Shown here: piece after piece, positions 1 to 64,000 of the stretch
How the letters are laid out: every line of letters starts with the position of its first letter
How positions within the stretch are numbered: position 1 is the stretch's first letter
Source: a phage
Direction: 5' to 3' (one strand)
Sequence record: NC_135729.1
Length of the DNA: 64,000 nt
Made by a program: the position numbers and the translations under genes
Notes under the pieces: model-generated
The model's input: only the letters and a program-made list of their open reading frames with translations
Told to the model about the DNA's origin: nothing
The model's database searches: none

Positions 1-171
1 TAAAGGGCTGTCACCTACTGGACCAAGAGATAACCACCAGGACTCATCCCTCTCATTCCATTGCATACGCATTTCATACGTTTCATTGTCTAAAACAACA
101 CGCATGGTTTGGTCAGGAAAGCCGTCAATGTCCCACACAAAGGTGATTATGCACCAATCTTTAAGCTCCAT
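1..171 (-). CDS. hypothetical virion protein, N-terminal fragment (gene runs off window start)
   Basis: Minus-strand ATG at 171 with GGGGAG SD directly after the stop of the upstream tail gene; frame open to position 1. Confidence 0.4.
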   Translation of the reverse strand, partial: MELKDWCIITFVWDIDGFPDQTMRVVLDNETYEMRMQWNERDESWWLSLGPVGDSPL

Positions 172-183
172 TATACGCTCCCC

Positions 184-1095
184 TTATTTCCCGTTAACTT
201 TGTTGTAGTTTCCCTGCTCAGATGGGACTATGGTAGAAGGTCTTCCATATTCCTGATAATACCAATCCGCAGCCGATTGGGTAACACCGTTTTCATCTGT
301 CCACATCATAGATTTGTATGGCTGCCACTCCTCTGCAGCGTTTGTGGATGCAGTGTCCGCGAATGCTCCTGTGTCCCTCTTGTTACCTACGTTACTACCA
401 TTCTTACAGTCGTTGACAGCGCCTTTTTGTTGGGTCTTGCCTACTTTCTTAGGATTGCTGTATACAGTTGCATTAACAACCTTATTCAAGTAGAATGTGC
501 GGAACTCTGTAAGTTCTACATCAAACACCATTGCAGCGCCTTCACCAACAGACTTGTTGGCAGAAAGACTGGTTATGATGTAGTTCTCAAGAAGTCTCTC
601 CTCGGTAACCAAAGAAACCAACTGTCGCTTATTGATAATCTCAGTCAAAGCCTCCAATGCAGCGCCTGGTCGCATAGATGCTGCAGGGTTTTTAGAGTCA
701 GTATTCCTATCAATGTAGTTTTGCTCATAGATTATGTGTGGGGATGTATTTACCCTACCAGTAAAAGAAAATACACCATCTTTAATTACGGCGTGGTCTG
801 ACAGGGTAGATTTATCTTCCACCGCAAACCCAGTCTTATCAACAGAATGTTTGAAAGAGTAATTCTCAACCTGATCGAAGATAATGGCAAGATCGTTAGT
901 AAAGTTTTTACCCTTCATCTCCGTATTGCGACCGCCATAGTTAAGACCGCTGACAAACATAGTGTACTTTACATCGCTTTCAGTTTGCTGCTCTGCCTTT
1001 TCAGCCTTTGGAGATTTAACCTCTTGAGGCTTGTACAGGTCTTTTTCATCAACTATATTGCTTGGCATAACCTCTCCAGGACACTCCGATACCAT
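184..1095 (-). CDS. putative distal tail/baseplate protein
   Basis: 303-aa ORF immediately downstream of the tape measure gene in the tail operon; no diagnostic motif. Confidence 0.45.
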   Translation of the reverse strand: MVSECPGEVMPSNIVDEKDLYKPQEVKSPKAEKAEQQTESDVKYTMFVSGLNYGGRNTEMKGKNFTNDLAIIFDQVENYSFKHSVDKTGFAVEDKSTLSDHAVIKDGVFSFTGRVNTSPHIIYEQNYIDRNTDSKNPAASMRPGAALEALTEIINKRQLVSLVTEERLLENYIITSLSANKSVGEGAAMVFDVELTEFRTFYLNKVVNATVYSNPKKVGKTQQKGAVNDCKNGSNVGNKRDTGAFADTASTNAAEEWQPYKSMMWTDENGVTQSAADWYYQEYGRPSTIVPSEQGNYNKVNGK

Positions 1096-1133
1096 CTAGA
1101 TATTGTATCATAAAATAGCCGTTTTTACAACAC

Positions 1134-1163
1134 CGATAAAATAAAGGGGGCCGGAGCCCCCCC
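1134..1163 (-). terminator. intrinsic terminator-like hairpin after tape measure gene
   Basis: GC hairpin (GGGGGGCTCCGGCCCCC on minus) followed by TTTATTTT. Confidence 0.45.
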
Positions 1164-1174
1164 TGCACAGTTTA

Positions 1175-3511
1175 TTACCAAAGGTCGGTAGACATGAAGT
1201 TGATATCTTTATTGTTCTCCCACTCAAGTTTTGCATCAAATATTTTGTTAAACTCACCCTCATCTATTGAAATCGTGATTTTCCCATCACTGATCTCTAA
1301 AGGTAGCATTTCCATAGTTCTTAATTGAGAAGCAAAACCAGGGCCACCCGGCAACGGAAGAGTCCCGCCAGGTAAGGTGTCCAAAGGATTAACAAACCCG
1401 TTACCTCCCGATATGATATCTTTGCGAATCATATCGCTGATAGTATCTAGCTGCTGATTTCTTTCACTTAGTGGGTTGTAACGGTCATTAAATAATTCCC
1501 CGGCGCTTAGTATTGTACCGATAATGCCCAGCTTGCCGAGCCGACCAACTTTGCCACCAGGTGTCTTGAGGCCACCCCCACCTTTTCCTGCCGGAGCTCC
1601 ACCACCAGATCCTTCTGTAGTAGCGGCACCCGCTGCTCCAGCTGCACCCCTTAGAGAGTTAAGGAATTTAAAGGTTTTTACAAGCATGGATGCCATGACA
1701 AAACCTTTTGTTAGGGCGTTGACTACCAGCATGATGGCAGCAGCAAACCCTGCCCATTTAGCATAGCTAAAGGTGTCATGAAGCTCTTCAGAATATTCCT
1801 TCGTCTTAGCTGTTATGAATCCCCATTTAATCCCCCATTCAAGGAAAAACATGCGGATCTTGACTATAGTGTTGTTTAGTTCACCAACTACCCAGTTAAG
1901 GCCTCTCACAAACCCGCTAACAAAATCACCAGAGGCATCCCACACAAATTGCAGAGTCTCACCAGTGCGGATTAGTGTATAATAGAACTCTGTTAGTTCG
2001 TCAGACCAACGGGTGAACAGTTTCTGACGAGTCAGTTCGATGAAGGTTTTCAGTCTGTTTTCTGCCAGCACGTTAGACTTCTGCATTCTTTCATAACCAG
2101 CTGCAGATGCCTCGTTCATGTACTTAGCCACATACTTCATGATCTTGGCTGTTTTAACCTCACCTTTCTTCATCATGTCCATGAACTGATCCATGGAGAG
2201 TTCAGAAAGACCAAAAGCCTCTTTGGTGGCCTTGATAAAAGGTTCGTATGCACCAGGCAATGCTTCAGCAAGTTGTTGCTTCAGTTCTTCGGACATTACT
2301 TGTCCCTTGCCAAGCATCTGTTGGATAGCCATAATACCGCGCTGGTATTTTACCTCATCGGCACCATAAGCAGCAGCATACTGTGAGTATGCAGAAAACA
2401 GCTCATGCACTTCCTGATTTGTCATCTGGTTTTTGGCGTTTACCGACATCTGGGCGTAACCTTGAAGACCAGATTTGAGATCAAAACCAAGACGCATAGC
2501 CTCTTGCTGGACAAACGCAACCTCACTGTTGGCTTTGTTTGGATCTCCAGTAACAGCAGTAAGAGCAGCACTTGCCCCCTCCATCATATGACCGGATCTG
2601 TTAACCGCAGCAAATCCAGAAAAAGCCGTATACGCAGCTGTTGCATTAATAACAGATCTACGTAAGTCTCTCATGGCATCGCCTAGTGTAAGCGTTTGGC
2701 TGGTGGCGCTTTTAAACCCAGACTGCAGCGCTGACAGGTGGGCGTTAAAGGTTGACTTCTTCATCTCCCCGCGAGCAAACCTGGACTCTAACTCTGAGTA
2801 TCCTGGCAAGCTTCCACGGAATCCGGCCCCATACTTGGCAGAAAGTCTTATCGCGGAGTTGTAGAGGTGGGTTCTCCTTGCCTCACGATCCGACATAAGC
2901 CTATTATCCATACCAGCTTTACTGTCTCTTCTTAGCTGTCTATGATAACGATTCATAGCGGCTGTCTGAGCTTTTACAAGGTTAGGGTCGGAAGCCACAC
3001 CCCCCATATTAGGGTTACCGGGGATATATTTGAAAGATTTGGCATTAGCCAAAACTCTTGCCTTAGGTGCCTTATAACCACCGTAAGACACTGGTGCAGA
3101 TTTGGCAGCCTTTTTGGCCTCTTTAGCTTGCTGCTGGTAGAACTTACGCATCCTAGCCATTTCTGGATTTTTAGCGGTAAGATTACCTACAGCTTGTTTA
3201 CGTCTCGCATTCTCCCTACGTTCTATTGCAGCCCTTACTGCAGCCTCTTTCTTGGCCTGTGCTACGCTCTCTCTGTGCAGTTTAGCATTTGCCTGAGATT
3301 GCTGTCTGGCAACCCTCTGCATTGTCTGCTGGGTTTTAACAGCTACCGCCTGCCATCTACTCATGGGGTTGGCTGAGTTAAAATCCTCGCCCAGTTTCCT
3401 GAACTCCCTCCCAATACTGCGAATTTTCTCGACAGCTTTTTTGTAGGAGGAGTTCTCTATCTCAAAGCCAATCTTGTTGACTGTTGTGGCAACTATTTTG
3501 TTTGTAGCCAT
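1175..3511 (-). CDS. tail tape measure protein
   Basis: 778 aa, long helical/coiled N-terminal part and Gly/Ala-rich segment; sits after sheath-tube-chaperone genes. Confidence 0.75.
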   Translation of the reverse strand: MATNKIVATTVNKIGFEIENSSYKKAVEKIRSIGREFRKLGEDFNSANPMSRWQAVAVKTQQTMQRVARQQSQANAKLHRESVAQAKKEAAVRAAIERRENARRKQAVGNLTAKNPEMARMRKFYQQQAKEAKKAAKSAPVSYGGYKAPKARVLANAKSFKYIPGNPNMGGVASDPNLVKAQTAAMNRYHRQLRRDSKAGMDNRLMSDREARRTHLYNSAIRLSAKYGAGFRGSLPGYSELESRFARGEMKKSTFNAHLSALQSGFKSATSQTLTLGDAMRDLRRSVINATAAYTAFSGFAAVNRSGHMMEGASAALTAVTGDPNKANSEVAFVQQEAMRLGFDLKSGLQGYAQMSVNAKNQMTNQEVHELFSAYSQYAAAYGADEVKYQRGIMAIQQMLGKGQVMSEELKQQLAEALPGAYEPFIKATKEAFGLSELSMDQFMDMMKKGEVKTAKIMKYVAKYMNEASAAGYERMQKSNVLAENRLKTFIELTRQKLFTRWSDELTEFYYTLIRTGETLQFVWDASGDFVSGFVRGLNWVVGELNNTIVKIRMFFLEWGIKWGFITAKTKEYSEELHDTFSYAKWAGFAAAIMLVVNALTKGFVMASMLVKTFKFLNSLRGAAGAAGAATTEGSGGGAPAGKGGGGLKTPGGKVGRLGKLGIIGTILSAGELFNDRYNPLSERNQQLDTISDMIRKDIISGGNGFVNPLDTLPGGTLPLPGGPGFASQLRTMEMLPLEISDGKITISIDEGEFNKIFDAKLEWENNKDINFMSTDLW

Positions 3512-3520
3512 GGTTTCCTC

Positions 3521-3560
3521 ATAATAAAAAGGGCCAGATCCCAGAAAAGGAATCCGGCCC
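3521..3560 (-). terminator. intrinsic terminator-like hairpin between chaperone and tape measure genes
   Basis: Imperfect GC hairpin followed by TTTTTATT on minus strand. Confidence 0.4.
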
Positions 3561-3565
3561 TTAGA

Positions 3566-3814
3566 TTATCCTCTCCTGCGCTTAGCTTTCGCAGCAGCTG
3601 CGGCAGCCTTCTGCTCCCGCTCCATTTCCCTGTTTTGGACGGTATCTAGGAATTCTTCGATATCAAGATACTCACAGAGCTTCAGGAAATACGCCATATC
3701 TGCAAGATTTAGCGATTCAAAATTTTCCCCTTTGAAATTCTTGAGCACCCTACACCAAAGAAAGTCGAACCAGTTGAGTGAACTGTTCTTGGCTGCCCAC
3801 TCACTGGCCCTCAC
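3566..3814 (-). CDS. tail assembly chaperone, second ORF (gpT-like, possible -1 frameshift extension)
   Basis: 82-aa ORF in -1 frame relative to the upstream chaperone ORF; position between tube and tape measure genes. Confidence 0.4.
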   Translation of the reverse strand: MRASEWAAKNSSLNWFDFLWCRVLKNFKGENFESLNLADMAYFLKLCEYLDIEEFLDTVQNREMEREQKAAAAAAKAKRRRG

Positions 3815-3825
3815 AACAACCTTGC

Positions 3826-4299
3826 TTATTCCTGCTCTTCCGGAGTCTGATCCAGGTTGTTCACCTGCTGAATCATACCCATCTGCTGTAACATCTCCAG
3901 AAGGCTTCCTAAACCGTCTTGTGTGAAAAAACAGCCGTAGTTAACCTCCAGAACCTTACCTGCCAGCTTAATCATCTCCAGCAGATGCCCTGCAAACACA
4001 ACATCTGGGTTAAGCTTATCCACACCATCTACGGTAATATCTTCGAACAAGATTTTAAATAACTCTTCAATAGAGCTATCATCAAGTTCTTGGAACAGGT
4101 AAGCCAGAGCAGTAGGAAGGACCTCTGCCATATTCTGACCACCAGAGATAATAGATCCACCGATAGCACCTAGCGGGACAGCCACAATCTTACCGATTTT
4201 AGGCATGTTTTTCATTGCTTTCATCGGTCCCCAGTGGGTGATCACAAAGTTGTGCCCTGCTAAATCAATCTCTGTTGTAGGTCTAAAGTTTATAGCCAT
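3826..4299 (-). CDS. tail assembly chaperone (gpG-like)
   Basis: 157-aa acidic ORF between tail tube and tape measure genes. Confidence 0.5.
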   Translation of the reverse strand: MAINFRPTTEIDLAGHNFVITHWGPMKAMKNMPKIGKIVAVPLGAIGGSIISGGQNMAEVLPTALAYLFQELDDSSIEELFKILFEDITVDGVDKLNPDVVFAGHLLEMIKLAGKVLEVNYGCFFTQDGLGSLLEMLQQMGMIQQVNNLDQTPEEQE

Positions 4300-4461
4300 T
4301 TTATAGCATCCTTATTAGTCATGTTGTGCACCATATTTGTGTATTTTACCATGATTATGGTGCATTGTCAATTTAACCTTTCAAGCAATTCAAGAACGTG
4401 TGTCAAAACCATAAAAGCAAAAAGCCCCACCCGAAGGTGAGGCTTATGCTAAAGTGTGCCC

Positions 4462-4935
4462 TTAGATAATACCTGCAAGACCTGCGAGGCCAGTAAGAGC
4501 ACCAGTGATGTTATCACGGTTGAGCCATGCATCCAGAATACCGATATCCCAGTCCAGCTGACCTACTTCGGTTCCGTAAGTCAGGTCAGGCTGTTTCTGG
4601 ATCCAACCAATTGTGAAAATACCAGGACCCTGGCTACCTTCCAGCAGAACTGGGAAGAATACCAGACCAGTAATCGATGCCTGTTTCTGCCAGTCAGAAA
4701 GGTAAGCGTTCCATACAGAAGTGTTCTGCAAAGATACAGTCATAACACCAGATTGGTTACGAGACAGGGCCGCAGACATTTCGCCATCCACACCAACGTG
4801 AGGGTAGATGTTGTCTTCGTTTCTTGAAACAACGATCTTGGTGTCAGCAGCGAAGCCAGTGACACGCTGCTGCATCAGGTACAGTTTGACCTTTTTAGGG
4901 TCATACGCATAAGGAGTTAAAATTTGAGTTTCCAT
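4462..4935 (-). CDS. tail tube protein
   Basis: 157-aa ORF directly downstream of the putative sheath gene; size and position typical of contractile-tail tube proteins. Confidence 0.5.
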   Translation of the reverse strand: METQILTPYAYDPKKVKLYLMQQRVTGFAADTKIVVSRNEDNIYPHVGVDGEMSAALSRNQSGVMTVSLQNTSVWNAYLSDWQKQASITGLVFFPVLLEGSQGPGIFTIGWIQKQPDLTYGTEVGQLDWDIGILDAWLNRDNITGALTGLAGLAGII

Positions 4936-4945
4936 CTAGTCTTCC

Positions 4946-6322
4946 TTATTCAGTCATTGCAACAGCATTGGTGGATTTAGAACCAACTTTGTCCAGAAGA
5001 ACGTTGATCCGGATACGAACGAAGTGCAGGGCGTTGTTATACACCAGTTCTACTTTCACACCTTCCAGAACACGAGCAGCCAACTGATTGGTTGGGATTT
5101 CTGCACGTTTAGGAACTGTGATGATCGGGTCGTAGAATACATTATTGTCTTCGTCGAAACCTGTCAGGATCGCACCATTCTTAATGCCAGTGTTGATTGG
5201 GTTGTTCATCAGGACAGACTTGATAACCGGAAGATCATCATCAGACATCTTCATGCTTAAACCCATGTTGGAGCGACGATGCATGTACCCAAACATAGAT
5301 TCTTCAGATCTGAACTTGATCCAGTGTGCAAAACGAATAGCGTCTGCATACTGACCTGAAGCACACTTACCTTCCCAGAAAGCGCCAACACCGTTAATCA
5401 TTCTGTAGAAGTTAACGTGGTTTTCCCAAATAGCCATACGCTGAGTTAAAGTCAGAGACGGTGCAATCACACCTGGCATCTGTTTTAAGTGCAAGCTGTC
5501 GCCGTAAGACGGATCGTTGGATGCCATAGCACCTATGATACCACCCTCCGGGAAGTCCTTATCTGCACGAGGATCGTACATGCCGACACTGTCATATTGT
5601 GCAGCTTTCAGTTTGGTGGCGATGTTATTATCTTTACCAGTCACATCTTCTGCAGTAGAGTAGACATGCAGCTTGTAGTTAGCCTGAGCCCACTTAGCAC
5701 ATGCTTCAATGTCGGTGTGGTCTTCATGGCACAGGAAGTACCAATTGTCACGCTCAGCATTGATCTTATCAACTACTGTAGAAGGTTTTTCAGCATTGGC
5801 GATATTTTTGATTGTATAGTTACCAGTATGGTAACCAACAGTACAGTCACCAGTGATGGTGATAACACCATCAGCAGCCTCTACAGTGATATCGTCCAAG
5901 TTATCATCTGCTTCGATTTTAGTCTTCATTGACTCTGCAATCTGAGTTGCAGCTGTTCCACCAGAGATAGGGACTATCAAAGAGGTATTGTAGCTACCTT
6001 TTGCAATAGTCATTACGACATCGGTATCAGCTGCGGCAGCAATACCTTTAAAATCTACAGTGGTCTTTTCTTTGGCCTGTCTGCCGATCATAACGTATTG
6101 TGGAGGGAATACACCACCAAAAGCTTTTGCTGCAAACTCATACGCTGCAGAGCCTTGTGCGAAACCATCTTCCACCATCTGATCCAGCTCTGCATATACG
6201 CGAGCTCGCTCAGTAAAGTTGTTGTGGATAGCGATGAACAGGGGAGTTTCGAAACCTACAGTGTCAATAGGCTGGGTTCCGAGGTTAACTGTAACATCTA
6301 CCACTTTATCTAAATATGGCAT
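4946..6322 (-). CDS. tail sheath protein
   Basis: 458-aa ORF preceding tube, chaperones and tape measure, the canonical myovirus gene order. Confidence 0.6.
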   Translation of the reverse strand: MPYLDKVVDVTVNLGTQPIDTVGFETPLFIAIHNNFTERARVYAELDQMVEDGFAQGSAAYEFAAKAFGGVFPPQYVMIGRQAKEKTTVDFKGIAAAADTDVVMTIAKGSYNTSLIVPISGGTAATQIAESMKTKIEADDNLDDITVEAADGVITITGDCTVGYHTGNYTIKNIANAEKPSTVVDKINAERDNWYFLCHEDHTDIEACAKWAQANYKLHVYSTAEDVTGKDNNIATKLKAAQYDSVGMYDPRADKDFPEGGIIGAMASNDPSYGDSLHLKQMPGVIAPSLTLTQRMAIWENHVNFYRMINGVGAFWEGKCASGQYADAIRFAHWIKFRSEESMFGYMHRRSNMGLSMKMSDDDLPVIKSVLMNNPINTGIKNGAILTGFDEDNNVFYDPIITVPKRAEIPTNQLAARVLEGVKVELVYNNALHFVRIRINVLLDKVGSKSTNAVAMTE

Positions 6323-6394
6323 TTGTTTCCTCTTAATATCTGTGCACGGATATCAAACACGCAGTGTAATCATTACACTACACAATTATAACGA

Positions 6395-6946
6395 TTACTG
6401 ACCACTGTCTGTAACCGCTTTACCAGAATTGGGTGAAGGGAAGTGTGTGGTTATTTCAGCCTTAATTCCCTGAAGATCCTCAAAAGCCCCAATGTCTGTT
6501 TCAACAAACCTTACGTTAAATGTCAGCATCACAGTGGCTCTATTTTCATACGTCTGTTTATTCAACGGCACTCTTTGAGGTGAGATTGTTGAATTGTTAG
6601 AGTAGGCAAAGCACGATCCCATAGGGAAATACTTGTCATAAAACATTGGAAGATTTATTGCTTGCAATACTCTGCTAAGTGCAGCATGTGCCCTGCCACG
6701 ATAAGCTGTTAACAGATAGGTAACAGTGTAACTGTGTGTTACGTAAGCATTACCCTCCGCATCTTGAAACTCATTATCTTCCCAAGTGGTGGGATTGATC
6801 GCCAAGGTTTGTAAAAGCACAAACTCACCTTCCGGCTTCGGTATGGTAGAGCTTTCTGCCAGAACTACAGTTCTTCCTGTGGCAACCTTGACAAGCTTAG
6901 CAATGGTTGTTTCAAGATCAGAAAAAACTTTTTCGAAAGCTTCCAT
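6395..6946 (-). CDS. hypothetical structural protein (neck/tail completion region)
   Basis: 183-aa ORF between capsid and sheath genes. Confidence 0.4.
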   Translation of the reverse strand: MEAFEKVFSDLETTIAKLVKVATGRTVVLAESSTIPKPEGEFVLLQTLAINPTTWEDNEFQDAEGNAYVTHSYTVTYLLTAYRGRAHAALSRVLQAINLPMFYDKYFPMGSCFAYSNNSTISPQRVPLNKQTYENRATVMLTFNVRFVETDIGAFEDLQGIKAEITTHFPSPNSGKAVTDSGQ

Positions 6947-7371
6947 CAGTCTTCTCCTTCAGGCTCTTCTACCACAAAAAATCTATATCTTCCACCACCA
7001 GACGTGACATATGCATCGCATTTTAAAACGGTAAACCATTTCAAGTCACCACGGATGTCAGGCAGCTGAATTTGATCAGCCATTGCATATGTTCCTTCAT
7101 CTGGACTATACAACTTGGTTGAGGAGTAAACTGTAAAAGCCTCGTACTGTCTGTCACCTTCTGGATTTATTTGAGAGGAGTAATCTTTAGCTGCCCTTCC
7201 TGTCAACGGCTGCACAACACACTCTAAGACATCAAACTCTTCATACTCAAGTTCTAACCCCTCGTTAGCAAAAGGACCACCAACTGTTTTGTTATACACT
7301 CTGTGGCGACCTTTGAATGTTTTACGGGGTATTAGCCTGTTCTTTCCTATCAGCTTATAACCTGCTGCCAC
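6946..7371 (-). CDS. hypothetical structural protein (neck/tail completion region)
   Basis: 141-aa ORF, start overlaps stop of downstream gene (translational coupling). Confidence 0.4.
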   Translation of the reverse strand: MAAGYKLIGKNRLIPRKTFKGRHRVYNKTVGGPFANEGLELEYEEFDVLECVVQPLTGRAAKDYSSQINPEGDRQYEAFTVYSSTKLYSPDEGTYAMADQIQLPDIRGDLKWFTVLKCDAYVTSGGGRYRFFVVEEPEGED

Positions 7372-7380
7372 TCAACCCCC

Positions 7381-7857
7381 TTATTTTTGCTGTCCAATTT
7401 TAAAGGTTGCAGATTCCAGCAGCACATCGTAATGCCGCATAGCCTCGTTGAAGCCCTTCTCTTGTGCCCACTGCTCACTAACAGTAGGGTTACTAAACTG
7501 ACCAGCCTCAATAACAAACTGGATAGCTTTGGCCCCTGTGTCCCCCATCTGCTTAAGAATAGCCTCTGCACTTGATCCTCTAGCCATAGCTCTCAACAAT
7601 TTTTCTGTCAAGGTCTGTAGTTGAGTGCTGTGAAATGCAAAAGCTGTCTCCATGAAATTGCGAACAGGCAGCCCGTTCCAACCGAAGTTGTGAATGGCTG
7701 CCAATGTTGCCATATTTAAGCCTGACGGGTGAGGTTCGTCATAAAAGCCGTAGGTTATTGTTTTACTTTCAAGTCTCACAAGTTCTTTGTAGAAGCGATC
7801 TAAACGCTTTAGGTTGAACTTTGTTTGACATTTAACCTTTAGCATTATATCCCTCAC
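7381..7857 (-). CDS. hypothetical structural protein (head-tail joining region)
   Basis: 158-aa ORF in late operon. Confidence 0.4.
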   Translation of the reverse strand: MRDIMLKVKCQTKFNLKRLDRFYKELVRLESKTITYGFYDEPHPSGLNMATLAAIHNFGWNGLPVRNFMETAFAFHSTQLQTLTEKLLRAMARGSSAEAILKQMGDTGAKAIQFVIEAGQFSNPTVSEQWAQEKGFNEAMRHYDVLLESATFKIGQQK

Positions 7858-7898
7858 TAATGTATTTTACCACAAAGATACATCAAAAGCAACAATTT

Positions 7899-8519
7899 TT
7901 AAAAACTGCGTTTGCGTCTTGGGTGGCGAGGAGGTTGGTTATTTAGACCACTGATAGGTGTAATCCCCTGGACATCGAACGGTCCGTTGCTGTTTTCATT
8001 AAATTTAACCCGAATTCCTTCATCTACACGAACACCACCAATGATAATCATTCTGCTGTAAGCATCTAGCTCAGAATCTACATAGTCTGGGTGTGCCAGC
8101 AGCCAATCAAGGAAATCTTTCCATTGGGCGTAGGAAGATCCACCACGAATCTCTATGGTCTCATCACCTATTTTTTCCAGACGGGAAGTTATACTTGCAT
8201 TACCGCTGGACACTTCCTGCATCATTAGCCACCGCACAAGCTGCACAAGCACATTGTACTTAAGCAGAGGTAGCTTATCAGGGTCTGCCGGATAATTTAG
8301 TTTCAACTTCTCCATGTCAAGGAATGTTTTAATTACCTCATCAGGGAGAGTTTCCTCATCAACATTGCCGAGCAACAACCTCATAATATTAATAAGAGGT
8401 TGGTCTGGATCAGGTTCCGGAAGTACAGGATCTTCTTTTGGTGGTTCTTCTGGGGTATCGACTACACCATCATGGTTAGGCGGTGACGGGATAATCTCTT
8501 CATCTTCATACCATGCCAT
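7899..8519 (-). CDS. hypothetical structural protein
   Basis: Track ORF 7899..8576; start moved to internal Met (MAWYEDEE) because the 5' end overlaps a terminator hairpin; GAGGT SD upstream. Confidence 0.4.
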   Translation of the reverse strand: MAWYEDEEIIPSPPNHDGVVDTPEEPPKEDPVLPEPDPDQPLINIMRLLLGNVDEETLPDEVIKTFLDMEKLKLNYPADPDKLPLLKYNVLVQLVRWLMMQEVSSGNASITSRLEKIGDETIEIRGGSSYAQWKDFLDWLLAHPDYVDSELDAYSRMIIIGGVRVDEGIRVKFNENSNGPFDVQGITPISGLNNQPPRHPRRKRSF

Positions 8520-8534
8520 TTGAAAATACCTCGT

Positions 8535-8569
8535 AAAAATAAAGCCCCATTCCTGATTTGGAAGGGGCC
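8535..8569 (-). terminator. intrinsic terminator-like hairpin
   Basis: GGCCCC...GGGGC hairpin followed by TTTATTTTT on minus strand. Confidence 0.45.
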
Positions 8570-8578
8570 TTAACAAAA

Positions 8579-9424
8579 TTATGCCAGTGCAGCCTCAAAA
8601 TCTTTCATCATATTTTGGAAAGTTTTTGCCTTACTTAAGGTAACACCGTGCTCTTTGGCGAAGGTTTGGAGTGCATCTTTTGAACCACTTTTGTCATCTT
8701 CGTTGTTAAGAGCTGCGGCCTGCTGCAGTATGGCATCAATATCACTGCGAGAAGATCTTGATTCTTGTGCCTGTTCAGGATCCTGCTCAGTGCCTCCCGG
8801 TGCAGCCGGATCTGGGGATTCTTCACCGTCACCACCAGGTTCAGTAGGACCTACAGGCGGCTCCGGTTCTGGTTCAGGCGGTGGAGCTATCGTAGAAACC
8901 AGTCCAAGATTTACAACCTGAGAACGTTTCTTAGGCCACTCAATGGTGAAAGTTTGGGTATCTTCTTCATAAACAATGTTGCATTGCTCATCGTTTATGG
9001 TCACTTTTTTAGGCATCCCTACAGGGTCCCATAGATGCCCCTCTGCCACGGAAACTTGGAAAGCAGCATCTACCTCTTTAAACACTGACGGGGTGAGGGT
9101 GATATTGACATCCCCGCTTTGCAGTGTTAAAGTGCTTTCATCAAGGTTCTCTGTGAAGAACAGAAGAATAACACCCATACGGATAGTTGAAATACCAGTA
9201 TCAATTGGCAGGCCTGTATGTTTTGCAATCTTCTCAAAGAAGTCTACAATCGTTCTACATGGATAGTGAACACTGCCAATAACGAATTCTGTTGGTGGCA
9301 GCAGGGCTGATAAACCAACATTGATTTCTGGGTTATATTGTGCTAAAAATTGATAAAAACTTAACTGATTGTTGAAAACTCTTAATAGCGGATCATACTC
9401 AACTGGATATACGGCTCTCTTCAC
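8579..9424 (-). CDS. hypothetical virion protein with Pro/Glu-rich linker
   Basis: 281 aa; N-terminal domain, PPPEPEPEPP linker, short C-terminal domain; directly downstream of capsid gene. Confidence 0.4.
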   Translation of the reverse strand: MKRAVYPVEYDPLLRVFNNQLSFYQFLAQYNPEINVGLSALLPPTEFVIGSVHYPCRTIVDFFEKIAKHTGLPIDTGISTIRMGVILLFFTENLDESTLTLQSGDVNITLTPSVFKEVDAAFQVSVAEGHLWDPVGMPKKVTINDEQCNIVYEEDTQTFTIEWPKKRSQVVNLGLVSTIAPPPEPEPEPPVGPTEPGGDGEESPDPAAPGGTEQDPEQAQESRSSRSDIDAILQQAAALNNEDDKSGSKDALQTFAKEHGVTLSKAKTFQNMMKDFEAALA

Positions 9425-9444
9425 GGGACACTCCTGTTAAACCC

Positions 9445-9480
9445 TAATAAATAAAAAGGGGAGGGGAGAACCCCCTCCCC
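9445..9480 (-). terminator. intrinsic terminator after major capsid gene
   Basis: Perfect 9-bp GC stem (GGGGAGGGG/CCCCTCCCC) followed by T-rich run on minus strand. Confidence 0.6.
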
Positions 9481-9504
9481 ATATGGGATGAATCACCTTA
9501 GTGA

Positions 9505-10512
9505 TTATTCACCTTTCAGAGTTGCTTTAACAACCAGCTCTGGACGGGTGTTAACTGCCAGCATGGAAGTTTCAGATTCAATCTTCTCTTCACGCAGGTA
9601 TGCAGAGTGTTTATACCACATATACAGTTCCTGTGCTGGGGTATTTGCTTCGTTAACATCATCTGCCGGAGCAAAGTGCAGCTGGAACATCTGATCAATA
9701 CCCATCGGCAGAATGCGAGCTTCTTTCTTAGGAATATTGCCAGAGATATCTTCGATAAAGGTGATACCTTTATGTTCGAACACACGATAAACGCTGTCCT
9801 GACCGCCAGCACCCAGACGACGACGCAGAGGTTCCTGAGCAGAGCCGTAGTAGGTGTATGCCAGTTCTACCAGCGGGTGGTGAGTGATTGCACTGAAGAA
9901 CTCAGGAGAGCACAGAGCCACGATACGGTAGCCAGCAGCGTTGTCACCAGCTTGCAGGGCGATATGCAGACGAGCGTCTTCCAGAACTTCCATCGGGTCC
10001 TGATCTGCTTTCGCTGGATCAATTTCTACAGATTTCTGGGACACACCCCACAGAGTGTAGTAATCATACTGACAGGTGGTGTCACCTGGTGCATAGGATT
10101 TACCCAGAATAGCCTGGAACAGCGCTTTCTCACGCAGTGCTTCATGAGAAACACGGATACGGCGAACAACGCGGGTTACTACGTCCTGAACAGTTTTCGG
10201 AGCATCAGGGGTGAAGTAACGACGGAAGTTCTGAACATCTGCTGCGGTGATGCCTTTGTCCAGAGGGAAGAACGGGATGTTCAGGTTTTTAACCTGAGCA
10301 CGTTCACTACCAACGTAATTACGCTCACCACCACGACGGCGTGCCGGAATGTCGGTTACAACTTCATCAACACGCTCGATCTGAGCAATCGTTGAGGTGC
10401 CGAGACGGGTTTCGAACAGATCCATACCAGTAATCAGTCGGAATTGGCGCGGAACAAGGTCCAGAGTAGCACCTAAATCAACAATGCCAAATTCATCTTT
10501 ACGAGTAATCAT
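9505..10512 (-). CDS. major capsid protein
   Basis: 335 aa; follows scaffold and decoration-like genes and is followed by a strong terminator; size as lambda-E-type capsid proteins. Confidence 0.6.
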   Translation of the reverse strand: MITRKDEFGIVDLGATLDLVPRQFRLITGMDLFETRLGTSTIAQIERVDEVVTDIPARRRGGERNYVGSERAQVKNLNIPFFPLDKGITAADVQNFRRYFTPDAPKTVQDVVTRVVRRIRVSHEALREKALFQAILGKSYAPGDTTCQYDYYTLWGVSQKSVEIDPAKADQDPMEVLEDARLHIALQAGDNAAGYRIVALCSPEFFSAITHHPLVELAYTYYGSAQEPLRRRLGAGGQDSVYRVFEHKGITFIEDISGNIPKKEARILPMGIDQMFQLHFAPADDVNEANTPAQELYMWYKHSAYLREEKIESETSMLAVNTRPELVVKATLKGE

Positions 10513-10560
10513 TTATTTCTCCAAAGTAAAACTTAAATATTTTCCCGAACAATTTAGGGC

Positions 10561-10950
10561 TTACTCTTCACCAAGAGTCTGGACCTGAACCTTGTTACCC
10601 AGAGCCTCAAGCTTGTCTAACACAGCCTGTTCTGCTTTAGCACCACCAGTTGCCAGCAATTTATCCTTGGCAAAAGTAACACCACGCACAGCAACAACCA
10701 GTTTATATTTCTTTGTGCCAAGAGGTTCAGCGATATGTACTTTACCAGCAGCGTCCGGAATTAAAGCACGATCCACCAGAACGCCATAGGCGTCTGAACC
10801 GTCCTGATTGGCAATGCTACCATCTTTGGTCACAACCGTGCCAGCATGATGGTGCTCTGTCAGTGTAATTTCCATCTCTTTAAAATTGTAGCCAGCATCG
10901 CTAGAATCAACTTTGCCGAGCACGATATCAGAATATTGAGCGGTAATCAT
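10561..10950 (-). CDS. putative head decoration protein
   Basis: 129-aa ORF immediately upstream of capsid gene, size and composition like gpD-type decoration proteins. Confidence 0.4.
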   Translation of the reverse strand: MITAQYSDIVLGKVDSSDAGYNFKEMEITLTEHHHAGTVVTKDGSIANQDGSDAYGVLVDRALIPDAAGKVHIAEPLGTKKYKLVVAVRGVTFAKDKLLATGGAKAEQAVLDKLEALGNKVQVQTLGEE

Positions 10951-10970
10951 TTATTTCCCCCGTTAATGTC

Positions 10971-11948
10971 TTATTTGTTAGATTCTGCACGTGCACGAGC
11001 AAGTGCTTTTGCAACGTTTTCAGCAAGAATTTCTTCTGCGGATTTTGCAATATCATCCACAACAGGTTCGCCATCATTACCATGTTCAGTGGTGGCAAAC
11101 TCTTCTTTAGTTTTATGCACCTCTGCTTCCAGCTCTTCAATTTTTGCTTGAGCTTTCTCCAGCATAGCTACGATAGGTTCGTTAGCTTTTTCCAGCATGA
11201 AGTCAACCAGTGTTGCGTGATCTTCTTCACCAACAAAGCTTAAAGCTTGAGCCTTAGTCAGCATTTTAGCTTTTTCAACTTCAACCTGGGCCTTGATGAT
11301 TTCTTCAGCTTTACTCTGGGTTGCTTTCAGCTCTTCTACTTGCTTCAGCAGATCCAGATACTCTTTAGTTTTGGTTACGTCCACCGGATTCTCCTCGGTA
11401 TTTGCGGATTTTGCAACATCATCCACCTCGGTAGTTTTATCCACCTCAGCAGGTTCCTGTACCGCCTTGATCAGGTTCCCTTCTTTATCGAAGAGATCAG
11501 CGGTTACTTGTTCAAAAATCTGTTGTGTTTTTAACAGACTGTACTGATCTACCACACTAAGCTGCTTGCCTTCTTTTGCAGCCTTATGAATGGTCACGTT
11601 ATCACAACGCTCTTCCAGCCATGCAATACAAGACTCTGCGTCAGCTTGCGCCCATTCCCAATCAGGATGCTCTTTAGCCCAAGCCTCCTCTTCAATCTCA
11701 AAACCAAGCATGTGTGCAAGTGCTTTAGCATCATCATACCACATATCGAAGAAACGACGCAGGTATTCTTCAAAACTAAGCTCCACAGTAACTTGGCGAA
11801 GTGCCTTAACAATATCGTCTGTTAACTGCTCAGGCTTAAGATCACTCTTCATCAAAAGAGATACAGGTCTGTTGTTAGCGCTATAGCCTTGCGCCTTGTG
11901 GCACAGGGCAATCCCCTTCTCTTTAATAGTAATCGTTTTTTCAGACAT
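10971..11948 (-). CDS. putative scaffolding protein
   Basis: 325 aa, acidic, long predicted coiled-coil C-terminal half; between portal/protease and capsid genes. Confidence 0.45.
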   Translation of the reverse strand: MSEKTITIKEKGIALCHKAQGYSANNRPVSLLMKSDLKPEQLTDDIVKALRQVTVELSFEEYLRRFFDMWYDDAKALAHMLGFEIEEEAWAKEHPDWEWAQADAESCIAWLEERCDNVTIHKAAKEGKQLSVVDQYSLLKTQQIFEQVTADLFDKEGNLIKAVQEPAEVDKTTEVDDVAKSANTEENPVDVTKTKEYLDLLKQVEELKATQSKAEEIIKAQVEVEKAKMLTKAQALSFVGEEDHATLVDFMLEKANEPIVAMLEKAQAKIEELEAEVHKTKEEFATTEHGNDGEPVVDDIAKSAEEILAENVAKALARARAESNK

Positions 11949-12379
11949 TATTCATTGCCCTCTTCTACAACACTGATCCCGAAGTTTACGTTGGTAATTT
12001 CACCAGTTTCTTCATCAACATTACCTGTTGCCTGAATGCTTAGGCCACCAACAATGCCAGCCTTCTTAGCTTCCCATAGTTCAGGATTATTGTATTTAAC
12101 TTTAGCAACCCAAGAGCCAGCCTTGATGACCTGCTCAGTGCCAATTACTACAACATCAAACTCTTCTTGAATCCACGTCTTTTCAATGGTGAAAGCATCT
12201 GTAGAGGTCAAGTGGAAAAGGTTCTCAGAAACTAGGCCTGCGGCGTATGCTGCGTCCCAGTTATCTTTGGCCTTTTTGATGGTGTCTTTACTCATCCACT
12301 CACCGTGAGCATCTTTAGTGTCAGGTTCGTAGATGATTTCGTAGGAAATCATTTCTTCCTGTGGCATCTTATTCCCCAT
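11948..12379 (-). CDS. putative prohead protease (XkdF-like)
   Basis: Start set at internal Met (MGNKMPQEE); EPDTKDAHGEWMSKDTIKKA resembles the XkdF-family protease N-terminal motif; located after portal gene. Confidence 0.4.
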   Translation of the reverse strand: MGNKMPQEEMISYEIIYEPDTKDAHGEWMSKDTIKKAKDNWDAAYAAGLVSENLFHLTSTDAFTIEKTWIQEEFDVVVIGTEQVIKAGSWVAKVKYNNPELWEAKKAGIVGGLSIQATGNVDEETGEITNVNFGISVVEEGNE

Positions 12380-12434
12380 GTGGATTATTTTATCACGCCA
12401 AAGGAGGTTTTGCAACCCCCTGTGTTGATAATTT

Positions 12435-13991
12435 TTAATTTTCCATGTTGGATATGGAATTATCTCTGGTTGATGACATCTTAGAAGTGCCGTTGCCAGT
12501 GGATCCTGCAGCCATTCCATCACCAGCCCTACTGATGTCCTGGCCCAAGAGCTTCATCAGCTCTTCCTGATCCATGTCCTCGTCAAATCTTTCATCAAAC
12601 CCGCCTACTTCAAGAATCTTATTAATTACTGCAGGAGTTTTTGGCAAGTAACCTACAGCACCGATCCTCTGGACAAACTTGGAGAAGCTCTCCATGTCCA
12701 CCTCTTCAATCAGACCAGGTTTCAGTTTAGGCATATCATCATCTTCAAGGATGATACCATTCAATGCCAGAAGCTGTGGAATAAGATCTTTATTGAAGGC
12801 CTCAGTGATAATATCTATATCACGCTGAACAAAATGACCATGGATAGACTGTTTTGACTCAGACAGAGAGAAGGATCCAACGTTATCGTTACCGAGGTTA
12901 ATAAAGCCAGCACCGAAACGGTCAAGAATCGCCTTCTTACGGGCATCAATCAAATCTTTAGTGGAATACTGCTTACCCATACCGTCAACCCCCTTCAGGG
13001 TCATGGAGTAAAGCTCTTTACCAGACTTATCTCTGTCAGACGGAAGTATAAAGAAACTTTGCTCACCACTATGGGCGTTTGCTGCGTCAAGCATAAGGTC
13101 TGCAACCATTCTCCCTTCCATTGAATTCGGGTCAATGCTGGCCTTGTTCAAAATATTGGAAGGAATTTTCAGCTCAAGCACACCACCAAGGTCTTTGGAA
13201 CAGCCAACAACCTCAAGGTTTTCAATCAGAACTTTCTCACGGAAAGATCTGTAGCAACCTATCATCGGTGACACACCTGCAGGGTTAGATTCTGTTCCTG
13301 ACAGGGTCATGAGCATAAGCTTTTTAGCAGGGATGAAAATTTCAGGCTCATTAAAGCCTTTTGAAGGCATTGCAGCAAGAGGTCCAGCCCAGCGTGCATT
13401 CTGAGTGTTTAGAAATGCATTAGGTGACTGATAAATACCTGTCAGTGTTCTACTATTCTTGTCAAAAACAAACGGCTCTGATCTGGACAAACTAGCCTGA
13501 GGTCGGAATGCAATTTTATCAATAAGAAGCATCCCGGCATATTTACCTTCTCTCTCTCTGCGGTATACTTTCTCAAACAGTGAAAAACCATACTCGTTAA
13601 AGGTAGCTGCGCTTCTTGCAATATCTCGAAGAGTTTGTTGGTTTGCCAAATTACGCAAAGAATACTCTATAAGCTCGGCAGCTTTCTTAGAGTCTTCACT
13701 TTTAACATTATAAAGGATCTTAAAATCATTAAATGCTTTCGTGATGAAAACATATTTTGTATCTAAGGCAGTAGCAACTGTGGAATCACATTTCATAGTC
13801 TCCACTGTAGCAATCAGCTGAGGCCAACGCAATTCCTCAACCATCATAGATTGCGACTCTGCCATAATTTGGGAAAGTGCGCCAGAACCGATCTCACTCA
13901 TACGAACATTATGAGTTGGTGCGCCTGCGTTCCCAGATTTATTCACAGTTTTGGCTGTGGCGTTGTGTTTCCTGCGGTTCTTTTTGGACAC
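12435..13991 (-). CDS. portal protein
   Basis: 518-aa ORF immediately downstream of large terminase. Confidence 0.6.
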   Translation of the reverse strand: MSKKNRRKHNATAKTVNKSGNAGAPTHNVRMSEIGSGALSQIMAESQSMMVEELRWPQLIATVETMKCDSTVATALDTKYVFITKAFNDFKILYNVKSEDSKKAAELIEYSLRNLANQQTLRDIARSAATFNEYGFSLFEKVYRREREGKYAGMLLIDKIAFRPQASLSRSEPFVFDKNSRTLTGIYQSPNAFLNTQNARWAGPLAAMPSKGFNEPEIFIPAKKLMLMTLSGTESNPAGVSPMIGCYRSFREKVLIENLEVVGCSKDLGGVLELKIPSNILNKASIDPNSMEGRMVADLMLDAANAHSGEQSFFILPSDRDKSGKELYSMTLKGVDGMGKQYSTKDLIDARKKAILDRFGAGFINLGNDNVGSFSLSESKQSIHGHFVQRDIDIITEAFNKDLIPQLLALNGIILEDDDMPKLKPGLIEEVDMESFSKFVQRIGAVGYLPKTPAVINKILEVGGFDERFDEDMDQEELMKLLGQDISRAGDGMAAGSTGNGTSKMSSTRDNSISNMEN

Positions 13992-14093
13992 AAGCTTTAC
14001 CCCTCAAAACAGTATAACAAAATAGCCCTCGTGTTAGAGGGCTAGTATCTCCGATTACTCTATTCTACCACATCTAATTAAGATTGGCAACAC

Positions 14094-15641
14094 TTAGATA
14101 AAACGCTTGAACATAGAAGGTGATGAGATTGATGGAATCACACAAGGAAGTGCTACCTCCTCTTTCTCCAGGAAATTAATCGCAGAAGCTACACAGTCGG
14201 CCCAGTCGTCTTTCCTGTTAAATGTTGATCTTTCCCCGTTGAATTTTTCAAGTTCAGTCAGAAATGCTTCCAGAGTATCAGGATGGAAACTGGATTTTAC
14301 AATCCTAACCATTCCTTGTTGGGCAAGATTGGCAAAAGGTGAGAACCTTGTCAGTTTAGATTTGTTGGAAGGCATTGGGTCTTCTTCAACCCTAAACCCT
14401 TCGGCGAGCAAGGATCTGGAGGATGTTAAGAACTCACTCTTACCTGCCTGACCGGGGTCCACAGAGAATACGATTATACAATCATCACCATCAAACTGCG
14501 CCTGTTTCCTGATGATCACATCTCGTTCACCAGCCTTTTTACAGAACTTGCCTTCCAGACCTGTGGAATACCTCCCGTCATCCACGTTCTCAGGACAATA
14601 ATCACCGGACAGGTAATAAAAGCCGTCGCTATCTTTACTTACCTTAACACTGGCGGTAAAGTCAGGAAATTTATTACCGGAAGTTCTCTCGGTTCCTGCC
14701 TTATCCCATGCCCTGCAAGATACTGATCCAAGGGGTACTCTATCGGCATCACGAAGGAAAGATCTTTGAAAATAGTTTGCACCCTCAGGCTTTGCAAACC
14801 AGTTGCCATGAAGAAGCTGGGCTTTTTCAAGCTCGGGCAGACCTTCAAGAAAAGCAAGGTATTCTGGGTTGTCTCTCAAGCAGACAGGATTATCGAAGAT
14901 TGTTGCGCCTATAAACGAGAATGACAACGGTCTTGGCTTGATCTCCACACCCAGTCCGTTAACCGTGGTGTATTTCTCTATCAACTCTTCTTTAGAGTCT
15001 CCCCAGATAAATTCACCGTCGCGTCGGATAAAATATCTTTTCTTACCGCATTTCTCCGGATCTGGATACCCTTCATCGTCCAACCACCATCTAACCAGTT
15101 TGGCAAGCATGTGTTCTGAATCTGGGTTACAGCTGATAACCATTCTTGATGGATACTTTGACTGAGATCGCAGACGAGACATCAGATAGTCTATCTGCTC
15201 CCATTCGAACTGCGTTCCCTCATCGAAGCAAACCATGGTGTACTCAAGCCCTTGATGGTTAAGCTTATCTTGTACATACTCCATGTGGCAGTATTTTACA
15301 ACAGCTCCCTTTTTGCTCCTATCCCACTTGCCAGTGTTCGGATCAAACCGTGGAAAAATGAACTTATGATCCTTCTCTCTGAACTTTGGCTTAATGTTTT
15401 CAGGCAGATCACTATAAATAGCTACTGCTTTAGGCCATAGTCCACCCTCACCTTCCAACTGTGGGGTTGTTCTTCGGAACATAACCACAGAGCTGTGGGG
15501 GTCATCAATAATTTTAAGTGGCATCAACTGCAAGAGGAACGACTTGCCAGACCCTGCGGCACCGCCGATTACCAAAATATCTGCATCGTTTTCTAGGATC
15601 ATCTTCTGCTTTTCAGAACACGGTCCGTAAATCTTAGACAT
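14094..15641 (-). CDS. terminase large subunit
   Basis: Walker A GGAAGSGKS near N-terminus, Walker B-like VCFDEG, 515 aa. Confidence 0.85.
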   Translation of the reverse strand: MSKIYGPCSEKQKMILENDADILVIGGAAGSGKSFLLQLMPLKIIDDPHSSVVMFRRTTPQLEGEGGLWPKAVAIYSDLPENIKPKFREKDHKFIFPRFDPNTGKWDRSKKGAVVKYCHMEYVQDKLNHQGLEYTMVCFDEGTQFEWEQIDYLMSRLRSQSKYPSRMVISCNPDSEHMLAKLVRWWLDDEGYPDPEKCGKKRYFIRRDGEFIWGDSKEELIEKYTTVNGLGVEIKPRPLSFSFIGATIFDNPVCLRDNPEYLAFLEGLPELEKAQLLHGNWFAKPEGANYFQRSFLRDADRVPLGSVSCRAWDKAGTERTSGNKFPDFTASVKVSKDSDGFYYLSGDYCPENVDDGRYSTGLEGKFCKKAGERDVIIRKQAQFDGDDCIIVFSVDPGQAGKSEFLTSSRSLLAEGFRVEEDPMPSNKSKLTRFSPFANLAQQGMVRIVKSSFHPDTLEAFLTELEKFNGERSTFNRKDDWADCVASAINFLEKEEVALPCVIPSISSPSMFKRFI

Positions 15642-15928
15642 TAACCTCTCTCCTTTGGAAACAGTGTTCTAATATAGTCTTGCAAAATGATCAATTTAGC
15701 TCTATCATTGCTACAAGACAGATTATTATCCCTCATAATGCCAGAGTTCACTGCATCTGGCGCACCTTTCTTCAAAGGCATAGCTTTAGCAGGTGGTTTC
15801 ATGGCACCTTCTGGGGGTTTAACAATCAACCTTCCTACATCTGGAGGGTCAATCTTGTATTCTTTCTCAACACTGGTTGCACACCCACATAATAACAAGC
15901 ACGCAATAAACAGTGTGGCAACTCTCAT
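15641..15928 (-). CDS. o-spanin (Rz1-like outer-membrane lipoprotein)
   Basis: Signal peptide with lipobox-like LLLCGC, Pro-rich 95-aa protein; start overlaps stop of i-spanin by 4 nt. Confidence 0.6.
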   Translation of the reverse strand: MRVATLFIACLLLCGCATSVEKEYKIDPPDVGRLIVKPPEGAMKPPAKAMPLKKGAPDAVNSGIMRDNNLSCSNDRAKLIILQDYIRTLFPKERG

Positions 15929-16323
15929 CGATCCTCCTGATTGATACTCTCATTATAAATATCTATAAGCTGATCAGGAAGTGTTGACTTCTTACCTTCA
16001 GGTGATTGGAGGTAGATAATCTGCTTTTCTCTACCTGCCCTCTCAGCTATATTTAATTTATCCTGCAAATCAGAAAGAGATTTTTCAAGGTTTTTAACCT
16101 CCTCTGCGTGGCCCATTTTAATTTTGTCGGCCTGCTTTTGTTGCTGATCAAGGATCCGTTCCCACTTTAACTCTGTTGCTGACACACCCTCTTGGTAGGC
16201 ATCATTAAGCTTAGAGTTAAACCAATACACGGCCCCAAGATAAGCTGCACCTATAGCCGCTGCAAAAACTAAACCTTTTATGATCCCTCTATACCTACTC
16301 AGCCATGTTAAACCTGAAATCAT
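15925..16323 (-). CDS. i-spanin (Rz-like)
   Basis: N-terminal transmembrane helix followed by charged coiled-coil periplasmic domain, 132 aa. Confidence 0.6.
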   Translation of the reverse strand: MISGLTWLSRYRGIIKGLVFAAAIGAAYLGAVYWFNSKLNDAYQEGVSATELKWERILDQQQKQADKIKMGHAEEVKNLEKSLSDLQDKLNIAERAGREKQIIYLQSPEGKKSTLPDQLIDIYNESINQEDR

Positions 16324-16341
16324 TTTAAGGCTCCAGAAACG

Positions 16342-16372
16342 AAAAAACCCCGCAGCTATACAGCTAACGGGG
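16342..16372 (-). terminator. intrinsic terminator ending the tRNA/early transcript
   Basis: CCCCG...CGGGG hairpin followed by TTTTTT on minus strand. Confidence 0.5.
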
Positions 16373-16428
16373 CGGGTTAAAATTGAGTAACCTAAATAGA
16401 TCGAAACTAACTAAAAGGAGACTAATAC

Positions 16429-16698
16429 TTATCGAGGCACTCGGTGGATGATTCTAACAGTAACTGCATTTTCATTCATCAAGTATGCATCTACATCTCT
16501 GTAAATATAAAACTTCTGCTCACTATCAACAACACAAGCTACCGCCCCTTCAGAGTTGTCTTCAAAAAAGACCACCACTGCATCGCAGCTGAGTTCATGA
16601 TATGACTCTCGAAGATTTACAGCCAGAGGATTGAAATCGTCACGAAAATCTACGGTATGGGTTGGATTTACACGCTCTACAATTTTAAGTGTATACAT
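16429..16698 (-). CDS. hypothetical protein
   Basis: Track ORF trimmed to Met (MYTLKIV) with AAGGAA SD so it no longer overlaps tRNA-Pro. Confidence 0.4.
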   Translation of the reverse strand: MYTLKIVERVNPTHTVDFRDDFNPLAVNLRESYHELSCDAVVVFFEDNSEGAVACVVDSEQKFYIYRDVDAYLMNENAVTVRIIHRVPR

Positions 16699-16744
16699 TT
16701 TAAAGGTTCCTTTTGTTTGTATATGTTTAAAGTATAACTGAAAG

Positions 16745-16821
16745 TGGTCTCCACGGAGTGATTCGAACACTCGACCTCCTGATCCCAAATCAGGCGCTCT
16801 ACCAAGCTGAGCTACGCGGAG
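16745..16821 (-). tRNA. tRNA-Pro (anticodon TGG)
   Basis: Hand-folded cloverleaf: C1-G72 acceptor, D-arm GCTC/GAGC, anticodon loop TTTGGGA, T-loop TTCGAAT, encoded CCA. Confidence 0.8.
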
Positions 16822-16832
16822 TATCTACTATT

Positions 16833-16907
16833 TGGTGGCCCTGGGTGGAATTGAACCACCGTCTGGCGATTATGAGTCGCTTGCTTGAACCTTCCAGCTA
16901 CAGGGCC
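16833..16907 (-). tRNA. tRNA-Met (anticodon CAT; initiator, elongator or Ile2 not resolved)
   Basis: Hand-folded cloverleaf, anticodon loop CTCATAA, T-arm GGTGG/CCACC, encoded CCA. Confidence 0.7.
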
Positions 16908-16908
16908 A

Positions 16909-16983
16909 TGGTGCTGATGGCAGGACTTGAACCCGCAACCTATTGATTACAAATCAATTGCACTACCAATTGTGCTACATCAG
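16909..16983 (-). tRNA. tRNA-Thr (anticodon TGT)
   Basis: Hand-folded cloverleaf, D-arm GCAC/GTGC, anticodon loop TTTGTAA, T-loop TTCAAGT, encoded CCA. Confidence 0.8.
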
Positions 16984-16988
16984 CAAAA

Positions 16989-17087
16989 AGGTGCTAGGCG
17001 GTGGAATCGAACCACCTATGTATTCAACGACTACCTCGTCTATTTTCAGGATTAAAAATCCTCGCCCTTGCCAAAGGGCTTACCTAG
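16989..17087 (-). tRNA. aberrant tRNA-like element (about 97 nt; anticodon unresolved)
   Basis: Canonical acceptor stem, D-arm (GCCC/GGGC) and T-arm (GGTGG-TTCGATT-CCACC), but about 30 nt extra between anticodon-like hairpin and T-arm. Confidence 0.35.
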
Positions 17088-17185
17088 CTCAATATGTTGA
17101 CCATGTTGCTAGTCGGCGATGACGACTGTAACATTTGATAATCCGGTTCTGCTTCCGGCTTTCGCTTAATTGCAAGGTCAACAAT

Positions 17186-17276
17186 GTGGCGGAGAGTAAT
17201 GGAATCGAACCATCATCGAGTCATCCTCAACGGGACGGTTTTCAAGACCGCTTGAGCACCATTGCTCCCTACCCTC
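17186..17276 (-). tRNA. tRNA-Ser (anticodon TGA), type II
   Basis: Acceptor GGAGGGT, anticodon loop CTTGAAA, long variable arm, T-loop TTCGATT, encoded CCA. Confidence 0.7.
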
Positions 17277-17392
17277 CTTTATAAATTATACTGATAATGA
17301 CACTGATTTTCGAGCAGTTAGTGACTAGTATAAACGACGATAAATATCAATGCCATTATCTGTATTATTTATGCATCTAAAAAATATAAATT

Positions 17393-17479
17393 TGGTGGGG
17401 AGTGGTGGAGTCGAACCACCCGAGTCGCAATGACAATAGATTTACAGTCTACACCGCTACCTCTACGGGATAACTCCCC
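17393..17479 (-). tRNA. tRNA-Tyr (anticodon GTA), type II
   Basis: Anticodon loop CTGTAAA; variable arm TGTCATTGCGACTCG closely resembles E. coli tRNA-Tyr; T-arm GGTGG/CCACC; CCA encoded. Confidence 0.75.
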
Positions 17480-17483
17480 AATT

Positions 17484-17558
17484 TGGCACCCCGTACTGGA
17501 CTCGAACCAGTGTCAACGGCTTAGAAGGCCGCTGCTTTATCCACTAAGCTAACAGGGC
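17484..17558 (-). tRNA. tRNA-Arg (anticodon TCT)
   Basis: D-arm GCTT/AAGC, anticodon loop CTTCTAA, T-loop TTCGAGT, encoded CCA. Confidence 0.8.
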
Positions 17559-17616
17559 ACTGGGTGGCTTTCTTTTACACCTTAGCCGCCAGAAAAGGTG
17601 GGAGACCATGTTTACA

Positions 17617-17645
17617 ATATTACACTGTTAAGCAAAGTTTGTCAA
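17617..17645 (-). promoter_or_regulatory. sigma70-like promoter upstream of tRNA cluster
   Basis: TTGACA, 17-nt spacer, TAATAT on minus strand, about 55 nt upstream of tRNA-Arg. Confidence 0.55.
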
Positions 17646-17654
17646 GAAAATATT

Positions 17655-17993
17655 TTAGCTATTGCTAACAGGCTGTATTTCTGTAGTAAATGGCATAAAA
17701 GGTGCTGGTTTTTCAGCCTCTTCCACTACCACCTCTTCCTCTTCACCAAACATCTCATCATATTCTTCCTGCATTCGGTCTGCCTTATCAAGAACATACT
17801 CTGCAATGCTTTGACGAATATTTTGTTTGGTTTTCGGGTCCAACATCAGCTCTCTTAAAACTTTGTGAGCTTCTGGAACCATCGCTATAAAAGATTCCTT
17901 CATATCAAGGATGTTCTTCTCTAGCTGAATGGCGTTGGACTCCTCTTTCAGAGGTCTGCCTCTACGGCGACGCTTTTTAGTTGTATCCGCCAT
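17655..17993 (-). CDS. small basic protein, possible DNA-binding
   Basis: Start at Met (MADTTKKRRRRGRP) with GGAGGAAAC SD; basic N-terminus, acidic C-terminus. Confidence 0.45.
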   Translation of the reverse strand: MADTTKKRRRRGRPLKEESNAIQLEKNILDMKESFIAMVPEAHKVLRELMLDPKTKQNIRQSIAEYVLDKADRMQEEYDEMFGEEEEVVVEEAEKPAPFMPFTTEIQPVSNS

Positions 17994-18021
17994 GTTTCCT
18001 CCATTATCACGTGATAGGTGG

Positions 18022-18050
18022 ATTTTATCACAGCAAATACTGATTGTCAA
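18022..18050 (-). promoter_or_regulatory. sigma70-like promoter with overlapping palindromic operator-like site
   Basis: TTGACA, 17-nt spacer, TAAAAT on minus strand; palindrome TTATCACGTGATA (about 18004-18016) at the predicted transcription start. Confidence 0.5.
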
Positions 18051-18327
18051 GTTCGCCGCAGGGTGGTGTTCCCTGCGACTTGTCCAGCGTCCTGGACCAG
18101 CAAGTTTTCCAGCTATACCCATTACCGCGCTCAGGCTCGACCTTATTACAGGTTGGCTGGGGTCACATCGTCATGTGCTGGCTGCCCCTACCATTTTAAG
18201 TGTGGTGCACTATCAAGCCCTCTAAGGGGAACTCAGTCTTCTCCGAACCCTGTTTCAAAGCATCCGGAGATAAAGCCATCAAATTCATCTTTAAATTGGA
18301 TATTCATCATGATACACGAAAACAACC

Positions 18328-18570
18328 TCATTGTAAAGCGCAAATAAATAAAACATACTTAATTTGTTTGTTATCAGGCTCAGGGTAGAAGTAGAAGATC
18401 TTGCTATCACCGATCTGAACACCACCATCCCAACAGCATAGCCCATAACCTGTATTCATACAAGCTAGGTCGTTGGCAAAATCTATTGCATCATCCAGTG
18501 CACGAAATTCACCTTCATCTTCTAAATAATCCTCATTCATGGAACGAAAAACGAGCTTAACCTTAAACAT
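18328..18570 (-). CDS. hypothetical protein
   Basis: 80-aa ORF, no motif. Confidence 0.35.
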   Translation of the reverse strand: MFKVKLVFRSMNEDYLEDEGEFRALDDAIDFANDLACMNTGYGLCCWDGGVQIGDSKIFYFYPEPDNKQIKYVLFICALQ

Positions 18571-18646
18571 AGCATTACCTGTAGACCTCGTAAGTTAAAA
18601 TTGCATCACATCATATTGCAGATCTTATCAGGTAACACTATTTTTG

Positions 18647-18856
18647 TCAACAGATTCCGGCCTTATCCTTCCTGTCTGCGTATTCTTTAATCGCAACCTC
18701 ATCTGCATTAGTGACCAGGTATTCAAAGTAACTCTCAAGCTCCTCGTCAATGTCAGGAGACCAGCTCTTTTTCCTGTCAGTGTGAATTGCAGACTTGTTG
18801 AACTTATTACAGTTCTTTGCTACCGGGTTGTTCATTAAGCGCTCCTCAGCGTTCAT
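18647..18856 (-). CDS. hypothetical protein
   Basis: 69-aa ORF, start overlaps upstream gene end. Confidence 0.35.
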   Translation of the reverse strand: MNAEERLMNNPVAKNCNKFNKSAIHTDRKKSWSPDIDEELESYFEYLVTNADEVAIKEYADRKDKAGIC

Positions 18857-19424
18857 AGTAAATTTTATTTAACATTACCTCATCCTTTGCAGAAAGGATA
18901 TCTAGATATGCATCACCGAATCTACCTGCAACAACCTCTGCATGATACATCACTTCGTTAATATCGTCAAGAGTGATAACTGGATGACCGTATCTCTCTG
19001 AGTATTGTCTCAGAGTGCGATGTAGGGAGTCATCATCATAGGCAGACTTTTTAATATCGCAAACACGACGAATAGCCTTGATGTCGAAAAACCCTGTACG
19101 ATACCAACCAAGAAAAAGGTTTCGTGCAGTGTCAACATCTACATCAATACCATTAAGAACCTTATCTACAAGATAGCTGTCATCCTTTGGACCAGCTTCC
19201 TTAGTGCGAATGTAGTTGCCATCTTTTCCAGGTGACATCTCCTTCTCATCACCAACCTGCATGCCATCATTTGGCGGTGTTAGCCACTTATCCGGATGCT
19301 TACGATCACGAGCGTTAGAATGATTACGCTGGAAACCAGGCTTCCACTTGAAAGTTTTCTCCATCTGTTCTTCATTCTGATAACGTTTTGCAATCTTTTC
19401 ACGGTCATCTTTGCGTGAACCCAT
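18846..19424 (-). CDS. hypothetical protein
   Basis: 192-aa ORF with GAGGAGG SD upstream of ATG. Confidence 0.45.
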   Translation of the reverse strand: MGSRKDDREKIAKRYQNEEQMEKTFKWKPGFQRNHSNARDRKHPDKWLTPPNDGMQVGDEKEMSPGKDGNYIRTKEAGPKDDSYLVDKVLNGIDVDVDTARNLFLGWYRTGFFDIKAIRRVCDIKKSAYDDDSLHRTLRQYSERYGHPVITLDDINEVMYHAEVVAGRFGDAYLDILSAKDEVMLNKIYYER

Positions 19425-19927
19425 AGCTGCCTCCTCTTCAAGTTATAGAAAAACTCACTGTATCACTTTGTAACGAGCTTTTCTATCAAACTGGTGCGAT
19501 TGCATTACCTGGTATAGTTCATATAGCTGTGGAGCGATTTAGGGGCCTTCTTGTCAGTTTCCACACATAAACTTCATCCAAGCTCGCGCGGGAGACTCTC
19601 AACCGACTCCTTACGGCGCTGGCAAGCTTTCGTCGGTGGTCCACATCAGTGCTCGGCCTTTGGCCTGCGCTATCGCTTCGCTCCCACACATGTTAACAGA
19701 CCTGCATGTATGCACTTCTGTTATTGTGTGCACCAAGGAGGCCCGGCATCTCGCCCCTCGTAGGCGAGTGCCAATGAAGGGCCGACACTACCTATAGTAA
19801 GTAATAATTTTAAAACATGGTACTTAGGATCTAGTATATTCTACATAAGTTAAGTATATGTACTTAGTACCATAAGTACTAGATCTTTTATTTTTTATTA
19901 TTTAGTTATTTTAGTTATATTCTTTAT

Positions 19928-20010
19928 GTGTCCGTATCACGGACAGTTAGTGTCCGTATTACGGGCAGATGTGTCCGCGTGACGGACAGTAGTGTCCGTA
20001 TCACGGGCAG
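19928..20010. repeat. array of four tandem 22-bp palindromic repeats (iteron/operator-like)
   Basis: GTGTCCGTATCACGGACAG and three close variants in direct tandem, each with internal dyad TGTCCGT/ACGGACA; adjacent to 120-bp AT-rich tract. Confidence 0.7.
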
Positions 20011-20084
20011 TTACTGACCTCTGTTCCAGAGCGAACATAAAACATACGAATCCTTATAGTACAGATATTTAAGTTTTTACTGGT

Positions 20085-20435
20085 CTAACCAGTTGTTGAC
20101 ATTCGAATAACCTCTTCTGGTGGCAAAACTTTGGAAAATGTACATCTTTTACCTCTCCCTTGTGTGGATATTTCAACCACTCCTGCACATTCTAAAGTTT
20201 TAACGCACGCTGCTGCTTTTGTTTTCTTTATCCCAACATCTGCTGCAATTTTCCTTGTGCTTGGTGTGAAGCGTGAATTTCCTCCAAGCTTATACCAGTT
20301 GTGCAGGTAGCAGTATACGATCTTGTCATATAAGTCAAGAACAACAGCCTCCCCAGTTGTGTCATTCAAAACTTTTGACATAGACAGTATTTCAAGGGGG
20401 ACTTTAAGATATAGCAGCTTATCCCCATCTTTCAT
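20085..20435 (-). CDS. hypothetical protein (possible DNA-binding protein next to repeat array)
   Basis: 116-aa ORF whose stop is about 75 bp from the palindromic repeat array. Confidence 0.4.
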   Translation of the reverse strand: MKDGDKLLYLKVPLEILSMSKVLNDTTGEAVVLDLYDKIVYCYLHNWYKLGGNSRFTPSTRKIAADVGIKKTKAAACVKTLECAGVVEISTQGRGKRCTFSKVLPPEEVIRMSTTG

Positions 20436-20482
20436 ATCTCCTGATTCTCCTTGTGTGGCAATTTTCTTTAAAATAGCAGGGA

Positions 20483-21037
20483 TTACTCCCCGCTGTCAAT
20501 AGCAAGACTCATTGCAATACGGTATGCCTCTTCTAATGGTAAGAGTCTCCCCCACACATCCCAACCGACATCAAACTGCCTGCCAAACAACTGCTGTGTG
20601 GTTCCGTGAGCATGACCGAACAGTTGGACTGATCCGTGAGGCTTTCTGTTCCACTTTGCAAACTGGTAATGGCTCATACAGATCAAATTCTTGTTGTGGC
20701 GAAGCTCGTAATAATCTACAACCTCATGACCGAACTCTTTCATAATTCTGACAGTCGTCCTTGTGTCATGGTTACCACGAACAAGAATAATATGTCCGTT
20801 CAACATATTTAGAACATCTGGGAGCAATTTGTTGATATTCTTATCATTAGTGCACGCAATATCTCCCAAGTGAAACACAGTGTCTGCAGGTGACACAACA
20901 GAGTTCCACTCGGCGATGATTCCCGCATTCATACTGTCAAGATTGTGATCATACTGAGATCTGTGTTTTTGACATGAATCAAACTCCATGACCCGCTGGT
21001 GGAGAAAGTGTGTGTCGCTTGTTACAAAGTATTTCAT
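20483..21037 (-). CDS. calcineurin-like metallophosphoesterase (putative polynucleotide 3'-phosphatase)
   Basis: Start at Met (MKYFVTSDTHF); metallophosphatase motifs D-T-H, GDI, VRGNHD, GHAH. Confidence 0.7.
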   Translation of the reverse strand: MKYFVTSDTHFLHQRVMEFDSCQKHRSQYDHNLDSMNAGIIAEWNSVVSPADTVFHLGDIACTNDKNINKLLPDVLNMLNGHIILVRGNHDTRTTVRIMKEFGHEVVDYYELRHNKNLICMSHYQFAKWNRKPHGSVQLFGHAHGTTQQLFGRQFDVGWDVWGRLLPLEEAYRIAMSLAIDSGE

Positions 21038-21044
21038 ACATTCC

Positions 21045-21455
21045 TCATTTAAGTTTAATGCAGTTTTTAAGCTGGCGTTCCATACGATCCACAACCTTGT
21101 CTGGAACATCATGAATGCTTTTATTACCGTGGCGGTTTTCAACCACGATCACGGTATAACTATACCCGTGACTGATTGCCATGTCAACATATTCCTGCAC
21201 ATGTTTTTCTTTTGTAAACGTATTACTTACCACGATACGGTCGTATCCCGTACGCATCATATCTTCTACGTTATCTTTGCACCATTTTGCTGCGAGTGTT
21301 ACTTTACTTGCATCCCAGTTGTAATTGCCGTCATCGTCATACCAGAACATGTCGTTCTCAAAATGTGGATACAGACCTTCTAAAGATAGCGCATTTGCCA
21401 GTGTTGATTTGCCAGACCCTGGCAGACCACGCACGATATATAGCATTTTAGACAT
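21045..21455 (-). CDS. P-loop kinase (polynucleotide kinase-like)
   Basis: Start at Met (MSKMLYIVRG) with GGAGGG SD; Walker A GLPGSGKST; immediately upstream of the phosphatase gene. Confidence 0.6.
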   Translation of the reverse strand: MSKMLYIVRGLPGSGKSTLANALSLEGLYPHFENDMFWYDDDGNYNWDASKVTLAAKWCKDNVEDMMRTGYDRIVVSNTFTKEKHVQEYVDMAISHGYSYTVIVVENRHGNKSIHDVPDKVVDRMERQLKNCIKLK

Positions 21456-21515
21456 AGCAACCCTCCGTTTTAATTTTAATGATAGTATACCTAACTGTTT
21501 TGTTAATTTCAAGTG

Positions 21516-21545
21516 TTGACACTAGGTTATTTGTGTGGCATGATA
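21516..21545 (+). promoter_or_regulatory. possible promoter for ligase operon
   Basis: TTGACA at 21516 but only a weak -10 candidate. Confidence 0.3.
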
Positions 21546-21573
21546 GACTGACAAAATGACAAATGAGGAACGT

Positions 21574-22491
21574 ATGATGAAGTATTTTAATGCAGATGAC
21601 CTAGTAGACAAAGGTCTTGTAACCAGTCGGTATTATCCAGATCTTGGATTAAAGATCTATAAATATGCCAGAAAAGTATTCTACAACAATCTGTGGCATT
21701 TGTCTCCGCGTTTACTGGAGTGCCGAGGTATTGTTGTTGGCAATGAGGGGAATGTTGTGGCATGGCCTTTCACAAAAGTATTCAACTTAGGAGAAAACTC
21801 CACCAACCTACCGGACAGTAAACTTGTTACTGCGGTAGAGAAAAAGAACGGATTCCTCGGTGTGGTATCATCTCATAAAGGTGAACTATTGTTCTCAACA
21901 ACCGGGTCTCTTGATTCTCCATATTGTAACCTTGCAAAGGAAACCATCCAAGAGCAATGTGGTAATTTAGATCTTATCAAGAAGGTTATGGGCAATGAAA
22001 ACATGACATTCATGTTTGAAATTTGTCACCCTTCAGATCCGCATATTGTTCAGGAAGATCATGGCGCATATTTGATAGGTTGCAGATATAATGATTCTGG
22101 AATAATGCTACCAGAAGCAGCTTTAGATGGGATTGCCAAATACCTTGGTGCAAAACGTCCTCACACTGTGCGTGAAATTCCGTTCAGCTATGCAAAAGAA
22201 TTAGCTGCAGAAACAAGAGGTGAAGGGTATATGATTCGTAAGCCTTACTACCCTTATGATCTGCAGCTGAAGATCAAGTCTCCATACTATCTGGCACGGA
22301 AGGCCGTAATGAGGGGTAAAGCTTGGAAGATTTGGGATGATGATATCTTTAAACGTGTTGACGAAGAGTTTTACGGCATGGTAAACTTCATTCGTAGCAA
22401 TTACACAGAGGATGTGTGGAACTGCCTCCTGGAGCAGGAACGCCGTGAGATACTTGATTACTATTTCCACAACGAGAACTATATGCAATGA
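21574..22491 (+). CDS. nucleotidyltransferase of ligase family, probably RNA ligase
   Basis: Motif I-like EKKNGF, motif III-like FMFEIC, motif V-like EGYMIRK; divergent from kinase/phosphatase pair; start uncertain (track start 21556). Confidence 0.5.
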   Translation: MMKYFNADDLVDKGLVTSRYYPDLGLKIYKYARKVFYNNLWHLSPRLLECRGIVVGNEGNVVAWPFTKVFNLGENSTNLPDSKLVTAVEKKNGFLGVVSSHKGELLFSTTGSLDSPYCNLAKETIQEQCGNLDLIKKVMGNENMTFMFEICHPSDPHIVQEDHGAYLIGCRYNDSGIMLPEAALDGIAKYLGAKRPHTVREIPFSYAKELAAETRGEGYMIRKPYYPYDLQLKIKSPYYLARKAVMRGKAWKIWDDDIFKRVDEEFYGMVNFIRSNYTEDVWNCLLEQERREILDYYFHNENYMQ

Positions 22492-22838
22492 AGAAGTTGA
22501 TTGTGTGGCTAGATGACTTAAGAGATCCGTCAAATTACGGGCTCCCAGACGCTGTTTGGCTGAAGAATTCCTCCGAGTTTATGGATTTTATTAACGATAA
22601 GGGAAAGCTCTACAGACGCGTTTCTGAGTGGCATATGGACAACGACCTAGGAGAAGTATTCGAAGGATACGATTGCCTATCCATGTTGGAGGAAAAATTT
22701 GTATTCGGTAAGCCTCCCGTGGTTGACAACGTGAAGATTTTCGTACATACTTCTAATCCATCAGCGGCTCGTAAATTCATGCTTGCAGCTGACTCGTTTA
22801 AAAAGTTTGGAATAGAGATTAAACAAAACATCTACTGA
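22488..22838 (+). CDS. hypothetical protein coupled to ligase
   Basis: 116-aa ORF overlapping ligase stop by 4 nt; conserved-looking acidic patches (WLDDLRDP, WHMDNDLG). Confidence 0.4.
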   Translation: MKKLIVWLDDLRDPSNYGLPDAVWLKNSSEFMDFINDKGKLYRRVSEWHMDNDLGEVFEGYDCLSMLEEKFVFGKPPVVDNVKIFVHTSNPSAARKFMLAADSFKKFGIEIKQNIY

Positions 22839-22846
22839 GGGCACTT

Positions 22847-23608
22847 ATGCGACGACTGATTATTATCTCCGGTGCTGGTTTGAGCGCTGAATCTGGTATT
22901 CCCACTTTCCGATCTGGTAGTACTGCAATGTGGGAGAATTTCAGCATAGATGAGGTGTGCAACATCCACACCTTCGCCAAGAACTACTATAAGGTGCATG
23001 ACTTTTACAATGCACGTCGTGTAGCTCTGGGCAGTGTTGATCCTAACCTTGCACATCTCCGGATCGCTGAGTGGTATTCCCGCTGGTCTGGTCGTGTGAT
23101 CAACCTGACCACCAATGTAGATGATTTGCTGGAGCGTGCTGGTGTAAAACATGAAGATATTTTACATGTCCACGGGTATTTGCCTGAAATCACCTATGAA
23201 GATACTGAAGGTAATGATGTAATTAAAAATATAGGGTACACGGAGGTAGATACAGGCAAGTATACCTGGGTTAAGCCCAATGTAGTGTTCTTCGGTGAGG
23301 TTGCTCCTAAGTATACAGACATGTATGACCTGTTGACATCTCTTACCAGCAATGATATGGTGATCCTGGTAGGTTGTTCTAACACAGTTATTAATTTTAA
23401 CTGGGAATTGTTTCCTGCTACTTGTAAAGGCACAAAACTGCTGATTGTAAACAAGTATGATTCGCAGAGTGCAGATGGAAGTGGCATTTCACGTAGCGAC
23501 CTTTATCAATATGAGGATCGCGGGATCCCTGTATGGTTTAACGGTGCTGTTGACGCTTTCTCTGATAAAGCATTTATTGAAACTGTAGAAAACTTTATGG
23601 AACTGTAA
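22847..23608 (+). CDS. Sir2-like NAD-dependent enzyme (sirtuin family)
   Basis: GAGLSAESGIPTFRS Rossmann motif, TTNVDDLLERAG and HVHG catalytic-His motif; no CxxC zinc ribbon seen. Confidence 0.7.
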   Translation: MRRLIIISGAGLSAESGIPTFRSGSTAMWENFSIDEVCNIHTFAKNYYKVHDFYNARRVALGSVDPNLAHLRIAEWYSRWSGRVINLTTNVDDLLERAGVKHEDILHVHGYLPEITYEDTEGNDVIKNIGYTEVDTGKYTWVKPNVVFFGEVAPKYTDMYDLLTSLTSNDMVILVGCSNTVINFNWELFPATCKGTKLLIVNKYDSQSADGSGISRSDLYQYEDRGIPVWFNGAVDAFSDKAFIETVENFMEL

Positions 23609-23622
23609 GAGGTGACCTTTTA

Positions 23623-24336
23623 ATGCTAAATACTAAACTGATCGACAACCTGGAAAAACTGTCTCAGCCAGAAAACTACCTTTGGTCTGCCAGTTGGGTG
23701 GAAAATTGGAACCGTGTAGCAGCTAAAGTGAAAAAATCATACACACCATTCGAACTCCAGCTCAGTTTTATTGAAGAAGAGTTTAATGAGGTTCTTGAAG
23801 AGTTGGAGAAAGGTGATGGTGGAGATCACCTGCTAAAAGAGGCCTGTGATCTGCACGTTGTTACAAGTTATGCCGCTTATCTTGTCAACGATAACTACGA
23901 AAAGTGGACAAGTCTGTTTGATAATTCGCGAGATATTAAGTTTAAGATTGGGGAGTTCTATGATACACTGATCGCTGCTAAAAACACACCAAAGCAAAAA
24001 GCGTCTGCTTACCGACTAGCGGAGTTATCAACAGCTTTGCTGTTCCAGCTTAGCGGGGATGTGTGTGGGATGATGCGGAAGGTTCTCAAATCTAATGACA
24101 GTAAGTTTGCGCGGATCAACCATCTACGGCATTCACACGGTGCTAGTGCAGATATGCCTGCTGAACAACTCATAGAGTTGGAGATTAAAGATCTTGAGCG
24201 ACGCTTTGATGGTCGCTACGAAGGTTTTGTTGCTAAGGAAGAGTTCTACAACGGTAATAAAGTTATCATATTCCTTGACAGTAAAGGTAAGATCATGAAG
24301 CCTTCGAGCTTCAAGGATGTAACAGAGTATATTTGA
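23623..24336 (+). CDS. hypothetical protein, possibly MazG-like NTP pyrophosphohydrolase
   Basis: EEEFNEVLEELEKGD ... KEACDLHVV resembles the MazG E-x-x-E ... E-x-x-D pattern; weak. Confidence 0.3.
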   Translation: MLNTKLIDNLEKLSQPENYLWSASWVENWNRVAAKVKKSYTPFELQLSFIEEEFNEVLEELEKGDGGDHLLKEACDLHVVTSYAAYLVNDNYEKWTSLFDNSRDIKFKIGEFYDTLIAAKNTPKQKASAYRLAELSTALLFQLSGDVCGMMRKVLKSNDSKFARINHLRHSHGASADMPAEQLIELEIKDLERRFDGRYEGFVAKEEFYNGNKVIIFLDSKGKIMKPSSFKDVTEYI

Positions 24337-24342
24337 CAACAT

Positions 24343-24369
24343 AGCCGGGTAATCCCGGCTTTACTTATT
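24343..24369 (+). terminator. intrinsic terminator-like hairpin
   Basis: AGCCGGG-taat-CCCGGCT followed by TTACTTATT. Confidence 0.45.
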
Positions 24370-24398
24370 ATGGAAAGTATGCAGCGAGGTAGTTAGTT

Positions 24399-24707
24399 AT
24401 GTACAAGCATTCCAGAGATCTTGAAAAAGATGCTGTGTTTGGCGACCAGATGAAGGAGCTGATCAAACTTATAGGTAGAATGGAAGATAAGTTTGACACT
24501 AAAATCTACATCGATAGCAAGATCTTCAACCACAAAATATGGACAAATGTGTGTGTTGGGCTACATGGTGATAAAGATATTGTAAATTTGGTTGTAATAA
24601 AGTTCATAGTGTGGCAGAATAAGACTATACGTTATTCCGATCCACACTTACTTGTTTATCCTATAAAAGACCTACTACAGAAGGAGGACTGCAATGCCGT
24701 TATTTAA
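24399..24707 (+). CDS. hypothetical protein
   Basis: 102-aa ORF. Confidence 0.35.
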   Translation: MYKHSRDLEKDAVFGDQMKELIKLIGRMEDKFDTKIYIDSKIFNHKIWTNVCVGLHGDKDIVNLVVIKFIVWQNKTIRYSDPHLLVYPIKDLLQKEDCNAVI

Positions 24708-24963
24708 TCTTGCTAAACCTGTAGAAGCCCACCAGTTTGACGGAAGCTCTTCATCAGTATCTGATCTGCAACGGTGGATTGATACAGGTGTGTTTACATC
24801 GTCACCTGTTCGGACCAGAGATCTTCGTCGCATGTGTGAGCTTGTCGAGCCTTTTGGTAACCTTGTCTTGTACCAGGGAGATTGGCTAGTTGACTTTATG
24901 GGAGACTGGTTGGTAATGAGTAAAGAAGAGATGTTTAAAATTTTTAAGGAAGAGGCCGAGTAA
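24694..24963 (+). CDS. hypothetical protein
   Basis: 89-aa ORF overlapping neighbours (coupled). Confidence 0.35.
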   Translation: MPLFNLAKPVEAHQFDGSSSSVSDLQRWIDTGVFTSSPVRTRDLRRMCELVEPFGNLVLYQGDWLVDFMGDWLVMSKEEMFKIFKEEAE

Positions 24964-26246
24964 TGCATCAAATCAAAACAACACTGTACGCACTGAACAA
25001 AGATGGCAGCTACCAACAGTGGAAAGTATTCACTGATGGCGAAAAGGTTATCGTAGAGTTTGGCAAGCTTGACGGTAAATTGCAGTACAAAGAGACGGTA
25101 TGCACACCTAAGAACGTAGGTCGTGCCAATGAGACTACAGCTGAGCAACAGGCCGAGCTTGAGGCTATCAGCAAGTGGGAAAAACAAGTCCGTCTGGGGT
25201 ATGTTGAAAACATGGAAGATTGCGAGCAGGGTGTTGATCTTTTACCCATGCTGGTGCATGACTACCTGAAGCGTGGCAAGGCACTTAAACTACCTTGCTG
25301 GATCTTGCGTAAGTTAGATGGCCTTCGTCTGCTTGTTGTTTTCCAAAATGGTGAGCCTAAATTTATTTCCCGTGGTAATAAGTCCTACCCTATTCAAGGA
25401 AAGCTTTTAGAGCAACTTCGTTCTTTCCATTCTACCACTGGGATTAAACAACTTGATGGGGAACTATACATTCATGGTCTTCCTTTGCAGAAAATAGTGT
25501 CTCTTGCTAAACGGTGGCGCACACAGGAAGAGATTCAGGCCGAGATCGATAAAGACTATGAGGCAGATAAAAAACGCCGTCATGCCGCAATTAAGTCCGG
25601 CTTATCAACATATAAAAACTTCAACAAGGTAGATATTCCTGTCGATGTTGAGCCTGTTCGTGATGATTTGCGTTACGGTGGGTACTGTAGCTACGATCTG
25701 GAGTATCACATTTTTGATATTCCTAGCGACAAGGTGTGGTGGGATCCCGAAACAGAGTCTGGACGCTGCAAGGATCTTATGGATGCAGAGGATACCGTTA
25801 CCACTCTGATGCTTGACCATATCAAGGTTGTTGACGCAGAGCTTGCGTACACAGTTGATCATTGCGAAGAATCTGTTGGTATATTCATGTCCGAAGGATA
25901 TGAAGGTACCATTATGCGTAACTTCTGTGGTAAATATGAGTACGGTCAGAGAACATCTGAAGCATTGAAATGGAAAAAGTTCAACGACGCAGAGGTGAAA
26001 GTTATTGACGTTGAGAAAGATAAGAATGATGAAGGTGTTCTTATCTGTGTTGACAAGGAAGGTATTGTTGTTAAAATGAAGATGAAAGGTACGCACGAGG
26101 AGCGTAGCTATGACAGAATGCAGGAAATGATCGGCAAGTTTGTCACCTTCAAATATCAAGCAAGGACAGAAGACAACAACTACCAATTCCCTGTCGGTAT
26201 CTGCGTCCGAAATGTTAACCCAGACACTTGGGAGGTGCTGGAATAA
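24963..26246 (+). CDS. ATP-dependent DNA ligase
   Basis: Motif I KLDGLR (KxDGxR), motif V-like EGTIMRN; 427 aa. Confidence 0.75.
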   Translation: MHQIKTTLYALNKDGSYQQWKVFTDGEKVIVEFGKLDGKLQYKETVCTPKNVGRANETTAEQQAELEAISKWEKQVRLGYVENMEDCEQGVDLLPMLVHDYLKRGKALKLPCWILRKLDGLRLLVVFQNGEPKFISRGNKSYPIQGKLLEQLRSFHSTTGIKQLDGELYIHGLPLQKIVSLAKRWRTQEEIQAEIDKDYEADKKRRHAAIKSGLSTYKNFNKVDIPVDVEPVRDDLRYGGYCSYDLEYHIFDIPSDKVWWDPETESGRCKDLMDAEDTVTTLMLDHIKVVDAELAYTVDHCEESVGIFMSEGYEGTIMRNFCGKYEYGQRTSEALKWKKFNDAEVKVIDVEKDKNDEGVLICVDKEGIVVKMKMKGTHEERSYDRMQEMIGKFVTFKYQARTEDNNYQFPVGICVRNVNPDTWEVLE

Positions 26247-26388
26247 TTTAGGTATGTTTAGTAGCCAATTGAATAAGTGTTTTCAATTTGCACCTACATA
26301 TGCCCTGATGTATGAACTGTGCAACCTAGCCACACCACACAGTGGTGCTGATCGGGGCTCGTTATGAGTGAACTGGAGAGTATGAAAA

Positions 26389-26859
26389 ATGAAACTTGAT
26401 AAAAATGTTCAACGAAAGGCTTTCTTGGATATGATCGCATATTCGGAAGGCACAGATAATGGTAGACAACCTACCAAGGATCGGGGATACGATGTCATAG
26501 TCGGAGGCAAGCTGTTCAGCGATTACAGCAAGCATCCCGGTGTTTACGTTAAGCTAAATGCTAAACTTACCTCCTCCGCTGCTGGGCGTTACCAGGTTTT
26601 GGAGAAGTTTGCTAAACACTACATGGAACAGTTAGGATTGCCAGATTTTGGCCCTGCCAGTCAGGACAAGATTGCGTTGCAACTGATCCGTGAGTGCAAG
26701 GCTCTCGCCGACATTGACGAAGGGCGTATCCACGAGGCTATCCATAAATGCCGTTCCCGCTGGGCTTCGTTGCCTGGTGCTGGATATGGTCAGCATGAAC
26801 AGAAGATTGAGAAGTTGATCGAGGTGTTTAAAAAGGCAGGCGGTGTTGTCCTTGATTGA
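26389..26859 (+). CDS. endolysin, lambda R-like lytic transglycosylase
   Basis: Near-collinear similarity to phage lambda R recalled from memory (QRKAFLDM..SEGTDNGRQ..GYDVIVGG..AGRYQ..WASLPGAGYGQ). Confidence 0.85.
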   Translation: MKLDKNVQRKAFLDMIAYSEGTDNGRQPTKDRGYDVIVGGKLFSDYSKHPGVYVKLNAKLTSSAAGRYQVLEKFAKHYMEQLGLPDFGPASQDKIALQLIRECKALADIDEGRIHEAIHKCRSRWASLPGAGYGQHEQKIEKLIEVFKKAGGVVLD

Positions 26860-26862
26860 TCA

Positions 26863-26891
26863 TTGACATAACCACACGGACGTGGTATTGT
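26863..26891 (+). promoter_or_regulatory. sigma70-like promoter
   Basis: TTGACA, 17-nt spacer, TATTGT. Confidence 0.45.
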
Positions 26892-26922
26892 TACCTCATA
26901 AAATGTTTAGGAGGGTTTAACC

Positions 26923-27129
26923 ATGAAAGACTTTCTGTTGGCAATTTTGTTCATGGCAGCATGTCTGGCCTGTGGTGTCGTGTTTGCAGGTGAAACAGCG
27001 TATCTTGTCGATGTATATCGGGACAATGGTAAACGTATTTGCCTTTATGAGACAAGTCAAGGTGAGCTCTACGAGCTTGTGAAACAAGGCGAGGCTGGAT
27101 CTTGTCCTCGCACCCATTTCTTTGAGTGA
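26923..27129 (+). CDS. small secreted or membrane-anchored protein
   Basis: 68 aa with N-terminal hydrophobic segment LAILFMAACLACGVVFA; directly downstream of endolysin. Confidence 0.4.
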   Translation: MKDFLLAILFMAACLACGVVFAGETAYLVDVYRDNGKRICLYETSQGELYELVKQGEAGSCPRTHFFE

Positions 27130-27138
27130 GGAGAATAC

Positions 27139-27603
27139 GTGGAAGACGGACGTTTAATGAAGTCTGAACGCAGGCTTATTGTGCAACTGATCCCAGAAAC
27201 AGCTTGGTATAATAACCTCCGAAACGCTGTGAAGAAGAGTGAGTGGGATAAGATCCGCAAGAAGTGCTATAGAGAAGCCAACTACACCTGTGAGGTGTGC
27301 GGCGGTAAAGGCAGCAAACACCCAGTGGAGTGTCATGAACTTTACACTTTCGAAGAGGGAGTGATCCGGCTTGTCGGACTGATAGCGTTGTGCCCAGATT
27401 GTCACACATCAGTGCACCCTGGGTTAGCAAATATCCGTGGAAAGTATGCTCAGGCAGTTAGTCAGTTAGCTAAGGTGAATAAGATCACCAAGGGTATGGC
27501 AGAGGCCTATTACCGAGACTGCTTTGCAGAGTGGCGTGAGCTTAGTAAAGTTCCAGAATGGAAGACTGACTTTTCGTGGATAGAGGGTTACCTTGATGGC
27601 TAA
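27139..27603 (+). CDS. HNH-like zinc-finger nuclease
   Basis: CEVCGG ... ECHE ... CPDCHTSVH arrangement typical of the HNH motif. Confidence 0.45.
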   Translation: MEDGRLMKSERRLIVQLIPETAWYNNLRNAVKKSEWDKIRKKCYREANYTCEVCGGKGSKHPVECHELYTFEEGVIRLVGLIALCPDCHTSVHPGLANIRGKYAQAVSQLAKVNKITKGMAEAYYRDCFAEWRELSKVPEWKTDFSWIEGYLDG

Positions 27604-27886
27604 GAAACCTGTAAAAGAGAAATTCGATAAGACAGCTTTTGTATTCGATACACCTCTGGACGATATCATCAGAGGTATGCAAGCCTTGTATCGGAAGGCT
27701 GAATCTGAGCAGTTGTCTGAATCAGAACTTTACTGGCTTGGTTGGTGGGAGTTAAACCTGCCTAAAGCTGAAAGTTCTTGTCTGAGAACTGTTAAAACGT
27801 GCGCCCAAGAAAACGCTGCACTTGGAATCTACCACAAAAGGAAAAGATCAACAAAAAGCTCTCCAAGAAAGACTAAAAAGTCTTGA
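27593..27886 (+). CDS. hypothetical protein
   Basis: 97-aa ORF with basic C-terminus. Confidence 0.35.
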   Translation: MMAKKPVKEKFDKTAFVFDTPLDDIIRGMQALYRKAESEQLSESELYWLGWWELNLPKAESSCLRTVKTCAQENAALGIYHKRKRSTKSSPRKTKKS

Positions 27887-27912
27887 CAAAAGTGTTATTA
27901 ATCTGATATTAT
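27883..27912 (+). promoter_or_regulatory. sigma70-like promoter
   Basis: TTGACA, 18-nt spacer, TATTAT. Confidence 0.55.
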
Positions 27913-27945
27913 CGGTCAGATATCTATAAACTAGGAGAACTAGAT

Positions 27946-28254
27946 ATGCTTAAAATTTTTATTATTGAAGATAAAGATATTGTCCAGTTGTATGCAAACG
28001 AGAATCATAAAGGTATGATTCTGAAGAAGGCAAGCAACCTTCATGAAAACACAATTCAACCTGGCGATGTAATTAAGATCTGTGGTTATATGATACCAGA
28101 CTCCTTGATGAAAATAACCCACCACTGGGGGTCTAATCCGTTCCTTTTTGAAAAGTATTGGGATGTTGAGTCACTTATTGCAGAGAGTGATGATGCATTC
28201 CATTACAGCATCCAACCATCTTGCAGAATAACTAACAGGAGGGTCTTTGAGTAG
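27946..28254 (+). CDS. hypothetical protein
   Basis: 102-aa ORF with GGAGAA SD. Confidence 0.4.
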   Translation: MLKIFIIEDKDIVQLYANENHKGMILKKASNLHENTIQPGDVIKICGYMIPDSLMKITHHWGSNPFLFEKYWDVESLIAESDDAFHYSIQPSCRITNRRVFE

Positions 28255-29386
28255 AGAATATCCACTTATTGAGTCCATAGATTGTCTGGCTGATCTTCTT
28301 GAACCTGACGCTATAGTTTATTATGACTTCGATCAGGTTGCATATCAAGCTGCAGCAAGTTGTGAAAAAAGGACAATTGAGGTAACACACAAAGCCTCCG
28401 GACGTAAGAAGATGTTTAAAACACGAACAGAGTTCTGGGGGCGGCAGAAGAACACCGTTGGTGGTTGGTTAAAAGCTGAGAATACCAACCGTGAAGCTGC
28501 ATGTAAAAAGGCTGGCAAGGAGTTTATTCCGTGGACACGAGAAGATTTCGATGTCTTGGATATCCAAACCCCAGATCCTGTAGAGAACTGCTTGCACACA
28601 ATTAAGTGTAAAGCTAATGCAGTCCTTAATTATCTCGGTATTCCGGAAGATCGGTGCGTTGGGGTGCTGGGAGGCACAGGTAACTTCAGACTAGATCTCC
28701 CAATGCCGGAAAGATATAAAGCCAACCGTAACAATACTCTTCGACCACTGCTGCTTGGAGATGCAAGACAGTATCTCCAAAAGCAGTATAATGCTCAAGT
28801 GATCAACGGTATCGAGGCTGACGACTGGTTAGCTATCCAGCAATTTGAAGGTTGGAACCACTACCAAAAAACAGGTAAGTTCAACAAGTTTATTATCTCT
28901 ATTGATAAGGACCAAAGAACACTACCGGGGCTTGTGTTCGATCCCATGCGAAACGATAAGGGAGATTTTGTAAGGGAAACCCCTATGCTGATCGATAACG
29001 GTATGGGGAACATCTTCATGAAGCCTAATGGAGAGGTTGGTGGTTACGGAATGCTGTTCTTCGGATACCAAATGCTGTGTGGTGACTCTGCCGACAATAT
29101 TAAGCCGTATCAAGGACTTATCGGTAAGGGTAAGTTCGGGGATGCCTCAGCATTCTACCTACTGTCTCAGTGCAGCACTCCAAAGGAGATGTGGGTGGCT
29201 ATTATTGATCAGTACAAGAAGTGGTTCCCGAAAGGTGTTGTTAAGTATACTGACTTCAACGGTATTGATCGTAGAATTTCCGTAGGTCAGTGGATGAGTA
29301 TAATTTTTGACTGTTTGTATATGAAGCGAACATTCAATGATCAAACAAAACTTGTTAACGTTCTTAGAAATGTTGGAGCAATTTGA
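28247..29386 (+). CDS. 5'-3' exonuclease / flap endonuclease (T4 RNase H-like)
   Basis: YDFDQVAY, GIEADDWLA and GDSADNIKPY motifs parallel to T4 RNase H / FEN family. Confidence 0.7.
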   Translation: MSREYPLIESIDCLADLLEPDAIVYYDFDQVAYQAAASCEKRTIEVTHKASGRKKMFKTRTEFWGRQKNTVGGWLKAENTNREAACKKAGKEFIPWTREDFDVLDIQTPDPVENCLHTIKCKANAVLNYLGIPEDRCVGVLGGTGNFRLDLPMPERYKANRNNTLRPLLLGDARQYLQKQYNAQVINGIEADDWLAIQQFEGWNHYQKTGKFNKFIISIDKDQRTLPGLVFDPMRNDKGDFVRETPMLIDNGMGNIFMKPNGEVGGYGMLFFGYQMLCGDSADNIKPYQGLIGKGKFGDASAFYLLSQCSTPKEMWVAIIDQYKKWFPKGVVKYTDFNGIDRRISVGQWMSIIFDCLYMKRTFNDQTKLVNVLRNVGAI

Positions 29387-29718
29387 TGACTAAAAATTCT
29401 GTAGATAATGCAATTATGGAAGCTGTTTTTGAGGATGATCATACAACAGGGACCATTAAAACAAAAAATACATTTATTGTTGCCACAGGTATGTGGCGGT
29501 TGTATGAAGATGACACTATTTCATACATCCTGTACACAGATGATTACGCAGATGACCGTGTATGGTCTGCTGTTTTAAAAGAGGATTGTGAGTTGATTGA
29601 GGGCGAGCGGTTATGCATGTTCACCAGTGTGGAAACAGATGTTAAGCTTTGCTCTCTCGTCTTGTTCAAAGATAAGGCTTATGCTCCTGATGAAGGAGAG
29701 GAGGATGAGGAAGCATGA
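29383..29718 (+). CDS. hypothetical acidic protein
   Basis: 111-aa ORF with EGEEDEEA tail. Confidence 0.35.
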   Translation: MMTKNSVDNAIMEAVFEDDHTTGTIKTKNTFIVATGMWRLYEDDTISYILYTDDYADDRVWSAVLKEDCELIEGERLCMFTSVETDVKLCSLVLFKDKAYAPDEGEEDEEA

Positions 29719-30344
29719 GAGAGCGTCTATTATCCATAGACCAGTCGTTGACACACACAGCTTGCGTTGTATGGGACGATGGAAAGCCTGTTCATAAGGT
29801 TGTGTTACGAACTCAAAGCTCATCTGCAAAAGAGAAGAAACCAGGGACGGTTTCTTTTGCAACAGCTGCTGAGCGTATTGACTGGATCTGCAAACAGGTC
29901 AGATATTATATCCACACGCATCACGTTGACACCGTGGTTATGGAAGGGCTTTCCTTTGGATCACGCGGGGATGCCACACGTGAACTGGCTGGGTTGTTTT
30001 ACGGTCTTGAAATTATGCTTTGGGATGCCTTAGCTGATTGTGAAAATGACGGCCTGTTTAAGGTCCACACAGTGACACCAACAACTGCCAAAAAGTTTGC
30101 TCGTAGTCATCTTCCTGAAGAACTTGCTTTTGAGGAGAAGAAAAAGCTTGACAAAAAGACAGGTAAAGAGCATACTGTGAAGAAACCTGTTACAATGGAT
30201 AAAAAGTTGATGGTTAAGGCCTGCGAAGTATCTGAACCTGGGTTCCTAGACGGGATCAATTTGGTACAAGGTAAGGCCGATCTCGCAGATGCTTATTGGA
30301 TAGGCAGGGCTCATCTGGAGGGATTATCGCAAAGCGTAAAATAA
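29715..30344 (+). CDS. possible RuvC-like Holliday junction resolvase
   Basis: N-terminal SIDQSLTHTACVVWD and downstream VVMEG/D-rich segments resemble the RuvC fold; weak. Confidence 0.35.
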   Translation: MRERLLSIDQSLTHTACVVWDDGKPVHKVVLRTQSSSAKEKKPGTVSFATAAERIDWICKQVRYYIHTHHVDTVVMEGLSFGSRGDATRELAGLFYGLEIMLWDALADCENDGLFKVHTVTPTTAKKFARSHLPEELAFEEKKKLDKKTGKEHTVKKPVTMDKKLMVKACEVSEPGFLDGINLVQGKADLADAYWIGRAHLEGLSQSVK

Positions 30345-30901
30345 GAAAGAAAGCTGTCAAAGCCCCAGTTCATAACGGGTGGTTAAAAGATTCTAAGGAC
30401 ATAGCCAACTTTCGAAAAGAATTGTCAGAGGAGCAGGATGGTCTTGATCCGATCTTGTGCGAGCCACTTCGTAAGCCTTGTTTAGATCATGATCATCTGA
30501 CTGGTCGTTGCAGGGGTGTTTTGTCTCAATGCACTAATACCTTTGAGGGGTATGTGCTTAAATACTGGATGAAATACTGTAACGAGTATACAGATTGCAG
30601 TTTATCAGAGGCGTTGCGCCGGATGGCTGACTATTTGGAGAAAGACTACAGCGACTTCCCGCTCCACAAAAACTACAGAGATGATATGACAAAGTTCTTG
30701 AGGAGATGCTCTAAAGCTACGATTATTGCACGAGCAGAATCAGATCTCAATCTTGTCATTGATCCGGAGTGCACCAAGCATGAGGCTATTGAGTTCTACA
30801 TGCAAGAGTTTATAAAGAAAACTGAGGAGAGAGATTTCTATGGGGATGAAAAAGGTATTCAATCCTTGCGACTCAGTCCTGATCAGGATGAAATACCGTA
30901 A
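30296..30901 (+). CDS. endonuclease VII-like junction-resolving enzyme
   Basis: LDHDHLTGRCRGVLSQCTNTFEG parallels the T4 endo VII motif; 5' end overlaps upstream ORF, start uncertain. Confidence 0.5.
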   Translation: MDRQGSSGGIIAKRKIRKKAVKAPVHNGWLKDSKDIANFRKELSEEQDGLDPILCEPLRKPCLDHDHLTGRCRGVLSQCTNTFEGYVLKYWMKYCNEYTDCSLSEALRRMADYLEKDYSDFPLHKNYRDDMTKFLRRCSKATIIARAESDLNLVIDPECTKHEAIEFYMQEFIKKTEERDFYGDEKGIQSLRLSPDQDEIP

Positions 30902-31061
30902 CTGGAAAGGTGTTGTTGCAGATCGCTGCGTTACTGAGCCTAATTTATGGTTTGGCTCTACAGAGTATCATAAAGAAGAGCAGTGGTTGATGCGTGCCTT
31001 CGATGTAGACAAGGGCGAATATCGTGACTTCGCTTTAAAAGACATTCTTCAGTTTTACTAA
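30888..31061 (+). CDS. hypothetical protein
   Basis: Short ORF; start chosen at internal Met MKYRNW. Confidence 0.3.
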   Translation: MKYRNWKGVVADRCVTEPNLWFGSTEYHKEEQWLMRAFDVDKGEYRDFALKDILQFY

Positions 31062-31073
31062 GGAATCTTAACG

Positions 31074-32057
31074 ATGATGACAAAGTTAACTCTTGAGCAA
31101 ATTTTAACACTAAAGCAACAAGGATACACTAATAGACAAATTGCTCGTGAATTTTTAGGCCGTGAGTCACGTGAGAGCTGGATCCGACTACAGCTTAAAC
31201 GTGCACAAGAGAATATGTCAGAGATTGTAGGAGAAGCAACGGAGCGCTTCCTTGAAGAGCACAAAGGTGCTAAAGTTTGGGTGTATGATACAGAGACATC
31301 CCCAACAAACGGCTGGTTCTTTGGGCACTATAAGACCAACATTCAAACCTGCGGTATTGAAATTATGCCCTACATGCTAACTTTCGCAGGTAAGTGGTTA
31401 GACAGTCCTAGTGTGGTTGACTGCGCTCTTCCTGATTACAAAATGTGGGATGAGGATATTCACAATGATCTCGAATTGATTCAGGATTTGTGGTATTATC
31501 TGGATAAATGTGATGTCGCAGTAGCCCACAATTCAGGTTTTGACTGTGGGTGGGCCAACCAACGATTTGCATTTCACGGATTGCCTCCAACAAGCCCCTA
31601 CAAAGAGGTTGACACCCTTAAAATGATCAAGAAGGCATTCCGTTTGAATGCAAACACTTTGGAGTATGCATGCAAATACTTCCAACTTGCCCGACAGAAA
31701 CTGATTGACCACACATTTGAAATGTGGATCAAGTGTGTTCACGGTGATCTTGAGGCGTTTAAACAGATGCGGGAGTACAATGTTGGCGATATCCTATCTC
31801 TGGAAGGCCTGTATTTGCTGGCTCGCCCGTTTGCTAAGCAGCACCCCAACATGTCATTGTACTACCAGGATGAGGAGCCAAAAGTTCGTTGCCCACGCTG
31901 TGGTGGAGAACACCTTCACGAGGAAGAAGCTTTGGCGTATACTCAACTGAGTGCATTTAAAACATACCGCTGCGAAGGTTGTGGATCTGTTGTTCGTGAC
32001 CGTAACAACATCCGCACCAGAGAAGAAATGAAAAATACCCTGATTCAGATAATCTAA
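31074..32057 (+). CDS. DEDD-family 3'-5' exonuclease with N-terminal HTH and C-terminal zinc ribbon
   Basis: Exo I YDTETS, Exo II HNSGFDCGW, Exo III-like YNVGD; C-terminal CPRCGG...CEGCGS. Confidence 0.55.
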   Translation: MMTKLTLEQILTLKQQGYTNRQIAREFLGRESRESWIRLQLKRAQENMSEIVGEATERFLEEHKGAKVWVYDTETSPTNGWFFGHYKTNIQTCGIEIMPYMLTFAGKWLDSPSVVDCALPDYKMWDEDIHNDLELIQDLWYYLDKCDVAVAHNSGFDCGWANQRFAFHGLPPTSPYKEVDTLKMIKKAFRLNANTLEYACKYFQLARQKLIDHTFEMWIKCVHGDLEAFKQMREYNVGDILSLEGLYLLARPFAKQHPNMSLYYQDEEPKVRCPRCGGEHLHEEEALAYTQLSAFKTYRCEGCGSVVRDRNNIRTREEMKNTLIQII

Positions 32058-32064
32058 CAATTAT

Positions 32065-32093
32065 AGGGAGGCTTGCGCCTCCCTTTTCCTTTT
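32065..32093 (+). terminator. intrinsic terminator
   Basis: AGGGAGGC-ttgc-GCCTCCCT followed by TTTTCCTTTT. Confidence 0.6.
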
Positions 32094-32921
32094 GGAGGCA
32101 CTTTGAGCAAGAAAGAGTCCAACGACAAATACTACACAAACCCTGAGTATGCAGAATATCTTGTTGGTAAAGTAAAAGATAAGTATGGGAATTGTGCATA
32201 CGTTGAGCCTTCTGCTGGAAGGGGTTCTTTTTCAAAACTATTTTCAGAGATACTGTCGTACGATTTAGTACCAGATCCTGAATTTGAAGGACCAACACCG
32301 TGCATTCAGGCAAACTTCTTGGAGGTGCATCCCAAGGCAGATGTCTTCATAGGTAACCCACCATTTGGCAAGAATTCATCCTTAGCTTGCAAATTCTTTA
32401 ACCATTGTGCATCATTGCTAGAGCTTGGAGGGGCTATAGCCTTCATCTTGCCACGGACATTTGAAAAAATATTTTTTGCAAACAAACTGGACATGTCGAT
32501 GCACCTTGTCTACAGCGAAAGGTGCCCTAAGAATTCGTTTTTACTTAATGGCAAACCTTATGACGTGCCATGTGTTTTCCAAATTTGGGAGAAAAAGGCG
32601 TGCAATAGGGATCCTGTAGAGATTGGAGAGAATAAGTTATTTTCTTTTAGCACACCAGATGACTACGACTTCTGTGTAAGACGTGTTGGGTATAATGCTG
32701 GAAAAGTATTGGGGGATGATGACCCAAAATCTGAAGAATCAACATATTTCATAAAATCTTTAGTTAACGGTGTTGACAGAGTGTTTGCTGAATGCTATTC
32801 TTCTTTTCAAGAAGAAGCAGGTAAGACTGCTGGAATGAAGAGTATAGGTAAGAAAGAACTACAATACATTTTGGAGACCAGGTATGATCAAAAGCATAGA
32901 CTTGACCAAAGAACTTACTGA
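32073..32921 (+). CDS. N6-adenine DNA methyltransferase (gamma class)
   Basis: Motif I VEPSAGRGSF and motif IV GNPPFG; track start lies inside the terminator hairpin, so true start probably TTG near 32103 after GGAGG. Confidence 0.6.
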   Translation: MRLPFPFGGTLSKKESNDKYYTNPEYAEYLVGKVKDKYGNCAYVEPSAGRGSFSKLFSEILSYDLVPDPEFEGPTPCIQANFLEVHPKADVFIGNPPFGKNSSLACKFFNHCASLLELGGAIAFILPRTFEKIFFANKLDMSMHLVYSERCPKNSFLLNGKPYDVPCVFQIWEKKACNRDPVEIGENKLFSFSTPDDYDFCVRRVGYNAGKVLGDDDPKSEESTYFIKSLVNGVDRVFAECYSSFQEEAGKTAGMKSIGKKELQYILETRYDQKHRLDQRTY

Positions 32922-33342
32922 TGCAAAAGCTTTTGGTGAGACAGCGGTACAAAGAGGACAGGCGATGGGACTGGCACTACCTTTCGTCTTAAAAGAGCAC
33001 TTTACAGATTTTCAACTTATCAAAGGTGATAAGGGAATGCTTATCCTGGAGCATAAGTTGAGTAAGAAACGCTATAAAGTCGTTTTTAATTCTAAAGCTC
33101 CAACAAAACTGGGATTCAGAACTTACAATCTTAACCCATCCTACACTAAGGGTGTTGGAAGGGTAGAACAACAGCATTTCAGTGCCAGAGCTTCTTTAGC
33201 CCCTTTGATGCTAAATTTCTCAGGGGTGGCTTTAGGATACCTTGATAAGAAAAGGGTTCTTCATGTTCGTTTCACAGACTTTGTAACGCTTTTAGCTAAC
33301 AACGAGGTTGATGAGAAGGGACGTGTAAAAACAAACTTCTAA
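32884..33342 (+). CDS. hypothetical protein overlapping methyltransferase 3' end
   Basis: 152-aa ORF overlapping the methyltransferase by about 38 nt. Confidence 0.35.
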   Translation: MIKSIDLTKELTDAKAFGETAVQRGQAMGLALPFVLKEHFTDFQLIKGDKGMLILEHKLSKKRYKVVFNSKAPTKLGFRTYNLNPSYTKGVGRVEQQHFSARASLAPLMLNFSGVALGYLDKKRVLHVRFTDFVTLLANNEVDEKGRVKTNF

Positions 33343-33357
33343 TAACGCATAGTATGA

Positions 33358-33561
33358 TTGGAGACCGAAATGACACTAGAGTTAACAATTCCAGACAGCT
33401 TTTCAGAAAACTTTATCCCAGAAATGATGAGTAAGATGCGATCATTGCTTGATCAGATTGAGGAGGCTGTTTGGGAAGACGATGCTGTAGTGGCTAACGA
33501 GCTGGTAGATAAGTGTAAAAGTATTATTGATGCAGTTGAAGAATACCACGGAGGTTTTTAA
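33358..33561 (+). CDS. hypothetical small acidic protein
   Basis: 67-aa ORF. Confidence 0.3.
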   Translation: METEMTLELTIPDSFSENFIPEMMSKMRSLLDQIEEAVWEDDAVVANELVDKCKSIIDAVEEYHGGF

Positions 33562-34175
33562 TGGATATTATTGTTCTTAACGCCCCACCCAGCAGTGGTA
33601 AGGATCACATTGCAGATCTCTTGTTGGAAGCTATTCCTAACTCACACCACCGTGAGGTTAAGGAAATGCTCTTCAGTGTGGCAATTAAGGCAGCTGGTGT
33701 AACTCCTCAACTCTGGAATGCACTTTATGACCGCCACTACAAAGAAGAGCCTTGCCCTTTCTTAATGATAGACGGCAAGCATGTTTCTCCGCGAGAATGG
33801 ATGATCCATTGTAGTGAAAATCTGATTAAACCTATCTTTGGTGAAGATGCTTTCGGTAAAGCCGCAGTCGCATCTTTGAAGAAAGATTTCCCTGAAGGTA
33901 AAGGGGTTATTGTTTACTCCGATGGGGGATTCAAAGAGGAGCTGGCATGCCTTAGCGAGTACGCATACAGCACAGGTGGAGATCTGTTGTTGTTCCGTAT
34001 TCACCGTGTAGGATATGACTGGGGAAATGATTCCAGAACCTATCTAAGTCTGGAAAAGAACGGAATAAAAGGGGTTGAGTTTGATGTTGTAAACCCTGAA
34101 GGTGCACCTTGGGAGTGTGCATCGGAGATTGTGTGCAAGTATATTGATGCTAAAGAGGCCCAAGAAGAATGTTAA
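33561..34175 (+). CDS. deoxynucleoside monophosphate kinase
   Basis: N-terminus IIVLNAPPSSGKDHIADLL parallels T4 gp1 dNMP kinase P-loop region. Confidence 0.6.
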   Translation: MDIIVLNAPPSSGKDHIADLLLEAIPNSHHREVKEMLFSVAIKAAGVTPQLWNALYDRHYKEEPCPFLMIDGKHVSPREWMIHCSENLIKPIFGEDAFGKAAVASLKKDFPEGKGVIVYSDGGFKEELACLSEYAYSTGGDLLLFRIHRVGYDWGNDSRTYLSLEKNGIKGVEFDVVNPEGAPWECASEIVCKYIDAKEAQEEC

Positions 34176-34762
34176 TCGGAATTGATGTAGATCTGACACT
34201 GGTAGATTCAGGAACAGCATGGTGGGAGTGGTTGGAGCGTTTGTATGGTCCAGCCAGTAAGACAGTAGCTAAACCTTCTAATGGGCTAATGTATTACGAT
34301 CTGTCAAAGTATTGGCCTGATCGTCCCAAAGAAAACATCATAGGACCTTTTGATTTCTGGAGTGATCCGTTCCTCTACGACTTCCTTAAGCCTGAAGAGG
34401 GGGCTATTGAGGTTATGAAAGATTTGGTGGCTCGTGGTCACAAGCTTGCATTTATCTCGGTATGCAAGAAAGGTCACCTTGCATCTAAATCAAGGTTCTT
34501 AAAGCGTTGGACCAGTGATTTTATGGATCTGGACGATCACACCCAGGGCCACGGCTTCTACGCCACACATTTCAAAGGTAATGTGGCTGTAGATGTTATA
34601 ATTGACGACAGGCATGAATACCTGAACCAATTCGCTTCACGACCTGAAGTTATTAAAATCCTAAAAGACACACCTTATGAGCAATTCGAGGAGTTAAAGG
34701 TCAGTGTTGACTATACCACTAATAGCTGGTATAAAATAGGAAAGTTTTTAGAAGGTATTTGA
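34169..34762 (+). CDS. HAD-family phosphatase (possible 5'-deoxyribonucleotidase)
   Basis: N-terminal HAD motif I GIDVDLTLVDS. Confidence 0.5.
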   Translation: MLIGIDVDLTLVDSGTAWWEWLERLYGPASKTVAKPSNGLMYYDLSKYWPDRPKENIIGPFDFWSDPFLYDFLKPEEGAIEVMKDLVARGHKLAFISVCKKGHLASKSRFLKRWTSDFMDLDDHTQGHGFYATHFKGNVAVDVIIDDRHEYLNQFASRPEVIKILKDTPYEQFEELKVSVDYTTNSWYKIGKFLEGI

Positions 34763-34763
34763 A

Positions 34764-34964
34764 ATGGGCAGATGTTCTAAAGGTGGCGATCCTGTAGTCA
34801 GATACGGTGACTGGCTGGAGGTATATGATCTGGGTGGCAAGCTGGTGTATGCCTCCAGGATCACCCAAGACATGTGCTCCGATATGTTCAACAGATACCT
34901 TGCATTTAAGGCTAACATAAGCCCAGACGAAATTTCCAAAATTAAAACAAGGAGAGCTAAATAA
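34764..34964 (+). CDS. hypothetical protein
   Basis: 66-aa ORF. Confidence 0.3.
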   Translation: MGRCSKGGDPVVRYGDWLEVYDLGGKLVYASRITQDMCSDMFNRYLAFKANISPDEISKIKTRRAK

Positions 34965-35947
34965 TGCTAAAACTGTGCACTGCAAAGATCATTGCTGACA
35001 GCATTTCCGAGAAAGGTAAGCGTATCACCACTTTTGAGCTAGAGTATCCTCGAATTATTCACTCAGAGCTTATGACACATCGAGTGTTCAGCCGAAACGC
35101 CATGTCTTCCCGTGCAGTGCCTGTCGGCAAGATGCTGCAACAGATTGTGGAGAATCCGGCAATGCCAGTTCGCTTCGGTGTAAATAAGCGAGGGATGGAA
35201 GATGGTGGAGAACACGATCAAAAGATCCGTGTAGAGTACACTGACATGGAGTTAACTCCTGAAGAATTTTGGAAAGAAGCTGCAAAAAACGCCGCTTGGC
35301 ATGCAGAGAAGTTCGCCCTTGCTGGTTACCATAAGCAAGTATGTAACCGCTTAGTGGAGCCTTTTCAACGCATGAAAACAGTTGTAACAAGCACCGAGTG
35401 GAATAATTTTTTCCACCTCCGTTGCTGGCACGATGCGGATCCTACGATTCAGATGTTGGCTAATTGCATGTGGGAAGCTCTTGTGAATAGCACCCCTGAG
35501 ATCCTTAAACCGGGTCAATGGCACACCCCATATGTAGAGCACGTTTATTTGGACGGAGAGTTTAACTACGCTGTACGTGACACAGAAGGAAAGCTCTGCA
35601 TCCTCGATACTAAAGAAGCTCTGTCTATCAGTGCTAGTTGCTGTGCACAAGTATCTTATCGAAATATTGACAGCACGTTTGAAAAGGCAGACAGTGTGGC
35701 TAAAAAATTGATTGGTGGGGATCGTATTCATGCAAGCCCTTACGAGCACCAGGCAACACCTATGGATCACGATAACGCAATGGAACGTTTAAACTACTAC
35801 CTGTCTTCATGTGAAATCACACAAGACATCAGTACTTGGCAGGAAGGTGTAACCCATCAAGATCGTGATGGTAAATTCTGGTCTGCCAACTTTTGTGGGT
35901 GGATTCAGCACAGACAACTGCTTAATAACCACTTCGTGAAAGGTTAA
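34964..35947 (+). CDS. thyX: ThyX-like flavin-dependent thymidylate synthase
   Basis: ELMTHRVFSRNAMSSRA fits the ThyX RHR-x7-S signature except the first R is T; sits in nucleotide-metabolism cluster. Confidence 0.6.
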   Translation: MLKLCTAKIIADSISEKGKRITTFELEYPRIIHSELMTHRVFSRNAMSSRAVPVGKMLQQIVENPAMPVRFGVNKRGMEDGGEHDQKIRVEYTDMELTPEEFWKEAAKNAAWHAEKFALAGYHKQVCNRLVEPFQRMKTVVTSTEWNNFFHLRCWHDADPTIQMLANCMWEALVNSTPEILKPGQWHTPYVEHVYLDGEFNYAVRDTEGKLCILDTKEALSISASCCAQVSYRNIDSTFEKADSVAKKLIGGDRIHASPYEHQATPMDHDNAMERLNYYLSSCEITQDISTWQEGVTHQDRDGKFWSANFCGWIQHRQLLNNHFVKG

Positions 35948-35976
35948 TCCTATCACAGCGATAGGTAATTTTTGTG

Positions 35977-36005
35977 TTGACTAATAGTATTAGATAATCT
36001 ATAAT
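35977..36005 (+). promoter_or_regulatory. sigma70-like consensus promoter
   Basis: TTGACT, 17-nt spacer, TATAAT; preceded by palindrome CCTATCACAGCGATAGG. Confidence 0.6.
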
Positions 36006-36045
36006 AATGGCTCACTTTGTTAGTGAGCCAGAAATGGAGACAGAT

Positions 36046-36507
36046 ATGAGTAATGTTATGATTCCTAAAAAGACATTTATTTCAGTTACTTTGGATTTCC
36101 TATCTACTGTTCCCGGGTTTAACGTTCGCACACGAAACGGTCTCCGAGCTGCACTCTTTGCCGTAGGGTTTGATTTAAAAAGTATTGATGTTCTTCGTGG
36201 AAAAAACGTTCGATGCAGAAATAAGCCAACACATTATCGAAAGGCAGATGTATTTGCTGGTGTTATGCGTGCAGACTTTAGATACCCGCAAATGTATAAC
36301 GGTGTAGATATTTTAGATGTGGATAAAGCACCCGGTGAGGCAATGCTTGTTCAAGATCTTCCGTATGATATCCCTGTAGAGGATCGTGTTAATGTAAGAA
36401 AGTATACAAAACAATCTGAAAAGGCTGAAGATATTCATATTGTTGATGAACCTTTCAATTTTGAAGATCTGCATCGCCTGGAAAAATTATTCGGTATTGA
36501 AAGCTAA
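36046..36507 (+). CDS. hypothetical protein
   Basis: Track ORF starts at 36007, next to the -10 box; start moved to Met at 36046 (GGAGA SD). Confidence 0.4.
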   Translation: MSNVMIPKKTFISVTLDFLSTVPGFNVRTRNGLRAALFAVGFDLKSIDVLRGKNVRCRNKPTHYRKADVFAGVMRADFRYPQMYNGVDILDVDKAPGEAMLVQDLPYDIPVEDRVNVRKYTKQSEKAEDIHIVDEPFNFEDLHRLEKLFGIES

Positions 36508-36517
36508 GGTGGTGAAG

Positions 36518-36748
36518 ATGAGCCATAACTCCAAGTGGAAGGATCTTGGTTTTGCAAGTCGGGCAGAATATGTTGGTTGGCTTTGGTTCAACGGCCTGAC
36601 AAACGATATTAAAATGTATGATGATGTTTATTATGACGAGTATACAGGTAAAATTATAAATATCTCTGTAGAAGAGGATACTTTTATCCAGCAAGATACT
36701 GATACCTGCCTTGATAAATACGTTAGTGAAGTGGAGGAAGCAAATTGA
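36518..36748 (+). CDS. hypothetical protein
   Basis: Start at Met MSHNSKW with GGTGGTGAAG SD; stop overlaps nrdA start. Confidence 0.35.
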   Translation: MSHNSKWKDLGFASRAEYVGWLWFNGLTNDIKMYDDVYYDEYTGKIINISVEEDTFIQQDTDTCLDKYVSEVEEAN

Positions 36749-39060
36749 TCACCAAGGTAATTAAAAGCAACGGATGTGAAGTGGCATTCGATCCAGAACG
36801 TTTAAATAAGGCAGCTATTTTCGGTGACGACGGTAACGGCAATTGGTCACACATTGCACTGGATGCATACAAACGACTGTATGATGGATGTACAACCAAA
36901 GAAGTTAACCAAGCTATCATAGACTCCTGTGTTAGCCGTAAAGACGAAGAACATTCCCGTATGGCTGGTCGTGTTCTTATTGGTCAGATTTATAAAGAGG
37001 CTTTTGGAGGGTTTACAAAGATCCCTTCCTTACCATCATTTTACAATACCATGGTTGAGAAATGGTATTGGGAGGATATGGGCTATAGCTTTACCGAGCT
37101 AAACACTTTAGACGCTGTTATTGACCACAGTAAAGATCTCGGTTATGGCTATGCAGTCCTTAAACAGTTTCGCGACAAATACGGGATCAAGGATACTCTT
37201 AAAGACACCTTGTTTGAATCTCCCCAGATGATGTTTATGGGGATAGCAATGGCTGTCATGAAGAATATGCCGAAAGAACGTCGTATCAACGATGTTGTAA
37301 AATTATACACTTATCTGTCCGACTTAAAGATCAATGCCCCGACACCGTACTTAAACGGGCTGCGCACAGGTAAGACAGGGTATGCATCTTGTTGTGTAAT
37401 AAAAGCTGATGATACAGCAAAATCTATTGGTGTGGCACGTGAAGTTGCGTACACAATGACGGTTAACCAAGCAGGTATCGGCTACTATTTATCATCAAGA
37501 TCTGCAGGCGATGGTGTTCGTGGTAACACTATTAAACACATGGGTAAGATTCCATATTATCGAGGTATTGATGCTGGGGTTAAGGAGAACAGACAACAAT
37601 CACGTGGCGGTTCTGCAACAGTATCATTCCTTGCACTAGACCCGCAGATTGATGAGCTAATCCGTTTGAGAAACCCTATGACTGTTGCTTCAAAAAGAAT
37701 CAACACCATGGACTACTCTATAGGTATTAATAGGTCGTTTATCAACCGTGTGGCTAAGAATTTAGATTGGATGCTTGTTTCTTATAAGCACGCGCCTCAA
37801 CTGCATGAAGGTATCTTCACCATGCCTATGGAGGAGTTTGATGCAGAGGTTGATCGTATCGCTAAAGATGACAGTATTCCTAAAACATGGATCCGAGCTA
37901 GAGATCTTGCTGTTGAACTGCTCACGCAGCGTATTGAGGTTGGAAGGCTGTTCGTATACTGGACAGACGAGATGAATAGACATACACCTTTTAAAGATGT
38001 GATCTATTCAAGTAACCTGTGTGCAGAAATAGCCCTCCCGACAAAAGGCTATTCAGATATGCGTAATATCTTCAAGCACGATGTTGATGATGGCGAAGTT
38101 GCATTGTGCTTCCTGTCATCACTTGTAGCTGGAAGGGTTACCCCAGAGGAGTATGAGGATGTTGCATATTACACGGTGCTTATGATTGACAATGTTATGG
38201 AAATCATGACATATCCGTATGAAAATATGGAGAGCACTGTTAAAAAACGCAGATCCATCGGAGTTGGCCTTACCAATGTTGCACATTTTATTGCCAGCCA
38301 CAAGGTTACTTACGGATCTCCTGAAAGTAAACAGCTTGTTCACGATCTTGCAGAACTTCACAGCTACAGCTTGCATAAGGCAAGTTTACGGTTGGCAAAA
38401 GAGCGTGGTGTCTGCGAGTGGATGCATAAAACAAAATATCCAGAAGGTTGGTTACCAATCGACACCTATAACAAAGAGGTCGATAGCGTGGTGAAAGATC
38501 CTTCTCTTAAACAGGATTGGGAAGGGTTACGTAAAGAAATCATTGAAAATGGTGGGCTACGTAATAGCGTTCTTGAAGCATATATGCCTAATGAAAGCTC
38601 TTCGCTGGCAACAAACACCACTAATGGGGTTTATCCTGTCCGTGAGCACATTATCTTTAAAAAATCGCCACAAGGGCAGGTGCTGTTTATCGTTCCTGAC
38701 TATGATGAGTTGAAAGAGTATTACACCTCGGCTTGGGACGTTGATACTAACGACATGATCGATATGTATGCTGTGATTCAAAAATTCACAGGTCAGGCAA
38801 TCAGCGCGGATTTATACATAGACTACACCAAGTTGAAAGATGGTAAAATTTCAATGAAGGAGCAGCTAGGGTACCTTATCCGTGCCACTAAATTCGGGAT
38901 GAAGACATGGTATTATTTAAACTCCAGGGTTGGTGCTGGTGACTCCTTGGCAGAGGAACTTCATGCCAAGAAACAGGCTGAAGATGAAACCAGAAAGAAC
39001 TATCCTTTGATTGCAGATAGTTCAGTTGAAGATCCGTATTGCGAAAGCTGTGCACTATAA
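36745..39060 (+). CDS. nrdA: ribonucleotide reductase class Ia large subunit
   Basis: N-terminal ATP-cone (VIKSNGCEVAFDPERLNKA) and catalytic-site motif SNLCAEIALP; 771 aa. Confidence 0.9.
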   Translation: MITKVIKSNGCEVAFDPERLNKAAIFGDDGNGNWSHIALDAYKRLYDGCTTKEVNQAIIDSCVSRKDEEHSRMAGRVLIGQIYKEAFGGFTKIPSLPSFYNTMVEKWYWEDMGYSFTELNTLDAVIDHSKDLGYGYAVLKQFRDKYGIKDTLKDTLFESPQMMFMGIAMAVMKNMPKERRINDVVKLYTYLSDLKINAPTPYLNGLRTGKTGYASCCVIKADDTAKSIGVAREVAYTMTVNQAGIGYYLSSRSAGDGVRGNTIKHMGKIPYYRGIDAGVKENRQQSRGGSATVSFLALDPQIDELIRLRNPMTVASKRINTMDYSIGINRSFINRVAKNLDWMLVSYKHAPQLHEGIFTMPMEEFDAEVDRIAKDDSIPKTWIRARDLAVELLTQRIEVGRLFVYWTDEMNRHTPFKDVIYSSNLCAEIALPTKGYSDMRNIFKHDVDDGEVALCFLSSLVAGRVTPEEYEDVAYYTVLMIDNVMEIMTYPYENMESTVKKRRSIGVGLTNVAHFIASHKVTYGSPESKQLVHDLAELHSYSLHKASLRLAKERGVCEWMHKTKYPEGWLPIDTYNKEVDSVVKDPSLKQDWEGLRKEIIENGGLRNSVLEAYMPNESSSLATNTTNGVYPVREHIIFKKSPQGQVLFIVPDYDELKEYYTSAWDVDTNDMIDMYAVIQKFTGQAISADLYIDYTKLKDGKISMKEQLGYLIRATKFGMKTWYYLNSRVGAGDSLAEELHAKKQAEDETRKNYPLIADSSVEDPYCESCAL

Positions 39061-39064
39061 TTTT

Positions 39065-39088
39065 AAAGGGGCTTCGGCCCCATTTTAG
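39065..39088 (+). terminator. intrinsic terminator-like hairpin after nrdA
   Basis: GGGGC-ttcg-GCCCC followed by ATTTTAG. Confidence 0.45.
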
Positions 39089-39099
39089 AGGTTAGAATA

Positions 39100-40188
39100 A
39101 TGGCTGTATTTAATGCTGAGAACACCGCTCATAAAACTGGTGACTATCCGCTGTTTCTGGGACAGCAAATGGGTATGTACGACTCTATCAACAAAAAATA
39201 TCCACAACTGTTTGAACTATACAAAAAACAAAAAGAACAAGACTGGGCAGAGGATGAAGTGGATTTGTCGCAATCTATTTCAGATTTTGTAACATGCTCA
39301 AAGTCAACTTATGACGTGATGGTGCAGACCTTGATGTGGCAATGGGAGGCTGATAGCGTTGCGGCAAGATCTATCATTTGTCTGTTTTCACCATTTATCA
39401 CCAATAGTGAGCTTTTCACTCTATTGATGAAACAGTCAGAGATTGAAGTTCTTCACGCACTAACTTACTCAGAGATTGTTAGACAATGCCTCCCCAATGC
39501 CCGTGAGATTATAGAAGAGATTCAGGAAAACCAAAACGTTCTGAGCAGATCCGGCGTTATTGTCAAATATATGCAAGAGCTTGAGGTTATTGGTGCAAAA
39601 TACCGACTGGATCCTTCTAGTGTTGAAGAAGATGTTGTGCGGAAATGCATTCTTAGAGCGCTTTTTGCACTTTTAGCTCTGGAGAGTATTGAGTTTATTG
39701 CAAGTTTTGCATGCACTTTCGCAGTAGCTGAACAGGGTATCTTTGTTCAGGTGGCGCAGCTTGTTCAAAAAATCATGCTTGACGAAATGCTACATTCGAA
39801 AGGTGATTTTGCCATCATTGATATCCTGCTTAATGATCCCGCATGGGAGAAAAGCTTCCTTGAGATAAAAGGGGAGTTAAAAGAGATTCTTGATGAAGTA
39901 CGAACCAAAGAGTACGGTTGGAGTGACTATATTTTCAGCGAAGGAAGAGCGATTATAGGTCTTAACTCACCGTTGCTTAAAGAATGGGTTGACTATAACT
40001 GCTCACCGATTTATGATTACTACGACATCGACAAAGACTTTGTGCCGCCAACAAAGGACCCTCTACCGTTTATGCAGGTGTGGATGAAACCTTCATTGCA
40101 ACAGACGGCTAACCAGGAAATGTCGAACACTGACTACCGAGTCAACACAACTGTTAACGACGCTGAAGAAGAAATTTGGGAGTTTTAA
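39100..40188 (+). CDS. nrdB: ribonucleotide reductase class Ia small subunit
   Basis: 362-aa ORF directly after nrdA; size and helical composition consistent with the small subunit. Confidence 0.75.
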   Translation: MAVFNAENTAHKTGDYPLFLGQQMGMYDSINKKYPQLFELYKKQKEQDWAEDEVDLSQSISDFVTCSKSTYDVMVQTLMWQWEADSVAARSIICLFSPFITNSELFTLLMKQSEIEVLHALTYSEIVRQCLPNAREIIEEIQENQNVLSRSGVIVKYMQELEVIGAKYRLDPSSVEEDVVRKCILRALFALLALESIEFIASFACTFAVAEQGIFVQVAQLVQKIMLDEMLHSKGDFAIIDILLNDPAWEKSFLEIKGELKEILDEVRTKEYGWSDYIFSEGRAIIGLNSPLLKEWVDYNCSPIYDYYDIDKDFVPPTKDPLPFMQVWMKPSLQQTANQEMSNTDYRVNTTVNDAEEEIWEF

Positions 40189-40191
40189 TAC

Positions 40192-40470
40192 ATGAGCTGT
40201 GAAAAATCTTTTTTCTTTATTATTTACGGTAAAGATAACTGCCCACATTGTGTAAGAGCAAAAGAATTTGCAGTCAGTAAAGGTCTGCCTTTTGTATATA
40301 AGACACTTGGAGAGGGATACACAAAAGAAGAGCTTATTGAGAAGTGTAGTCCAATCGTCCCAAGAACGTTACCGCAGATCTTCTTAGAAAGCGATCTTGA
40401 TAGTGTCCATGTAGGTGGTGCCGACGATTTCATCTCTTTTGTTAAGAATGATTTTGGAGAGAAAAAGTGA
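40192..40470 (+). CDS. glutaredoxin/thioredoxin-like protein
   Basis: CPHC redox motif near N-terminus, 92 aa, between nrdB and nrdD. Confidence 0.6.
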   Translation: MSCEKSFFFIIYGKDNCPHCVRAKEFAVSKGLPFVYKTLGEGYTKEELIEKCSPIVPRTLPQIFLESDLDSVHVGGADDFISFVKNDFGEKK

Positions 40471-42590
40471 AAGTTGTAAAACGGGACGGCAGAGAAGAGG
40501 TCTATAACGGAATTAAGGTGATCAAGGCGGCAGAGTCCGCCTTACTTGAGTCTGGACATACTGAAGAAGAAGCTTACCGGATCTCCTGTGCGGTTAATGA
40601 AGTTGTTGCTAACAATCTACCAACCGATCAGTGCACGATCTCTGTAAAAAATATCCATATCCTTGTTGAAGATGCTCTTATGGATATGGGTTTAAAATGT
40701 GCAGCCAGAGAATACATCCAGTATAGGCAGACAAGAGATAATAACAGAGAGGCAGGTGGAAAACTGCTTGCAGATATTAGTGGCTTCTTGGATCGCACTT
40801 GTGATGAATTTACAAAAGAAAACGCAAATAAGCCTACCAATCATGTACACACTCATCGTGACCTGCTTGCAGGCATCCTTAGCAAACACCTTGCATCAAC
40901 ACAGATCCTGCCAGACCGTGTCTCAGAAGAGCACAATAAAGGCTTCATCCATGTGCATGATCTTGACTACTTGATCAGTCCGTTAACAAACTGTTGTTTG
41001 GTAAATTATCCAGATATGTTGGAAAACGGATTCAACATTGGCAACGCCCATGTCAGTAAGCCGAAGTCAATAGGGGTTGCAACAACAATCCTTAGCCAAA
41101 TCTCTAGTGCAGTAGCTAGTGCTCAATATGGAGGTCAGACTATGAGCCATATTGATCATTATCTGGCACAGTATGCTGAGGCGACCTATGAGAAGAATCT
41201 TAAATTTTGCCAGGAACACTGGTTGCCAGATGCTGAGACTGTTGCAATGCAAATGACAGATAAAGACGTATTTGACAGCATGCAGACTTTGCTCTATCAA
41301 ATCAATACGTTAACCTCTGTCAACGGGCAAACTCCATTCATCACATTAAGTTTAGGACTGGATACCTCGGTCTTTGGTAGAATGATTACCAAAAACTACT
41401 TGAAAGTCCACAAAATGGGTCTTGGTGAAGAACGTATCACACCTGTGTTCCCTAAAGTGCTGTTCTTCCTAGAAGAGGGTGTCAACATGAGCCCTGGAGA
41501 TCCCAACTATGATTTGAAACGATTAGCTCTGGAATGCTCTGCAGAGCGGATTTATCCTGACTTTGTTTCTGTTCCACTAAATCGTAAAGTGACAGGCTCG
41601 ACAGATGGCAAAGTAACGAGCATGGGTTGCCGGAGTTTTCTTAGCAAATACAATGACTTGGAAACAGGCGAGGAGAAATACCTTGGTAGATTTAACTTAG
41701 GCGTTGTTAGCCTTAACCTGCCAATGATTGCGGCAAAAGCTAAAACGGAAGGTGTTGATTTCTTTGCAGTTCTTGACGAATACCTGGATCTTGCATACGA
41801 GGCTCACCTTGTAAGGGTTAACCGTCTAAAAGGAACAAAGGCAGGGCAGAACCCTATCATGTGGTGTGAAGGCGCTCTTGCTCGCCTGGATCCTGAAGAG
41901 AGTATTGATAAACTCTTCTATGACGGGTACGCTTCCATCAGTATTGGGTATATTGGTGTGTATGAAACCTGTCAGATTTTGGGCAGAGAGGGTGACAAGG
42001 CTTTAGCTCTTGGAATCCTTCAGCACATGAAAGATGCTTGTGAGAGATATAAGAAGGAAAGTGGACTAGCATTTAGCTTGTACGGCACCCCTTCTGAGAG
42101 TTTATGCTATAAAGCTGCAACCTGTCTGGATCGTGAATATCCAGAAGTGTTGAAGCACGAGCATGAATACCTCACCAACAGTTTCCATCAGCCAGTATGG
42201 ATCAATAGTTCACCTTTTGATAAGTGGAAGTATGAAGAAGGTTTTGCTATGATCTCTTCTGGTGGCAACATTGGATATATAGAGACACCTAACCTGAAAA
42301 ACAACCTGGATGCTTTAGAGGCTCTTGTTGACTTCGGGTATAAACACATTATGTATTTTGGTATTAACCAACCTGTGGATAAATGTCTCAAGTGTGGTTT
42401 CTCTGGTGAGTTCAGTGCAACAGCTAAAGGCTTTGTATGCCCAGAGTGTGGAAACCATGAGGAGGGAACGATCAGTGTAATTAGACGTGTGTCTGGATAC
42501 CTTTCCAGTCCTAACTCCCGTCCTTACAATAAAGGTAAGCAAGCGGAAGTTATAGAACGGGTTAAGCACTATGGAAGTTGTAGTTGCTGA
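40467..42590 (+). CDS. nrdD: anaerobic ribonucleoside-triphosphate reductase
   Basis: N-terminal ATP-cone, C-terminal Cys cluster and glycyl-radical motif RVSGYL. Confidence 0.85.
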   Translation: MKVVKRDGREEVYNGIKVIKAAESALLESGHTEEEAYRISCAVNEVVANNLPTDQCTISVKNIHILVEDALMDMGLKCAAREYIQYRQTRDNNREAGGKLLADISGFLDRTCDEFTKENANKPTNHVHTHRDLLAGILSKHLASTQILPDRVSEEHNKGFIHVHDLDYLISPLTNCCLVNYPDMLENGFNIGNAHVSKPKSIGVATTILSQISSAVASAQYGGQTMSHIDHYLAQYAEATYEKNLKFCQEHWLPDAETVAMQMTDKDVFDSMQTLLYQINTLTSVNGQTPFITLSLGLDTSVFGRMITKNYLKVHKMGLGEERITPVFPKVLFFLEEGVNMSPGDPNYDLKRLALECSAERIYPDFVSVPLNRKVTGSTDGKVTSMGCRSFLSKYNDLETGEEKYLGRFNLGVVSLNLPMIAAKAKTEGVDFFAVLDEYLDLAYEAHLVRVNRLKGTKAGQNPIMWCEGALARLDPEESIDKLFYDGYASISIGYIGVYETCQILGREGDKALALGILQHMKDACERYKKESGLAFSLYGTPSESLCYKAATCLDREYPEVLKHEHEYLTNSFHQPVWINSSPFDKWKYEEGFAMISSGGNIGYIETPNLKNNLDALEALVDFGYKHIMYFGINQPVDKCLKCGFSGEFSATAKGFVCPECGNHEEGTISVIRRVSGYLSSPNSRPYNKGKQAEVIERVKHYGSCSC

Positions 42591-42656
42591 TACTTGACAG
42601 AAGCCACAAGGATGTGGCATACTTGGCTAATCTATGAGAACCAAGAGGGATCAAAG

Positions 42657-43613
42657 ATGCCTAGAGGAAAACAACTTACAACTGAAGAATTTACAAAAAG
42701 AGCTAGAGAAGTACATGGCGATAAATATGACTATTCAAAAACCGTATATAAAACTGCTAAAAGTAAGGTTGTAATTGTATGCCCTGTTCATGGTGAGTTT
42801 ACGCAGATCGCTGGACATCATATCCTTGACGGTAGTGGGTGTCCTAAGTGTGGTAGAGTGCCAGTAGGCAATAAGCTTAGAAACGATTCTAGTGATATTA
42901 TCAAAAAATTTGTAAAAATCCACGGTGACACCTATGATTATTCTAAGGTTGAATATGTTAACTATAAAACTCCTGTAAAAATTGTATGCCCTGAGCACGG
43001 AGTGTTCTTGCAATCCCCATCTAACCATTTGAAAGGCCAAGGGTGCCCTGAGTGTAGTAAACTCATTAGCGCAGCAAAAAGGAATAAAGGCCCTGAATTC
43101 ATAGAAAGAGCCAAAGAAATCCATGGCGATAAATATGACTACTCTTTTGTAGATTATATGACTTGCGAAGATAAGGTAGAGATAATCTGCAACACTTGTG
43201 GAAATCACTTCACCCAGACACCTTCTTGCCACCTGTCTGGTCGTGGATGCCCTAAATGTGCCAAAAACGGTTTCTTATCTCACAACTATGGGAAGCTTTA
43301 CCTCATGGTTGATAACTTAGAAGCGCCAACACTTATGAAGATCGGTGTGAGCGTCAATGTAGAAGCGAGGAAGGGAAGGATATTAAGAGCATCCAAGAAG
43401 GCTGGTGCAGGTATTTATGATCTCCACATAGTAAAAACATGGGGCGGATCGACTGAAAACATGCTGAGTGTAGAAAAATCTGTGCATGAAGCCTTCAATA
43501 AGTATAAAATAAACTTCTCTAAAGTATTTAGTGGAAGCACTGAATTCTTTCACTACAGACCTGAAGTGTTTAGCATAGTGGAAGCAGTATACAAAGAGAT
43601 CTGTGGTAAATGA
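42657..43613 (+). CDS. homing-endonuclease-like protein (zinc-binding repeats plus GIY-YIG-like T5orf172-type domain)
   Basis: Four repeats of KYDYSK...CP.HG...GCPKCG then C-terminal GKLYLMVD...KIGVS...GSTEFFH; start at Met MPRGKQL (AAGAGGGA SD). Confidence 0.5.
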   Translation: MPRGKQLTTEEFTKRAREVHGDKYDYSKTVYKTAKSKVVIVCPVHGEFTQIAGHHILDGSGCPKCGRVPVGNKLRNDSSDIIKKFVKIHGDTYDYSKVEYVNYKTPVKIVCPEHGVFLQSPSNHLKGQGCPECSKLISAAKRNKGPEFIERAKEIHGDKYDYSFVDYMTCEDKVEIICNTCGNHFTQTPSCHLSGRGCPKCAKNGFLSHNYGKLYLMVDNLEAPTLMKIGVSVNVEARKGRILRASKKAGAGIYDLHIVKTWGGSTENMLSVEKSVHEAFNKYKINFSKVFSGSTEFFHYRPEVFSIVEAVYKEICGK

Positions 43614-43665
43614 TCGTAGAAAGATACACATGTCTTAAATATGCTATTAACTAAGGAGGTGCAGT

Positions 43666-43782
43666 ATGTCATCGGGTATCTATAAAATCTGCAAGTGCGG
43701 TTGTCATTGTAATCTTCGTTGGTGCAAGGCACTGGACGATTTTATTTGGCATTGCCCTAAATGTGATGCGGAGTATCTATGA
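43666..43782 (+). CDS. small zinc-ribbon protein (38 aa, below ORF-track cutoff)
   Basis: AAGGAGGTG SD 6 nt before ATG; MSSGIYKICKCGCHCNLRWCKALDDFIWHCPKCDAEYL; stop overlaps nrdG start. Confidence 0.35.
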   Translation: MSSGIYKICKCGCHCNLRWCKALDDFIWHCPKCDAEYL

Positions 43783-44252
43783 ATATTGCCGGATACACAG
43801 AAATATCTTACACCGAAGGGCCAGGTATTAGAACTGCCTTATGGGTATCTGGGTGCCCACACGCTTGCCCTGGTTGCTTTAATCAGGCATTTTGGTCAAA
43901 AGATAAGGGGAGAGAGTTTACTGAAGAAGACTTGCAAAAAATCTTGTCAGATTTAGATAACCCGTCTGTGTGCGGTATCTCTCTGCTGGGTGGAGAACCC
44001 TTAGCATACTATAATGAGCCAGATATTATTAGCCTGATGGAGAAAATTAAGGAAAAATTTGGTGACAAGAAAACTATTCTTGTATATACTGGGTTCACAT
44101 TTGACCATATCTCTAGTGATGTTCTTAAACTGGCTGATATCATCATTGACGGTAAGTATGTAAAAGATTTACCAACCAAGAAACCGTTCCGAGGTAGCGA
44201 TAACCAAAGAATGTTTAAAAAAGTAGCAGGCGGTTGGGTCCAGGTAGACTAG
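43779..44252 (+). CDS. nrdG: anaerobic RNR activating enzyme (radical SAM)
   Basis: CPHACPGC radical-SAM cysteine motif in GPGIRTALWVSGCPHACPGCFN. Confidence 0.8.
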   Translation: MNIAGYTEISYTEGPGIRTALWVSGCPHACPGCFNQAFWSKDKGREFTEEDLQKILSDLDNPSVCGISLLGGEPLAYYNEPDIISLMEKIKEKFGDKKTILVYTGFTFDHISSDVLKLADIIIDGKYVKDLPTKKPFRGSDNQRMFKKVAGGWVQVD

Positions 44253-44255
44253 TTG

Positions 44256-44285
44256 TTGACAAAGCTTTGTTTAGATAGGTATAAT
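44256..44285 (+). promoter_or_regulatory. sigma70-like consensus promoter
   Basis: TTGACA, 18-nt spacer, TATAAT. Confidence 0.6.
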
Positions 44286-44316
44286 TATCGTAAAATGAAA
44301 GCAGAGGAGGTGCCAA

Positions 44317-44430
44317 ATGGCTAAAAAAGCCTTGAAGAAGGCGTACAAGAAAGAGATTGCGCTTGAGCTTAAGAAAAAACACAAGCGTGAAAAGAAACAT
44401 CATGAGGATGAAGAGGGGGTGCAACAGTGA
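44317..44430 (+). CDS. small lysine-rich protein (37 aa, below ORF-track cutoff)
   Basis: GAGGAGGTG SD; MAKKALKKAYKKEIALELKKKHKREKKHHEDEEGVQQ; stop overlaps next start. Confidence 0.4.
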   Translation: MAKKALKKAYKKEIALELKKKHKREKKHHEDEEGVQQ

Positions 44431-44777
44431 CACAAGAACGTATCGATTTGGCTAATAAGTTTGTAGATCTCATTTTGCCACGGTTAGTTACTCAACATGC
44501 AGATGCTATTTCTACTAATCTTGATGGCTTACGCCTAATGCTGAATCGCACAGATGACCCTCGTATTCGGGCTGATTTAGAAGCCTCTGCCAACAAACTG
44601 GAAAAGTTCTTGCAAGTAGACACGCAAGAAGCCTTGCACAAGATTATGGTGGAAGGTTTCTCTAAAGAATTTACCATTAAAGAGCTTAAGGAGCTGATCC
44701 ACCAAGAAGAGATGAATATCCGAGTTCAGGCTGTTGCAAGCAGCATGGAAGCGGCTATTGAAAAACTGTTGCAGTAA
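44427..44777 (+). CDS. hypothetical protein
   Basis: 116-aa helical ORF, GTG start overlapping upstream stop. Confidence 0.4.
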   Translation: MTQERIDLANKFVDLILPRLVTQHADAISTNLDGLRLMLNRTDDPRIRADLEASANKLEKFLQVDTQEALHKIMVEGFSKEFTIKELKELIHQEEMNIRVQAVASSMEAAIEKLLQ

Positions 44778-44815
44778 AAGTACTTGGCACATCTCAATCT
44801 GAAAGGAGTCCCAAC

Positions 44816-45604
44816 ATGGGTCGAGCTAAAGAAACAAAACGCATGCGTGATGAAGCTAGAGAGGCTCGCAAATCTGATCGCCTGCGTAAGGCTGCTGAGA
44901 AATTTGCTGACGAAAGAGAGCACACCGCTCCAGCTCTCCGACCAATGAATAAGAAGCAGCAAAAGTATCTTGATTATCTAGGGTCACGTAAGATTATTAT
45001 TGTAAACGGTGTGTTTGGATCCGGTAAGACATTCATGGCATCTGCATATGCAGGTGATCTTCTGCGTAAGAACGAGATTGATAAGATTATTGTTGCACGT
45101 CCTTACGTTCAGACAGGAAAGACTTCAGGATTTAAACCTGGAAATGCAATGCAGAAACTGTGGCCCTATCTTCGAAGCATGATGGACACGATTTGTCGTC
45201 GTGTTGGCAAAGGTGCTTTTGCCGCAATGCTGGGAGACGGTCAGAACAGCCGTATCGAGATTTGTGAAGTTGAAAGCATTCGTGGTCGTAGTTTCGATGA
45301 GCGATGCTTTGTCCTGATTGACGAGGCACAGCAAACTAACCCTGAAGAAATGTTGTCAATTATCACAAGGATCTCTGATCAAGCCACCCTTGTAATTATG
45401 GGTGATAATAGCCAACGTGACATCCCTGGTAAATCTGGCCTTGCATGGGTGACGGATTTCTTTACTCGTCATCCAGATCCTGAGGTTGGAATGATCAGCT
45501 TTGATAGTCCAGACGATGTCGTTCGTTCTGGGTTGGGTCGTCAGATCGCACTCAATCTTATTGAGGATCGTGCAAATCATATTTGGACCCCTGTTTCCGA
45601 GTAA
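44816..45604 (+). CDS. phoH: PhoH-like ATPase
   Basis: Walker A GVFGSGKTFMA and overall PhoH-like layout, 262 aa. Confidence 0.75.
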   Translation: MGRAKETKRMRDEAREARKSDRLRKAAEKFADEREHTAPALRPMNKKQQKYLDYLGSRKIIIVNGVFGSGKTFMASAYAGDLLRKNEIDKIIVARPYVQTGKTSGFKPGNAMQKLWPYLRSMMDTICRRVGKGAFAAMLGDGQNSRIEICEVESIRGRSFDERCFVLIDEAQQTNPEEMLSIITRISDQATLVIMGDNSQRDIPGKSGLAWVTDFFTRHPDPEVGMISFDSPDDVVRSGLGRQIALNLIEDRANHIWTPVSE

Positions 45605-45648
45605 TACAGAAGGGTGGTTATTCCACCCTTAAATATCTAAAACAGTTG

Positions 45649-45677
45649 TTGACAAATAGGTAAGCTTTAGATATTAT
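45649..45677 (+). promoter_or_regulatory. sigma70-like promoter
   Basis: TTGACA, 17-nt spacer, TATTAT; preceded by hairpin AAGGGTGG-ttatt-CCACCCTT. Confidence 0.55.
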
Positions 45678-45705
45678 TATCGGACAAAACAGAGAGAAGG
45701 ACAGT

Positions 45706-46017
45706 ATGGCTACAATACAAGAGAAACTGAATAAAATATACTGCCTGTTTGTCTATAACGGCGAGACAATTTTGGCAAATAAGGGATCCAAGAATGTGTG
45801 GACCAAGGACAGCGGTGGTAATATAATTAACTTAGCGTTGCTACGTGAGCGCCGACACAGATTCTTTATCGAGTCTCGAATTATTGAAAGCAGCACTTGC
45901 TACAGAACAGGCGATAAAGTAATTGTTGACAATGATACGTGGTATGTGGTAGACTGGCAATCATTGAGCTGTGATGCTTCTGACAATCGTAAGTATTCCA
46001 TAGTGATTGCTAAATAA
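45706..46017 (+). CDS. hypothetical protein
   Basis: 103-aa ORF downstream of promoter. Confidence 0.4.
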   Translation: MATIQEKLNKIYCLFVYNGETILANKGSKNVWTKDSGGNIINLALLRERRHRFFIESRIIESSTCYRTGDKVIVDNDTWYVVDWQSLSCDASDNRKYSIVIAK

Positions 46018-46077
46018 AGGTAAATGTGAATCAGGTTTAAATAAATAGCTTTCAACTTCCAATATTAAGGATTTCTC

Positions 46078-47127
46078 ATGAATTTAACACCTCGCAGCAC
46101 CATGGTACACGGCATGAAAGAAAAACAGAACGGTTTCGAACCTATGAGTAATAAAATGTTTGGTATGCCGGGTGGTATTATGGAAACATACAGCTACCCA
46201 ACACCTGTTGTTGACCACGTTCTTTATATCGACGATTTGGAAGACTTACAAGATCATATGTCTCGTCTGCAGACGATCCGTATGGCTCAGCCGGAAGAAA
46301 GCATTCGGGTGATCATCAATAGCCCTGGGGGTTGCGTGCACATTGCAATGGCCTATCTGCAGGCATTCCGCGAGTCTCAGGCAAGCGTTGTTGCACATGC
46401 TGAAGGGATGTGCTGCTCTGCTGGAACAATCTTATGGCTTGGTTGTAAAGAACGTACTGTGGCTCCGGACACAGAGTTTATGTTCCACTACTATCAAGGT
46501 GGCACTTATGGTAACGGTGTGAACATGAATACTCAGGTCAGCTACTGGAAAAAACGTTTTGAACGCCTGATCGAAAAATACTACGGTGGGGTGCTAACAG
46601 AAGATGAGATCGCATCCATCACAGCTGGTGGCGAAGTGTGGTTGGACGGAGAAGAGCTGGCAGCACGCACTGGAGCTATTATTCTGGATGAAGGCAACAT
46701 ACAACGCATCCAGAACGGACAAAAACCGAAAAAGCTTCTGGCAAAAGGTGATGAAGAAGGCGTGTTAGGTGAAGCAGGTCTTCCGGAGATTCACCAGTGC
46801 ACATCTTTAGATGAGTTAGTTCATGCTGTTGAATCTGCAAAAGCGGGTGGTTCGAAAGGTGATGTTCACACTGTGCTCCTGAATCTGCAGATGGAGAGTG
46901 GCGAGACCGTCAGAATTGCCCTGGGTGAGATTACTTCAGAAGATCTGCAGAGATTCTCTGTCGTTGAACTTCAGGATATTCTGTCTCAATTGAAGACTAC
47001 TCTGAACGGCGGTGAAGAGGTTAAGGTGAAAGATAAGACGCGCAAGCGTCTGGTGGACAATATTATTAAAACAGCAAAAGAGCTCAATGAAAAAATCCTG
47101 GGTGCAGGAATTGTCGAAGAAGCTTAA
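46078..47127 (+). CDS. ClpP-like serine peptidase with C-terminal extension
   Basis: INSPGG motif, catalytic-Ser context GMCCSAGT, His in EFMFHYY; about 150-aa acidic C-terminal extension. Confidence 0.6.
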   Translation: MNLTPRSTMVHGMKEKQNGFEPMSNKMFGMPGGIMETYSYPTPVVDHVLYIDDLEDLQDHMSRLQTIRMAQPEESIRVIINSPGGCVHIAMAYLQAFRESQASVVAHAEGMCCSAGTILWLGCKERTVAPDTEFMFHYYQGGTYGNGVNMNTQVSYWKKRFERLIEKYYGGVLTEDEIASITAGGEVWLDGEELAARTGAIILDEGNIQRIQNGQKPKKLLAKGDEEGVLGEAGLPEIHQCTSLDELVHAVESAKAGGSKGDVHTVLLNLQMESGETVRIALGEITSEDLQRFSVVELQDILSQLKTTLNGGEEVKVKDKTRKRLVDNIIKTAKELNEKILGAGIVEEA

Positions 47128-47138
47128 ACATTAATTCT

Positions 47139-47162
47139 AAAGCCCTCTTCGGAGGGCTTTTA
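47139..47162 (+). terminator. intrinsic terminator
   Basis: AGCCCTC-ttcg-GAGGGCT followed by TTTT. Confidence 0.6.
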
Positions 47163-47178
47163 CGATCTGGAGATTTGC

Positions 47179-47712
47179 ATGACTTGTGCTAGAAAACCTG
47201 ATGAACAACGTAACGCCTACGATGAGTATGTGACACCGGAGTGGTGTGCAGAAGGGCTGTATGACCTTATTCCGTTCCCAGAAGACTGGACCTACTTAGA
47301 GCCTTGCAGGAATAGTGCCTCAGGTGTGTTCTACTCCCGTATGCCGTTAGGATCTGCATGGGGAGAAATACAAGAAGGTGTTGACTATCTGAATACAGAA
47401 TACAACCATGTTGACTGTATTATCACCAACCCACCATACAGCCTGGCTCGTGAGTTTGTAGACAAGGCGTTGAAAGATGCTGACGTAGTTATTATGCTTT
47501 TGCGTCTTAATTTTCTGGAAAGCAAAGCCAGATTTGAATGGTGGCTTGATAATGCACCTACTACTGTGATCACAATATCTAAGCGTCCATCATTTCAATC
47601 AAACGGCAGAACTGACGGGCAAGCATATGCATATTTTGTGTGGGATAAGAAAAACCGTTTAGACTTGCCGCCGTTTATGTGGTTGGCACCCCCAGAGGTA
47701 GACCTGAAATGA
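47179..47712 (+). CDS. small N6-adenine DNA methyltransferase-like protein
   Basis: Motif I-like EPCRNSASGVF and motif IV DCIITNPPYS; 177 aa. Confidence 0.5.
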   Translation: MTCARKPDEQRNAYDEYVTPEWCAEGLYDLIPFPEDWTYLEPCRNSASGVFYSRMPLGSAWGEIQEGVDYLNTEYNHVDCIITNPPYSLAREFVDKALKDADVVIMLLRLNFLESKARFEWWLDNAPTTVITISKRPSFQSNGRTDGQAYAYFVWDKKNRLDLPPFMWLAPPEVDLK

Positions 47713-47993
47713 AAATGAGTGCTAAGGACAAATTACACCAGCTGGCGCTAAAACGCCCTGTAACGCTCCCTGACGAGCTTAACTCCATTTATGATGCGAT
47801 TGTAGGGGAGATACAAAATAAAGCGTTAGCAGGCTTTCTGGGGTGCGGATTTTCGATAAATCTACCCTCGCATTTCTCAGATTACTTCCCGCACATTGTT
47901 GGAGATTTAAGGGCAGGAGGTCTGCAGGTAGATGTTGTTGGCATCTCCCCAGAGAAAAATAATACGGTTGCCTACTTGACAGTAACCTGGTAG
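47709..47993 (+). CDS. hypothetical protein
   Basis: Start at internal Met MKMSAKDK. Confidence 0.3.
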   Translation: MKMSAKDKLHQLALKRPVTLPDELNSIYDAIVGEIQNKALAGFLGCGFSINLPSHFSDYFPHIVGDLRAGGLQVDVVGISPEKNNTVAYLTVTW

Positions 47994-48029
47994 TTGTGTA
48001 TTGTTGTTTTCAACAAGAGGGGGTCATTT

Positions 48030-48269
48030 ATGTACAAGTCATTTTCAATCTACTCAAGACAGGCGAAACACTACACAGAGATCCTGATCACTCAGAAAAA
48101 ATCTGTAGAAGGTGAGTGGGAATATCACCATAAAATGTTGCGTCCAGACTGGGTTTTTGATAGACTTATTGCTATGATCCCTCTCGGAGAAGTATACCCT
48201 CTGACAGCCCATCGCGATGCTTGGGATTTAATTGATTACATAGATTCATTTAAGGAGCCTAGATTATGA
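48030..48269 (+). CDS. hypothetical protein
   Basis: Start at Met MYKSFS with AGAGGGGG SD. Confidence 0.35.
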   Translation: MYKSFSIYSRQAKHYTEILITQKKSVEGEWEYHHKMLRPDWVFDRLIAMIPLGEVYPLTAHRDAWDLIDYIDSFKEPRL

Positions 48270-48664
48270 AGATTGAGATTACTAAAGAAGGTAAGAAAGT
48301 GTCCGGCAACTATGCAACAGTAATTCGGGATTTAATGTTTGAAGCCACCAAGATCGGTACATCTAAAGTTGGTCAAACTGTTAGTGTGAAAAGTAATATC
48401 TCCACAGGAGAGAAGGTATTCATTGTGGTCAAAGGGCAGGATCCCGTGGAAGGAACAGTGGGCCGAGGTGGCTACCTGTGCATTTCTGAAGAGCCGCGTA
48501 TGTTAGTGGCTGACGCTACTATGGGTGGGAAACGTGTGTGCGAGGCGGATGAGGTAATGATTATCCAACCTGTTGATCCAGATGACCCAGCAACTTGGGT
48601 GGTAGGAAATGAAATCTTCTCTTTAGAAGAGTTATCCTTCCCAGCACCGCGCTCTGTTCAGTAA
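48266..48664 (+). CDS. hypothetical protein
   Basis: 132-aa ORF, coupled start. Confidence 0.4.
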   Translation: MKIEITKEGKKVSGNYATVIRDLMFEATKIGTSKVGQTVSVKSNISTGEKVFIVVKGQDPVEGTVGRGGYLCISEEPRMLVADATMGGKRVCEADEVMIIQPVDPDDPATWVVGNEIFSLEELSFPAPRSVQ

Positions 48665-48701
48665 TAATTTATCTTACCAGGGACGGTAGGTAGGAGGTAG
48701 C

Positions 48702-48935
48702 ATGAAAGTTAAATTTCTTACAGATTTAGGGTACCCTTCCTTGGTTGACTGTGTTGGTAAAATTGTGGAAGCAAAACGGCTATCTGCAAACGAGAATGTT
48801 GTCCTGGTTAAAGGGAAGGATTTACTAGCTGCAGGTGCAGAGTCTGGCAGGATCTCTCCTGATTATATGTATTACCTATCTTTAAGTAATCTGCCAGAGC
48901 GAGGCGGTAAAGGCCTTGAAGTTGTGGAGGAGTGA
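48702..48935 (+). CDS. small acidic protein, paralog family member
   Basis: MKVKFL N-terminus and KGKDLLAAGA motif shared with ORFs at 52261 and 52478. Confidence 0.45.
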   Translation: MKVKFLTDLGYPSLVDCVGKIVEAKRLSANENVVLVKGKDLLAAGAESGRISPDYMYYLSLSNLPERGGKGLEVVEE

Positions 48936-49465
48936 CAGGTATGCTTCTGATTAACTGGGAAGACCTCTATGGGGACAAAGACCCTGTTGCGTTTGTTGAT
49001 CGTAGGTGGAGATACACTGAAGAACAACTGGCGGCAAAAAATTTAACTGCAAAACGCAGAAAGATCATCCAGTGCAAGTACAAATACGCACAGTTTGCTG
49101 CAAAAGTGTCTCCACAAATCGAGAGCTTTGTGCTTAAATTGTATGACGAGTACCTCAAATTCAAATTGGATTTTGTGCAGGTGTACCGTGCACAGGTACG
49201 ACCAGATACCAACATATGTAGATGGAAGGTTGTTTGTGAAGGTAAAGATTTGCCGCTCAGCTTGACAATTGAGTGGCGTTATGGGTATCATGAGTGTGGT
49301 CTGTATGATATTTGGGATGTCATTGTAGATCCTGCTAAGCATCTGAACACAGAGGAGCTGGAATATATCAATAAGGTTATTCTCGATATGTTTTTCAGCT
49401 ACACACATGAAAACTCTGAGAAAGAACGGGATAATTTTCTTGACACCCTCAGCGACCATTTGTAG
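48932..49465 (+). CDS. hypothetical protein
   Basis: 177-aa ORF. Confidence 0.4.
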   Translation: MTGMLLINWEDLYGDKDPVAFVDRRWRYTEEQLAAKNLTAKRRKIIQCKYKYAQFAAKVSPQIESFVLKLYDEYLKFKLDFVQVYRAQVRPDTNICRWKVVCEGKDLPLSLTIEWRYGYHECGLYDIWDVIVDPAKHLNTEELEYINKVILDMFFSYTHENSEKERDNFLDTLSDHL

Positions 49466-49467
49466 TA
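49439..49467 (+). promoter_or_regulatory. sigma70-like promoter
   Basis: TTGACA, 17-nt spacer, TAGTAT. Confidence 0.5.
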
Positions 49468-49495
49468 TACAATTTAACCTACAAAGGGAGGACCA

Positions 49496-49723
49496 ATGAG
49501 TATAAATGTTGTGCTAATAGGTTACCTGGTAATGTCCGTTATAACAGCGGTATTCTTGACAGGTGTATGCATCGTGTCCAGACGAAGGGTGAAGTTTGAT
49601 GATTTTATCACCATCATCACTGCTGCACCTTTTTGGCCTGTTGTTATCTTCATCGTAATAATGTGCCTAGTTGATTACTACAAGAATATCAGGAAGGAGA
49701 GTAGGGATGGAGACCGCACCTAA
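49496..49723 (+). CDS. small two-helix membrane protein (holin-like topology)
   Basis: Two hydrophobic helices and charged C-terminus KNIRKESRDGDRT; 75 aa. Confidence 0.35.
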   Translation: MSINVVLIGYLVMSVITAVFLTGVCIVSRRRVKFDDFITIITAAPFWPVVIFIVIMCLVDYYKNIRKESRDGDRT

Positions 49724-49924
49724 AACTATCTATACTGTTCTTAAAGAGATTGCGTTCTACGCAGATCTTAGCCAGGCACCTTTATGGGAAAAGAGCATGT
49801 ATTTAAAATGGTGCGTTAATTTAGGGAGACCTTCCAGTGTTTCAAGCCATGTTTATTGAGATGCTATCTGGGATATTGTTACTGGTAGCCATCTTAGGTG
49901 GTGCAGTTCTGATGTATAACTATC

Positions 49925-50128
49925 TTGAAAAAGGAGACAGCAATGGTAAAAAATAAATCTTTAGAGCAGGCTGAAAACCTTCTCCACGAGCTGGTAAAGG
50001 AGTGGAAAGTTGAATACTCAGATTTTAATGCACGAGAGGGTGAAGATTATTGGCCTACGGAGCGCTCAGAGGGCGAATGGTATCAAGATTTTATAGAGTG
50101 GTTATATCAGACGTGCGATGAGGGGTGA
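49925..50128 (+). CDS. hypothetical protein
   Basis: 67-aa acidic ORF. Confidence 0.35.
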   Translation: MKKETAMVKNKSLEQAENLLHELVKEWKVEYSDFNAREGEDYWPTERSEGEWYQDFIEWLYQTCDEG

Positions 50129-50595
50129 CGATGTTTGTTAAATATGTAAAAACGTGCCTCAACAGTCTTGGCAGAGAGCATTGGTACACCTTGCTTGAAA
50201 AAGGGGAAATTTTAACAAAATCTGGAAAGATAACTTTGATACCTCTTGATAGTAAAGGTAAAGACCCGTCACGACTTGTTATAGATGATTACGTTACAGG
50301 TGTGACGTTCGAGGTCTCTGTGGATAGGTTAATACGCAGAGCTGGCGGCCCTTATGACCGAAGAGAGTATGTTTTCGATTCCGTTACAGAGATGGGGGAG
50401 CCTCCGTCTTTAATGTTCAGGATGGTAATCAGAGATATGAGGTCATCTATAGATAGGATCGTAAAGGACATTAAGGAACCTTTTAGAGTAAAAGTTAAGA
50501 AGTTTTTCGATTCTAAGATTAACATACTCGCCGTTGCACTAGGTGTAGTTCAACTTCTGTTAATTTTGCACTATTTTGAACTACTATTTAAGTAG
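50125..50595 (+). CDS. hypothetical protein
   Basis: 156-aa ORF. Confidence 0.4.
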   Translation: MTMFVKYVKTCLNSLGREHWYTLLEKGEILTKSGKITLIPLDSKGKDPSRLVIDDYVTGVTFEVSVDRLIRRAGGPYDRREYVFDSVTEMGEPPSLMFRMVIRDMRSSIDRIVKDIKEPFRVKVKKFFDSKINILAVALGVVQLLLILHYFELLFK

Positions 50596-50657
50596 TAGTT
50601 GAGATATGGCACAAAGGATGTGCCATAGTGAAATAAACTAAGAAAGAGGTAGAGAGA

Positions 50658-51005
50658 ATGCCAAAGATTAAAACGTTATTACTGTGGGTAGCTGTTTTAG
50701 CTTTTATAGGGTACTGGACTTGGGAAACTGAATTAAAAGATATCGGATATACCAGTCTTGAGAGCAAGGCGTGCATTGGCATAACCGATGCGTTCAGGCA
50801 AAATGCTATGGATCACGAATGTGTTGATGCAGATATAGATGAGAAACTGTCTAAGGACAAAGATTTTTACCATGGGCATGCTTTACTTGATAGTGGTGAC
50901 ACTGTAGAGTTCTGGTCGTGGTTTCGTGAAGATGGAACAATAAAAACAGCAGTAAAGATCTCTAACAAAGAGTTAATGCTGTTGCAGCAAAAGGAGGCTC
51001 AATGA
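50658..51005 (+). CDS. hypothetical membrane-anchored protein
   Basis: N-terminal hydrophobic helix LLLWVAVLAFIGYW. Confidence 0.4.
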   Translation: MPKIKTLLLWVAVLAFIGYWTWETELKDIGYTSLESKACIGITDAFRQNAMDHECVDADIDEKLSKDKDFYHGHALLDSGDTVEFWSWFREDGTIKTAVKISNKELMLLQQKEAQ

Positions 51006-51289
51006 TCTGGATATCCTATGCTGATGGCACCATGCTGTATACTGCAGGTACCAGATATGAAGTTCAGGAGAACGATAAAAAATTTATCGTAAAAACATTT
51101 GACAAGGACGACAACCTTTTGCTAGAATTGACTTACAAAGTTGGAGAGGTATCCAATATCCAGTTGGATTGTGGTCATAAAGATAATCCACTCAAAAAAC
51201 CTGGAGTAGGTAAGGCTTCAGAAGAACGTCTGTCTCGTATTGCAGAAAGCGTTTCTCCCCAAAAATCTAAGAAGAGGACTAGAAAATGA
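51002..51289 (+). CDS. hypothetical protein
   Basis: 95-aa ORF, coupled. Confidence 0.35.
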   Translation: MIWISYADGTMLYTAGTRYEVQENDKKFIVKTFDKDDNLLLELTYKVGEVSNIQLDCGHKDNPLKKPGVGKASEERLSRIAESVSPQKSKKRTRK

Positions 51290-51480
51290 AAAACTTACGT
51301 TTTAACACTTATTACTACAACACATTGAATGATTTGTATTATATTGTTCGAAGTAAAAGTCCTGAAACAGTCCTATTCTGCCGCGAACCTTTCAAAGGGG
51401 AGGAAGTAGAGTCTGAGATGAATGTTAGCCAGATCACCTCTTTGTTGCTCTCAGGCGCAATGGAAGAAGCAATATTCTAA
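51286..51480 (+). CDS. hypothetical protein
   Basis: 64-aa ORF, coupled. Confidence 0.3.
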   Translation: MKNLRFNTYYYNTLNDLYYIVRSKSPETVLFCREPFKGEEVESEMNVSQITSLLLSGAMEEAIF

Positions 51481-51498
51481 ACCAGGCAGGAGGGTTTT

Positions 51499-51687
51499 AT
51501 GAAGCACTATTGCCTGTCTGGTAGAATGGGTGCAGATTGTGATTGGGTTTTCTTAAAACTTGTCAGCATTCGAGAGTTCATCCCAGAGGAAGAGCAAGAA
51601 AGCGAGCTGATGTCATGGATCAACCATTACGGTAACACTTTTCGGCATGTTAAGGTAGAAGAGTTGCCAAGCGAGGCTGAATTATGA
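51499..51687 (+). CDS. hypothetical protein
   Basis: 62-aa ORF. Confidence 0.3.
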   Translation: MKHYCLSGRMGADCDWVFLKLVSIREFIPEEEQESELMSWINHYGNTFRHVKVEELPSEAEL

Positions 51688-51980
51688 AACTTTTTGAGTG
51701 GTTTAAAAAGTTTAAATATAAAGCTGTAGCCATCGTGCCGTGGTCCATTCAGTGGGTTGATGAAGGTGGTCTACCGATACCTGGTGACAAAGATACTGGG
51801 TACTGGATTATGATGGAGAACGGGTTTGGAAAGCGAAAGTATACGTGCACAAACTCTACTCGATCTGCACTTAATAGAGTGCCTGGTTACAAACTTATGG
51901 TTGTGTGGAAAATGTCAGGCGTGCCTCCAGCCAATGCTCAATTTCTTACTGACAATCCGACCACGGTAGAGGGAGATTGA
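51684..51980 (+). CDS. hypothetical protein
   Basis: 98-aa ORF, coupled. Confidence 0.35.
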   Translation: MKLFEWFKKFKYKAVAIVPWSIQWVDEGGLPIPGDKDTGYWIMMENGFGKRKYTCTNSTRSALNRVPGYKLMVVWKMSGVPPANAQFLTDNPTTVEGD

Positions 51981-52264
51981 TAATGAAAAAGATTAACAGT
52001 AGTGAAGTAGAGTTTAAACTTGTCGGAAAAGGCACTTACTGGGAAGTTCGTCAAAAGGTATATTTGTTCGGTCTTATTCCCTACTGGTCTAAATTCTACT
52101 GGGGAGCTAACGAGTTGGGAAGATACGCCACCAAATCAATGGCACTTATTGGTATAGCAGAGTACATTGCAGCCCGAGACAGGGTTGGAACCACTTATTA
52201 CTACACTGCTGACGATATTCGTAACAGTGTTTACGTCCCACAACCACCTGATGGAGACCGTTGA
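51977..52264 (+). CDS. hypothetical protein
   Basis: 95-aa ORF, coupled. Confidence 0.35.
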   Translation: MIMKKINSSEVEFKLVGKGTYWEVRQKVYLFGLIPYWSKFYWGANELGRYATKSMALIGIAEYIAARDRVGTTYYYTADDIRNSVYVPQPPDGDR

Positions 52265-52488
52265 TGAAAGTTAAAGTTTTAGATTCAAGCTTCTATATTG
52301 GTCAGGAGCCTTTAGTAGGAAAAGTGTTTACTGCTGTCCCTAACGAAGATTACCCTGACCTTTTAAAAATAAAAGGAGCAGATCTTATTGCCGCTGGTGC
52401 ATCTCAGGAATGCTTTGACAGTCAGTGGACCTATAACTTTGCCCTAGGTGAGGATGTAGAGGTAGTGGAGGACGATCATGAAGGTTAA
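52261..52488 (+). CDS. small acidic protein, paralog family member
   Basis: MMKVKVLDSSFYIGQEPLVGKV and KGADLIAAGA; close paralog of next ORF. Confidence 0.45.
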   Translation: MMKVKVLDSSFYIGQEPLVGKVFTAVPNEDYPDLLKIKGADLIAAGASQECFDSQWTYNFALGEDVEVVEDDHEG

Positions 52489-52732
52489 AATTCTTGATTC
52501 TAACGTCTACTTGGGACAATCCTTCCTGAATGGAAAGGTCGTTCCTGCGGTATACTTTGAAGGGTTGCCGTGGGATGATCCTGTGCGGCAACATCACAGT
52601 TATGTAGGCCACAACGTGGTGTTTATCTTGGGATCAGACCTGATCACCGCTGGTGCACCTGAATATTATTTCGGGGAAGAGTCCTACTATGCCTTTGGGG
52701 TAGGGTCAGATGCAGATATTGTAGAGCTGTGA
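52478..52732 (+). CDS. small acidic protein, paralog family member
   Basis: MKVKILDSNVYLGQSFLNGKV and GSDLITAGA; overlaps previous paralog. Confidence 0.45.
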   Translation: MKVKILDSNVYLGQSFLNGKVVPAVYFEGLPWDDPVRQHHSYVGHNVVFILGSDLITAGAPEYYFGEESYYAFGVGSDADIVEL

Positions 52733-52744
52733 TGGGTAACCGTT

Positions 52745-53143
52745 GTGAAAAATAAACTGTTCAAAGTTACAATGAAAATTCGCGGAGCTTGGAGCGTAAA
52801 GCAAGGGCGTATCCCAGAATTTGAGAAAGACTTCTACGTAGTCTCCACCTCGGAGGAGGCTGCATGCTGGCAGGCTGGCTATGCCTATGCAAGAACCTGG
52901 TACGAAGGATACCAGACTGGGGGCTATGACGGAGAAATTGTCAGCAAGGGTGTAGAAGAAATTAATGTGTTGACAAGTGAAAAAGTTTTTGTTATAGTGC
53001 ATCCAGATTCCAGAGTGAAGCATTACTGGAATGCCAGAACAAAAACTTGGACACCGTTTGCAGATTCTGCTACTCCACTTTTAAACCAGAAAGCTCTTGA
53101 CTCTGCCCCAAGTTATGGGGTTGTTGAAGAAAAGCTAAACTGA
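52745..53143 (+). CDS. hypothetical protein, paralog of ORF 54958..55353
   Basis: Shared block VFVIVHPDSRVKHYWNARTKTWTP versus KFVMRHPHSNIAYYWDVLNNEWTP. Confidence 0.45.
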   Translation: MKNKLFKVTMKIRGAWSVKQGRIPEFEKDFYVVSTSEEAACWQAGYAYARTWYEGYQTGGYDGEIVSKGVEEINVLTSEKVFVIVHPDSRVKHYWNARTKTWTPFADSATPLLNQKALDSAPSYGVVEEKLN

Positions 53144-53160
53144 AACAGTGAGGTGTCACC

Positions 53161-53451
53161 ATGATGGATTTAATTCTAAATATTGATAACGCAGGAGAGT
53201 TTAAAGACGATGGTGTAACAAGCATGGACAAACCCTGCTCTGCTAAGGTTGACTCAAAATGGACCTATAAGTTTGATGGAGAGATCTTCGCAAATGATGA
53301 GAAGGTTGTAGATGCTGCAGCCATTTTGAACGCTCTAGGTTACGACCCTGTGAATTCTTTGATCAAGGATCCTGTTGAGTTTGCGGAGTATGTTCGAAAA
53401 ATGGCAGATCTTGCTGTAGATATTTTAAAAACTATCGACAACAAGCTATAA
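53161..53451 (+). CDS. hypothetical protein
   Basis: 96-aa acidic ORF. Confidence 0.35.
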   Translation: MMDLILNIDNAGEFKDDGVTSMDKPCSAKVDSKWTYKFDGEIFANDEKVVDAAAILNALGYDPVNSLIKDPVEFAEYVRKMADLAVDILKTIDNKL

Positions 53452-53456
53452 AACTG

Positions 53457-53485
53457 TTGACACAATGCTTCAGCTATAGTATTAT
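53457..53485 (+). promoter_or_regulatory. sigma70-like promoter upstream of HPF homologue
   Basis: TTGACA, 17-nt spacer, TATTAT; followed by leader hairpin AAGAGAGA...TCTCTCTT. Confidence 0.55.
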
Positions 53486-53537
53486 TGTTTTCAAAGAGAG
53501 ATGGTTGTTACTCTCTCTTCCTTAAAAGGAGCACGTT

Positions 53538-53855
53538 ATGCAAATTGAAATCACTGGCAACGTAGAAATCACTGAAGGTATGGTGTCTTTCATTTCCCAC
53601 AAAATGTCTAAGCTGGAGCGTTTGCACCCATCTGCCAACTATGCACGTGTGAGTGTAAAAGTTGAAAATGATCACCAGGAAGTCATGGCGTTCATTTTTG
53701 ACACTTCCGGAAAAGAAGTTATTGCCAAAGCTAAAGGTAGTGACGCTTACGAGGCAACTGACCGTATGGTAGATGTTGCAGCACGTCAGCTGGCTAAATG
53801 CGGTGGAAAGAAAGGTAAGGGGAAAGGCAAAGTAAAGATTGACTTTGGAGAATGA
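53538..53855 (+). CDS. ribosome hibernation promoting factor homologue (HPF/RaiA/YfiA family)
   Basis: MQIEITGNVEITEG...KLE...VSVKVEN...KAKGSDAYEATDRMVDVAARQL aligns with E. coli HPF as recalled from memory. Confidence 0.7.
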   Translation: MQIEITGNVEITEGMVSFISHKMSKLERLHPSANYARVSVKVENDHQEVMAFIFDTSGKEVIAKAKGSDAYEATDRMVDVAARQLAKCGGKKGKGKGKVKIDFGE

Positions 53856-53864
53856 GGTGCTACA

Positions 53865-53966
53865 ATGGGCGTGATTAAGAAATTAGTCCCAAATGTAGAG
53901 ATTGCATGCTTTGAAATTATGTTTGCAATCGCAGTTGTAGTTAATGTGTTAGGTTACGGCTATTAA
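53865..53966 (+). CDS. small hydrophobic peptide (33 aa, below ORF-track cutoff)
   Basis: GAGGTG SD; MGVIKKLVPNVEIACFEIMFAIAVVVNVLGYGY. Confidence 0.3.
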   Translation: MGVIKKLVPNVEIACFEIMFAIAVVVNVLGYGY

Positions 53967-53992
53967 TATCAAATAATTGAGGAGACCTCTAA

Positions 53993-54262
53993 ATGAAAAT
54001 TAAATTATTCAAAACTGAGCTGGCAGACAAAAACTGTGGACTGGTTGAAGGCATGATCGTTGAAGCACAACCAGTGGACTACATGAAGGTAGTTCGTGAT
54101 GCACTGGGTGAAGGCTTTGATCTGATGGAGCCAGCTCTGCGAGAAGATGTTATCGAGATGGCTAAAAAGCACACACCTGAAGGCTTGGTGGTGTTTGTTG
54201 CACCGGGTAACGGAGAAGAGTTGATTGTAACTCCTGATGTGTATGAGATTGTAGAAGAGTAA
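53993..54262 (+). CDS. small acidic protein
   Basis: 89-aa ORF, MKIKLF N-terminus, acidic IVEE C-terminus. Confidence 0.4.
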   Translation: MKIKLFKTELADKNCGLVEGMIVEAQPVDYMKVVRDALGEGFDLMEPALREDVIEMAKKHTPEGLVVFVAPGNGEELIVTPDVYEIVEE

Positions 54263-54357
54263 TCCTGCTTGGATTAGCATACTTCTCTCAATAAAAAGAA
54301 AAGTTTGTAATTATTTGTGGGAAAGGAATCCCCATCTCTTGCCAGAGGTGATACTAT

Positions 54358-54621
54358 ATGATTGTTTATTTTAAAACTTCAGGTGGATACCCTGATTCTC
54401 AAAGCTTGATCGGAAAAACGTGCACAGCATACTCACCTTTTGATGAGGAGGTAAGCGATATCCTACGAGATATGTATCGGATTGATCCCCAAGAAGCTTT
54501 TGATCAAAACCTTGTATTTGTCAAGGGCTCAGACATGAAGTCTTTGGGAGCATTCCCTGAAGCAGATGATGATGCTGTTTATTCGTTCATGACTCCTTTT
54601 GAAGCTATGGTTGTTGGGTGA
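54358..54621 (+). CDS. small acidic protein
   Basis: 87-aa ORF. Confidence 0.4.
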   Translation: MIVYFKTSGGYPDSQSLIGKTCTAYSPFDEEVSDILRDMYRIDPQEAFDQNLVFVKGSDMKSLGAFPEADDDAVYSFMTPFEAMVVG

Positions 54622-54625
54622 GAAT

Positions 54626-54958
54626 ATGAAAGTACGATTTATTGGTGAAACAATTCCTGTGCATCTCCGGTCGCCTGAAGATTCTGCAGATCTTGCATCT
54701 CAGAAGGCGAGAGGTTATGATAAGAAAGTAATCTCAACCGATGTAGAGCTTGAGGCTACCAGTCTACCTGACCCTGCTGCATTCTTTAATCATTATGGGT
54801 ACTATTTCAGCAATCTGATGAATATAGGGGAGCTTGTGTTTATTAGTGGTGGAGAAATTGTTAGCAAGCTTGGCGGCGATCCGGATGTCTTTCATGAAAC
54901 CTGTCCTTTTGCATTTGTGGTTGGTTCAGATGTGGAAGTTATTGAGGAGGTGCGGTAA
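54626..54958 (+). CDS. small acidic protein, probable paralog family member
   Basis: Start at Met MKVRFIGET; C-terminal VVGSDVEVIEE resembles family C-termini. Confidence 0.4.
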   Translation: MKVRFIGETIPVHLRSPEDSADLASQKARGYDKKVISTDVELEATSLPDPAAFFNHYGYYFSNLMNIGELVFISGGEIVSKLGGDPDVFHETCPFAFVVGSDVEVIEEVR

Positions 54959-55353
54959 TGGTAAGCCTATACCGTGTTGAGTATAGCTCAGATACTGTGT
55001 ACAACGTAAGAAGTAAAGATCGCAGCGACAGAGTGCAAGAAATGTATGTTCTTGCCGACAGTCCGTTATCTGCAGCGTTCAAGGCAGGGGCTCTTGCATC
55101 TCGTTGGAAATTTGAAGGCGGATCTTTCTATGAAGAAACCCTTGAAGATTCTGTTGTTATTTCTTCTGTAGAGGTTTCAGATGACTACGAAGGGAAAAAG
55201 TTCGTAATGCGGCACCCACACAGCAACATTGCGTACTACTGGGATGTTCTGAACAACGAGTGGACCCCAGATCTTCAGAAGGCTACTGTGCTAACACCGT
55301 TTTTGGCAGATAAGTTCCCACCAGAAGGTAATTTATCCGCATTGTTTCAGTGA
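54958..55353 (+). CDS. hypothetical protein, paralog of ORF 52745..53143
   Basis: Shared HP(D/H)S..YW...WTP block. Confidence 0.45.
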   Translation: MVSLYRVEYSSDTVYNVRSKDRSDRVQEMYVLADSPLSAAFKAGALASRWKFEGGSFYEETLEDSVVISSVEVSDDYEGKKFVMRHPHSNIAYYWDVLNNEWTPDLQKATVLTPFLADKFPPEGNLSALFQ

Positions 55354-55433
55354 TTTTCTTGCACACAGGTATTGACAACGCCAACCCTGTGTGCAATAAT
55401 ACACCCATCTTAACAAAACAGGAGATTTTAATA

Positions 55434-55682
55434 ATGAAAATTAAACTTAAGAATATTGATGAGGCCGCTTTAGAAGGTATCGATTTCGATTTCCCATTTA
55501 AAAACGGGGATATCATTGAAGCACAAATTCCTACCCGAGAAATGGTAAATAGTTTTGCAGAAGATGGTGCGGCAACAATGATTATGCTAATTATGGACGG
55601 CACTCTCTTCATTGGGGAAGAGGACGATCCAATCATGATTCCTGGTCATTTTTATGAATTAGTTGACGAAGAGGTGCTGTAA
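55434..55682 (+). CDS. small acidic protein
   Basis: Start at Met MKIKLKNID with AGGAGA SD. Confidence 0.4.
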   Translation: MKIKLKNIDEAALEGIDFDFPFKNGDIIEAQIPTREMVNSFAEDGAATMIMLIMDGTLFIGEEDDPIMIPGHFYELVDEEVL

Positions 55683-56033
55683 ATGAAAGTAGAAATTACC
55701 GGTTTTGATGTGAATGTGGTTCCGGAAGATATTTTAGCTAAACTTCCGGAAGGTTTTGGTAACGGCGTTGTGGTGGATGCTGTTCCTCCTACCAAAGACA
55801 TTCTGCTGCAGTATGGTGTAGCAGAGGAAGATGTCGATAAAGTTCTTACAATGATGGCAATCGATCGTGTTGTCGTTGTTAAGGGTCTCGATAATTTTGA
55901 GAGTGATCCCCTGATTATTCGTGGAGATGACTACAAAATCATCGATAATGAAGGCCAAGAGTTCTATGAACCTTGTGCAGAAGATATTCTTAACTTATTA
56001 CTGGAAGCAGGCACCGAAGAGGAGGACGAATAA
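55683..56033 (+). CDS. small acidic protein
   Basis: 116-aa ORF, start abuts previous stop. Confidence 0.4.
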   Translation: MKVEITGFDVNVVPEDILAKLPEGFGNGVVVDAVPPTKDILLQYGVAEEDVDKVLTMMAIDRVVVVKGLDNFESDPLIIRGDDYKIIDNEGQEFYEPCAEDILNLLLEAGTEEEDE

Positions 56034-56362
56034 TGAAGATTGACCCGTTACTGAAGGCTCGTGCAGAAAAAGCGTACACCATTAAGCTGACCAACCTGGT
56101 TCCTACTTGTCATCCGGATGTAGGTTGGCCCGAAGGTTTGGTGGAGGGAACTGTAACAGCTGCATACCTTCCTAACATCAAATACCTTATGGAAATCTTA
56201 GAGATGGATGAGGAAACTGCAGAACAGTTCCAGTTGGATATGAAACAGAGTGGAACTCTGGTTATTCACGGGTGGTATAATACTAAAGATGCAGAAGACC
56301 CTCTGGTAACTTCTAATCTGGCATATGAAATCTTAGGGCCTTTGAACCTGGAGGAAGACTAA
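56033..56362 (+). CDS. small acidic protein
   Basis: 109-aa ORF, coupled. Confidence 0.4.
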   Translation: MKIDPLLKARAEKAYTIKLTNLVPTCHPDVGWPEGLVEGTVTAAYLPNIKYLMEILEMDEETAEQFQLDMKQSGTLVIHGWYNTKDAEDPLVTSNLAYEILGPLNLEED

Positions 56363-56649
56363 TGAAAGATCTGGTTAAGATTAAGATTAAAGATACCAAT
56401 GGGGAGCTCAGCCATTTTGGAATTAATGATGGTGACGAGCTGATCGCACACCTGCCTACCAAGGAGGTTGTAAGCAAAGCAGTTGCCGGAGAAGAAGCTG
56501 CAATGCAGGCTGCAGGTGTGGATGAAAACTATGTAGCTATGTGCATGTGCCGAGATCAGGTTGTTCTGTATAAAGCGTATCGACCAAACGGAGCCACGGA
56601 GTGGCTTGTATTCCGACCCGAAGGATATGAAATCTTAGAGGCAATATGA
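56362..56649 (+). CDS. small acidic protein
   Basis: 95-aa ORF, coupled. Confidence 0.4.
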   Translation: MKDLVKIKIKDTNGELSHFGINDGDELIAHLPTKEVVSKAVAGEEAAMQAAGVDENYVAMCMCRDQVVLYKAYRPNGATEWLVFRPEGYEILEAI

Positions 56650-56738
56650 TAAATATTGCCAAGGTTGCAACGGCACTGTTAATTATTTGCTGGTCAGTAA
56701 CCTTAACACTGTGTCTTGTATTTCAGTGAGGTGCTTGT

Positions 56739-57002
56739 ATGAACATCCTGATGTGGGTTATAGCAGTGGCGTTTGTTGCATGTTTTTGCTGCTGGGTTGC
56801 GGTGAGGATTTCTGTAGCTACCCTTCGGAAGTTGGGGTTCTCAGAATGGGATATTAATATCCTTTCTTTTCGCAATGAGACAATATCAGCCGCCCTGCTT
56901 TGTAAGAAATTCAAGTGGGAACCTTGTGAGGTCATGAACTATCTAAGAACGGGAGATATCCCTGAAAGATTTAAAAAAGTTCTTGACGGTAAGGATAAAT
57001 GA
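56739..57002 (+). CDS. hypothetical membrane-anchored protein
   Basis: N-terminal hydrophobic helix MNILMWVIAVAFVACFCCWVAV. Confidence 0.4.
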   Translation: MNILMWVIAVAFVACFCCWVAVRISVATLRKLGFSEWDINILSFRNETISAALLCKKFKWEPCEVMNYLRTGDIPERFKKVLDGKDK

Positions 57003-57030
57003 TAGTATAGTGACTAACAAGAGGTGAGGA

Positions 57031-57171
57031 ATGACCGATTTTACTGAAGCTTTAATGATGGCCTTGTCTGTTTTAGCGCTATCGGTGTGTTTTGGGGCGT
57101 TATTCACATCTCTGGTTAAAGTTTTACATACAGTATTATTACCCAAGGAGCGCAGTAATGACGAAGATTGA
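57031..57171 (+). CDS. small hydrophobic peptide (46 aa, below ORF-track cutoff)
   Basis: AAGAGGTGAGGA SD; single predicted transmembrane helix; overlaps next start. Confidence 0.3.
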   Translation: MTDFTEALMMALSVLALSVCFGALFTSLVKVLHTVLLPKERSNDED

Positions 57172-57409
57172 CTTGAATGCTGGCGACCATGTTGTTGTCA
57201 AATGCATCGGAGATTATCTTGGATTCACAATCGGCAATACTTACGAGGCGGTAGTGGCGAAGGTTTATCATGATAAAGTCCTCAGTCTTGTATTTGACTG
57301 TGATGATGACGGAGATGACCGTTACGTCTGTGAGGTGCTGGCTCGTGACGATAGTGAAGACCAGAAATTCCTGGTTATTGAACTGAACGGTATTTTTGTA
57401 GAACGTTAA
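57158..57409 (+). CDS. hypothetical protein
   Basis: Start at Met MTKIDLNAGD with AAGGAG SD. Confidence 0.4.
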   Translation: MTKIDLNAGDHVVVKCIGDYLGFTIGNTYEAVVAKVYHDKVLSLVFDCDDDGDDRYVCEVLARDDSEDQKFLVIELNGIFVER

Positions 57410-57437
57410 TTTAAAACAACATAAGGAGACTCTTACT

Positions 57438-57743
57438 ATGGCTAAATCTAAAGTTGAACTGTTCACCTCTCTTCCTTCTGACACTGCAGAGCGTGATCGC
57501 CTTCGCAAAACAATCGAAGAACTGGTGGAACTCCAACTTCAGATTAAAGATCTGAAAGATGCCATTAAGGATATCATTCTCGTTGAGAAGCAGGATCACC
57601 TGTATTCTCCTAAATTCATCAAATCTCTGGTTGCTACCGAGTTTGATATTCGCTATGAGGCTGAAAAGCGTCGAGCTAAAATCGAAGAAGAGGTTGAGCA
57701 CATGTCCGAGGCAGACATTCTGTTCAAACGCTCTGTAGAATAA
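57438..57743 (+). CDS. hypothetical coiled-coil protein
   Basis: 101-aa charged helical ORF. Confidence 0.4.
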   Translation: MAKSKVELFTSLPSDTAERDRLRKTIEELVELQLQIKDLKDAIKDIILVEKQDHLYSPKFIKSLVATEFDIRYEAEKRRAKIEEEVEHMSEADILFKRSVE

Positions 57744-57750
57744 TGACAAA

Positions 57751-57779
57751 GAGGGGGGGCTTGGGCCCCTCTTTTTACT
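57751..57779 (+). terminator. intrinsic terminator
   Basis: AGAGGGGGGGC-ttg-GGCCCCTCT followed by TTTTT. Confidence 0.6.
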
Positions 57780-57799
57780 ATCTATGGAGGAGATTTGAG

Positions 57800-58132
57800 A
57801 TGGGTATACCGATCACTGTAAAAGAATTGAATGAACGTGATGCAGGTGGTCTATGGCCTGCACGAAAAATACGCTGCATCCGTATGAAAGAGAACCTTGA
57901 GCATCTTGAGCAACAGAAACGGATTGAGGTTGGCGATATTTTCGAAGTATTTTATTCTGATCGCCGTAACTGGGAAACCATTCAACCTTCCGGTTTTGTT
58001 CTTGCTAAGCTTGACACTGGAGAAGCGATTGTTCCTGGGTTGGATATTGTCTTCGAAATTATACAGGAGTGGGATCCGGACAAGATTAGATACGAAGAGC
58101 TATTCGGTGAAGGTATTATCAAACCTGTGTGA
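57800..58132 (+). CDS. hypothetical protein
   Basis: Track ORF start lies in terminator; start moved to Met MGIPITV with GGAGGAG SD. Confidence 0.4.
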   Translation: MGIPITVKELNERDAGGLWPARKIRCIRMKENLEHLEQQKRIEVGDIFEVFYSDRRNWETIQPSGFVLAKLDTGEAIVPGLDIVFEIIQEWDPDKIRYEELFGEGIIKPV

Positions 58133-58140
58133 GGTGGATT

Positions 58141-58440
58141 ATGTCTACAAAGGCGGCTAAATACTCCTATATGCCATCAACCTCTGCAGAGGTAGACTTT
58201 AGTTTCGATGTGTTTCCACTGTTTGAGGTGGTTCTGGCATACCCAACAATACTATCTACTCCTGAATCACTTGTGCCTGTTAAGTTGCAGAACGCTATGC
58301 ATTCCATGCACTACAACAACAAATGTAGGCACAGATGGTGTCAGGACGAGGAAAAAGATTTGGATAGTTTGAGAGATTTTGACAGTCACCTTTTGACACC
58401 TTTCAGCTACTCCAACCTTGATAAGCCCTCGTGGGTATAG
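58141..58440 (+). CDS. hypothetical protein
   Basis: Start at Met MSTKAAK with GAGGTGG SD. Confidence 0.35.
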   Translation: MSTKAAKYSYMPSTSAEVDFSFDVFPLFEVVLAYPTILSTPESLVPVKLQNAMHSMHYNNKCRHRWCQDEEKDLDSLRDFDSHLLTPFSYSNLDKPSWV

Positions 58441-59133
58441 CAAAATATCAAATTTAAGACACCTAGGACGCTCTGTGGCGTCCTTTTCTTTATCTGGTGC
58501 ACGATTGCATACCTTGGGTAGTTAATCTCATTACAGAGCGTTTAAGAGCTCCCTACAAACAACTCCATATTTCGAGCGTAGCGAGAACGCACGTCCGTTT
58601 TGACCCAAATCACCATACGCTCGGATTTTAACCAAACCCTCGCGGCGTTTCTGTTGACACATTGCCGCTCCAGTGATAGTATCCACACATCGTTTGGAGA
58701 ATATGGAATACACAATGAAAACATTGTCAGAGGTTTTGGTGGTGATCCTGATGATCATTACGTCCATAGTGGCTGTTGCCGGAATACTCACGGGTGGAAC
58801 ATGATAAACACACATGCATCTGAAGAGACATCCAAAGGAGTGACTATATGTCCCTTGACTGAGCCAGTGCAAGAGGAAAACTTCGATTCTGAAGATTCTC
58901 CATCTTCGCTCCAGGTAGACCCTGAGGCTGATGACCTAACGTGGGAAGACATCGTAGATATCTGGTTCTCTATTATGCCTGAGCACGAAGAGTTCAGAGG
59001 TGGTAGACTATGAAGCACCGAGCCCACACAGGTTCCTCATGCTAAAGCATGGCCTGAAGAGGCAAACGTGCATAATTCCAGTGCATTGGAACATATAAAC
59101 CCTGTTCACATTCTCATTTCCAGAGGAGATTTC

Positions 59134-59349
59134 ATGAAGATAGAAATATTTGGTGGAGCTGACAACACTCGTGGCCTGATTTACCTTGAATTCGATGAAT
59201 CATACCTGCCAGAGGTGTTAAATATAGACTCTGTTGCTGAGGCTTTGGGAGTAAGTCCTAAAGATCTCTACTCTGGTGCTGAGATTGATGGTTGGGAGGA
59301 GACCATGAACATTGATTTCAGTGAAGTAGGTGATGAACCACTGGACTGA
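59134..59349 (+). CDS. hypothetical small acidic protein
   Basis: Start at Met MKIEIFGG with AGAGGAGA SD. Confidence 0.35.
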   Translation: MKIEIFGGADNTRGLIYLEFDESYLPEVLNIDSVAEALGVSPKDLYSGAEIDGWEETMNIDFSEVGDEPLD

Positions 59350-60192
59350 CACACAATTAGCTACCCGGCTAAAGTGCTGGGAGCACCTATAACACATCTT
59401 TCAACTAAATTTCCTACCACCACAATCACTTACCTCCCACACATGACTGTTTGCTTGTTTAGTGAGCAGTCATGCCTTGACATTCTTGCCTATCCTGATA
59501 AAATTAAGTTCTTCTCTTTTCTTTTACCGAGTAATTCGGGTTTTCTGTTCTCTTCGGTTTGAAGGGGTATAGAGATACACCTGAGTGAACAGGGTGAACA
59601 ACCGAACCATTAGCTATGGCATTAGCATGGCGAAGCGGACGGGTGACGAAAGAGGGGCCGGAGGACACCAGTCACTGCCATATGATATATGGGTGATAAC
59701 CTGAAGAGTCTGAATAAGTGTTTAAGTACCAGTCAGAGGAAAAGGTGAATGGTAGCCGAAGGGGGGAGGGGGGTTTCTTGTATCTTTAATTTGTATATTA
59801 TGTATACACTTGTAAACCAATCTAATCTGAATCTGTTTACCACGCAAAGCGGATAGAGACAAATATTGCCTATTAAACTTGAATTATTTATAGAAAATAC
59901 CACAACACCCCTTAAGTCTTTGATTTTACACACAAATCCTACAGATATTCAACCTCCATATTTAACATACTTGTAACATATTCCATACTCTACCTGTCTG
60001 ATCAACTCACCCAACTACATCCTCCATATTTCCCCTGTCTGTACTACCCCTGCCCCGCCTGGAGTCCCGTCATATCTGGCTTTCCAGCAAATATCCCACC
60101 CACAAATATCATTGCCTGAAGAGGGTTTCCTCCCATAATACATGCCTTACCTGAAGAGCGCTTCATATACCCCGTAAATTTTTTAATTGACA

Positions 60193-60225
60193 CCCTCCCC
60201 GCCGCCGGAGGGGGTTGGCTTTTCC
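60193..60225 (+). terminator. GC-rich hairpin, terminator-like
   Basis: CCCTCCCCGCCGCCGGAGGGGG followed by TTGGCTTTTCC. Confidence 0.35.
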
Positions 60226-60882
60226 CACACAGACCTGAAGAGCCAGCCAGAAATATCTGAACAGGTCCAGTTATACCACGATTTTGACCTGACCGACAGG
60301 AGTGCTGCCAGGCGGACGAAATGGGAATACTTCTCATTCTTATAACAATTCTCAAATATCGAGGCAGTGAGGCAAATTAATAGGTGAGGCCGTTCACATA
60401 GTGGCACAACATTTGCAATCTATTTTGTGTGGGGAATGAGAATACATATCATTGTGAGAACCATTATCATTACGGGCAATTTAACATAATACCCATTATG
60501 CGCACCACTGGCGATCCATACAGGGATTGATAACATGAGTTACTGTTTACACACATAACAATTATATTTCTTACTATTTGTGTGGGATATAGTTAGCAGC
60601 CGATAGATTAGATATTGACCTGTGGACTTCCAACAGTCTAGACGTCTAAGCGCCCACACAACAAGGCTTATACATACACAACTGAATGTAAACAGGGCCG
60701 CAAAAATGCTACCATACCAGCTTGTAAATTTTTCATACAGCACTTGACAAAGAGGAGAAAAACTTGTCTGACACTTTAGACACCTTTGACACACTGGGCA
60801 TACTAAACACTGGATATAATAACAATTGTTACTATTGCATGCCTCACTGTTCACGTATAGACTATTTGCTCAAAAATTATAA

Positions 60883-61171
60883 GCCATGCCATTCGTTTGC
60901 ATGATAACGATTAGCAAGTTAATAATCTTTCACTGGCTATGCCAGGTGACCTTTGGTCACCCCTTCGGGTGTTTCTATGACATAATATAAAAGCAGGGCA
61001 ACTATTAGAAGATCTATAGTTGCCTTGCTTGTTATGTCATGATTAACTAAATACAAGGCAACTATGATCTGATTAATAGTTTGCAGGCAAACTATCACGG
61101 GGGTGATGGTTACTGCTTTTATATTATGTCGCGACTCCGTCGCGCCATGCCATTCGTTTGCATAGTTGCCT
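60883..61171. repeat. repeat cluster: 20-bp direct repeats flanking nested inverted repeats and multiple GGCAACTAT/ATAGTTGCC 9-mers
   Basis: GCCATGCCATTCGTTTGCAT at about 60883 and 61144; palindromes GGTGACC-TTT-GGTCACC and GGCAACTAT...ATAGTTGCC; 9-mer in both orientations at least five times. Confidence 0.6.
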
Positions 61172-61779
61172 TATTGTTACAGGTAAAATAATCACATTAT
61201 TAATTATTTCTTATCTTTCTCTTAGTCATCTAATGATTCCAGTCAGTATAGTAATGTACAGTAGACATTAGACGACTAAAGATTTCTCTGTTTATGATAA
61301 CTCATCGTGATAATTTCGGACTGTTTACGAAAAATGTTGACACCTGAGCTGATTTATGTTATGCAGTTTACACGAATAATTATTTTATGCAGGTATTGAC
61401 TATTCCGTTATTCTGTGGTTGGAATAAATACTTTGCAGGCTATAGAATGGCGTGCGTACGTGAATTCTTAGATCTGGCGGCTATAGTTATACTCGATTTT
61501 TCGCGTAGGACACGCTTTCTATGTTGTGTAAGTGTATGACTTATAAAGATTTTTAGTTGTTGACAAGATATTGGAGATGTGCATCAGGTTAAAATTTGTG
61601 CAATAGCGGCATTACGTGCACTTTTGGGAGAGAAAACGGGTAAAAATGGCCCTGCTACCACACAGTGAAAGATTATGCAATAGTTATTTTATATGTATAT
61701 TTGTACAGTGTGTGGGATTAATGGCTAGTCAATTATTCCACTTGCCGGGTAGGGCCGTTTATGGTAGGAGAAGAGCAGA

Positions 61780-61806
61780 CAAAAAGAAAGGGGCCTTTAA
61801 GCCCCT
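61780..61806 (-). terminator. intrinsic terminator for leftward genes
   Basis: GGGGC-ttaaag-GCCCC followed by TTTCTTTTTG on minus strand. Confidence 0.5.
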
Positions 61807-61825
61807 TGATAATTCAGTTAAGAAA

Positions 61826-62245
61826 TTATAATGATTCGTATATTTCAAAAATCCGATTTGCCAGGTCGTTACGGTAGCGGAATTTTTCATCACGTTTGAT
61901 CATCAGATCTTTAAAGCCGTATTCTTTAAGCACTTCATTAACTTTATGGCGGCACACCTTCATATTGTCCTGAGCGTCACCAATAAACCTGTTGCTATGG
62001 TGCATGGCTTTAATTTCTTCTTCCAGGACCAGGGCAACTATGCGGACCGGATCAAGCTGATAGGCGGTAACATCAATGCGGCATTGTAAACGGCTTTTTA
62101 CGTCTGCCACCGGATATACTGCAACCTCTTCCCCGTCAACATTGACAATAATTAGTTTACCATCGATTTCGAATCCTTTCGCCGCCGGACCGTGACAAAA
62201 AGCGTTATCAAAGCTATATGCCGGATTATCAGATTTAATGTTCAT
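61826..62245 (-). CDS. hypothetical protein
   Basis: 139-aa ORF with AAGAGGT SD. Confidence 0.45.
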   Translation of the reverse strand: MNIKSDNPAYSFDNAFCHGPAAKGFEIDGKLIIVNVDGEEVAVYPVADVKSRLQCRIDVTAYQLDPVRIVALVLEEEIKAMHHSNRFIGDAQDNMKVCRHKVNEVLKEYGFKDLMIKRDEKFRYRNDLANRIFEIYESL

Positions 62246-62389
62246 GGTGTTTTTACCTCTTAGTTAATTTTCTTACAACTTCCCTTCAAAAAAGAATATA
62301 GCAAAACTGCCGATCCCTGTCAACAAGGGATAGCATAATTTTTATGTGATCAAGGGGCTTTATTGCCCCTGACCATGTAACTTGTTGTA

Positions 62390-62653
62390 TTATTTGTTGC
62401 TCATCCAGTTTTCCCAAGCTGCCTGATAATCTGCCTCACTACGGCGGATCTCTTCTTGTTCTTCAAGCCGGATCTCTTCTTCCAGGTACCCCAAGATGTC
62501 AGCCTTTTTAGTCTGGCGTAACATCCAATCGTCTTTTTTGCGAGTAAAGATCTTGTACGCTTTCTCGCAAACTTCTTTTTTGCTACCTTTTTGGACTTCA
62601 AGAATTCTGTAAGCCATGTACTGAACTAGTTTGAGCTGGTCAAGACGTTTCAT
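62390..62653 (-). CDS. hypothetical protein
   Basis: Start at internal Met MKRLDQL with AGAGGA SD. Confidence 0.4.
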   Translation of the reverse strand: MKRLDQLKLVQYMAYRILEVQKGSKKEVCEKAYKIFTRKKDDWMLRQTKKADILGYLEEEIRLEEQEEIRRSEADYQAAWENWMSNK

Positions 62654-62714
62654 GATGTTTTCCTCTTTATGTGGTCCTGGTTTAGTGGGCCTTTTGGCCC
62701 GTGTCATTATCTTA

Positions 62715-62987
62715 TTACTTACGGCGGCAGAATTCAAGCGTTTTTAATTGATAATCTTCCTCAGCCTGGAGTACAACCGCCTCGATCATTTCGTTGGCAT
62801 TGTTGAAGCCATACCCTTTAGCGAACTCGTCCGCACCACCTTCGTGATCATGTTCTGCGTTCATCGCTTCCACAAAATGGAATTCAAGATTATTGAGGTA
62901 AGGGCTTGATGTTCCGTCCTCTTTTTCGATGAGATCCCATATAGCATTAAAACGTGATTCGACCTCTTGATTAATCCAGCTTGACAT
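62715..62987 (-). CDS. hypothetical acidic protein
   Basis: Start at internal Met MSSWINQ with GAGGAA SD. Confidence 0.4.
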   Translation of the reverse strand: MSSWINQEVESRFNAIWDLIEKEDGTSSPYLNNLEFHFVEAMNAEHDHEGGADEFAKGYGFNNANEMIEAVVLQAEEDYQLKTLEFCRRK

Positions 62988-63202
62988 GATGTTTTCCTCT
63001 CTTCTGGTTGTTGTGTGGGGCAAACGTCTTGCCCCTTCAAGATAAATGTTACCCCACCCCATGGCAGATGTCAACGGTTTTTATAGTTCTTATATGACAG
63101 GCAGGCCCGGTGATTGTCTCCCCCCGTCGCCAGGTGCCTGCCGTGGAATAAGTATAACAAAAAACAGGACCATTGCAAGCCCTGTTTTGTAGTTTATAAA
63201 TA

Positions 63203-63394
63203 TTATATTTTTTCGCCTATGTAGTCCGGTCGGTTTTTCTCTGTCATGCGCTTTAGCAATTCTTGCATGTTACTTATGGCTTGTAGTGTATCCTCTTCCA
63301 GGCTTGAATCAACATAATCAGGATCGTCTATGACCTTTCTATGATTATGATAACGCAGTACCGCTAATACCTTTCTAACTTGTTCGATATTCAT
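63203..63394 (-). CDS. hypothetical protein
   Basis: 63-aa ORF. Confidence 0.3.
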   Translation of the reverse strand: MNIEQVRKVLAVLRYHNHRKVIDDPDYVDSSLEEDTLQAISNMQELLKRMTEKNRPDYIGEKI

Positions 63395-63543
63395 TTTTAT
63401 CGCTCTTTAAAACAAGGTGCCAACCGTTTCCAATAGATCACTGACTATCAGGACAACACTGATCAGCACATACCTAACCATAAGGGGAAAGAGCGCCAGT
63501 ATTGCTACCACAATCCCCAAGGTGATGGTTATCTTTCTCATGG

Positions 63544-63828
63544 TTAACGGTTTACGTAAGCTTTACCGTTTACGGTGATGGGTAGATCTTCCAGATCTGG
63601 ATCTTCCTTAAGGTCGCGAGCAAGCTCACCGCACCGGATACCCTCGAATCCGTAGTACTCTGTCGTGCCGTCCTGGAAAGTTTTAGCGGCAAGGCATAAG
63701 CGATAAGTAACCCCGATTTGATTGACGGCATGAATATCCGTTAGATTAACCTCTTTTGCCAGCTCTTTAGCCATTACAGGCGCATTAAGTCCAACAACCA
63801 GGGCAACCACTGCGATCATCTTTTTCAT
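63544..63828 (-). CDS. hypothetical secreted protein
   Basis: N-terminal signal-peptide-like MKKMIAVVALVVGLNAPVMA; AGAGGA SD. Confidence 0.45.
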   Translation of the reverse strand: MKKMIAVVALVVGLNAPVMAKELAKEVNLTDIHAVNQIGVTYRLCLAAKTFQDGTTEYYGFEGIRCGELARDLKEDPDLEDLPITVNGKAYVNR

Positions 63829-64000
63829 TGTGTCTATCCTCTTTCTGCTACGTTTAAGGCGGCGGTAACCGCCTGTTTATGCTTTGTTGGTTAATTTTCG
63901 GGTATCGGTATAAATTAAACTATGCTGTACGCTCAACTATAACAACGGTTTGGGGGATCTCACCTTCCACCACTAATAAGGCCTTTTTCTGCGTGATGGA

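Follow-up and report, generated by a model that had tools for sequence, protein, structure and literature searches.

Gene content and identity of the locus

The window analysed here is a stretch of 64,000 nucleotides of phage DNA (NC_135729.1), and by sequence it is that of an rV5-like Vequintavirus, a phage of E. coli. The 3 kb around the locus share 99.9% identity with Escherichia phages slur16 and rV5_ev147, and at least 90% with 120 Vequintavirus records (rV5-like myoviruses). Near the locus, window coordinates equal those of rV5 (DQ832317) minus 45186. The features are as follows:

27883..27912, + strand: promoter P93, sigma-70-type, TTGACA-18-TATTAT with TG, 11/12 matches; nearest upstream promoter (Table S4, GenBank regulatory feature)
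31074..32057, + strand: DnaQ-like DNA polymerase exonuclease subunit, orthologue of rV5 gp99 (PHROG 403, E = 1e-110; public annotations)
32060..33343, + strand: cassette of hairpin, leader, methylase gene and gp101 (blastn boundaries 32060/32065 and 33342/33343)
32065..32084, + strand: stem-loop AGGGAGGC-TTGC-GCCTCCCT, 8 bp with 6 G-C pairs, corresponding to rV5 terminator t099
32073..32102, + strand: non-coding leader, listed mechanically as the first 10 codons of the ORF (indels, family N-termini, curated records)
32084..32093, + strand: U-tract TTTTCCTTTT, the terminator tail, interrupted by CC and kept in cassette copies
32094..32098, + strand: Shine-Dalgarno (SD) sequence GGAGG, with a 4-nt spacer (CACT) to TTG 32103; invariant in all cassette copies
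32103..32921, + strand: putative N6-adenine methyltransferase gene, gamma-class, Type II-like, orthologue of rV5 gp100; TTG start, 272 aa
32884..33342, + strand: gp101, 152 aa (PHROG 9938), with a 38-nt overlap with the methylase gene
34707..34734, + strand: promoter P105, the next published one downstream (Table S4; 2 mismatches in the window copy)

The stop codon of the exonuclease gene occupies 32055-32057 and the hairpin begins 7 nt further on. In rV5 the same locus carries gene 100, a putative DNA N6-adenine methyltransferase (GenBank DQ832317), whose product is 98.5% identical to that of the window and which likewise starts with TTG at the corresponding position. The rV5 hairpin t099 matches that of the window except for a single base at the bottom of the stem, and there is no essential difference between the two loci. 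Gene 100 was described as an adenine methyltransferase of 272 aa by Kropinski et al. (2013, Virol J 10:76; PMC3606486), a paper that contains no discussion of the TTG start, of read-through or of cassette mobility. The methylase gene, its TTG start and the terminator were all put on record for rV5 between 2006 and 2013.

Three further observations concern the window and its relatives. A cluster of five tRNA genes (Rfam; 16748-17558, minus strand) corresponds to the published rV5 tRNA cluster. The start of the EndoVII gene (30296-30901) is uncertain, being an ATT codon in the rV5 record (locus 30323) versus TTG 30296 in the mechanical ORF. Finally, about 20 GenBank ‘Campylobacter phage’ records (MG0656xx; hits H22, H26, H36 and others; stated host C. 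jejuni) show, across the locus, identities above 98% to E. coli phages of the rV5-like type, and these genomes are probably mislabelled or contaminant.

The methyltransferase

In the 272-aa form, motif X (YYTNP, residues 10-14) is followed by motif I (EPSAGRGSF, 35-43), motif IV (NPPF, 85-88) and a C-terminal domain, which is the gamma-class layout X-I-IV-TRD. The sequence contains the segments VEPSAGRGSF and GNPPFG, and across 113 homologues motifs X, I and IV show no or almost no variation. The AF2 model has a pLDDT of 93.8, and its best solved matches in Foldseek are CamA, M.BseCI, M.TaqI and a Type I M subunit (E-values of 1e-6 to 1e-5, probability 1.0); the RNA methyltransferases TrmN, Trm5 and PH1948 score similarly on the Rossmann core. 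At the sequence level, the REBASE-derived PADLOC model MTase_II matches the full length with an E-value of 3e-34 and PHROG 799 (‘DNA methyltransferase’) with 3e-13, whereas Pfam Eco57I gives 16 bits against a cut-off of 25.3. Neither NCBIfam, nor Pfam at its default threshold, nor a single-protein sequence search of the PDB returned a match. Motif order, the TaqI/BseCI/CamA fold and the PADLOC match bear out the gamma-class motifs recognised in the initial annotation.

Profile comparison with the PDB produced weak matches only (Ta1320, TaqI and METTL5). As the scores of Ta1320 and METTL5 are close to that of TaqI, sequence profiles alone cannot separate DNA from RNA m6A methyltransferases. In bacteria (Poseidonibacter and a JGI contig), homologues of the enzyme are followed by small, mutually similar ORFs with a weak match to the PADLOC model of Type II restriction enzymes. 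Together with the Type II match of the methylase itself, these restriction-enzyme-like neighbours make DNA the likely substrate. Based on sequence and predicted structure, the gp100 orthologue is thus a putative orphan Type II-like N6-adenine methyltransferase of the gamma class. It shares motif order and catalytic-domain fold with M.TaqI, M.BseCI and CamA, but these have 420-580 aa compared with its 272 aa; query-normalised TM-scores are 0.4-0.5 and its C-terminal half is unmatched. Moreover, the window enzyme falls below Pfam thresholds and is encoded by a phage with no recognisable restriction partner. The gene is under strong constraint, with dN/dS of ~0.04 at dS of ~1.6-1.9.

Two of the small ORFs that follow bacterial methylases (L089 5805-6404 and L091 5788-6471) share an N-terminal EQSHG..FE motif. 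Such ORFs may encode the cognate restriction enzymes, and the target motif might be deduced from them.

The start codon of the methylase gene

The mechanical ORF list opens the methylase frame at TTG 32073, a codon formed by bases 1-3 of the hairpin loop. This position is the first TTG of the longest mechanical ORF and carries no annotation. In the curated records of rV5 (ORF 100, 77289..78107), slur16 (RefSeq), the BASEL phages and nimi, the CDS starts at the equivalent of 32103 and encodes 272 aa. N-termini of the family, aligned for 28 members, begin with MSK(x)4-5(L)DQYYT exactly at the position of 32103. In phage WM and in two uncultured phage contigs described below (L095 and L097), there is one additional nucleotide between the hairpin and the SD, and the loop TTG is out of the methylase frame; this is decisive in showing that 32073-32102 is not coding. 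Between the hairpin and motif X/I, TTG 32103 is the sole ATG, GTG or TTG in frame. By sequence comparison, the methylase initiates at TTG/UUG 32103 behind GGAGG, and the ‘start inside the hairpin’ is an artefact of the longest-ORF rule. The initial annotation had regarded 32073 as the annotated start, which no curated record supports, all of them using 32103. It had also singled out the TTG after GGAGG as the only in-frame initiator past the hairpin, and the frame scan, the curated records and the family N-termini agree that this non-ATG codon is the real start.

Could the long ORF nevertheless be translated from the loop TTG into a 282-aa protein? An open frame does extend from 32073, the TTG has GGGAGG shortly ahead of it, and one automated metagenome call (P0004, 282 aa) uses an equivalent start. 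However, this GGGAGG, which ends 1 nt ahead of TTG 32073, belongs to the stem as its base-paired 5′ arm; its likeness to an SD is probably what led the automated call to the long ORF. In WM, L095 and L097 an indel interrupts the frame, more than 100 homologues lack the 10 additional residues, which show no conservation, and AF2 leaves even residues 1-4 of the short form unstructured. We give the 282-aa product practically no chance.

Anatomy of the hairpin and the leader

The stem AGGGAGGC/GCCTCCCT with its 4-nt loop TTGC has a folding energy of -15.2 kcal/mol. Eight of the ten positions of the U-tract TTTTCCTTTT are T, the run being broken by CC (UUUUCCUUUU), and the tract directly abuts the SD GGAGG. 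In our terminator scan, 32065-32084 was the best-ranked terminator-like site within 27-38 kb. The site has the attributes of an intrinsic terminator: a G+C-rich stem within the 5-14 bp rule, a short loop, a U-rich tail and an intergenic position past a stop codon on the coding strand. A d'Aubenton-Carafa-type score is positive (25.6). On the minus strand the tail is not T-rich. The 48-nt leader folds with z = -3.5, a value equalled by 1 of 200 shuffles. About 15 distinct terminator-like hairpins (33 raw hits) were found in the window, compared with 4.3 raw hits in simulated sequence; the hairpin sequence itself is present only once in the window, and Rfam gave no match at the hairpin. As a physical description, the initial claim of a strong terminator hairpin with a T-run over the first 10 codons of the ORF was correct, and the scan, the folding z-score and the single occurrence show the hairpin to be more than a chance feature. 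The CC interruption of the U-tract, for its part, suggests that the strength of the terminator would be sub-maximal.

We also considered pairings that could compete with the hairpin or mask the start. In read-through RNA, UUUCC of the U-tract can pair with the GGAGG of the SD (32087-32098), but the resulting helix of 5 bp, two of them G-U, is weak; the CC is retained in five of the seven cassette variants. A 3′-arm/SD pairing (GCCUCC/GGAGGC, -11.6 kcal/mol) needs the 5′ arm to be absent and was dismissed as irrelevant to read-through RNA. Sequestration of the SD and start by a downstream helix (GG.ACUUU/AGAGU.CC) was likewise rejected, being disrupted by synonymous changes in the diverged cassette of contig L098. 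No antiterminator, mutually exclusive RNA structure or control factor was found, and the terminator hairpin dominates the ensemble.

A mobile methylase-gp101 cassette

Uncultured phage contigs from pig gut (L093-L099, up to 130 kb) are ~80% identical to the window at the nucleotide level over the cassette only. There the cassette follows leftward genes (RNA ligase and others) and a divergent region of ~780 nt free of ORFs; in L098 it ends in a strong terminator or hairpin. No ORF ends just upstream of the hairpin in L098, where the hairpin leads the first gene of a rightward unit. The cassette is missing at this site in Seunavirus and Certrevirus. The two-gene cassette with its hairpin leader therefore also occurs in another phage context, an observation that is new but modest. 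The G+C content of the cassette (0.39-0.42 versus 0.43-0.46) is slightly lower and not diagnostic.

Between cassette copies, identity from the hairpin to the TTG is 72-90%, compared with 49-58% at fourfold-degenerate sites of the methylase gene. Two pairs of the stem change on both sides (G-C to A-U and C-G to U-A), and pairing is retained in 93% of cells. The covariation score was reached by 27 of 500 shuffles and by no slid register; with seven distinct sequences from two clades in the set, this support is modest. Comparison of the copies indicates that the hairpin and the leader are under selection and conserved beyond chance.

The constant neighbour of the methylase is gp101, which lies downstream with the 38-nt overlap in Vequintavirus and in the pig-gut contigs. 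The gp101 homologue of Phapecoctavirus (L005 1060-1491) is 30% identical and is found upstream of the methylase, i.e. in swapped order. The family is tiny: a search of 5.8 billion sequences yielded 5 clusters, and 7 matches were found among 1.8 billion representatives. Pfam, NCBIfam and PADLOC gave no match, and the AF2 model, with a pLDDT of 36, is unusable. A D..ExK motif proved to be apparent only, as it is not conserved, and the similarity of gp101 to the restriction-enzyme-like neighbours of bacterial methylases is at chance level.

In the pig-gut contigs the ORF-free region upstream of the cassette (L098 4437-5180, also L095 1-790) deserves mention by itself. Its part 4600-5180 folds with z = -3.7, matched by none of 100 shuffles, and neither an Rfam family nor a match in phage databases was found for it. 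The region may be a structured RNA of a new type or a long leader.

The TTG start in distant relatives

The UUG start is kept in Vequintavirus, in the pig-gut cassette, in Phapecoctavirus and in the loci L010 and L064. The Phapecoctavirus enzyme is 54% identical at the amino acid level, and its gene begins with GGAGG-N4-TTG AGC AAG right after the stop of the gp101 homologue, without a hairpin. In L010 (46% identity) and L064 (39%) TTG occupies the same codon. Relatives that lack the hairpin thus retain the TTG start at 39-54% identity. GAP32 and L015 start with ATG, as does a clade of giant-virus sequences, in which the N-termini are longer. From this distribution, the TTG start is independent of the hairpin and older than it; its persistence in distant hairpin-less relatives is new, though modest. 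In rV5, 3 of the 78 CDSs in the stretch examined start with TTG, so that such a start is uncommon there and not exceptional. The methyltransferase family is also abundant in giant-virus MAGs, where members on GVMAG contigs (loci L019, L025, L027-L030 and others) show ~35-38% identity.

Terminators followed by ribosome-binding sites in rV5-like phages

Kropinski et al. predicted 20 terminators in rV5 with ARNold/MFOLD, among them t099 (PMC3606486, Table S4: 77251..77279, + strand, GGGGAGGCTTGCGCCTCCCTTTTCCTTTT, -15.3 kcal/mol). On the published map, genes 100-104 sit between t099 and P105 and have no promoter of their own. No promoter was predicted between P93 (27883) and the SD of the methylase, and the interval from the gp99 stop to the SD contained no sigma-70 promoter in our scan; an mRNA that carries the SD and originates from a promoter further upstream has to run through hairpin and U-tract. 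A promoter-like site within the methylase gene (32773-32801, 10/12 matches) is not conserved in the diverged cassette of L098 and was treated as a chance occurrence.

The arrangement turned out to be widespread. According to Table S4 and the rV5 feature table, seven terminators fall within 50 kb of rV5, and for six of them the next start on the same strand comes within 9-21 nt (t050, 11 nt; t060, 21; t064, 14; t099, 9; t109, 13; t122, 14), and t052 is the only one of the seven with an intervening promoter. Two other members of Vequintavirinae, Seunavirus EspYZU15 and Certrevirus CR3, have neither the methylase nor gp101 at this site. Their gene order is exonuclease, gp102-like, gp103-like and on to ThyX; straight after the exonuclease stop they have a non-homologous hairpin and T-run of their own, with canonical uninterrupted U-tracts, then an SD and ATG. 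Judged by these sequences, a terminator followed by a ribosome-binding site is standard operon punctuation in rV5-like phages and not specific to the methylase. Because this geometry stands ahead of genes that need to be expressed (nucleotide metabolism, e.g. ThyX), the terminators are presumably leaky. The regulatory device for the methylase that had been suggested as possible is thus not supported as something special to this gene, the same geometry recurring in 6/7 rV5 terminators and in genera without the methylase.

Operon-internal intrinsic terminators of partial efficiency are well known, an example being T-phi of T7, located after gene 10. The window shares with this type a G+C-rich hairpin and U-tract within a co-oriented block, followed by a ribosome-binding site and no new promoter. 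It differs in that its U-tract is interrupted by CC and its terminator is a predicted one.

Expression of the methylase and alternative explanations

The explanation that we favour, and consider probable, is that UUG 32103 behind the strong GGAGG serves as the initiator, preceded by a non-coding leader in which t099 acts as a partial terminator, the methylase being expressed by read-through. Under this scenario, t099 would probably stop only part of the transcripts arriving from the early promoter P93, and the rest would extend into the methylase gene, gp101 and genes 102-104. Methylase output would then be kept low by the combination of damped read-through, the weak UUG and possibly the UUUCC/GGAGG pairing. 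As the gp99 stop lies only 7 nt from the hairpin, a ribosome completing gp99 would reach over the 5′ arm and could itself lower termination. We infer that termination is real and partial and that expression is low; dependence of methylase expression on read-through is plausible, given the map. Transcript 3′ ends, RNA-seq and protein data for rV5-like phages were not found in the literature searched. Some observations weigh against the favoured explanation, the interrupted U-tract being one of them. The promoter-like site at 32773-32801 could feed gp101 and later genes, and the hairpin moves with the cassette into L098, where no upstream ORF ends nearby; this transfer suits a leader tied to the methylase no less than an operon terminator of the general kind.

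The last point also bears on a dedicated conditional switch, in which antitermination or attenuation would time an anti-restriction methylase. Hairpin, U-tract, SD, spacer and TTG do move as a unit with methylase-gp101 and are under purifying selection, the L098 hairpin leads its rightward unit behind a long, strongly folding region without ORFs, and the UUG start is unusually persistent in the clade. Yet the same geometry precedes many unrelated rV5 genes and occurs in genera lacking the methylase, competing pairings are weak or unconserved with no antiterminator structure found, relatives hold the TTG without any hairpin, and Vequintavirinae are reported to be exceptionally sensitive to restriction-modification (RM). 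We therefore regard such a switch as unlikely. We are just as doubtful about a related idea, namely that the leader is a portable cis-regulatory module of the mobile cassette, setting methylase dosage or timing by attenuation and possibly controlled by the basic protein gp101; the analogy would be with the controller proteins of RM systems, which set methylase levels.

Other readings do not rest on termination. U-rich tracts ahead of an SD are known to favour initiation, and the element could act mainly post-transcriptionally, as a stabilising 5′/3′ stem-loop with a pyrimidine tract on which S1 lands the ribosome to offset the UUG. That the CC-interrupted tract lies directly against the SD, that the module is conserved in L098 with no gene ending upstream, and that promoterless downstream genes still need expression would all suit this role. 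It is nevertheless rather unlikely, as stem, loop and tail obey the rules of intrinsic terminators, ARNold called the site independently, the d'Aubenton-Carafa-type score (25.6) is positive, and the analogous hairpins of CR3 and EspYZU15 have canonical U-tracts. Mobile cassettes flanked by stem-loops have been described in T4-type phages, and the hairpin might in a comparable way be mainly a boundary at the DNA level, i.e. a recombination junction for exchange of the methylase-gp101 cassette. The homology with the pig-gut contigs starts 0-5 nt from the 5′ edge of the hairpin and stops at the gp101 stop, at the corresponding site the sister genera lack the cassette and possess hairpins of their own that are not homologous, and the L098 cassette ends in another strong hairpin. 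However, there is one independent second context only, the hairpin is not repeated elsewhere in the window, and compensatory changes reflect selection on pairing, which is expected of an RNA element and not required of a scar. This makes a mere junction very unlikely. Returning to partial termination with initiation at UUG 32103, much of the initial annotation is compatible with it. The hairpin, T-run, GGAGG, TTG and methylase motifs were correctly observed, and the gamma-class enzyme, the TTG initiator and the crossing of the hairpin by transcripts survive as interpretation; the annotated start, the methylase-specific device and the anti-restriction role are unsupported.

In this phage group such an arrangement is normal; we regard the finding as ordinary, with nothing in it to suggest a new mechanism. 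Its main value is corrective, since the longest-ORF reading puts the start codon in a terminator loop. Beyond that, it adds that unrelated phage backbones share a mobile two-gene methylase cassette which takes the terminator along, that a weak UUG start is conserved well beyond the genus, and that a terminator directly before a ribosome-binding site is operon punctuation of the rV5-like type. The residual interest lies in the mobile, leader-bearing methylase-gp101 cassette. If the leader were indeed a dosage device, it would be an example of a phage holding an orphan methylase low.

Possible role in anti-restriction

Orphan methyltransferases of phages, such as the alpha-class Dam enzymes of T4, T1 and P1, have a demonstrated protective role against restriction. 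Like them, the window enzyme is a stand-alone adenine methyltransferase of a lytic phage. In contrast to these protective alpha-class enzymes, it belongs to the gamma class and comes from a phage group reported to be RM-sensitive. In the BASEL study, Vequintavirinae were ‘exceptionally susceptible’ to the RM systems tested (PMC8594841), with which the initial proposal of an anti-restriction methylase conflicts. This role is unsupported, and a literature search found no methylome of an rV5-like phage. Protection against one specific cognate system outside the BASEL set is possible.

Follow-up and report, generated by a model that had tools for sequence, protein, structure and literature searches.

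A likely T5orf172-type homing endonuclease gene between nrdD and nrdG of an rV5-like Escherichia coli phage

The anaerobic reductase genes nrdD and nrdG of the phage with the record NC_135729.1 are separated by a gene that is, in our judgement, likely a free-standing homing endonuclease gene of the T5orf172 type, the product of which would be expected to cut DNA and thereby allow homing. The gene is present at one exact point in some related phages and missing from the same point in others, and its alleles are diverged and shuffled. It is by this combination that free-standing homing endonuclease genes are recognized. An earlier sequence-only reading of the window, i.e., of the whole analyzed stretch of 64,000 nucleotides, had proposed the insertion of a homing-endonuclease-like gene at this place, and the proposal is supported by the absence of the gene from most related records, its precise boundaries, diverged alleles at the same point, and a GIY-YIG-type fold of the modelled nuclease domain.

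A 4.2-kb stretch reaching from the glutaredoxin gene to past nrdG matched 121 phage records with 90-98% identity, nearly all of them Escherichia phages of the genus Vequintavirus (rV5-like myoviruses). Judged by these matches, the window comes from a Vequintavirus, an rV5-like E. coli myovirus, and the label 'T4-like' used before was wrong. The genes are arranged in the order nrdB, glutaredoxin, nrdD, endonuclease ORF, 38-aa ORF, and nrdG. It was also stated correctly in the sequence-only reading that an ORF splits the anaerobic reductase genes: Pfam confirms nrdD and nrdG, and the ORF that separates them is intact. The features discussed in the following are:

39100-40188: nrdB
40192-40470: glutaredoxin gene
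40467-42590, + strand: nrdD, anaerobic ribonucleoside-triphosphate reductase, 707 aa, intact, left flank of the insertion (PF13597 with 538 bits, Gly_radical and ATP-cone)
42594-42623, + strand: putative promoter of the sigma-70 type, TTGACA-18 nt-CATACT preceded by a TG (10 of 12 matches in a promoter scan)
42622-43652, + strand: inserted cassette of about 1031 bp, made up of a 5' leader, the endonuclease gene and a conserved 3' untranslated tail (Murica alignment)
42657-43613, + strand: endonuclease coding sequence, 318 aa (Pfam, phrog_681, start shared with homologous alleles)
42678-43274, + strand: three tandem zinc modules of the DUF723/DUF4379/CapR type, presumed DNA-binding array (Pfam, motif positions, direct repeat D1, module alignment)
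42678-42890, + strand: zinc module 1
42891-43091, + strand: zinc module 2
43092-43274, + strand: zinc module 3
43275-43610, + strand: T5orf172/MUG113 nuclease domain of the GIY-YIG superfamily, residues 207-318, the C-terminal 112 residues (Pfam)
43666-43782, + strand: native 38-aa ORF with seven cysteines, phrog_20137 (PHROG match, presence in relatives)
43779-44252, + strand: nrdG, radical-SAM activase of NrdD, right flank (Fer4_12 with 146 bits; phrog_626 with 1e-54)

The boundaries of the insertion were taken from a comparison with the phage Murica as empty-site reference, in which nrdD and the 38-aa ORF are only about 60 nt apart. Since the match to Murica stops at 42621 and resumes at about 43651-43654, just 5' of the ribosome-binding site of the 38-aa ORF, a cassette of the length listed above stands in place of about 22 bp of the spacer found in empty sites (TTATTGACACACAGTGAGC...). 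With the Murica junction as query, a census of 119 related phage records was performed. The junction was uninterrupted ('empty') in 92 of them (77%) and broken in the remaining 27 (23%), and every occupied record broke at the same query positions, 69 and 92. The comparison with relatives in which nrdD and nrdG are not split, suggested in the sequence-only reading as a check, thus came out in favor of an insertion. The gene is neither conserved at this position in all relatives nor devoid of a nuclease fold, so that the reading stands on both points. Among the phages with an empty site, the replaced 22-bp spacer is unusually variable.

The distribution of the gene is at odds with the relatedness of the flanks. 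FFH2 and JES2013, the closest flank relatives of the window with 98.1% and 97.6% identity, both have empty sites, while the occupied relatives share flanks of 91-94% identity and alleles of about 77% identity in DNA. A Logan contig with a split nrdD, i.e., a different background, carries a 99% identical protein, P0001, at this site. Over the 50-100 nt that adjoin the junction on its right, the occupied sites of ECML-10, JEP1, and the Logan contig show 0-1 mismatch per 50 nt, compared to 4-8 in phages with an empty site; the region is mosaic, and the pattern would fit co-conversion, for which it is suggestive only.

Eight occupied sites in other Vequintaviruses were examined (nom, JEP1, I29, typing phage 14, WalterGehring, Mangalyan, ECML-10, and A142). 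In all of them the boundaries on both sides coincide and the 5' leaders and 3' tails are related, and all share the insertion point and a homologous nuclease domain with the window. They differ from it in the number, order, and type of the modules in the zinc array: the allele proteins comprise 310-386 aa with 3-5 zinc modules of two kinds in varied order, and the second module type (PHEKWVE...CRCK.C.H.W...GCP.C) does not occur in the window allele. The nuclease domains of the other alleles are 54-74% identical to that of the window, whereas the flanking genes exceed 90% identity in DNA. The nearest allele in a GenBank phage reaches only 77% identity in DNA and at most 74% in the protein of the nuclease domain; the window allele is new to GenBank phages in sequence, not in kind. 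The annotations of the homologues vary, from 'putative homing endonuclease' (WalterGehring bas51_0186) and 'phage T5, ORF172 domain containing protein' (I29_104) to 'GIY-YIG nuclease family protein' (SophiaRose); in the ECML-10 record the region is unannotated, and in several relatives nrdD is fragmented.

In the ORF listing, the endonuclease ORF opens with a TTG and spans 42594-43613, directly 3' of the nrdD stop codon. The ATG at 42657 is the likely start, because the homologous alleles all begin there and a putative ribosome-binding site, AAGAGGG (42643-42649), precedes it by 7 nt. The protein would therefore have 318 aa instead of the 319 aa given before. As a whole, it matched phrog_681 'endonuclease' with 1e-67, whereas the NCBIfam library gave no membership. 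Translation limited by RNA structure is known for homing endonuclease genes of T4, and the start codon and ribosome-binding site of the window's gene fall within a predicted RNA structure (z = -2.7), which could perhaps limit its translation as well. No paralogues of the endonuclease were found elsewhere in the window by tblastn; an extra match was an offset repeat alignment over the C-terminal zinc ribbon of nrdD and was not read as homology. The endonuclease ORF of the window is in frame with nrdD, from which the nrdD TGA alone separates it. A NrdD-endonuclease fusion formed by read-through was considered and rejected, since JEP1 has an in-frame TAG at this place, which indicates that the matching frames are a coincidence of the window allele.

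The sequence-only reading had assigned a GIY-YIG-like domain of the T5orf172 type to the C-terminus, and the domain was recovered above the curated Pfam cut-offs with both PF10544 T5orf172 (26.6 bits compared to 20) and PF13455 MUG113 (28.6 bits compared to 22.3), each covering residues 215-304. Of the two profile searches proposed at that time, the one for T5orf172 was thus positive, but the classical GIY-YIG Pfam model PF01541 gave no match to the protein at E values up to 1. Residues 205-318 were modelled with AlphaFold from a nine-sequence alignment, which stayed at nine sequences after a search with the nuclease domain alone for a deeper alignment had returned 2 proteins only. The model reached a pLDDT of 91.8, and in it the C-terminal domain is an alpha/beta fold of the GIY-YIG type. 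By sequence, the endonuclease had no significant match to solved structures, whether as a single protein or as a profile. In a comparison of the model with known structures, Slx1 came first, followed by PD-T4-3, Eco29kI, T4 endonuclease II, and the N-terminal domain of UvrC. A separate Foldseek search had Slx1 on top as well, but with an E value of 0.15 only.

Seven residues do not vary across the nine homologues (Y215, K228, G230, E273, G293, E296, and F298), and R238 is shared by eight of them. Y215 lies at the 'GIY' position, and K228 together with G230 at the 'YIG' position. T5orf172 has been placed in the GIY-YIG superfamily, and in Odn of the phage ICP1 the exchange E180A abolishes cleavage both in vitro and in vivo (PMC8263062). 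Via the alignment published there, the counterparts of R238 and E296 would be R27 and E75 in I-TevI, or E180 in Odn (PMC8263062).

Upstream of the nuclease domain, the three zinc modules follow each other at intervals of 207 and 201 nt, with 45-50% identity among them. Four tandem zinc-binding repeats had been counted in the sequence-only reading; the motif positions, the direct repeat D1, and the module alignment agree on three. Each module carries the motif HGDxYDYS...C-x-x-H/C-G...G-C-P-x-C with four metal ligands, which are C42/H45/C62/C65 in module 1, C111/H114/C130/C133 in module 2, and C178/C181/C198/C201 in module 3. The ligand pattern is accordingly CxxH...CxxC in two modules and CxxC...CxxC in one, and all twelve ligands are intact. 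With regard to Pfam, DUF723 (39.7 bits compared to a cut-off of 20.9) and DUF4379 ('probable treble clef zinc finger', 37.8 bits compared to 24.5) were clearly recovered, whereas the CapR homology domain remained slightly under its cut-off (23.3 bits compared to 24.2).

The GIY-YIG endonucleases of T4, I-TevI and SegA-G, and the nrd-associated mobE and I-TevIII of T4-like phages have a modular 'beads on a string' build and a preference for nucleotide-metabolism genes. The gene described here resembles these classical enzymes in its modular build and its siting among nucleotide-metabolism genes. However, in I-TevI and the Seg proteins the nuclease is N-terminal and DNA binding is C-terminal, mediated by a helix-turn-helix or NUMOD, while the window protein combines a zinc-finger array with a C-terminal nuclease that is not recognized by the classical GIY-YIG Pfam model. 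The protein therefore does not have the classical I-TevI/Seg architecture, and its rV5-like host is likewise unlike the T4 systems.

A much closer counterpart is found in the T5orf172 homing endonuclease genes described by Barth et al. in 2023, 87% of which carry CapR, DUF723, or DUF4379 zinc fingers, often repeated, and which undergo recombination between repeats and module shuffling; ribonucleotide reductase genes occur in 33% of their gene neighborhoods (PMC10448857). This class, known from ICP1 and many other phages, shares with the gene studied here the N-terminal zinc-finger repeats and the C-terminal T5orf172 domain, the variation in repeat number, the shuffling of modules, and the siting beside ribonucleotide reductase genes (PMC10448857). 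The host lineage differs, and the text of that paper names neither Vequintavirus nor rV5 (PMC10448857). By analogy with CapR and with the T5orf172 endonucleases in the literature, the zinc modules would be the DNA-binding part of the protein (PMC10448857). Odn (Gp88 of ICP1) belongs to the same nuclease domain family, with the glutamate of the G-x-T-E-x-F motif conserved, but it relies on a RepA_N DNA-binding domain, unlike the zinc array of the window protein, and acts as a domesticated weapon against a satellite, not as a homing element (PMC8263062).

The promoter-like element listed above includes the hairpin GCCACA-AGGA-TGTGGC (42603-42618), and the first nucleotides of the cassette fall within its -10 hexamer. 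In empty-site relatives (Murica, FFH2, rV5, and others) the element is conserved directly 5' of the 38-aa ORF and nrdG, and a predicted promoter is annotated at this position in the Gotham record. As the cassette adjoins the element on its downstream side, the endonuclease gene is probably co-transcribed from it with the 38-aa ORF and nrdG.

The 38-aa ORF follows the cassette, with the ribosome-binding site AAGGAGGT at 43653-43660 and a 5-nt spacer, and its TGA overlaps the ATG of nrdG as ATGA. Both the strong ribosome binding, which is predicted from this site and spacer, and the overlap with the nrdG start had been pointed out correctly in the sequence-only reading. Its view that the small ORF is coupled to the endonuclease gene and was inserted with it did not hold, since the ORF has a phrog of its own, occurs with the same ribosome-binding site in 121 of 121 Vequintavirus records (tblastn), including those of Murica and FFH2 with empty sites, where the ATGA overlap is likewise present, and has a podovirus homologue without an endonuclease gene nearby. 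In rV5, HdK5, WalterGehring, and Mangalyan, extra small ORFs lie between the 38-aa ORF and nrdG, indicating that the coupling to nrdG is not obligatory either. The seven cysteines, including C9xC11, C13xC15, and C30PxC33, are conserved while their codons alternate between TGC and TGT; the remaining changes are mostly synonymous, and position 14 alone varies freely (H/R/S). This pattern of conservation marks the 38-aa ORF as a real and conserved gene.

Two podovirus sequences, the Vectrevirus ACG-C91 and a Logan contig, contain a homologue of about 75-77% identity that is located 5' of a DNA ligase gene and shows the same kind of stop/start overlap (ATGAAYAT). The small gene thus evidently moves between unrelated phage families. 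In the same slot, the Vectrevirus K1E carries a different, unrelated 38-aa CxxC...CxxC peptide and phage B, also a Vectrevirus, an unrelated 57-aa protein without cysteines. Pfam and NCBIfam gave no match for the 38-aa ORF, and its AlphaFold model was unusable (pLDDT 56.8). The 42-aa podovirus version returned 3 clusters only when used as query, and the five matches of an exhaustive HMMER search with the 38-aa ORF were made up of two true short homologues, one frameshifted copy, and two spurious repeat proteins. The product is most likely a small metal-binding protein; to call it a zinc ribbon, as was done before, would be a guess. A terminator-like hairpin lies within the ORF at 43719-43735 and is annotated as a terminator in Murica. 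A reading as an attenuator or a leader peptide was set aside because the conservation is at the protein level, with synonymous changes in the cysteine codons, and because the podovirus homologue has no T-run.

With the cassette and its surroundings described, explanations other than a homing endonuclease gene can be weighed. A protein derived from such a gene may now serve the phage without self-spread, either as a weapon against phages or satellites, like Odn of ICP1, or as a regulator of a promoter, like I-TevI in its autorepression or the CapR of PLE. Precedents exist for both kinds of role (PMC8263062, PMC10448857). The position of the cassette start in the -10 hexamer of a promoter-like site that otherwise serves the 38-aa ORF and nrdG would agree with this, as would the strong differences between the zinc arrays of the alleles, which an arms race over targets would be expected to produce. 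On the other hand, the patchy distribution (23%), boundaries that are shared exactly, and the divergence of the alleles agree with selfish mobility, and conserved nuclease motifs are not needed for a purely regulatory role. The protein also showed no membership in the defence-system families, where the best PADLOC match had an E value of 0.006 and lacked a significant stretch. Altogether, a domesticated role appears unlikely to us.

Still less probable is a decaying and inactive remnant, which no longer cuts and is carried passively. Homing endonuclease genes commonly degenerate after fixation, and the high divergence of the alleles, the unannotated region in ECML-10, and the fragmented nrdD of several relatives could be taken in this sense. 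The ORF is, however, of full length, with its zinc ligands and nuclease motif residues intact and a confident domain model. A 99% identical copy exists in another background, and the site is far from fixed, with 77% of the relatives empty. Finally, its location inside the nrd cluster and its many cysteines might suggest a conserved partner of the anaerobic reductase, e.g., a metal-handling or regulatory subunit, with the 38-aa ORF as its coupled companion. This explanation is barely credible and already contradicted by the comparative data: 92 of 119 close relatives keep nrdD and nrdG without the gene, the 38-aa ORF is present with or without it, and the C-terminus is folded like a nuclease.

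If the gene is a homing endonuclease gene, as we favor, the three N-terminal zinc modules of the treble-clef type (DUF723/CapR-like) would bind DNA, and cleavage would fall to the T5orf172 domain at the C-terminus, which forms a branch of the GIY-YIG superfamily. During a mixed infection, the enzyme would cleave the nrdD-nrdG spacer, or a site nearby, in the genome of an rV5-like phage that lacks the gene. Recombinational repair off the gene-bearing genome would then copy the cassette, together with some of the flank, into the broken genome. The very different zinc arrays (3-5 modules of two kinds) are awkward for this scheme if the alleles all recognize one target.

A more far-reaching interpretation, which we regard as possible yet rather doubtful, sees the nrdD-nrdG site as the scene of an allelic arms race and, separately, the 38-aa protein as a new accessory protein or selfish mini-gene. 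The at least eight diverged alleles with common boundaries, the reshuffled arrays of 3-5 modules, and the variable 22-bp spacer may reflect such a race, in which each allele might cut different variants of the empty site, or rival alleles. The site would then be a marker-exclusion locus between co-infecting rV5-like phages. The seven-cysteine protein, for its part, may be a new small metal-binding accessory protein or a selfish mini-gene that is joined via ATGA to the gene of an essential enzyme, nrdG or DNA ligase.

The gene found here is one more diverged allele of a described class and leaves the general picture unchanged. Nevertheless, the Vequintavirus junction, with 77% empty sites and at least eight alleles, offers a natural series for studying how the zinc array sets the specificity of an endonuclease. 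The mildly interesting remainder consists of the reshuffled allele series at one site and the itinerant seven-cysteine mini-gene. For annotation, it is of value that the 38-aa cysteine-rich ORF is genuine and conserved, as it was missed or labelled as a terminator in many records.

Several kinds of selfish element insert in the nrd cluster, which is a hotspot for them. In the window nrdD is unbroken, and HNH endonuclease genes break nrdD into two or three pieces in several relatives, one of which, WalterGehring, carries the split gene in its record as a joined CDS. The relatives with a split nrdD are given here by the stretch of their DNA (L-number).

L005 (JEP1), 476-4158
L004 (nom), 476-2856
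L008 (WalterGehring)
L009 (Mangalyan)
L012

The C-terminal T5orf172-type nuclease domain encoded by the endonuclease ORF between nrdD and nrdG was also found in phages mEp013 (PP180002.1) and mEp021 (MH706966.1), at 59% identity to the window's domain and at two matching places in each genome; the subfamily therefore extends beyond rV5-like phages. Both records are of E. coli K-12 phages of 53-55 kb. In the window, nrdD and the endonuclease ORF share a reading frame (42588-42659), which is stop-free from the nrdD TGA to the endonuclease start. Since JEP1 has an in-frame TAG at the corresponding place, the shared frame is probably a coincidence of the window allele.

Homologues of the resident 38-aa, seven-cysteine ORF that overlaps the nrdG start were found in Vectrevirus-type podoviruses at approximately 75-77% identity, with a DNA ligase gene directly 3'. 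The stop/start overlap ATGAAYAT is common to the 38-aa ORF and nrdG in the window and to the homologue and DNA ligase in the podoviruses.

Window, 43666-43782, 38-aa ORF
L003, 2995-3108, homologue
L011, 2864-2974, homologue

Because other Vectreviruses fill the slot before DNA ligase with unrelated small ORFs, the 38-aa ORF behaves like a mobile mini-gene. The ORF contains a terminator-like hairpin and T-run (window 43719-43735), and the Murica record has a terminator annotated at this site instead of the ORF.

The spacer between nrdD and nrdG shows a second presence/absence polymorphism, formed by additional small ORFs of approximately 34 aa and 80 aa, which separate the 38-aa ORF from nrdG in rV5, HdK5, WalterGehring and Mangalyan and are absent from the window. 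The ORF of approximately 80 aa is wrongly labelled 'minor capsid protein'.

L008, 4607-4988, additional small ORFs
L009, 3696-4068, additional small ORFs
L015, 634-949, additional small ORFs
L018, 778-957, additional small ORFs

Elsewhere, the window holds a tRNA cluster, within which ARAGORN called an unusual tRNA-like element of 99 nt whose anticodon has four bases (16990-17088); Rfam confirmed neither this element nor the Ser tRNA.

Window, 16745-17558, minus strand, six tRNA genes (Pro, Met, Thr, Ser, Tyr, Arg)

Immediately 3' of nrdG, in window 44256-44430, a sigma-70-type promoter with the perfect consensus TTGACA-18 nt-TATAAT is predicted, followed downstream by a 37-aa lysine-rich ORF (44317-44430) that is annotated in relatives as a hypothetical protein.

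Follow-up and report, generated by a model that had tools for sequence, protein, structure and literature searches.

What does a ClpP-like peptidase do in a phage that encodes it far from its head genes: does it work with the Clp ATPases of the host, does it mature the phage head, or does it do neither? We addressed this question in a window of 64,000 nucleotides (sequence record NC_135729.1) from an rV5-like Escherichia phage (Vequintavirus), in which the gene and its ribosome-binding site lie as follows:

46067..46071, + strand: ribosome-binding site AAGGA, 7-11 nt before the ATG, read from the sequence; a ribosome-binding site is annotated at the same place in Murica.
46078..47127, + strand: ClpP-like peptidase gene, 349 aa, ATG start; orthologue of rV5 gp117/ORF122; phrog_5410.

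The gene is a known one, annotated since publication of the rV5 genome. More than 100 records match the region 45000-48500 at ≥90% identity (phages slur16 and slur12 at 99.6%), and more than 100 Vequintavirus genomes carry the gene as ClpP or ATP-dependent protease, the public names of the rV5 gp117 orthologues being 'ClpP ATP-dependent protease subunit', 'ATP-dependent protease' and 'ClpP-like protease'. Identity to P0001 and to proteins of the rV5 group is 99%; it is 96-99% in ~118 Vequintavirus genomes and 40-70% across the subfamily, levels that suggest purifying selection on the gene. Literature searches found no functional studies on phage ClpP homologues, including this protein and its close relatives, and the gene goes unmentioned in the paper on the PAK_P3 transcriptome. 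We propose, with moderate confidence, that it encodes a non-morphogenetic, ClpX/ClpA-independent peptidase of the ClpP fold that would be expressed with DNA-metabolism genes and whose private C-terminal module may choose its substrates or partners. An ordinary gene, long catalogued, is of modest value in itself; the useful outcomes are a corrected expectation on ATPase dependence, an orphan domain and a linkage to PhoH.

The initial annotation had read ClpP hallmarks in the N-terminal part of the protein, and all three motifs are in place: INSPGG at residues 80-85, GMCCSAGT at residues 110-117 and FMFHYY at residues 134-139. The similarity to ClpP is far beyond chance, with a match to Pfam CLP_protease (PF00574) at E=2.1e-12 (47.7 bits, gathering cutoff 20.2) and to PDB ClpP chains at E~1e-7 in a sequence search. 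Among phage profiles, the protein belongs in full length to phrog_5410 (E=1.7e-154, residues 24-345 on positions 4-322 of the 323 in the profile), and phrog_1827 matches its core at 2.6e-40. In an AlphaFold2 (AF2) model built on 24 family members, the core, handle helix included, has a pLDDT of ~90-95; the best 50 Foldseek matches in the PDB are all genuine ClpP (E~1e-10, TMt 0.65-0.74, ~170 columns), and hhalign aligns the core to E. coli ClpP with a probability of 96%, at an identity of ~20-23%. The N-terminal gating hairpin of ClpP has no detectable counterpart, residues 1-40 being predicted to be disordered and the hhalign alignment beginning at ClpP residue 20 (mature numbering). The two segments are:

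46078..46197, + strand: N-terminal 40 residues, predicted disordered (AF2 pLDDT <50 for residues 1-40), of varying length among relatives (alignment A1).
46198..46737, + strand: ClpP-fold catalytic core with handle helix, residues ~41-220 (AF2, Foldseek, hhalign).

Whether the protein is of the S14 (ClpP) or the S49 (SppA and prohead protease) type is answered by the profile searches, which place it in the ClpP (S14-type) superfamily, because CLP_protease matches, Peptidase_S49 (PF01343) gives no match at E<=1 in the Pfam search, the NCBIfam SppA_dom model reaches only 14 bits (E=0.02, cutoff 155) and the best models are ClpP-related. Within that superfamily, the protein falls under no curated definition of either a cellular ClpP or a head-maturation protease. 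Of the curated models, NF045542 ('head maturation protease, ClpP-related') scores highest, with 60.4 bits (2e-16, below its cutoff of 120), and the NCBIfam equivalog and subfamily models of cellular ClpP give 21-39 bits against cutoffs of 228-361, including 33-39 bits against cutoffs of 228-309 for TIGR00493 and PRK00277-type models. Recent capture of a host clpP gene is ruled out by the ~20% identity and the better scores against phage models.

To compare the active site, we used an alignment of 24 long-form relatives at 40-70% identity (A2) and one of seven distant genera at 20-28% identity (A4: rV5-like, phiTE, ICP1, Pakpunavirus, Otagovirus, Barbavirus and Sugarlandvirus). The three triad positions fall at these codons:

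46417..46419, + strand: Ser114, aligned to the ClpP nucleophile Ser97; invariant in 24/24 long forms and in the 7 distant genera.
46486..46488, + strand: His137, aligned to ClpP His122; invariant in 24/24 long forms and in the 7 distant genera.
46633..46635, + strand: Glu186, at the position of ClpP Asp171; register set by hand and with MAFFT, not from coordinates.

The canonical Asp is not found at the third position. The protein has Glu186, and the column reads Gln in 20 and Glu in 4 of the 24 long forms and E/E/D/E/E/Q/D in the seven distant genera. Residues of the Gly-rich handle strand and the handle helix are kept (Q140, G141, G142, G145, G147 and N149), and the position of the inter-ring sensor Arg170 of ClpP is an invariant Gly in the family. 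The residue pattern is compatible with a catalytically active Ser-His peptidase whose third residue departs from the canonical one; with Gln there in the majority of relatives, catalysis may be weak or specialized.

Beyond the ClpP fold, residues ~221-349 form the acidic extension without a known motif that the initial annotation had described, with 24 D+E against 15 K+R (net charge ~-9) and no Pfam family, neither here nor in any of 19 members searched. The extension divides into two parts:

46738..46806, + strand: flexible acidic linker, residues ~221-243, variable in length and sequence (pLDDT <50 for residues 223-240; gapped columns in A1 and A2).
46807..47106, + strand: orphan C-terminal module, residues ~244-343, modeled as a helix, a beta-hairpin, a short helix and two long helices.

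Three residues of the module (F293, E297 and R322) are invariant. A profile search of the module against 1.84 billion cluster representatives returned five matches, all from its own family, the two short ones among them being truncated gene calls. One 144-aa match (P0041) was considered as a stand-alone copy of the module and ruled out, as this truncated gene call starts within the ClpP-like core. By these searches, the C-terminal ~100 residues are an orphan domain that is conserved yet exclusive to the long ClpP-like family. Outside this family the tails differ: the ClpP-like protein of ICP1 (326 aa) has an unrelated extension (hhalign probability 0.3%), phiTE has the first half of the module but not the second and the Pakpunavirus protein (182 aa) has no C-terminal extension. 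Thus, a shared catalytic core carries lineage-specific tails.

The gene had been described as lying among early and metabolic genes, with its own terminator, rather than in the head operon, and the local map bears this out:

44816..45604, + strand: gene of a PhoH-like P-loop ATPase, 262 aa, 0.5 kb upstream of the ClpP-like gene (Pfam PhoH E=3.6e-47).
45649..45677, + strand: sigma-70-type promoter TTGACA-17-TATTAT of a two-gene unit, 11/12 matches in a consensus scan; P121 in rV5.
45706..46017, + strand: small co-transcribed ORF, 103 aa, rV5 gp116 (phrog_5456 E=2e-39, function not assigned).
47139..47161, + strand: intrinsic-terminator-like hairpin AAAGCCCUC-UUCG-GAGGGCUUU followed by U (dG -14.7 kcal/mol, z -2.9).

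Upstream of the ClpP-like gene lie ThyX, NrdAB, glutaredoxin, NrdD, NrdG and PhoH, and downstream a DNA methyltransferase and many small ORFs, with PhoH, small ORF, ClpP-like gene and methyltransferase forming a block of conserved order. The gene therefore sits among nucleotide-metabolism and replication neighbors in a short transcription unit of its own, whose putative early/middle timing is read from the promoter consensus. Sigma-70-like promoters occur throughout the rV5 genome. The hairpin after the stop codon, found by RNA folding and annotated as a terminator in Murica, has 9 bp at 47139-47160, is GC-rich and is followed by only a short U run, and the strict consensus scan missed it on its T-run criterion. 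The 103-aa ORF directly precedes the ClpP-like gene in many Vequintavirinae loci, with weak conservation (28-36% identity), and has no Pfam match; in PADLOC, neither it nor the peptidase matched any defence system.

The head module lies ~32 kb away on the opposite strand:

14094-15641, - strand: TerL.
12435-13991, - strand: portal.
11948-12523, - strand: XkdF-type Peptidase_S78_2 (PF14550) prohead protease (Pfam E=1.1e-17).
10971-11948, - strand: scaffold-like protein (phrog_2970).
10561-10950, - strand: decoration protein.
9505-10512, - strand: lambda-E-type major capsid protein (MCP).

The interval between portal and MCP is thus held by the XkdF-type protease, located between the portal and scaffold-like genes, and not by the ClpP-like gene; this is the separate head-module protease that had been suspected from the sequence. 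Prohead proteases commonly undergo self-digestion and exit the capsid, and absence from mature virions argues only weakly for a non-structural role. The ClpP-like protein is absent from all three published virion proteomes that we consulted, those of rV5 and of the related Vequintavirinae phages W70 and CB7: ORF122 is not among the 19 proteins of rV5 virions (PMC3606486 Table S5), the 28 proteins of W70 include an XkdF-type 'capsid maturation protease' (phrog_1530) and the phrog_2970 protein and no member of phrog_5410 (PMC11370258), and CB7 virions contain a 21-kDa prohead protease and no Clp protein (PMC7344957). Because there is no S49 signal and the protein is missing from these three proteomes, neither of the findings that would speak against the initial reading, a processed form in virions or clustering with S49-type proteases, was observed. 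From the location of the gene and the absence of its product from virions, we infer that the peptidase may act on host proteins.

The alternative that survives best is a morphogenetic protease acting in trans, that is, a second head-maturation or scaffold-clearing enzyme that is encoded outside the head operon and brought into procapsids by its C-terminal module, like the protease-scaffold fusions of other phages. The profile evidence leans in part towards a morphogenetic origin or role, with NF045542 being the closest curated profile, ahead of all cellular ClpP models, and several PHROG head-maturation families matching at 1e-14 to 1e-22, one of which (phrog_1684) aligns through residue 256. 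ClpP-type proteases with C-terminal scaffold or capsid fusions do exist (L029, NF045540), and the module is helical and acidic, as scaffold tails are. However, every head-protease HMM score lies below its cutoff, and the canonical slot between portal, scaffold and MCP is already occupied by the XkdF-type protease, which is detected in W70 and CB7 virions from which the ClpP-like protein is missing, as it is from those of rV5. Moreover, the N-terminus of the MCP is retained, with a peptide beginning at residue 4-5, and the scaffold-like phrog_2970 protein stays abundant in virions, so there is little processing to explain, and the PhoH and replication neighborhood is conserved across lineages with unrelated head modules. 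Taken together, we consider a morphogenetic role unlikely.

For the non-morphogenetic peptidase that we favor, the next question is whether it depends on an ATPase of the host, a dependence on ClpX or ClpA that the initial annotation had raised as a point to check. In E. coli ClpP, the pocket that receives the IGL/IGF loop is formed by L48, F49, A52 and F82 of one protomer and by L23, Y60, Y62, I90, M92, F112, L114 and L189 of its neighbor (bioRxiv 10.1101/820209), and the general role of such 'H sites' has been described (PMC9035409). We mapped this pocket by hhalign sequence alignment, not by coordinates, with MAFFT giving an identical register:

ClpP Y60: R77 in the phage protein, 24/24 long forms.
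ClpP F82: E99, 24/24.
ClpP I90: H107, 24/24.
ClpP M92: E109, 24/24.
ClpP F112: T127, 24/24.
ClpP L114: S or A, variable.
ClpP L23: H or P, variable.
ClpP Y62: V or I, hydrophobic character kept.
ClpP L48, F49 and A52: a 5-residue deletion, gap placement uncertain.

ClpP L189 could not be mapped on the phage family. Seven well-anchored docking-pocket residues are replaced, six of them now by polar or charged residues, of which five are invariant in the family, and polar residues also occupy the equivalent positions in ICP1, Pakpunavirus, Otagovirus, Barbavirus and phiTE (alignment A4). ClpP E26, an electrostatic contact for the IGL loop, aligns with the invariant D46. On this mapping, the protein lacks the canonical docking site for ClpX/ClpA and has an invariant charged patch there instead; therefore, dependence on the canonical ATPases is unlikely. 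A Clp-type AAA+ ATPase encoded by the phage itself was not recognizable in rV5, in which gp004 has sub-threshold P-loop matches and gp077 a kinase-like match. The C-terminal strand of E. coli ClpP forms part of the same apical pocket through L189 and R192 (bioRxiv 10.1101/820209), and for this reason the phage tail should sit on the face where the ATPase normally docks.

These observations bear directly on the possibility that the database annotation is correct and that the protein is a genuine ATP-dependent Clp subunit, which would use host ClpX or ClpA, or replace host ClpP, and redirect regulated proteolysis during infection. Such a subunit would be expected to look as this protein does in its ClpP fold with handle helix and Ser/His pair, in its match to Pfam CLP_protease above the gathering threshold and in the alignment of ClpP E26 with D46. 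Nevertheless, five anchored pocket positions read R/E/H/E/T invariantly instead of Y/F/I/M/F and are polar in distant genera too, the NCBIfam ClpP scores of 21-39 bits stand far from cutoffs of 228-361 at ~20-23% identity to E. coli ClpP, the gating hairpin has no detectable counterpart and an invariant Gly replaces the Arg170 sensor. We therefore regard a genuine Clp subunit as very improbable. Because the partner-docking surface is gone, the name 'ATP-dependent protease' is probably misleading, a homology transfer that is contradicted by a defining feature; the same probably holds for 'ATP-dependent Clp protease proteolytic subunit', a name copied across hundreds of phage genomes. Least probable of all is a decoy or poison subunit, a ClpP-like ring that would associate with host ClpP heptamers, stacked on them or mixed into them, and, having no ATPase docking sites of its own, would disable or divert host ClpXP/ClpAP, for instance to spare phage proteins: asymmetric complexes of the ClpP1P2 type, established in mycobacteria, are a precedent, and the strand and helix of the handle, which make the ring-ring contact, are conserved while the ATPase-docking face is lost, but Ser114 and His137 are strictly kept over very long evolutionary distances, which points to catalysis rather than mere blocking, an identity of only ~20% to host ClpP makes specific hetero-assembly doubtful and the hosts of the family span Vibrio, Pseudomonas and E. 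coli.

We thus return to a peptidase that works apart from both head assembly and the Clp ATPases, and propose the following mechanism. The gene would encode an active, self-compartmentalizing serine peptidase (Ser114-His137, the Asp being replaced by Glu186 or Gln) that would be made in the infected cell alongside the nucleotide-metabolism and replication genes and would have no part in capsid assembly. It would not be a standard ClpXP/ClpAP core, because the hydrophobic pocket that receives the IGF/IGL loop has given way to an invariant polar surface (R77, E99, H107, E109 and T127). The acidic linker and the ~100-aa module would emerge where the ClpP C-terminus comes out beside the pocket, on the apical face of the ring, and the module would most plausibly be an adaptor built into the protein, choosing substrates or a partner for the degradation of cytoplasmic proteins or peptides, of the host or of the early phage.

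Among known systems, bacterial ClpP (MEROPS S14, PF00574; E. coli ClpP, PDB 1TYF/6WR2) shares with the phage protein the fold with handle helix, the oxyanion-loop motif INSPGG, Ser as nucleophile, His as general base and the Gly-rich strand of the handle, whereas the phage protein differs in Glu (Gln in most relatives) for Asp171, in its polar docking pocket, in the lack of a recognizable N-terminal gating loop and in an extra ~130 aa of linker and C-terminal module. ClpP-related and S49 head-maturation proteases (NF045542; lambda gpC-type; Felix O1 gp56) have a ClpP-like core and in some cases scaffold-like C-terminal extensions, but our gene lies outside the head module, scores below the NF045542 cutoff and has a product undetected in virions. 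No difference separates the protein from phrog_5410, which is named 'ATP-dependent protease', as is phrog_1827. Members of these two families of non-structural phage ClpP-like proteins, among them rV5 gp117, PVP-SE1, phiTE_141, the ICP1 ClpP-like protein and Pakpunavirus orf40, have a replication and nucleotide-metabolism neighborhood in common; the C-terminal extension distinguishes our protein from the phrog_1827/ICP1 side, in which it is absent (Pakpunavirus) or unrelated (ICP1). The function names of both families are homology labels.

Relatives in viral contigs show how widely this arrangement extends. Long forms are found on Vequintavirinae-like contigs of 90-150 kb, many short forms lie among replication genes (QueE-like, FEN, primase-helicase, DNA polymerase, clamp and clamp loader), as do the ClpP-like genes of Pakpunavirus and ICP1, and at least one relative (L029) is a true head-module fusion. 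In 16 of 17 long-form loci, tblastn places PhoH upstream on the same strand, at a distance of 1.4-2.8 kb; over all loci with this arrangement, the distance is 0-3.4 kb. PhoH also lies upstream in phiTE, ICP1, Barbavirus, Otagovirus, two unrelated contigs of 125-178 kb (L027 and L028) and Alteromonas phage V22, so that at least six phage lineages have PhoH shortly before the ClpP-like gene. None was found near the gene in Pakpunavirus, Sugarlandvirus, T5-like phages, contig L023 or marine short forms. The linkage, which is one of gene order, could reflect either shared ancestry of the replication module or functional pairing. The bolder version, suggested by gene order, is that PhoH ATPase and ClpP-like peptidase are a conserved functional pair in large virulent myoviruses, with PhoH as the nucleotide-driven partner that would replace ClpX/ClpA and bind either the invariant polar patch of the apical face or the C-terminal module. 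We think this improbable, given that Pakpunavirus, T5-like phages and many marine relatives carry the peptidase with no PhoH nearby and that PhoH is an SF1-helicase-like P-loop protein and not an AAA+ unfoldase. If true, it would provide a first concrete function, targeted proteolysis, for phage PhoH, a very widespread viral 'marker' gene. For the class of ClpP-like genes in phage replication modules as a whole, often located beside PhoH, the substrates could reveal a step of host takeover or proteome remodeling that is common to many therapeutic phages (rV5-like, PAK_P1-like and ICP1). In Alteromonas phage V22, PhoH directly adjoins the ClpP-like gene.

The head genes of the window lie on the minus strand, about 32 kb from the ClpP-like gene, and include a prohead protease of their own. 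On this strand we list the following features:

9505-10512, minus strand: lambda-E-type MCP
10971-11948, minus strand: scaffold-like protein (phrog_2970)
11948-12523, minus strand: XkdF-type prohead protease (Pfam PF14550, E=1e-17)
14094-15641, minus strand: large terminase (515 aa, single ORF)

The XkdF-type protease gene is flanked by the portal and scaffold-like genes, and its orthologues were found, as protease, in the virions of the Vequintavirinae relatives W70 and CB7. Both RefSeq rV5 gp063 and the label of phrog_1530 name this gene 'DNA methyltransferase', apparently an annotation error that has been passed on. In its listed form, the ORF has a GTG start and overlaps the 3' end of the portal gene by 89 nt, and the PF14550 match runs from residue 53 on. 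Because an MCP peptide detected by mass spectrometry of rV5 virions begins at residue 4-5, the lambda-E-type MCP undergoes no N-terminal processing. In W70 virions the scaffold-like protein is plentiful (913 spectra); it may therefore remain in the particle, as an internal or capsid protein, instead of being a scaffold that is discarded. The large terminase is one unbroken ORF in the window, whereas in the annotation of rV5 it is joined from three segments and an HNH endonuclease gene is inserted.

Gene order around the ClpP-like gene (46078-47127, plus strand) was compared between the window and loci L005, L006, L007, L008, and L010-L028. The features concerned are:

44816-45604, plus strand: PhoH-like ATPase gene, upstream of the ClpP-like gene
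45706-46017, plus strand: small ORF (103 aa, phrog_5456), co-transcribed with the ClpP-like gene
L007 3148-3879: gp049 of Pseudomonas phage psageK4, PhoH homologue (tblastn)

In six phage lineages or more, a PhoH-like ATPase gene sits directly or a short way 5' of the ClpP-like gene and is read from the same strand; these are Vequintavirinae, ICP1, Barbavirus, Otagovirus, two unrelated large contigs, and Alteromonas phage V22. No PhoH-like gene lies near it in Pakpunavirus, T5-like phages, and the marine short forms. In psageK4, gp049 is labelled 'putative Clp protease' but is by tblastn a homologue of PhoH (30% identity over 261 aa with that of Barbavirus); it is the next gene, gp048, annotated 'putative serine protease', that is actually ClpP-like. 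The 103-aa ORF has no Pfam match and is weakly kept (28-36% identity) at the equivalent position in many Vequintavirinae loci; it is possibly a partner or regulator.

The sign of the GC skew reverses at two points in the window (~21-22 kb and ~58-60 kb), matching the strand switches between leftward structural and rightward replication and metabolism genes.

Follow-up and report, generated by a model that had tools for sequence, protein, structure and literature searches.

An HPF/RaiA-family protein of an rV5-like Vequintavirus as a candidate early occupant of the host ribosome hibernation site

What might a virulent phage do with a member of a ribosome hibernation factor family? Hibernation determines whether the translation machinery of dormant bacteria stays usable, and such hosts are a major obstacle both for phages that need to replicate and for phage therapy. 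The question is raised by a small gene in a 64,000-nucleotide stretch of phage DNA (sequence record NC_135729.1, here called the window) that belongs to an rV5-like Vequintavirus. The HPF gene of rV5-like phages, its promoter and a first test of ribosome binding are already published and are not new: the gene was annotated with the rV5 genome (GenBank DQ832317/NC_011041), where its RefSeq name is RaiA, and Mizuno et al. (2019) listed and tested the rV5-type HPF. On phage HPFs or the early genes of Vequintavirus, a search of the later literature for functional, structural or transcriptomic studies returned only the experiments of Mizuno et al. (2019) and a gene listing from 2020 (Mathieu 2020), and no transcriptome for Vequintavirus was found. 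A virulent coliphage family with an HPF-family gene under purifying selection is a natural probe of phage dealings with hibernating ribosomes, and E. coli with rV5 offers a tractable system, phages of the BASEL collection included.

The gene and the two parts of its product are placed as follows.

53538-53855, plus strand: HPF-family ORF, 105 aa, ATG start, TGA stop
53538-53804, plus strand: S30AE/HPF domain (PF02482 at aa 3-88, predicted fold)
53805-53855, plus strand: Lys/Gly-rich C-terminal tail with the TGA stop (aa 90-105, GKKGKGKGKVKIDFGE)

The initial annotation had called the product an HPF/RaiA homologue from the sequence alone and proposed a search against Pfam Ribosomal_S30AE (PF02482) as a check. 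That profile search gave a significant match of 48.2 bits against a threshold of 23.7 (E = 1.9e-12), covering residues 3 to 88 of the protein and profile positions 1 to 83 of 88. The NCBIfam HPF/YfiA model TIGR00741 was also passed (46.7 bits, threshold 40.9), and HPF chains in the PDB were matched at E = 7e-12. With the predicted fold in agreement, membership in the S30AE/HPF-RaiA family is fully supported and the proposed homology is borne out. The annotation had further described an alignment with E. coli HPF over the full length; this holds for residues 1 to 88 only, at 42% identity (BLASTP E = 2e-17, a value for one single pairwise comparison), and the tail has no HPF counterpart. Identity to E. 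coli RaiA is 24%. The protein falls below both NCBIfam equivalog cutoffs, with 55 bits against 125 for short HPF (NF007780) and 18.7 bits against 158 for RaiA/YfiA (NF007654). Judged by these sequence scores, the nearest subfamily is HPF, the HPF equivalog name should not be applied, and at the level of subfamilies there is no support for RaiA, the name used in RefSeq. The orthologue in rV5 (gp139/ORF144; ABI79209, YP_002003641), which is the "HPF" of Mizuno et al. (2019), is likewise 105 aa long and 99% identical, with a single amino acid difference (N56 in rV5, T56 in the window) and the same neighbors, promoter P144 and tail. Two minus-strand ORFs that overlap the gene (53508-53675 and 53522-53638) are unannotated in the related phage records examined, and we dismissed them because the plus-strand gene accounts for the conservation.

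Signals for expression surround the gene on the same strand.

53457-53485, plus strand: sigma-70-type promoter, TTGACA (53457-53462), 17-nt spacer, TATTAT (53480-53485), equivalent to rV5 P144
53526-53531, plus strand: Shine-Dalgarno AAGGAG, 6 nt before the ATG
53839-53866, plus strand: second predicted promoter, TTGACT, 16-nt spacer, TACAAT
53865-53966, plus strand: 33-aa hydrophobic ORF from the ORF list, orthologue of rV5 gp140, no Pfam match

The upstream promoter matched 11 of 12 consensus positions in a promoter scan, and we infer that it is active. E. coli hpf is transcribed from the rpoN operon, whereas the phage gene has its own sigma-70 promoter. The rV5 record (NC_011041) has a "Sigma70-type promoter P144" at the corresponding position, and Gotham carries an annotation there as well. 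All relatives examined, down to a lineage with just 64% HPF identity, keep both the promoter as a whole and its -35 box. TTGACA/TATTAT-type sites are not enriched as a class in the region (9 found versus 7.8 +/- 2.5 in shuffles), and the window holds about 30 sites of the form TTGACx-N16-18-TAnnnT. The "own promoter" of the initial annotation is therefore real in the sense of a conserved sigma-70-type promoter, but it is an ordinary one in a promoter-rich early region and does not serve a solo gene. A terminator scan found none between the HPF gene and the 33-aa ORF, so HPF is the first gene of a unit, and the 33-aa ORF is probably cotranscribed with it from P144. This ORF is annotated in rV5, slur16, FV3, nom and Murica and is not called in the divergent lineage. 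The second promoter, whose function is predicted (10 of 12 positions in the scan, extended -10 TG; annotated in Gotham by PhagePromoter), overlaps coding sequence at both ends: the final HPF codons (I-D-F) contain the -35 box, and the -10 box overlaps the ATG of the next ORF. In the minimum-free-energy fold, the AAGGAG sits within a weak 4-bp mini-hairpin (UCCU/AGGA).

An AlphaFold2 (AF2) model of the protein has a mean pLDDT of 81.5 (86-93 for residues 1-80 and 78 for residues 81-90) and a predicted β-α-β-β-β-α fold (E2-7, H13-29, E33-43, E46-55, E60-67, H70-92). The top 37 PDB matches of this model are all HPF/RaiA/pY proteins, the best being E. coli HPF in the 100S ribosome (6h4n_x; TM 0.82/0.90, rmsd 1.1 Å). 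E. coli short HPF (YhbH; PDB 2RQL, 6H4N, 6Y69) thus has the same fold as that predicted for the phage protein and is its best structural match. E. coli RaiA (YfiA, protein Y; PDB 1N3G, 4V8I) also shares the fold, and the phage HPF would be expected to occupy the same ribosomal site.

Whether the surface needed for that site is present was assessed from a list of short-HPF ribosome contacts obtained by cryo-EM (preprint 10.1101/2025.10.07.680626). The list comprises K23/K26 in α1, the β3-β4 platform E51/T53/V-or-H62, D75, and the α2 basic track K80/R83/K87/K89/K91; we mapped it by our own alignment, in which the phage protein is one residue shorter than E. coli HPF in the β1-α1 loop. Some two thirds of these contacts survive, with K22 (= K23), K25 (= K26), E60, D75, R83, K87 and K91 retained in the phage protein. 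Q29 has become R (R28), and H62 has become I at a position where P. aeruginosa has V. In E. coli numbering, E. coli HPF and the phage HPF both have K23, K26, E60, D69, Y71, D75, D79, R83, Q84, K87 and K91. The conserved positions that differ are E51->M, T53->F, H55->F, Y30->L, K80->V and K89->G. Position 51 is acidic in 15 of 18 cellular homologues and is Asp in E. coli, so that the change relative to the E. coli protein is D51->M; the platform reported to recognize m2G966 includes two of the replaced residues (10.1101/2025.10.07.680626).

Such replacements could mean that the HPF fold was kept while its role at the decoding center was lost, the protein having moved to another RNA or protein target with the tail as a general nucleic acid clamp. 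Scores far under both the HPF and the RaiA equivalog cutoffs fit this idea, as does the isolation of the lineage, whose cluster phrog_12469 stands apart from the general phage S30AE family phrog_8990. We nevertheless consider it rather unlikely. The strongest family signatures are kept in both phage lineages, which share K22, K25, D69, Y71, D75, D79, R83 and K87 (at position 84, the window lineage keeps Q and the divergent lineage has H); some cellular homologues likewise have V in place of K80; and the model fits HPF as bound to the ribosome with an rmsd of 1.1 Å. Nor do the neighboring genes suggest an alternative partner, a Pfam search having given no match in any of them.

The Lys/Gly-rich tail described in the initial annotation is present, at residues 89-105 (GGKKGKGKGKVKIDFGE), with a net charge of +4. 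The whole protein has a pI of 8.7 (E. coli HPF: 6.5), and disorder is predicted for residues 91-103 (pLDDT < 50). At 105 residues, the protein lies between HPF (95) and RaiA (113); its tail extends about 10 residues beyond E. coli HPF and is about as long as the ordered part of the RaiA tail. RaiA also extends C-terminally beyond the length of HPF, and its tail is reported to run towards the RMF site (10.1101/2025.10.07.680626), a course that the phage tail may share. The two tails differ in charge: that of RaiA ends in an acidic stretch (net -3), whereas the phage tail is strongly basic (+4). The K/G pattern is intact in the relative L004, with 5 synonymous changes and 1 replacement, and the divergent lineage has a different basic tail instead. 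Conservation of the last residues (IDFGE) may be due only to their overlap with the -35 box of the next promoter.

The gene is widespread among close relatives and has been maintained over long divergence. We found 118 phage records with an HPF protein at ≥95% identity and 129 HPF-positive records in the phage collection, about 118 of them from the rV5 group, and the gene is syntenic in an uncultured sister lineage. The pN/pS of the HPF core within the genus is about 0.04, and pN/pS for the window gene is 0.019/0.442 against L004 and 0.010/0.281 against L003. In the 64%-identity lineage, synonymous sites are saturated, yet the protein still matches PF02482 at 50.6 bits. The phage HPF is under strong purifying selection.

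These data bear on whether the gene is a mere passenger, that is, a gene taken from a host that is now either neutral or in decay and has no part in infection. Such a reading can point to published assays without a phenotype and to tails that are truncated or frameshifted in two deposited genomes, Murica and APECc02. The frameshifts, however, fall in a low-complexity stretch rich in G and A, and the core is left intact. With a core pN/pS of this order, a conserved promoter, and persistence across 118 records and a sister lineage that still passes PF02482 after synonymous saturation, the passenger reading is largely refuted and we regard it as very improbable.

As for origin, a search of 1.84 billion representative proteins found best matches outside phages of only 26-44% identity with E ≥ 4e-7, a range that sets aside a 1,160-aa multi-repeat protein (P0006). 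By sequence, the phage HPF lineage is isolated. The suggestion made in 2019 of a recent capture from the host is not supported: E. coli HPF is only 42% identical, and those representatives include no cellular relative that is closer. Other large virulent phages also carry HPF/RaiA-family genes, namely Cronobacter phage GAP32 (AFC21633), Xanthomonas jumbo phage XaC1 and the phages of phrog_8990, whereas the rV5-type HPF makes up a PHROG of its own, phrog_12469. The GAP32 protein was placed with Firmicutes sequences by Mizuno et al. (2019), the XaC1 protein has a 34% match to E. coli HPF, and neither matches the rV5-type protein at E ≤ 1e-5. The S30AE proteins of GAP32, XaC1 and phrog_8990 are acquisitions independent of the rV5-type HPF.

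The one published experiment is, at first sight, unfavorable to a role on the ribosome. Mizuno et al. (2019) did not detect the phage HPF on salt-washed 70S or 100S ribosomes, and its expression in E. coli NM522 produced no discernible change in 100S particles; in this lack of 100S stimulation the phage protein differs from E. coli HPF. Set against the refuting condition named in the initial annotation, which combined no family match with no ribosome binding, the result counts half against the proposal. These results would also fit a fold repurposed for another target. In the supplementary tables of the same study, however, host HPF and RMF occur in the crude extract only and are absent from the salt-washed ribosomes. 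Because the host's genuine factors, HPF and RMF, had likewise disappeared from these preparations, the negative binding result is uninformative and does not discriminate between an HPF-like and a repurposed protein. The absence of the phage HPF from washed ribosomes matches the behavior of authentic host HPF, neither protein being retained, and differs from that of RaiA, which survives a 500 mM NH4Cl wash that the phage HPF does not.

The reading we favor, and to which we give about an even chance of being correct, is that the phage HPF is expressed early, occupies the HPF/RaiA site of the host in a salt-labile way, derives from an ancient capture and acts in a RaiA-like manner. An ancestral phage would have captured a short-HPF-type gene from a gammaproteobacterial host long ago and retained it. 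Host RNA polymerase would transcribe it early from the sigma-70 promoter P144, with HPF leading a run of small early genes. The protein would then lodge in the head-body pocket of vacant host 30S and 70S ribosomes, as host HPF and RaiA do, where it would overlap the positions of A- and P-site tRNA and of mRNA. Contacts would be made through K22, K25, R28, E60, D75, R83, K87 and K91, and binding would be salt labile, as for E. coli HPF. The disordered Lys/Gly tail probably adds nonspecific rRNA affinity and would head for the region of uS7, the mRNA exit and RMF. In effect, the phage HPF would be more RaiA-like than HPF-like, keeping ribosomes as idle, intact 70S monomers and not promoting dimers, and it may compete with the RaiA of the host and perhaps also with 100S formation that depends on RMF. 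A tblastn search of the window for a phage-encoded RMF found none (best E = 2.6, with an RMF sequence as query). Besides family and fold, this reading draws on the published lack of a rise in 100S and on the absence of host RaiA from washed ribosomes of cells expressing the phage HPF, described below. The replaced contacts, the missed equivalog cutoffs, the isolated lineage, the unreplicated RaiA sample, the promoter overlap that may explain the conserved IDFGE, the tails cut short or frameshifted in two genomes and the fact that the only experiment saw no ribosome binding all count against it.

A related proposal, which we think improbable, turns the same binding into an anti-hibernation activity. 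The protein would be a fast-on, fast-off occupant of the HPF/RaiA pocket whose basic tail blocks the RMF site, so that RaiA is evicted, 100S formation is prevented, and in gut E. coli that grow slowly or starve the ribosomes stay intact and quickly reusable for phage translation. This is hinted at by the published mass spectrometry tables, in which RaiA is missing only from the salt-washed ribosomes of cells expressing the phage HPF, although it is present in their crude extract; the observation comes from one unreplicated shotgun sample, and no empty-vector control is listed. Elsewhere in those tables, RaiA was found on salt-washed ribosomes with 1 spectrum in bS21 cells and 6 spectra in bL12 cells.

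The early-type sigma-70 promoter could instead be taken to indicate a host shut-off factor whose early production blocks initiation by host ribosomes and thereby turns off protein synthesis in the host; silencing was one of the two possible roles, next to ribosome protection, that the initial annotation had put forward. The binding site of the family cannot tell host from phage mRNA, though, and phage translation would stop as well; no partner that could confer selectivity is evident. Moreover, arabinose-driven expression in E. coli left ribosome profiles unaltered, and the cultures grew to an OD600 of about 1 (Mizuno et al. 2019). We judge shut-off to be distinctly improbable.

A final feature lies between the promoter and the Shine-Dalgarno sequence.

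53494-53519, plus strand: leader hairpin, AAGAGAGA (53494-53501) paired with TCTCTCTT (53512-53519), 8 of 8 bp, 10-nt loop

The hairpin would span about +9 to +34 of the predicted transcript, and rV5 has a corresponding stem, AAGAGGG/CCCTCTT, with a 7-nt loop as against the 10-nt loop around AAGAGAGA/TCTCTCTT in the window. Among 52-nt windows of the genome, 1.4% contain a perfect stem of at least 8 bp, as do 0.44% of leader shuffles, and the folding energy of the 40-nt HPF leader is at the 4th percentile of the window; over 53486-53560, 75 nt that take in the leader plus the opening 23 nt of the ORF, the fold is not better than that of shuffled sequence (z = -0.92). Across 7 distinct sequences of the genus, the stem is 91% paired and the loop is variable. 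One stem pair is changed on both sides (GC in four sequences, AU in two and an A.C intermediate in one), and with only this one such pair the covariation score is matched by shuffles 70 times in 500. The hairpin was not found in the divergent lineage (L005-L008). The structured leader proposed at the outset thus exists at its site, but as one short stem with a single compensatory pair that is absent from the sister lineage; we regard the hairpin as real and modestly beyond chance, not striking, and claim no proven structure. An Rfam search of 53300-54000, with raiA-associated motifs among the models, recognized no known RNA family and gave only two chance-level matches (E > 1). A role as terminator of the upstream gene was rejected, there being no T-run and no terminator called by the scan. 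Nor did a test support 5' hairpins as a general feature of the early promoters: 17 promoter leaders gave no better folds than the genomic background (Mann-Whitney p = 0.84), the HPF leader being one of two strong folders among them. The leader hairpin may most simply be a 5' stem-loop that guards the mRNA end, a genus-level detail that would not be essential.

The 105-aa ORF at 53538-53855 (+) lies in the genome of an rV5-like myovirus of E. coli (genus Vequintavirus), and every sequence element listed for this locus in the initial annotation is present where it was reported.

Features of the HPF locus (window coordinates, strand)
53457-53462 and 53480-53485, +, promoter upstream of HPF: -35 TTGACA, 17-nt spacer, -10 TATTAT, 11 of 12 consensus positions
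53494-53501 and 53512-53519, +, leader inverted repeat AAGAGAGA / TCTCTCTT: 8 bp perfect, 10-nt loop
53526-53531, +, Shine-Dalgarno sequence AAGGAG upstream of the HPF ORF
53538, +, HPF start codon ATG
53839-53844 and 53861-53866, +, second predicted promoter: -35 TTGACT, -10 TACAAT
53865-53966, +, 33-aa hydrophobic ORF with ATG at 53865: rV5 gp140 orthologue, Shine-Dalgarno sequence GAGGT at 53855-53859

The assignment of the encoded protein to the S30AE/HPF family passed the check proposed in the initial annotation and held up in profile searches, with 48.2 bits against PF02482 (Ribosomal_S30AE; gathering cut-off, 23.7) and 46.7 against the NCBIfam HPF/YfiA family model TIGR00741 (cut-off, 40.9). 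In phmmer, residues 1-89 matched E. coli HPF chains in the PDB with an E value of ~1e-11, far beyond chance. The protein is 42% identical to E. coli HPF over 88 residues and 24% identical to YfiA/RaiA, and by sequence it is HPF-type, not RaiA-type; it scores far under the cut-offs of the NCBIfam equivalog models for both HPF (55 bits; cut-off, 125) and RaiA (18.7 bits; cut-off, 158). An AlphaFold2 model built from an alignment of 19 sequences had a mean pLDDT of 81.5, with block means of 86 to 93 for residues 1-80 and 78 for residues 81-90. The top Foldseek match to this model in the PDB was 6h4n_x, E. coli HPF in the 100S ribosome (TM scores of 0.82/0.90; rmsd, 1.1 Å), followed by 36 more HPF/RaiA/pY chains ahead of the first unrelated match. 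We are close to certain that this is an rV5-type HPF-family protein.

The feature is an ordinary one that was already known, as it is both annotated in records and published. Over the 2.5 kb surrounding the gene, identity is 97.6% with ECML-10, JLBYU08, and JES2013 and 96.6% with rV5, and the protein is found at ≥95% identity in 118 phage records, including phages EduardKellenberger and Gotham at 100%, under the labels "sigma 54 modulation factor," "RaiA," "hpf," and "ribosome hibernation factor." In the rV5 reference record, ORF144 is described as resembling the Klebsiella sigma-54 modulation protein. Mizuno et al. listed the phage HPFs of rV5, FV3, JES-2013, FFH2, and typing-phage-14 in 2019 (PMC6375957), and Mathieu et al. 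reported hpf in five further rV5-like phages, "as already described," in 2020 (PMC6969025). We note that several records (OR062528, MT884008, MT884010, and MT884009) mislabel the gene "ATP-dependent protease La Type I," that in APECc02 and nom (KR698074 and MN850646) the "sigma 54 modulation factor" label sits on the downstream 89-aa gene, and that 18 records titled "Campylobacter phage" (MG0656xx series) are rV5-like coliphage genomes. The remaining interest of the phage HPF is its function, to which contact-residue analysis, tail analysis, and a rereading of the 2019 supplementary data are useful additions.

A 2025 cryo-EM preprint lists the ribosome contacts of short HPF (10.1101/2025.10.07.680626): K26, Q29, and Y30 near m3U1498 and A790; T53 and H/V62 with E51 as a platform on m2G966; H/R55 and E60 on the uS9 C terminus; D75; and a basic track along helix alpha2 formed by K80, R83 (on m4C1402), K87, K89, and K91. 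Mapped on the alignment in E. coli numbering, the phage HPF keeps K23, K26, E60, D69, Y71, D75, D79, R83, Q84, K87, and K91 and changes Q29 to R and H62 to I conservatively. Position 51, E in most homologues and D in E. coli, is replaced by M, and T53, H55, Y30, K80, and K89 are replaced by F, F, L, V, and G, respectively. Positions 51, 53, 80, and 89 are also lost (S, R, T, and S, respectively) in a divergent phage lineage (L005-L008) whose HPF is ~64% identical. Two cellular homologues have V at position 80, so no single replacement is disqualifying alone; together, the replacements suggest that the grip is altered or weaker at the m2G966 platform and on helix alpha2. That the fold has been repurposed is improbable in our estimate, and host shut-off is a still less probable role.

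The phage protein exceeds HPF by 10 residues and ends in GGKKGKGKGKVKIDFGE. Residues 89-105 carry a net charge of +4, in contrast to -3 for the RaiA tail, and raise the pI to 8.7, compared with 6.5 for E. coli HPF. The K/G pattern of the tail is maintained in the genus: the within-genus relative L004 differs from the window by five synonymous changes, one replacement, and one lost codon. The divergent lineage has a different yet basic tail (KYSKSKGIDKRTAKWDY). The Murica tail is truncated (99 aa) and that of APECc02 is frameshifted (101 aa), both by indels in a G/A-rich run that may be real or sequencing errors. Since the -35 box of the next promoter lies within the last HPF codons, conservation of the extreme C terminus may reflect a constraint on DNA rather than on protein. 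According to the same preprint, the tail of RaiA heads for the RMF site (10.1101/2025.10.07.680626), and the phage tail is about as long as the ordered part of the RaiA tail, an analogy by which the two might act similarly. The basic tail would confer a RaiA-like action, with 70S monomers and competition with RaiA and RMF, rather than dimer promotion, a proposal that we regard as doubtful.

We hypothesize that the phage HPF would occupy the HPF/RaiA pocket of vacant host ribosomes and that this binding would be salt-labile, and we give this an even chance of being correct. The rV5 protein has been expressed from pBAD24 in E. coli NM522 grown with arabinose to an OD600 of ~1, with ribosomes pelleted through a 500 mM NH4Cl/1.1 M sucrose cushion and the 70S and 100S fractions analyzed by mass spectrometry; it was detected in the crude extract, not in ribosomes, and 100S levels were unchanged, an outcome that the authors thought salt stripping or growth phase might explain (PMC6375957). 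In their Supplementary Data 2-5, host HPF (score, 210) and RMF (217) are present in the crude extract of phage-HPF cells and absent from all three ribosome protein lists. The assay thus loses even the authentic host factors, and its negative result for the phage HPF carries little weight. Host RaiA, by the same supplement, gave the following in one unreplicated shotgun-MS sample set with no empty-vector control listed.

Host RaiA in the supplementary data of PMC6375957
Ribosomes of bS21-expressing cells: score 22.6, 1 spectrum
Ribosomes of bL12-expressing cells: score 137, 6 spectra (S17, 139; S14, 129)
Ribosomes of phage-HPF-expressing cells: absent from the 71-protein list (S17, 110; S14, 101)
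Crude extract of phage-HPF-expressing cells: score 188

Such a loss of RaiA is what one would expect if a salt-labile binder competed with it for the same site; we take it as a hint rather than evidence. The portions of the main text available contain no discussion of this RaiA, HPF, and RMF pattern.

In an exhaustive search of 1.84 billion representative proteins with HMMER, the sole close relative was P0004 (65% identity), and the 25 other matches comprise P0006 (E = 1.3e-8) and proteins 26 to 44% identical with E values of at least 4e-7, placing the phage HPF in an isolated lineage. P0006, with 1,160 aa and nine separate stretches matching the phage HPF, looks like a tandem multirepeat of S30AE-like segments, an architecture unusual for the family. 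P0004 is syntenic and belongs to the divergent lineage L005-L008, an rV5-related clade represented by assemblies of metagenomes and of E. coli samples, with members on ~125- to 137-kb contigs (Logan ERR6997038_58, ERR4623478_391, and SRR25571739_58736; ENA ERZ16268152 scaffold_272). No close cultured representative of this clade was present in a collection of 50,697 phage records, the best match covering 19% of the locus at 81 to 88% identity. HPF homologues are rare elsewhere in that collection, with 129 matching records, ~118 of them from the rV5 group. The pN/pS values of the gene (0.019/0.442 against L004 and 0.010/0.281 against the within-genus relative L003) point to strong purifying selection; against the divergent lineage, whose HPF scores 50.6 bits on PF02482, pS is saturated at 0.82 and pN is 0.22. 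Such selection and saturated synonymous divergence argue against the recent capture proposed in 2019 (PMC6375957) and against a decaying passenger gene, which we consider very improbable.

The promoter credited to the gene is present and kept in all relatives compared, and in rV5 the corresponding site carries the reference-record annotation "Sigma70-type promoter P144," but the promoter is unexceptional: a scan of 4 kb of the early region found 9 promoter-like sites against 7.8 expected, and the window holds ~30 TTGACx-N16-18-TAnnnT sites. Likewise, the leader hairpin exists as described without being exceptional. It is modestly unusual, perfect stems of ≥8 bp occurring in 1.4% of genomic 52-nt windows and 0.44% of leader shuffles; the 40-nt leader energy falls at the 4th percentile, and 53486-53560 (75 nt; leader plus the first 23 nt of the ORF) folds with a z of -0.92 against shuffles. 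Nine sequences from the genus, seven of them distinct, show 91% pairing in the stem, with one pair switching from A-U (window and L003) to G-C (rV5, nom, APECc02, L004, and FV3) through an A.C intermediate (Murica and slur16), and the loop varies in sequence and length (7 to 10 nt). This is the one compensatory event, and 70 of 500 shuffles reach the covariation score. The divergent lineage retains the promoter above a short leader without the hairpin, and an Rfam search of the leader gave no match. The hairpin is most simply a genus-level 5' stem-loop that would stabilize the mRNA end, and we read it as neither a riboswitch-like regulator nor essential to the system. A guess that 5' hairpins are general to early transcripts of this phage was rejected on testing.

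The second predicted promoter has its TTGACT box within the final HPF codons (I-D-F) and its -10 box across the ATG of the 33-aa ORF, and this ORF must therefore use the HPF transcript for translation; the promoter, if real, would serve the gene at 53993. At several strong promoters a near-identical initial transcribed sequence directly follows the -10 box (TGTTTTCAA at 47976-48015 and 53457-53494; TCTTTTCAAG at 32773-32812), which suggests either that the context of the start site is conserved or that promoter cassettes were duplicated recently. The HPF gene lies within an array of paralogous small early genes without Pfam matches (48702-56033), many of whose products have an N-terminal MK(V/I)K and acidic residues at the C-terminal end. 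Paralogous pairs include 52264-52488 and 52478-52732 (40% identity; E = 2e-14), 52772-53143 and 54958-55353 (31%; 1e-7), and 55434-55682 and 55683-56033 (27%; 4e-5), with 52264-52488 also matching 48702-48935 and 54626-54958 more weakly. Among the seven genes of the tRNA cluster is a 99-nt one (16990-17088, -) that ARAGORN labels "tRNA-???" and to which it assigns a four-base anticodon (atcc); this gene and tRNA-Ser (17187-17277, -) fall below the Rfam tRNA gathering score that the other five reach, and the 99-nt gene is possibly an intron-containing, degenerate, or frameshift-suppressor-like tRNA.
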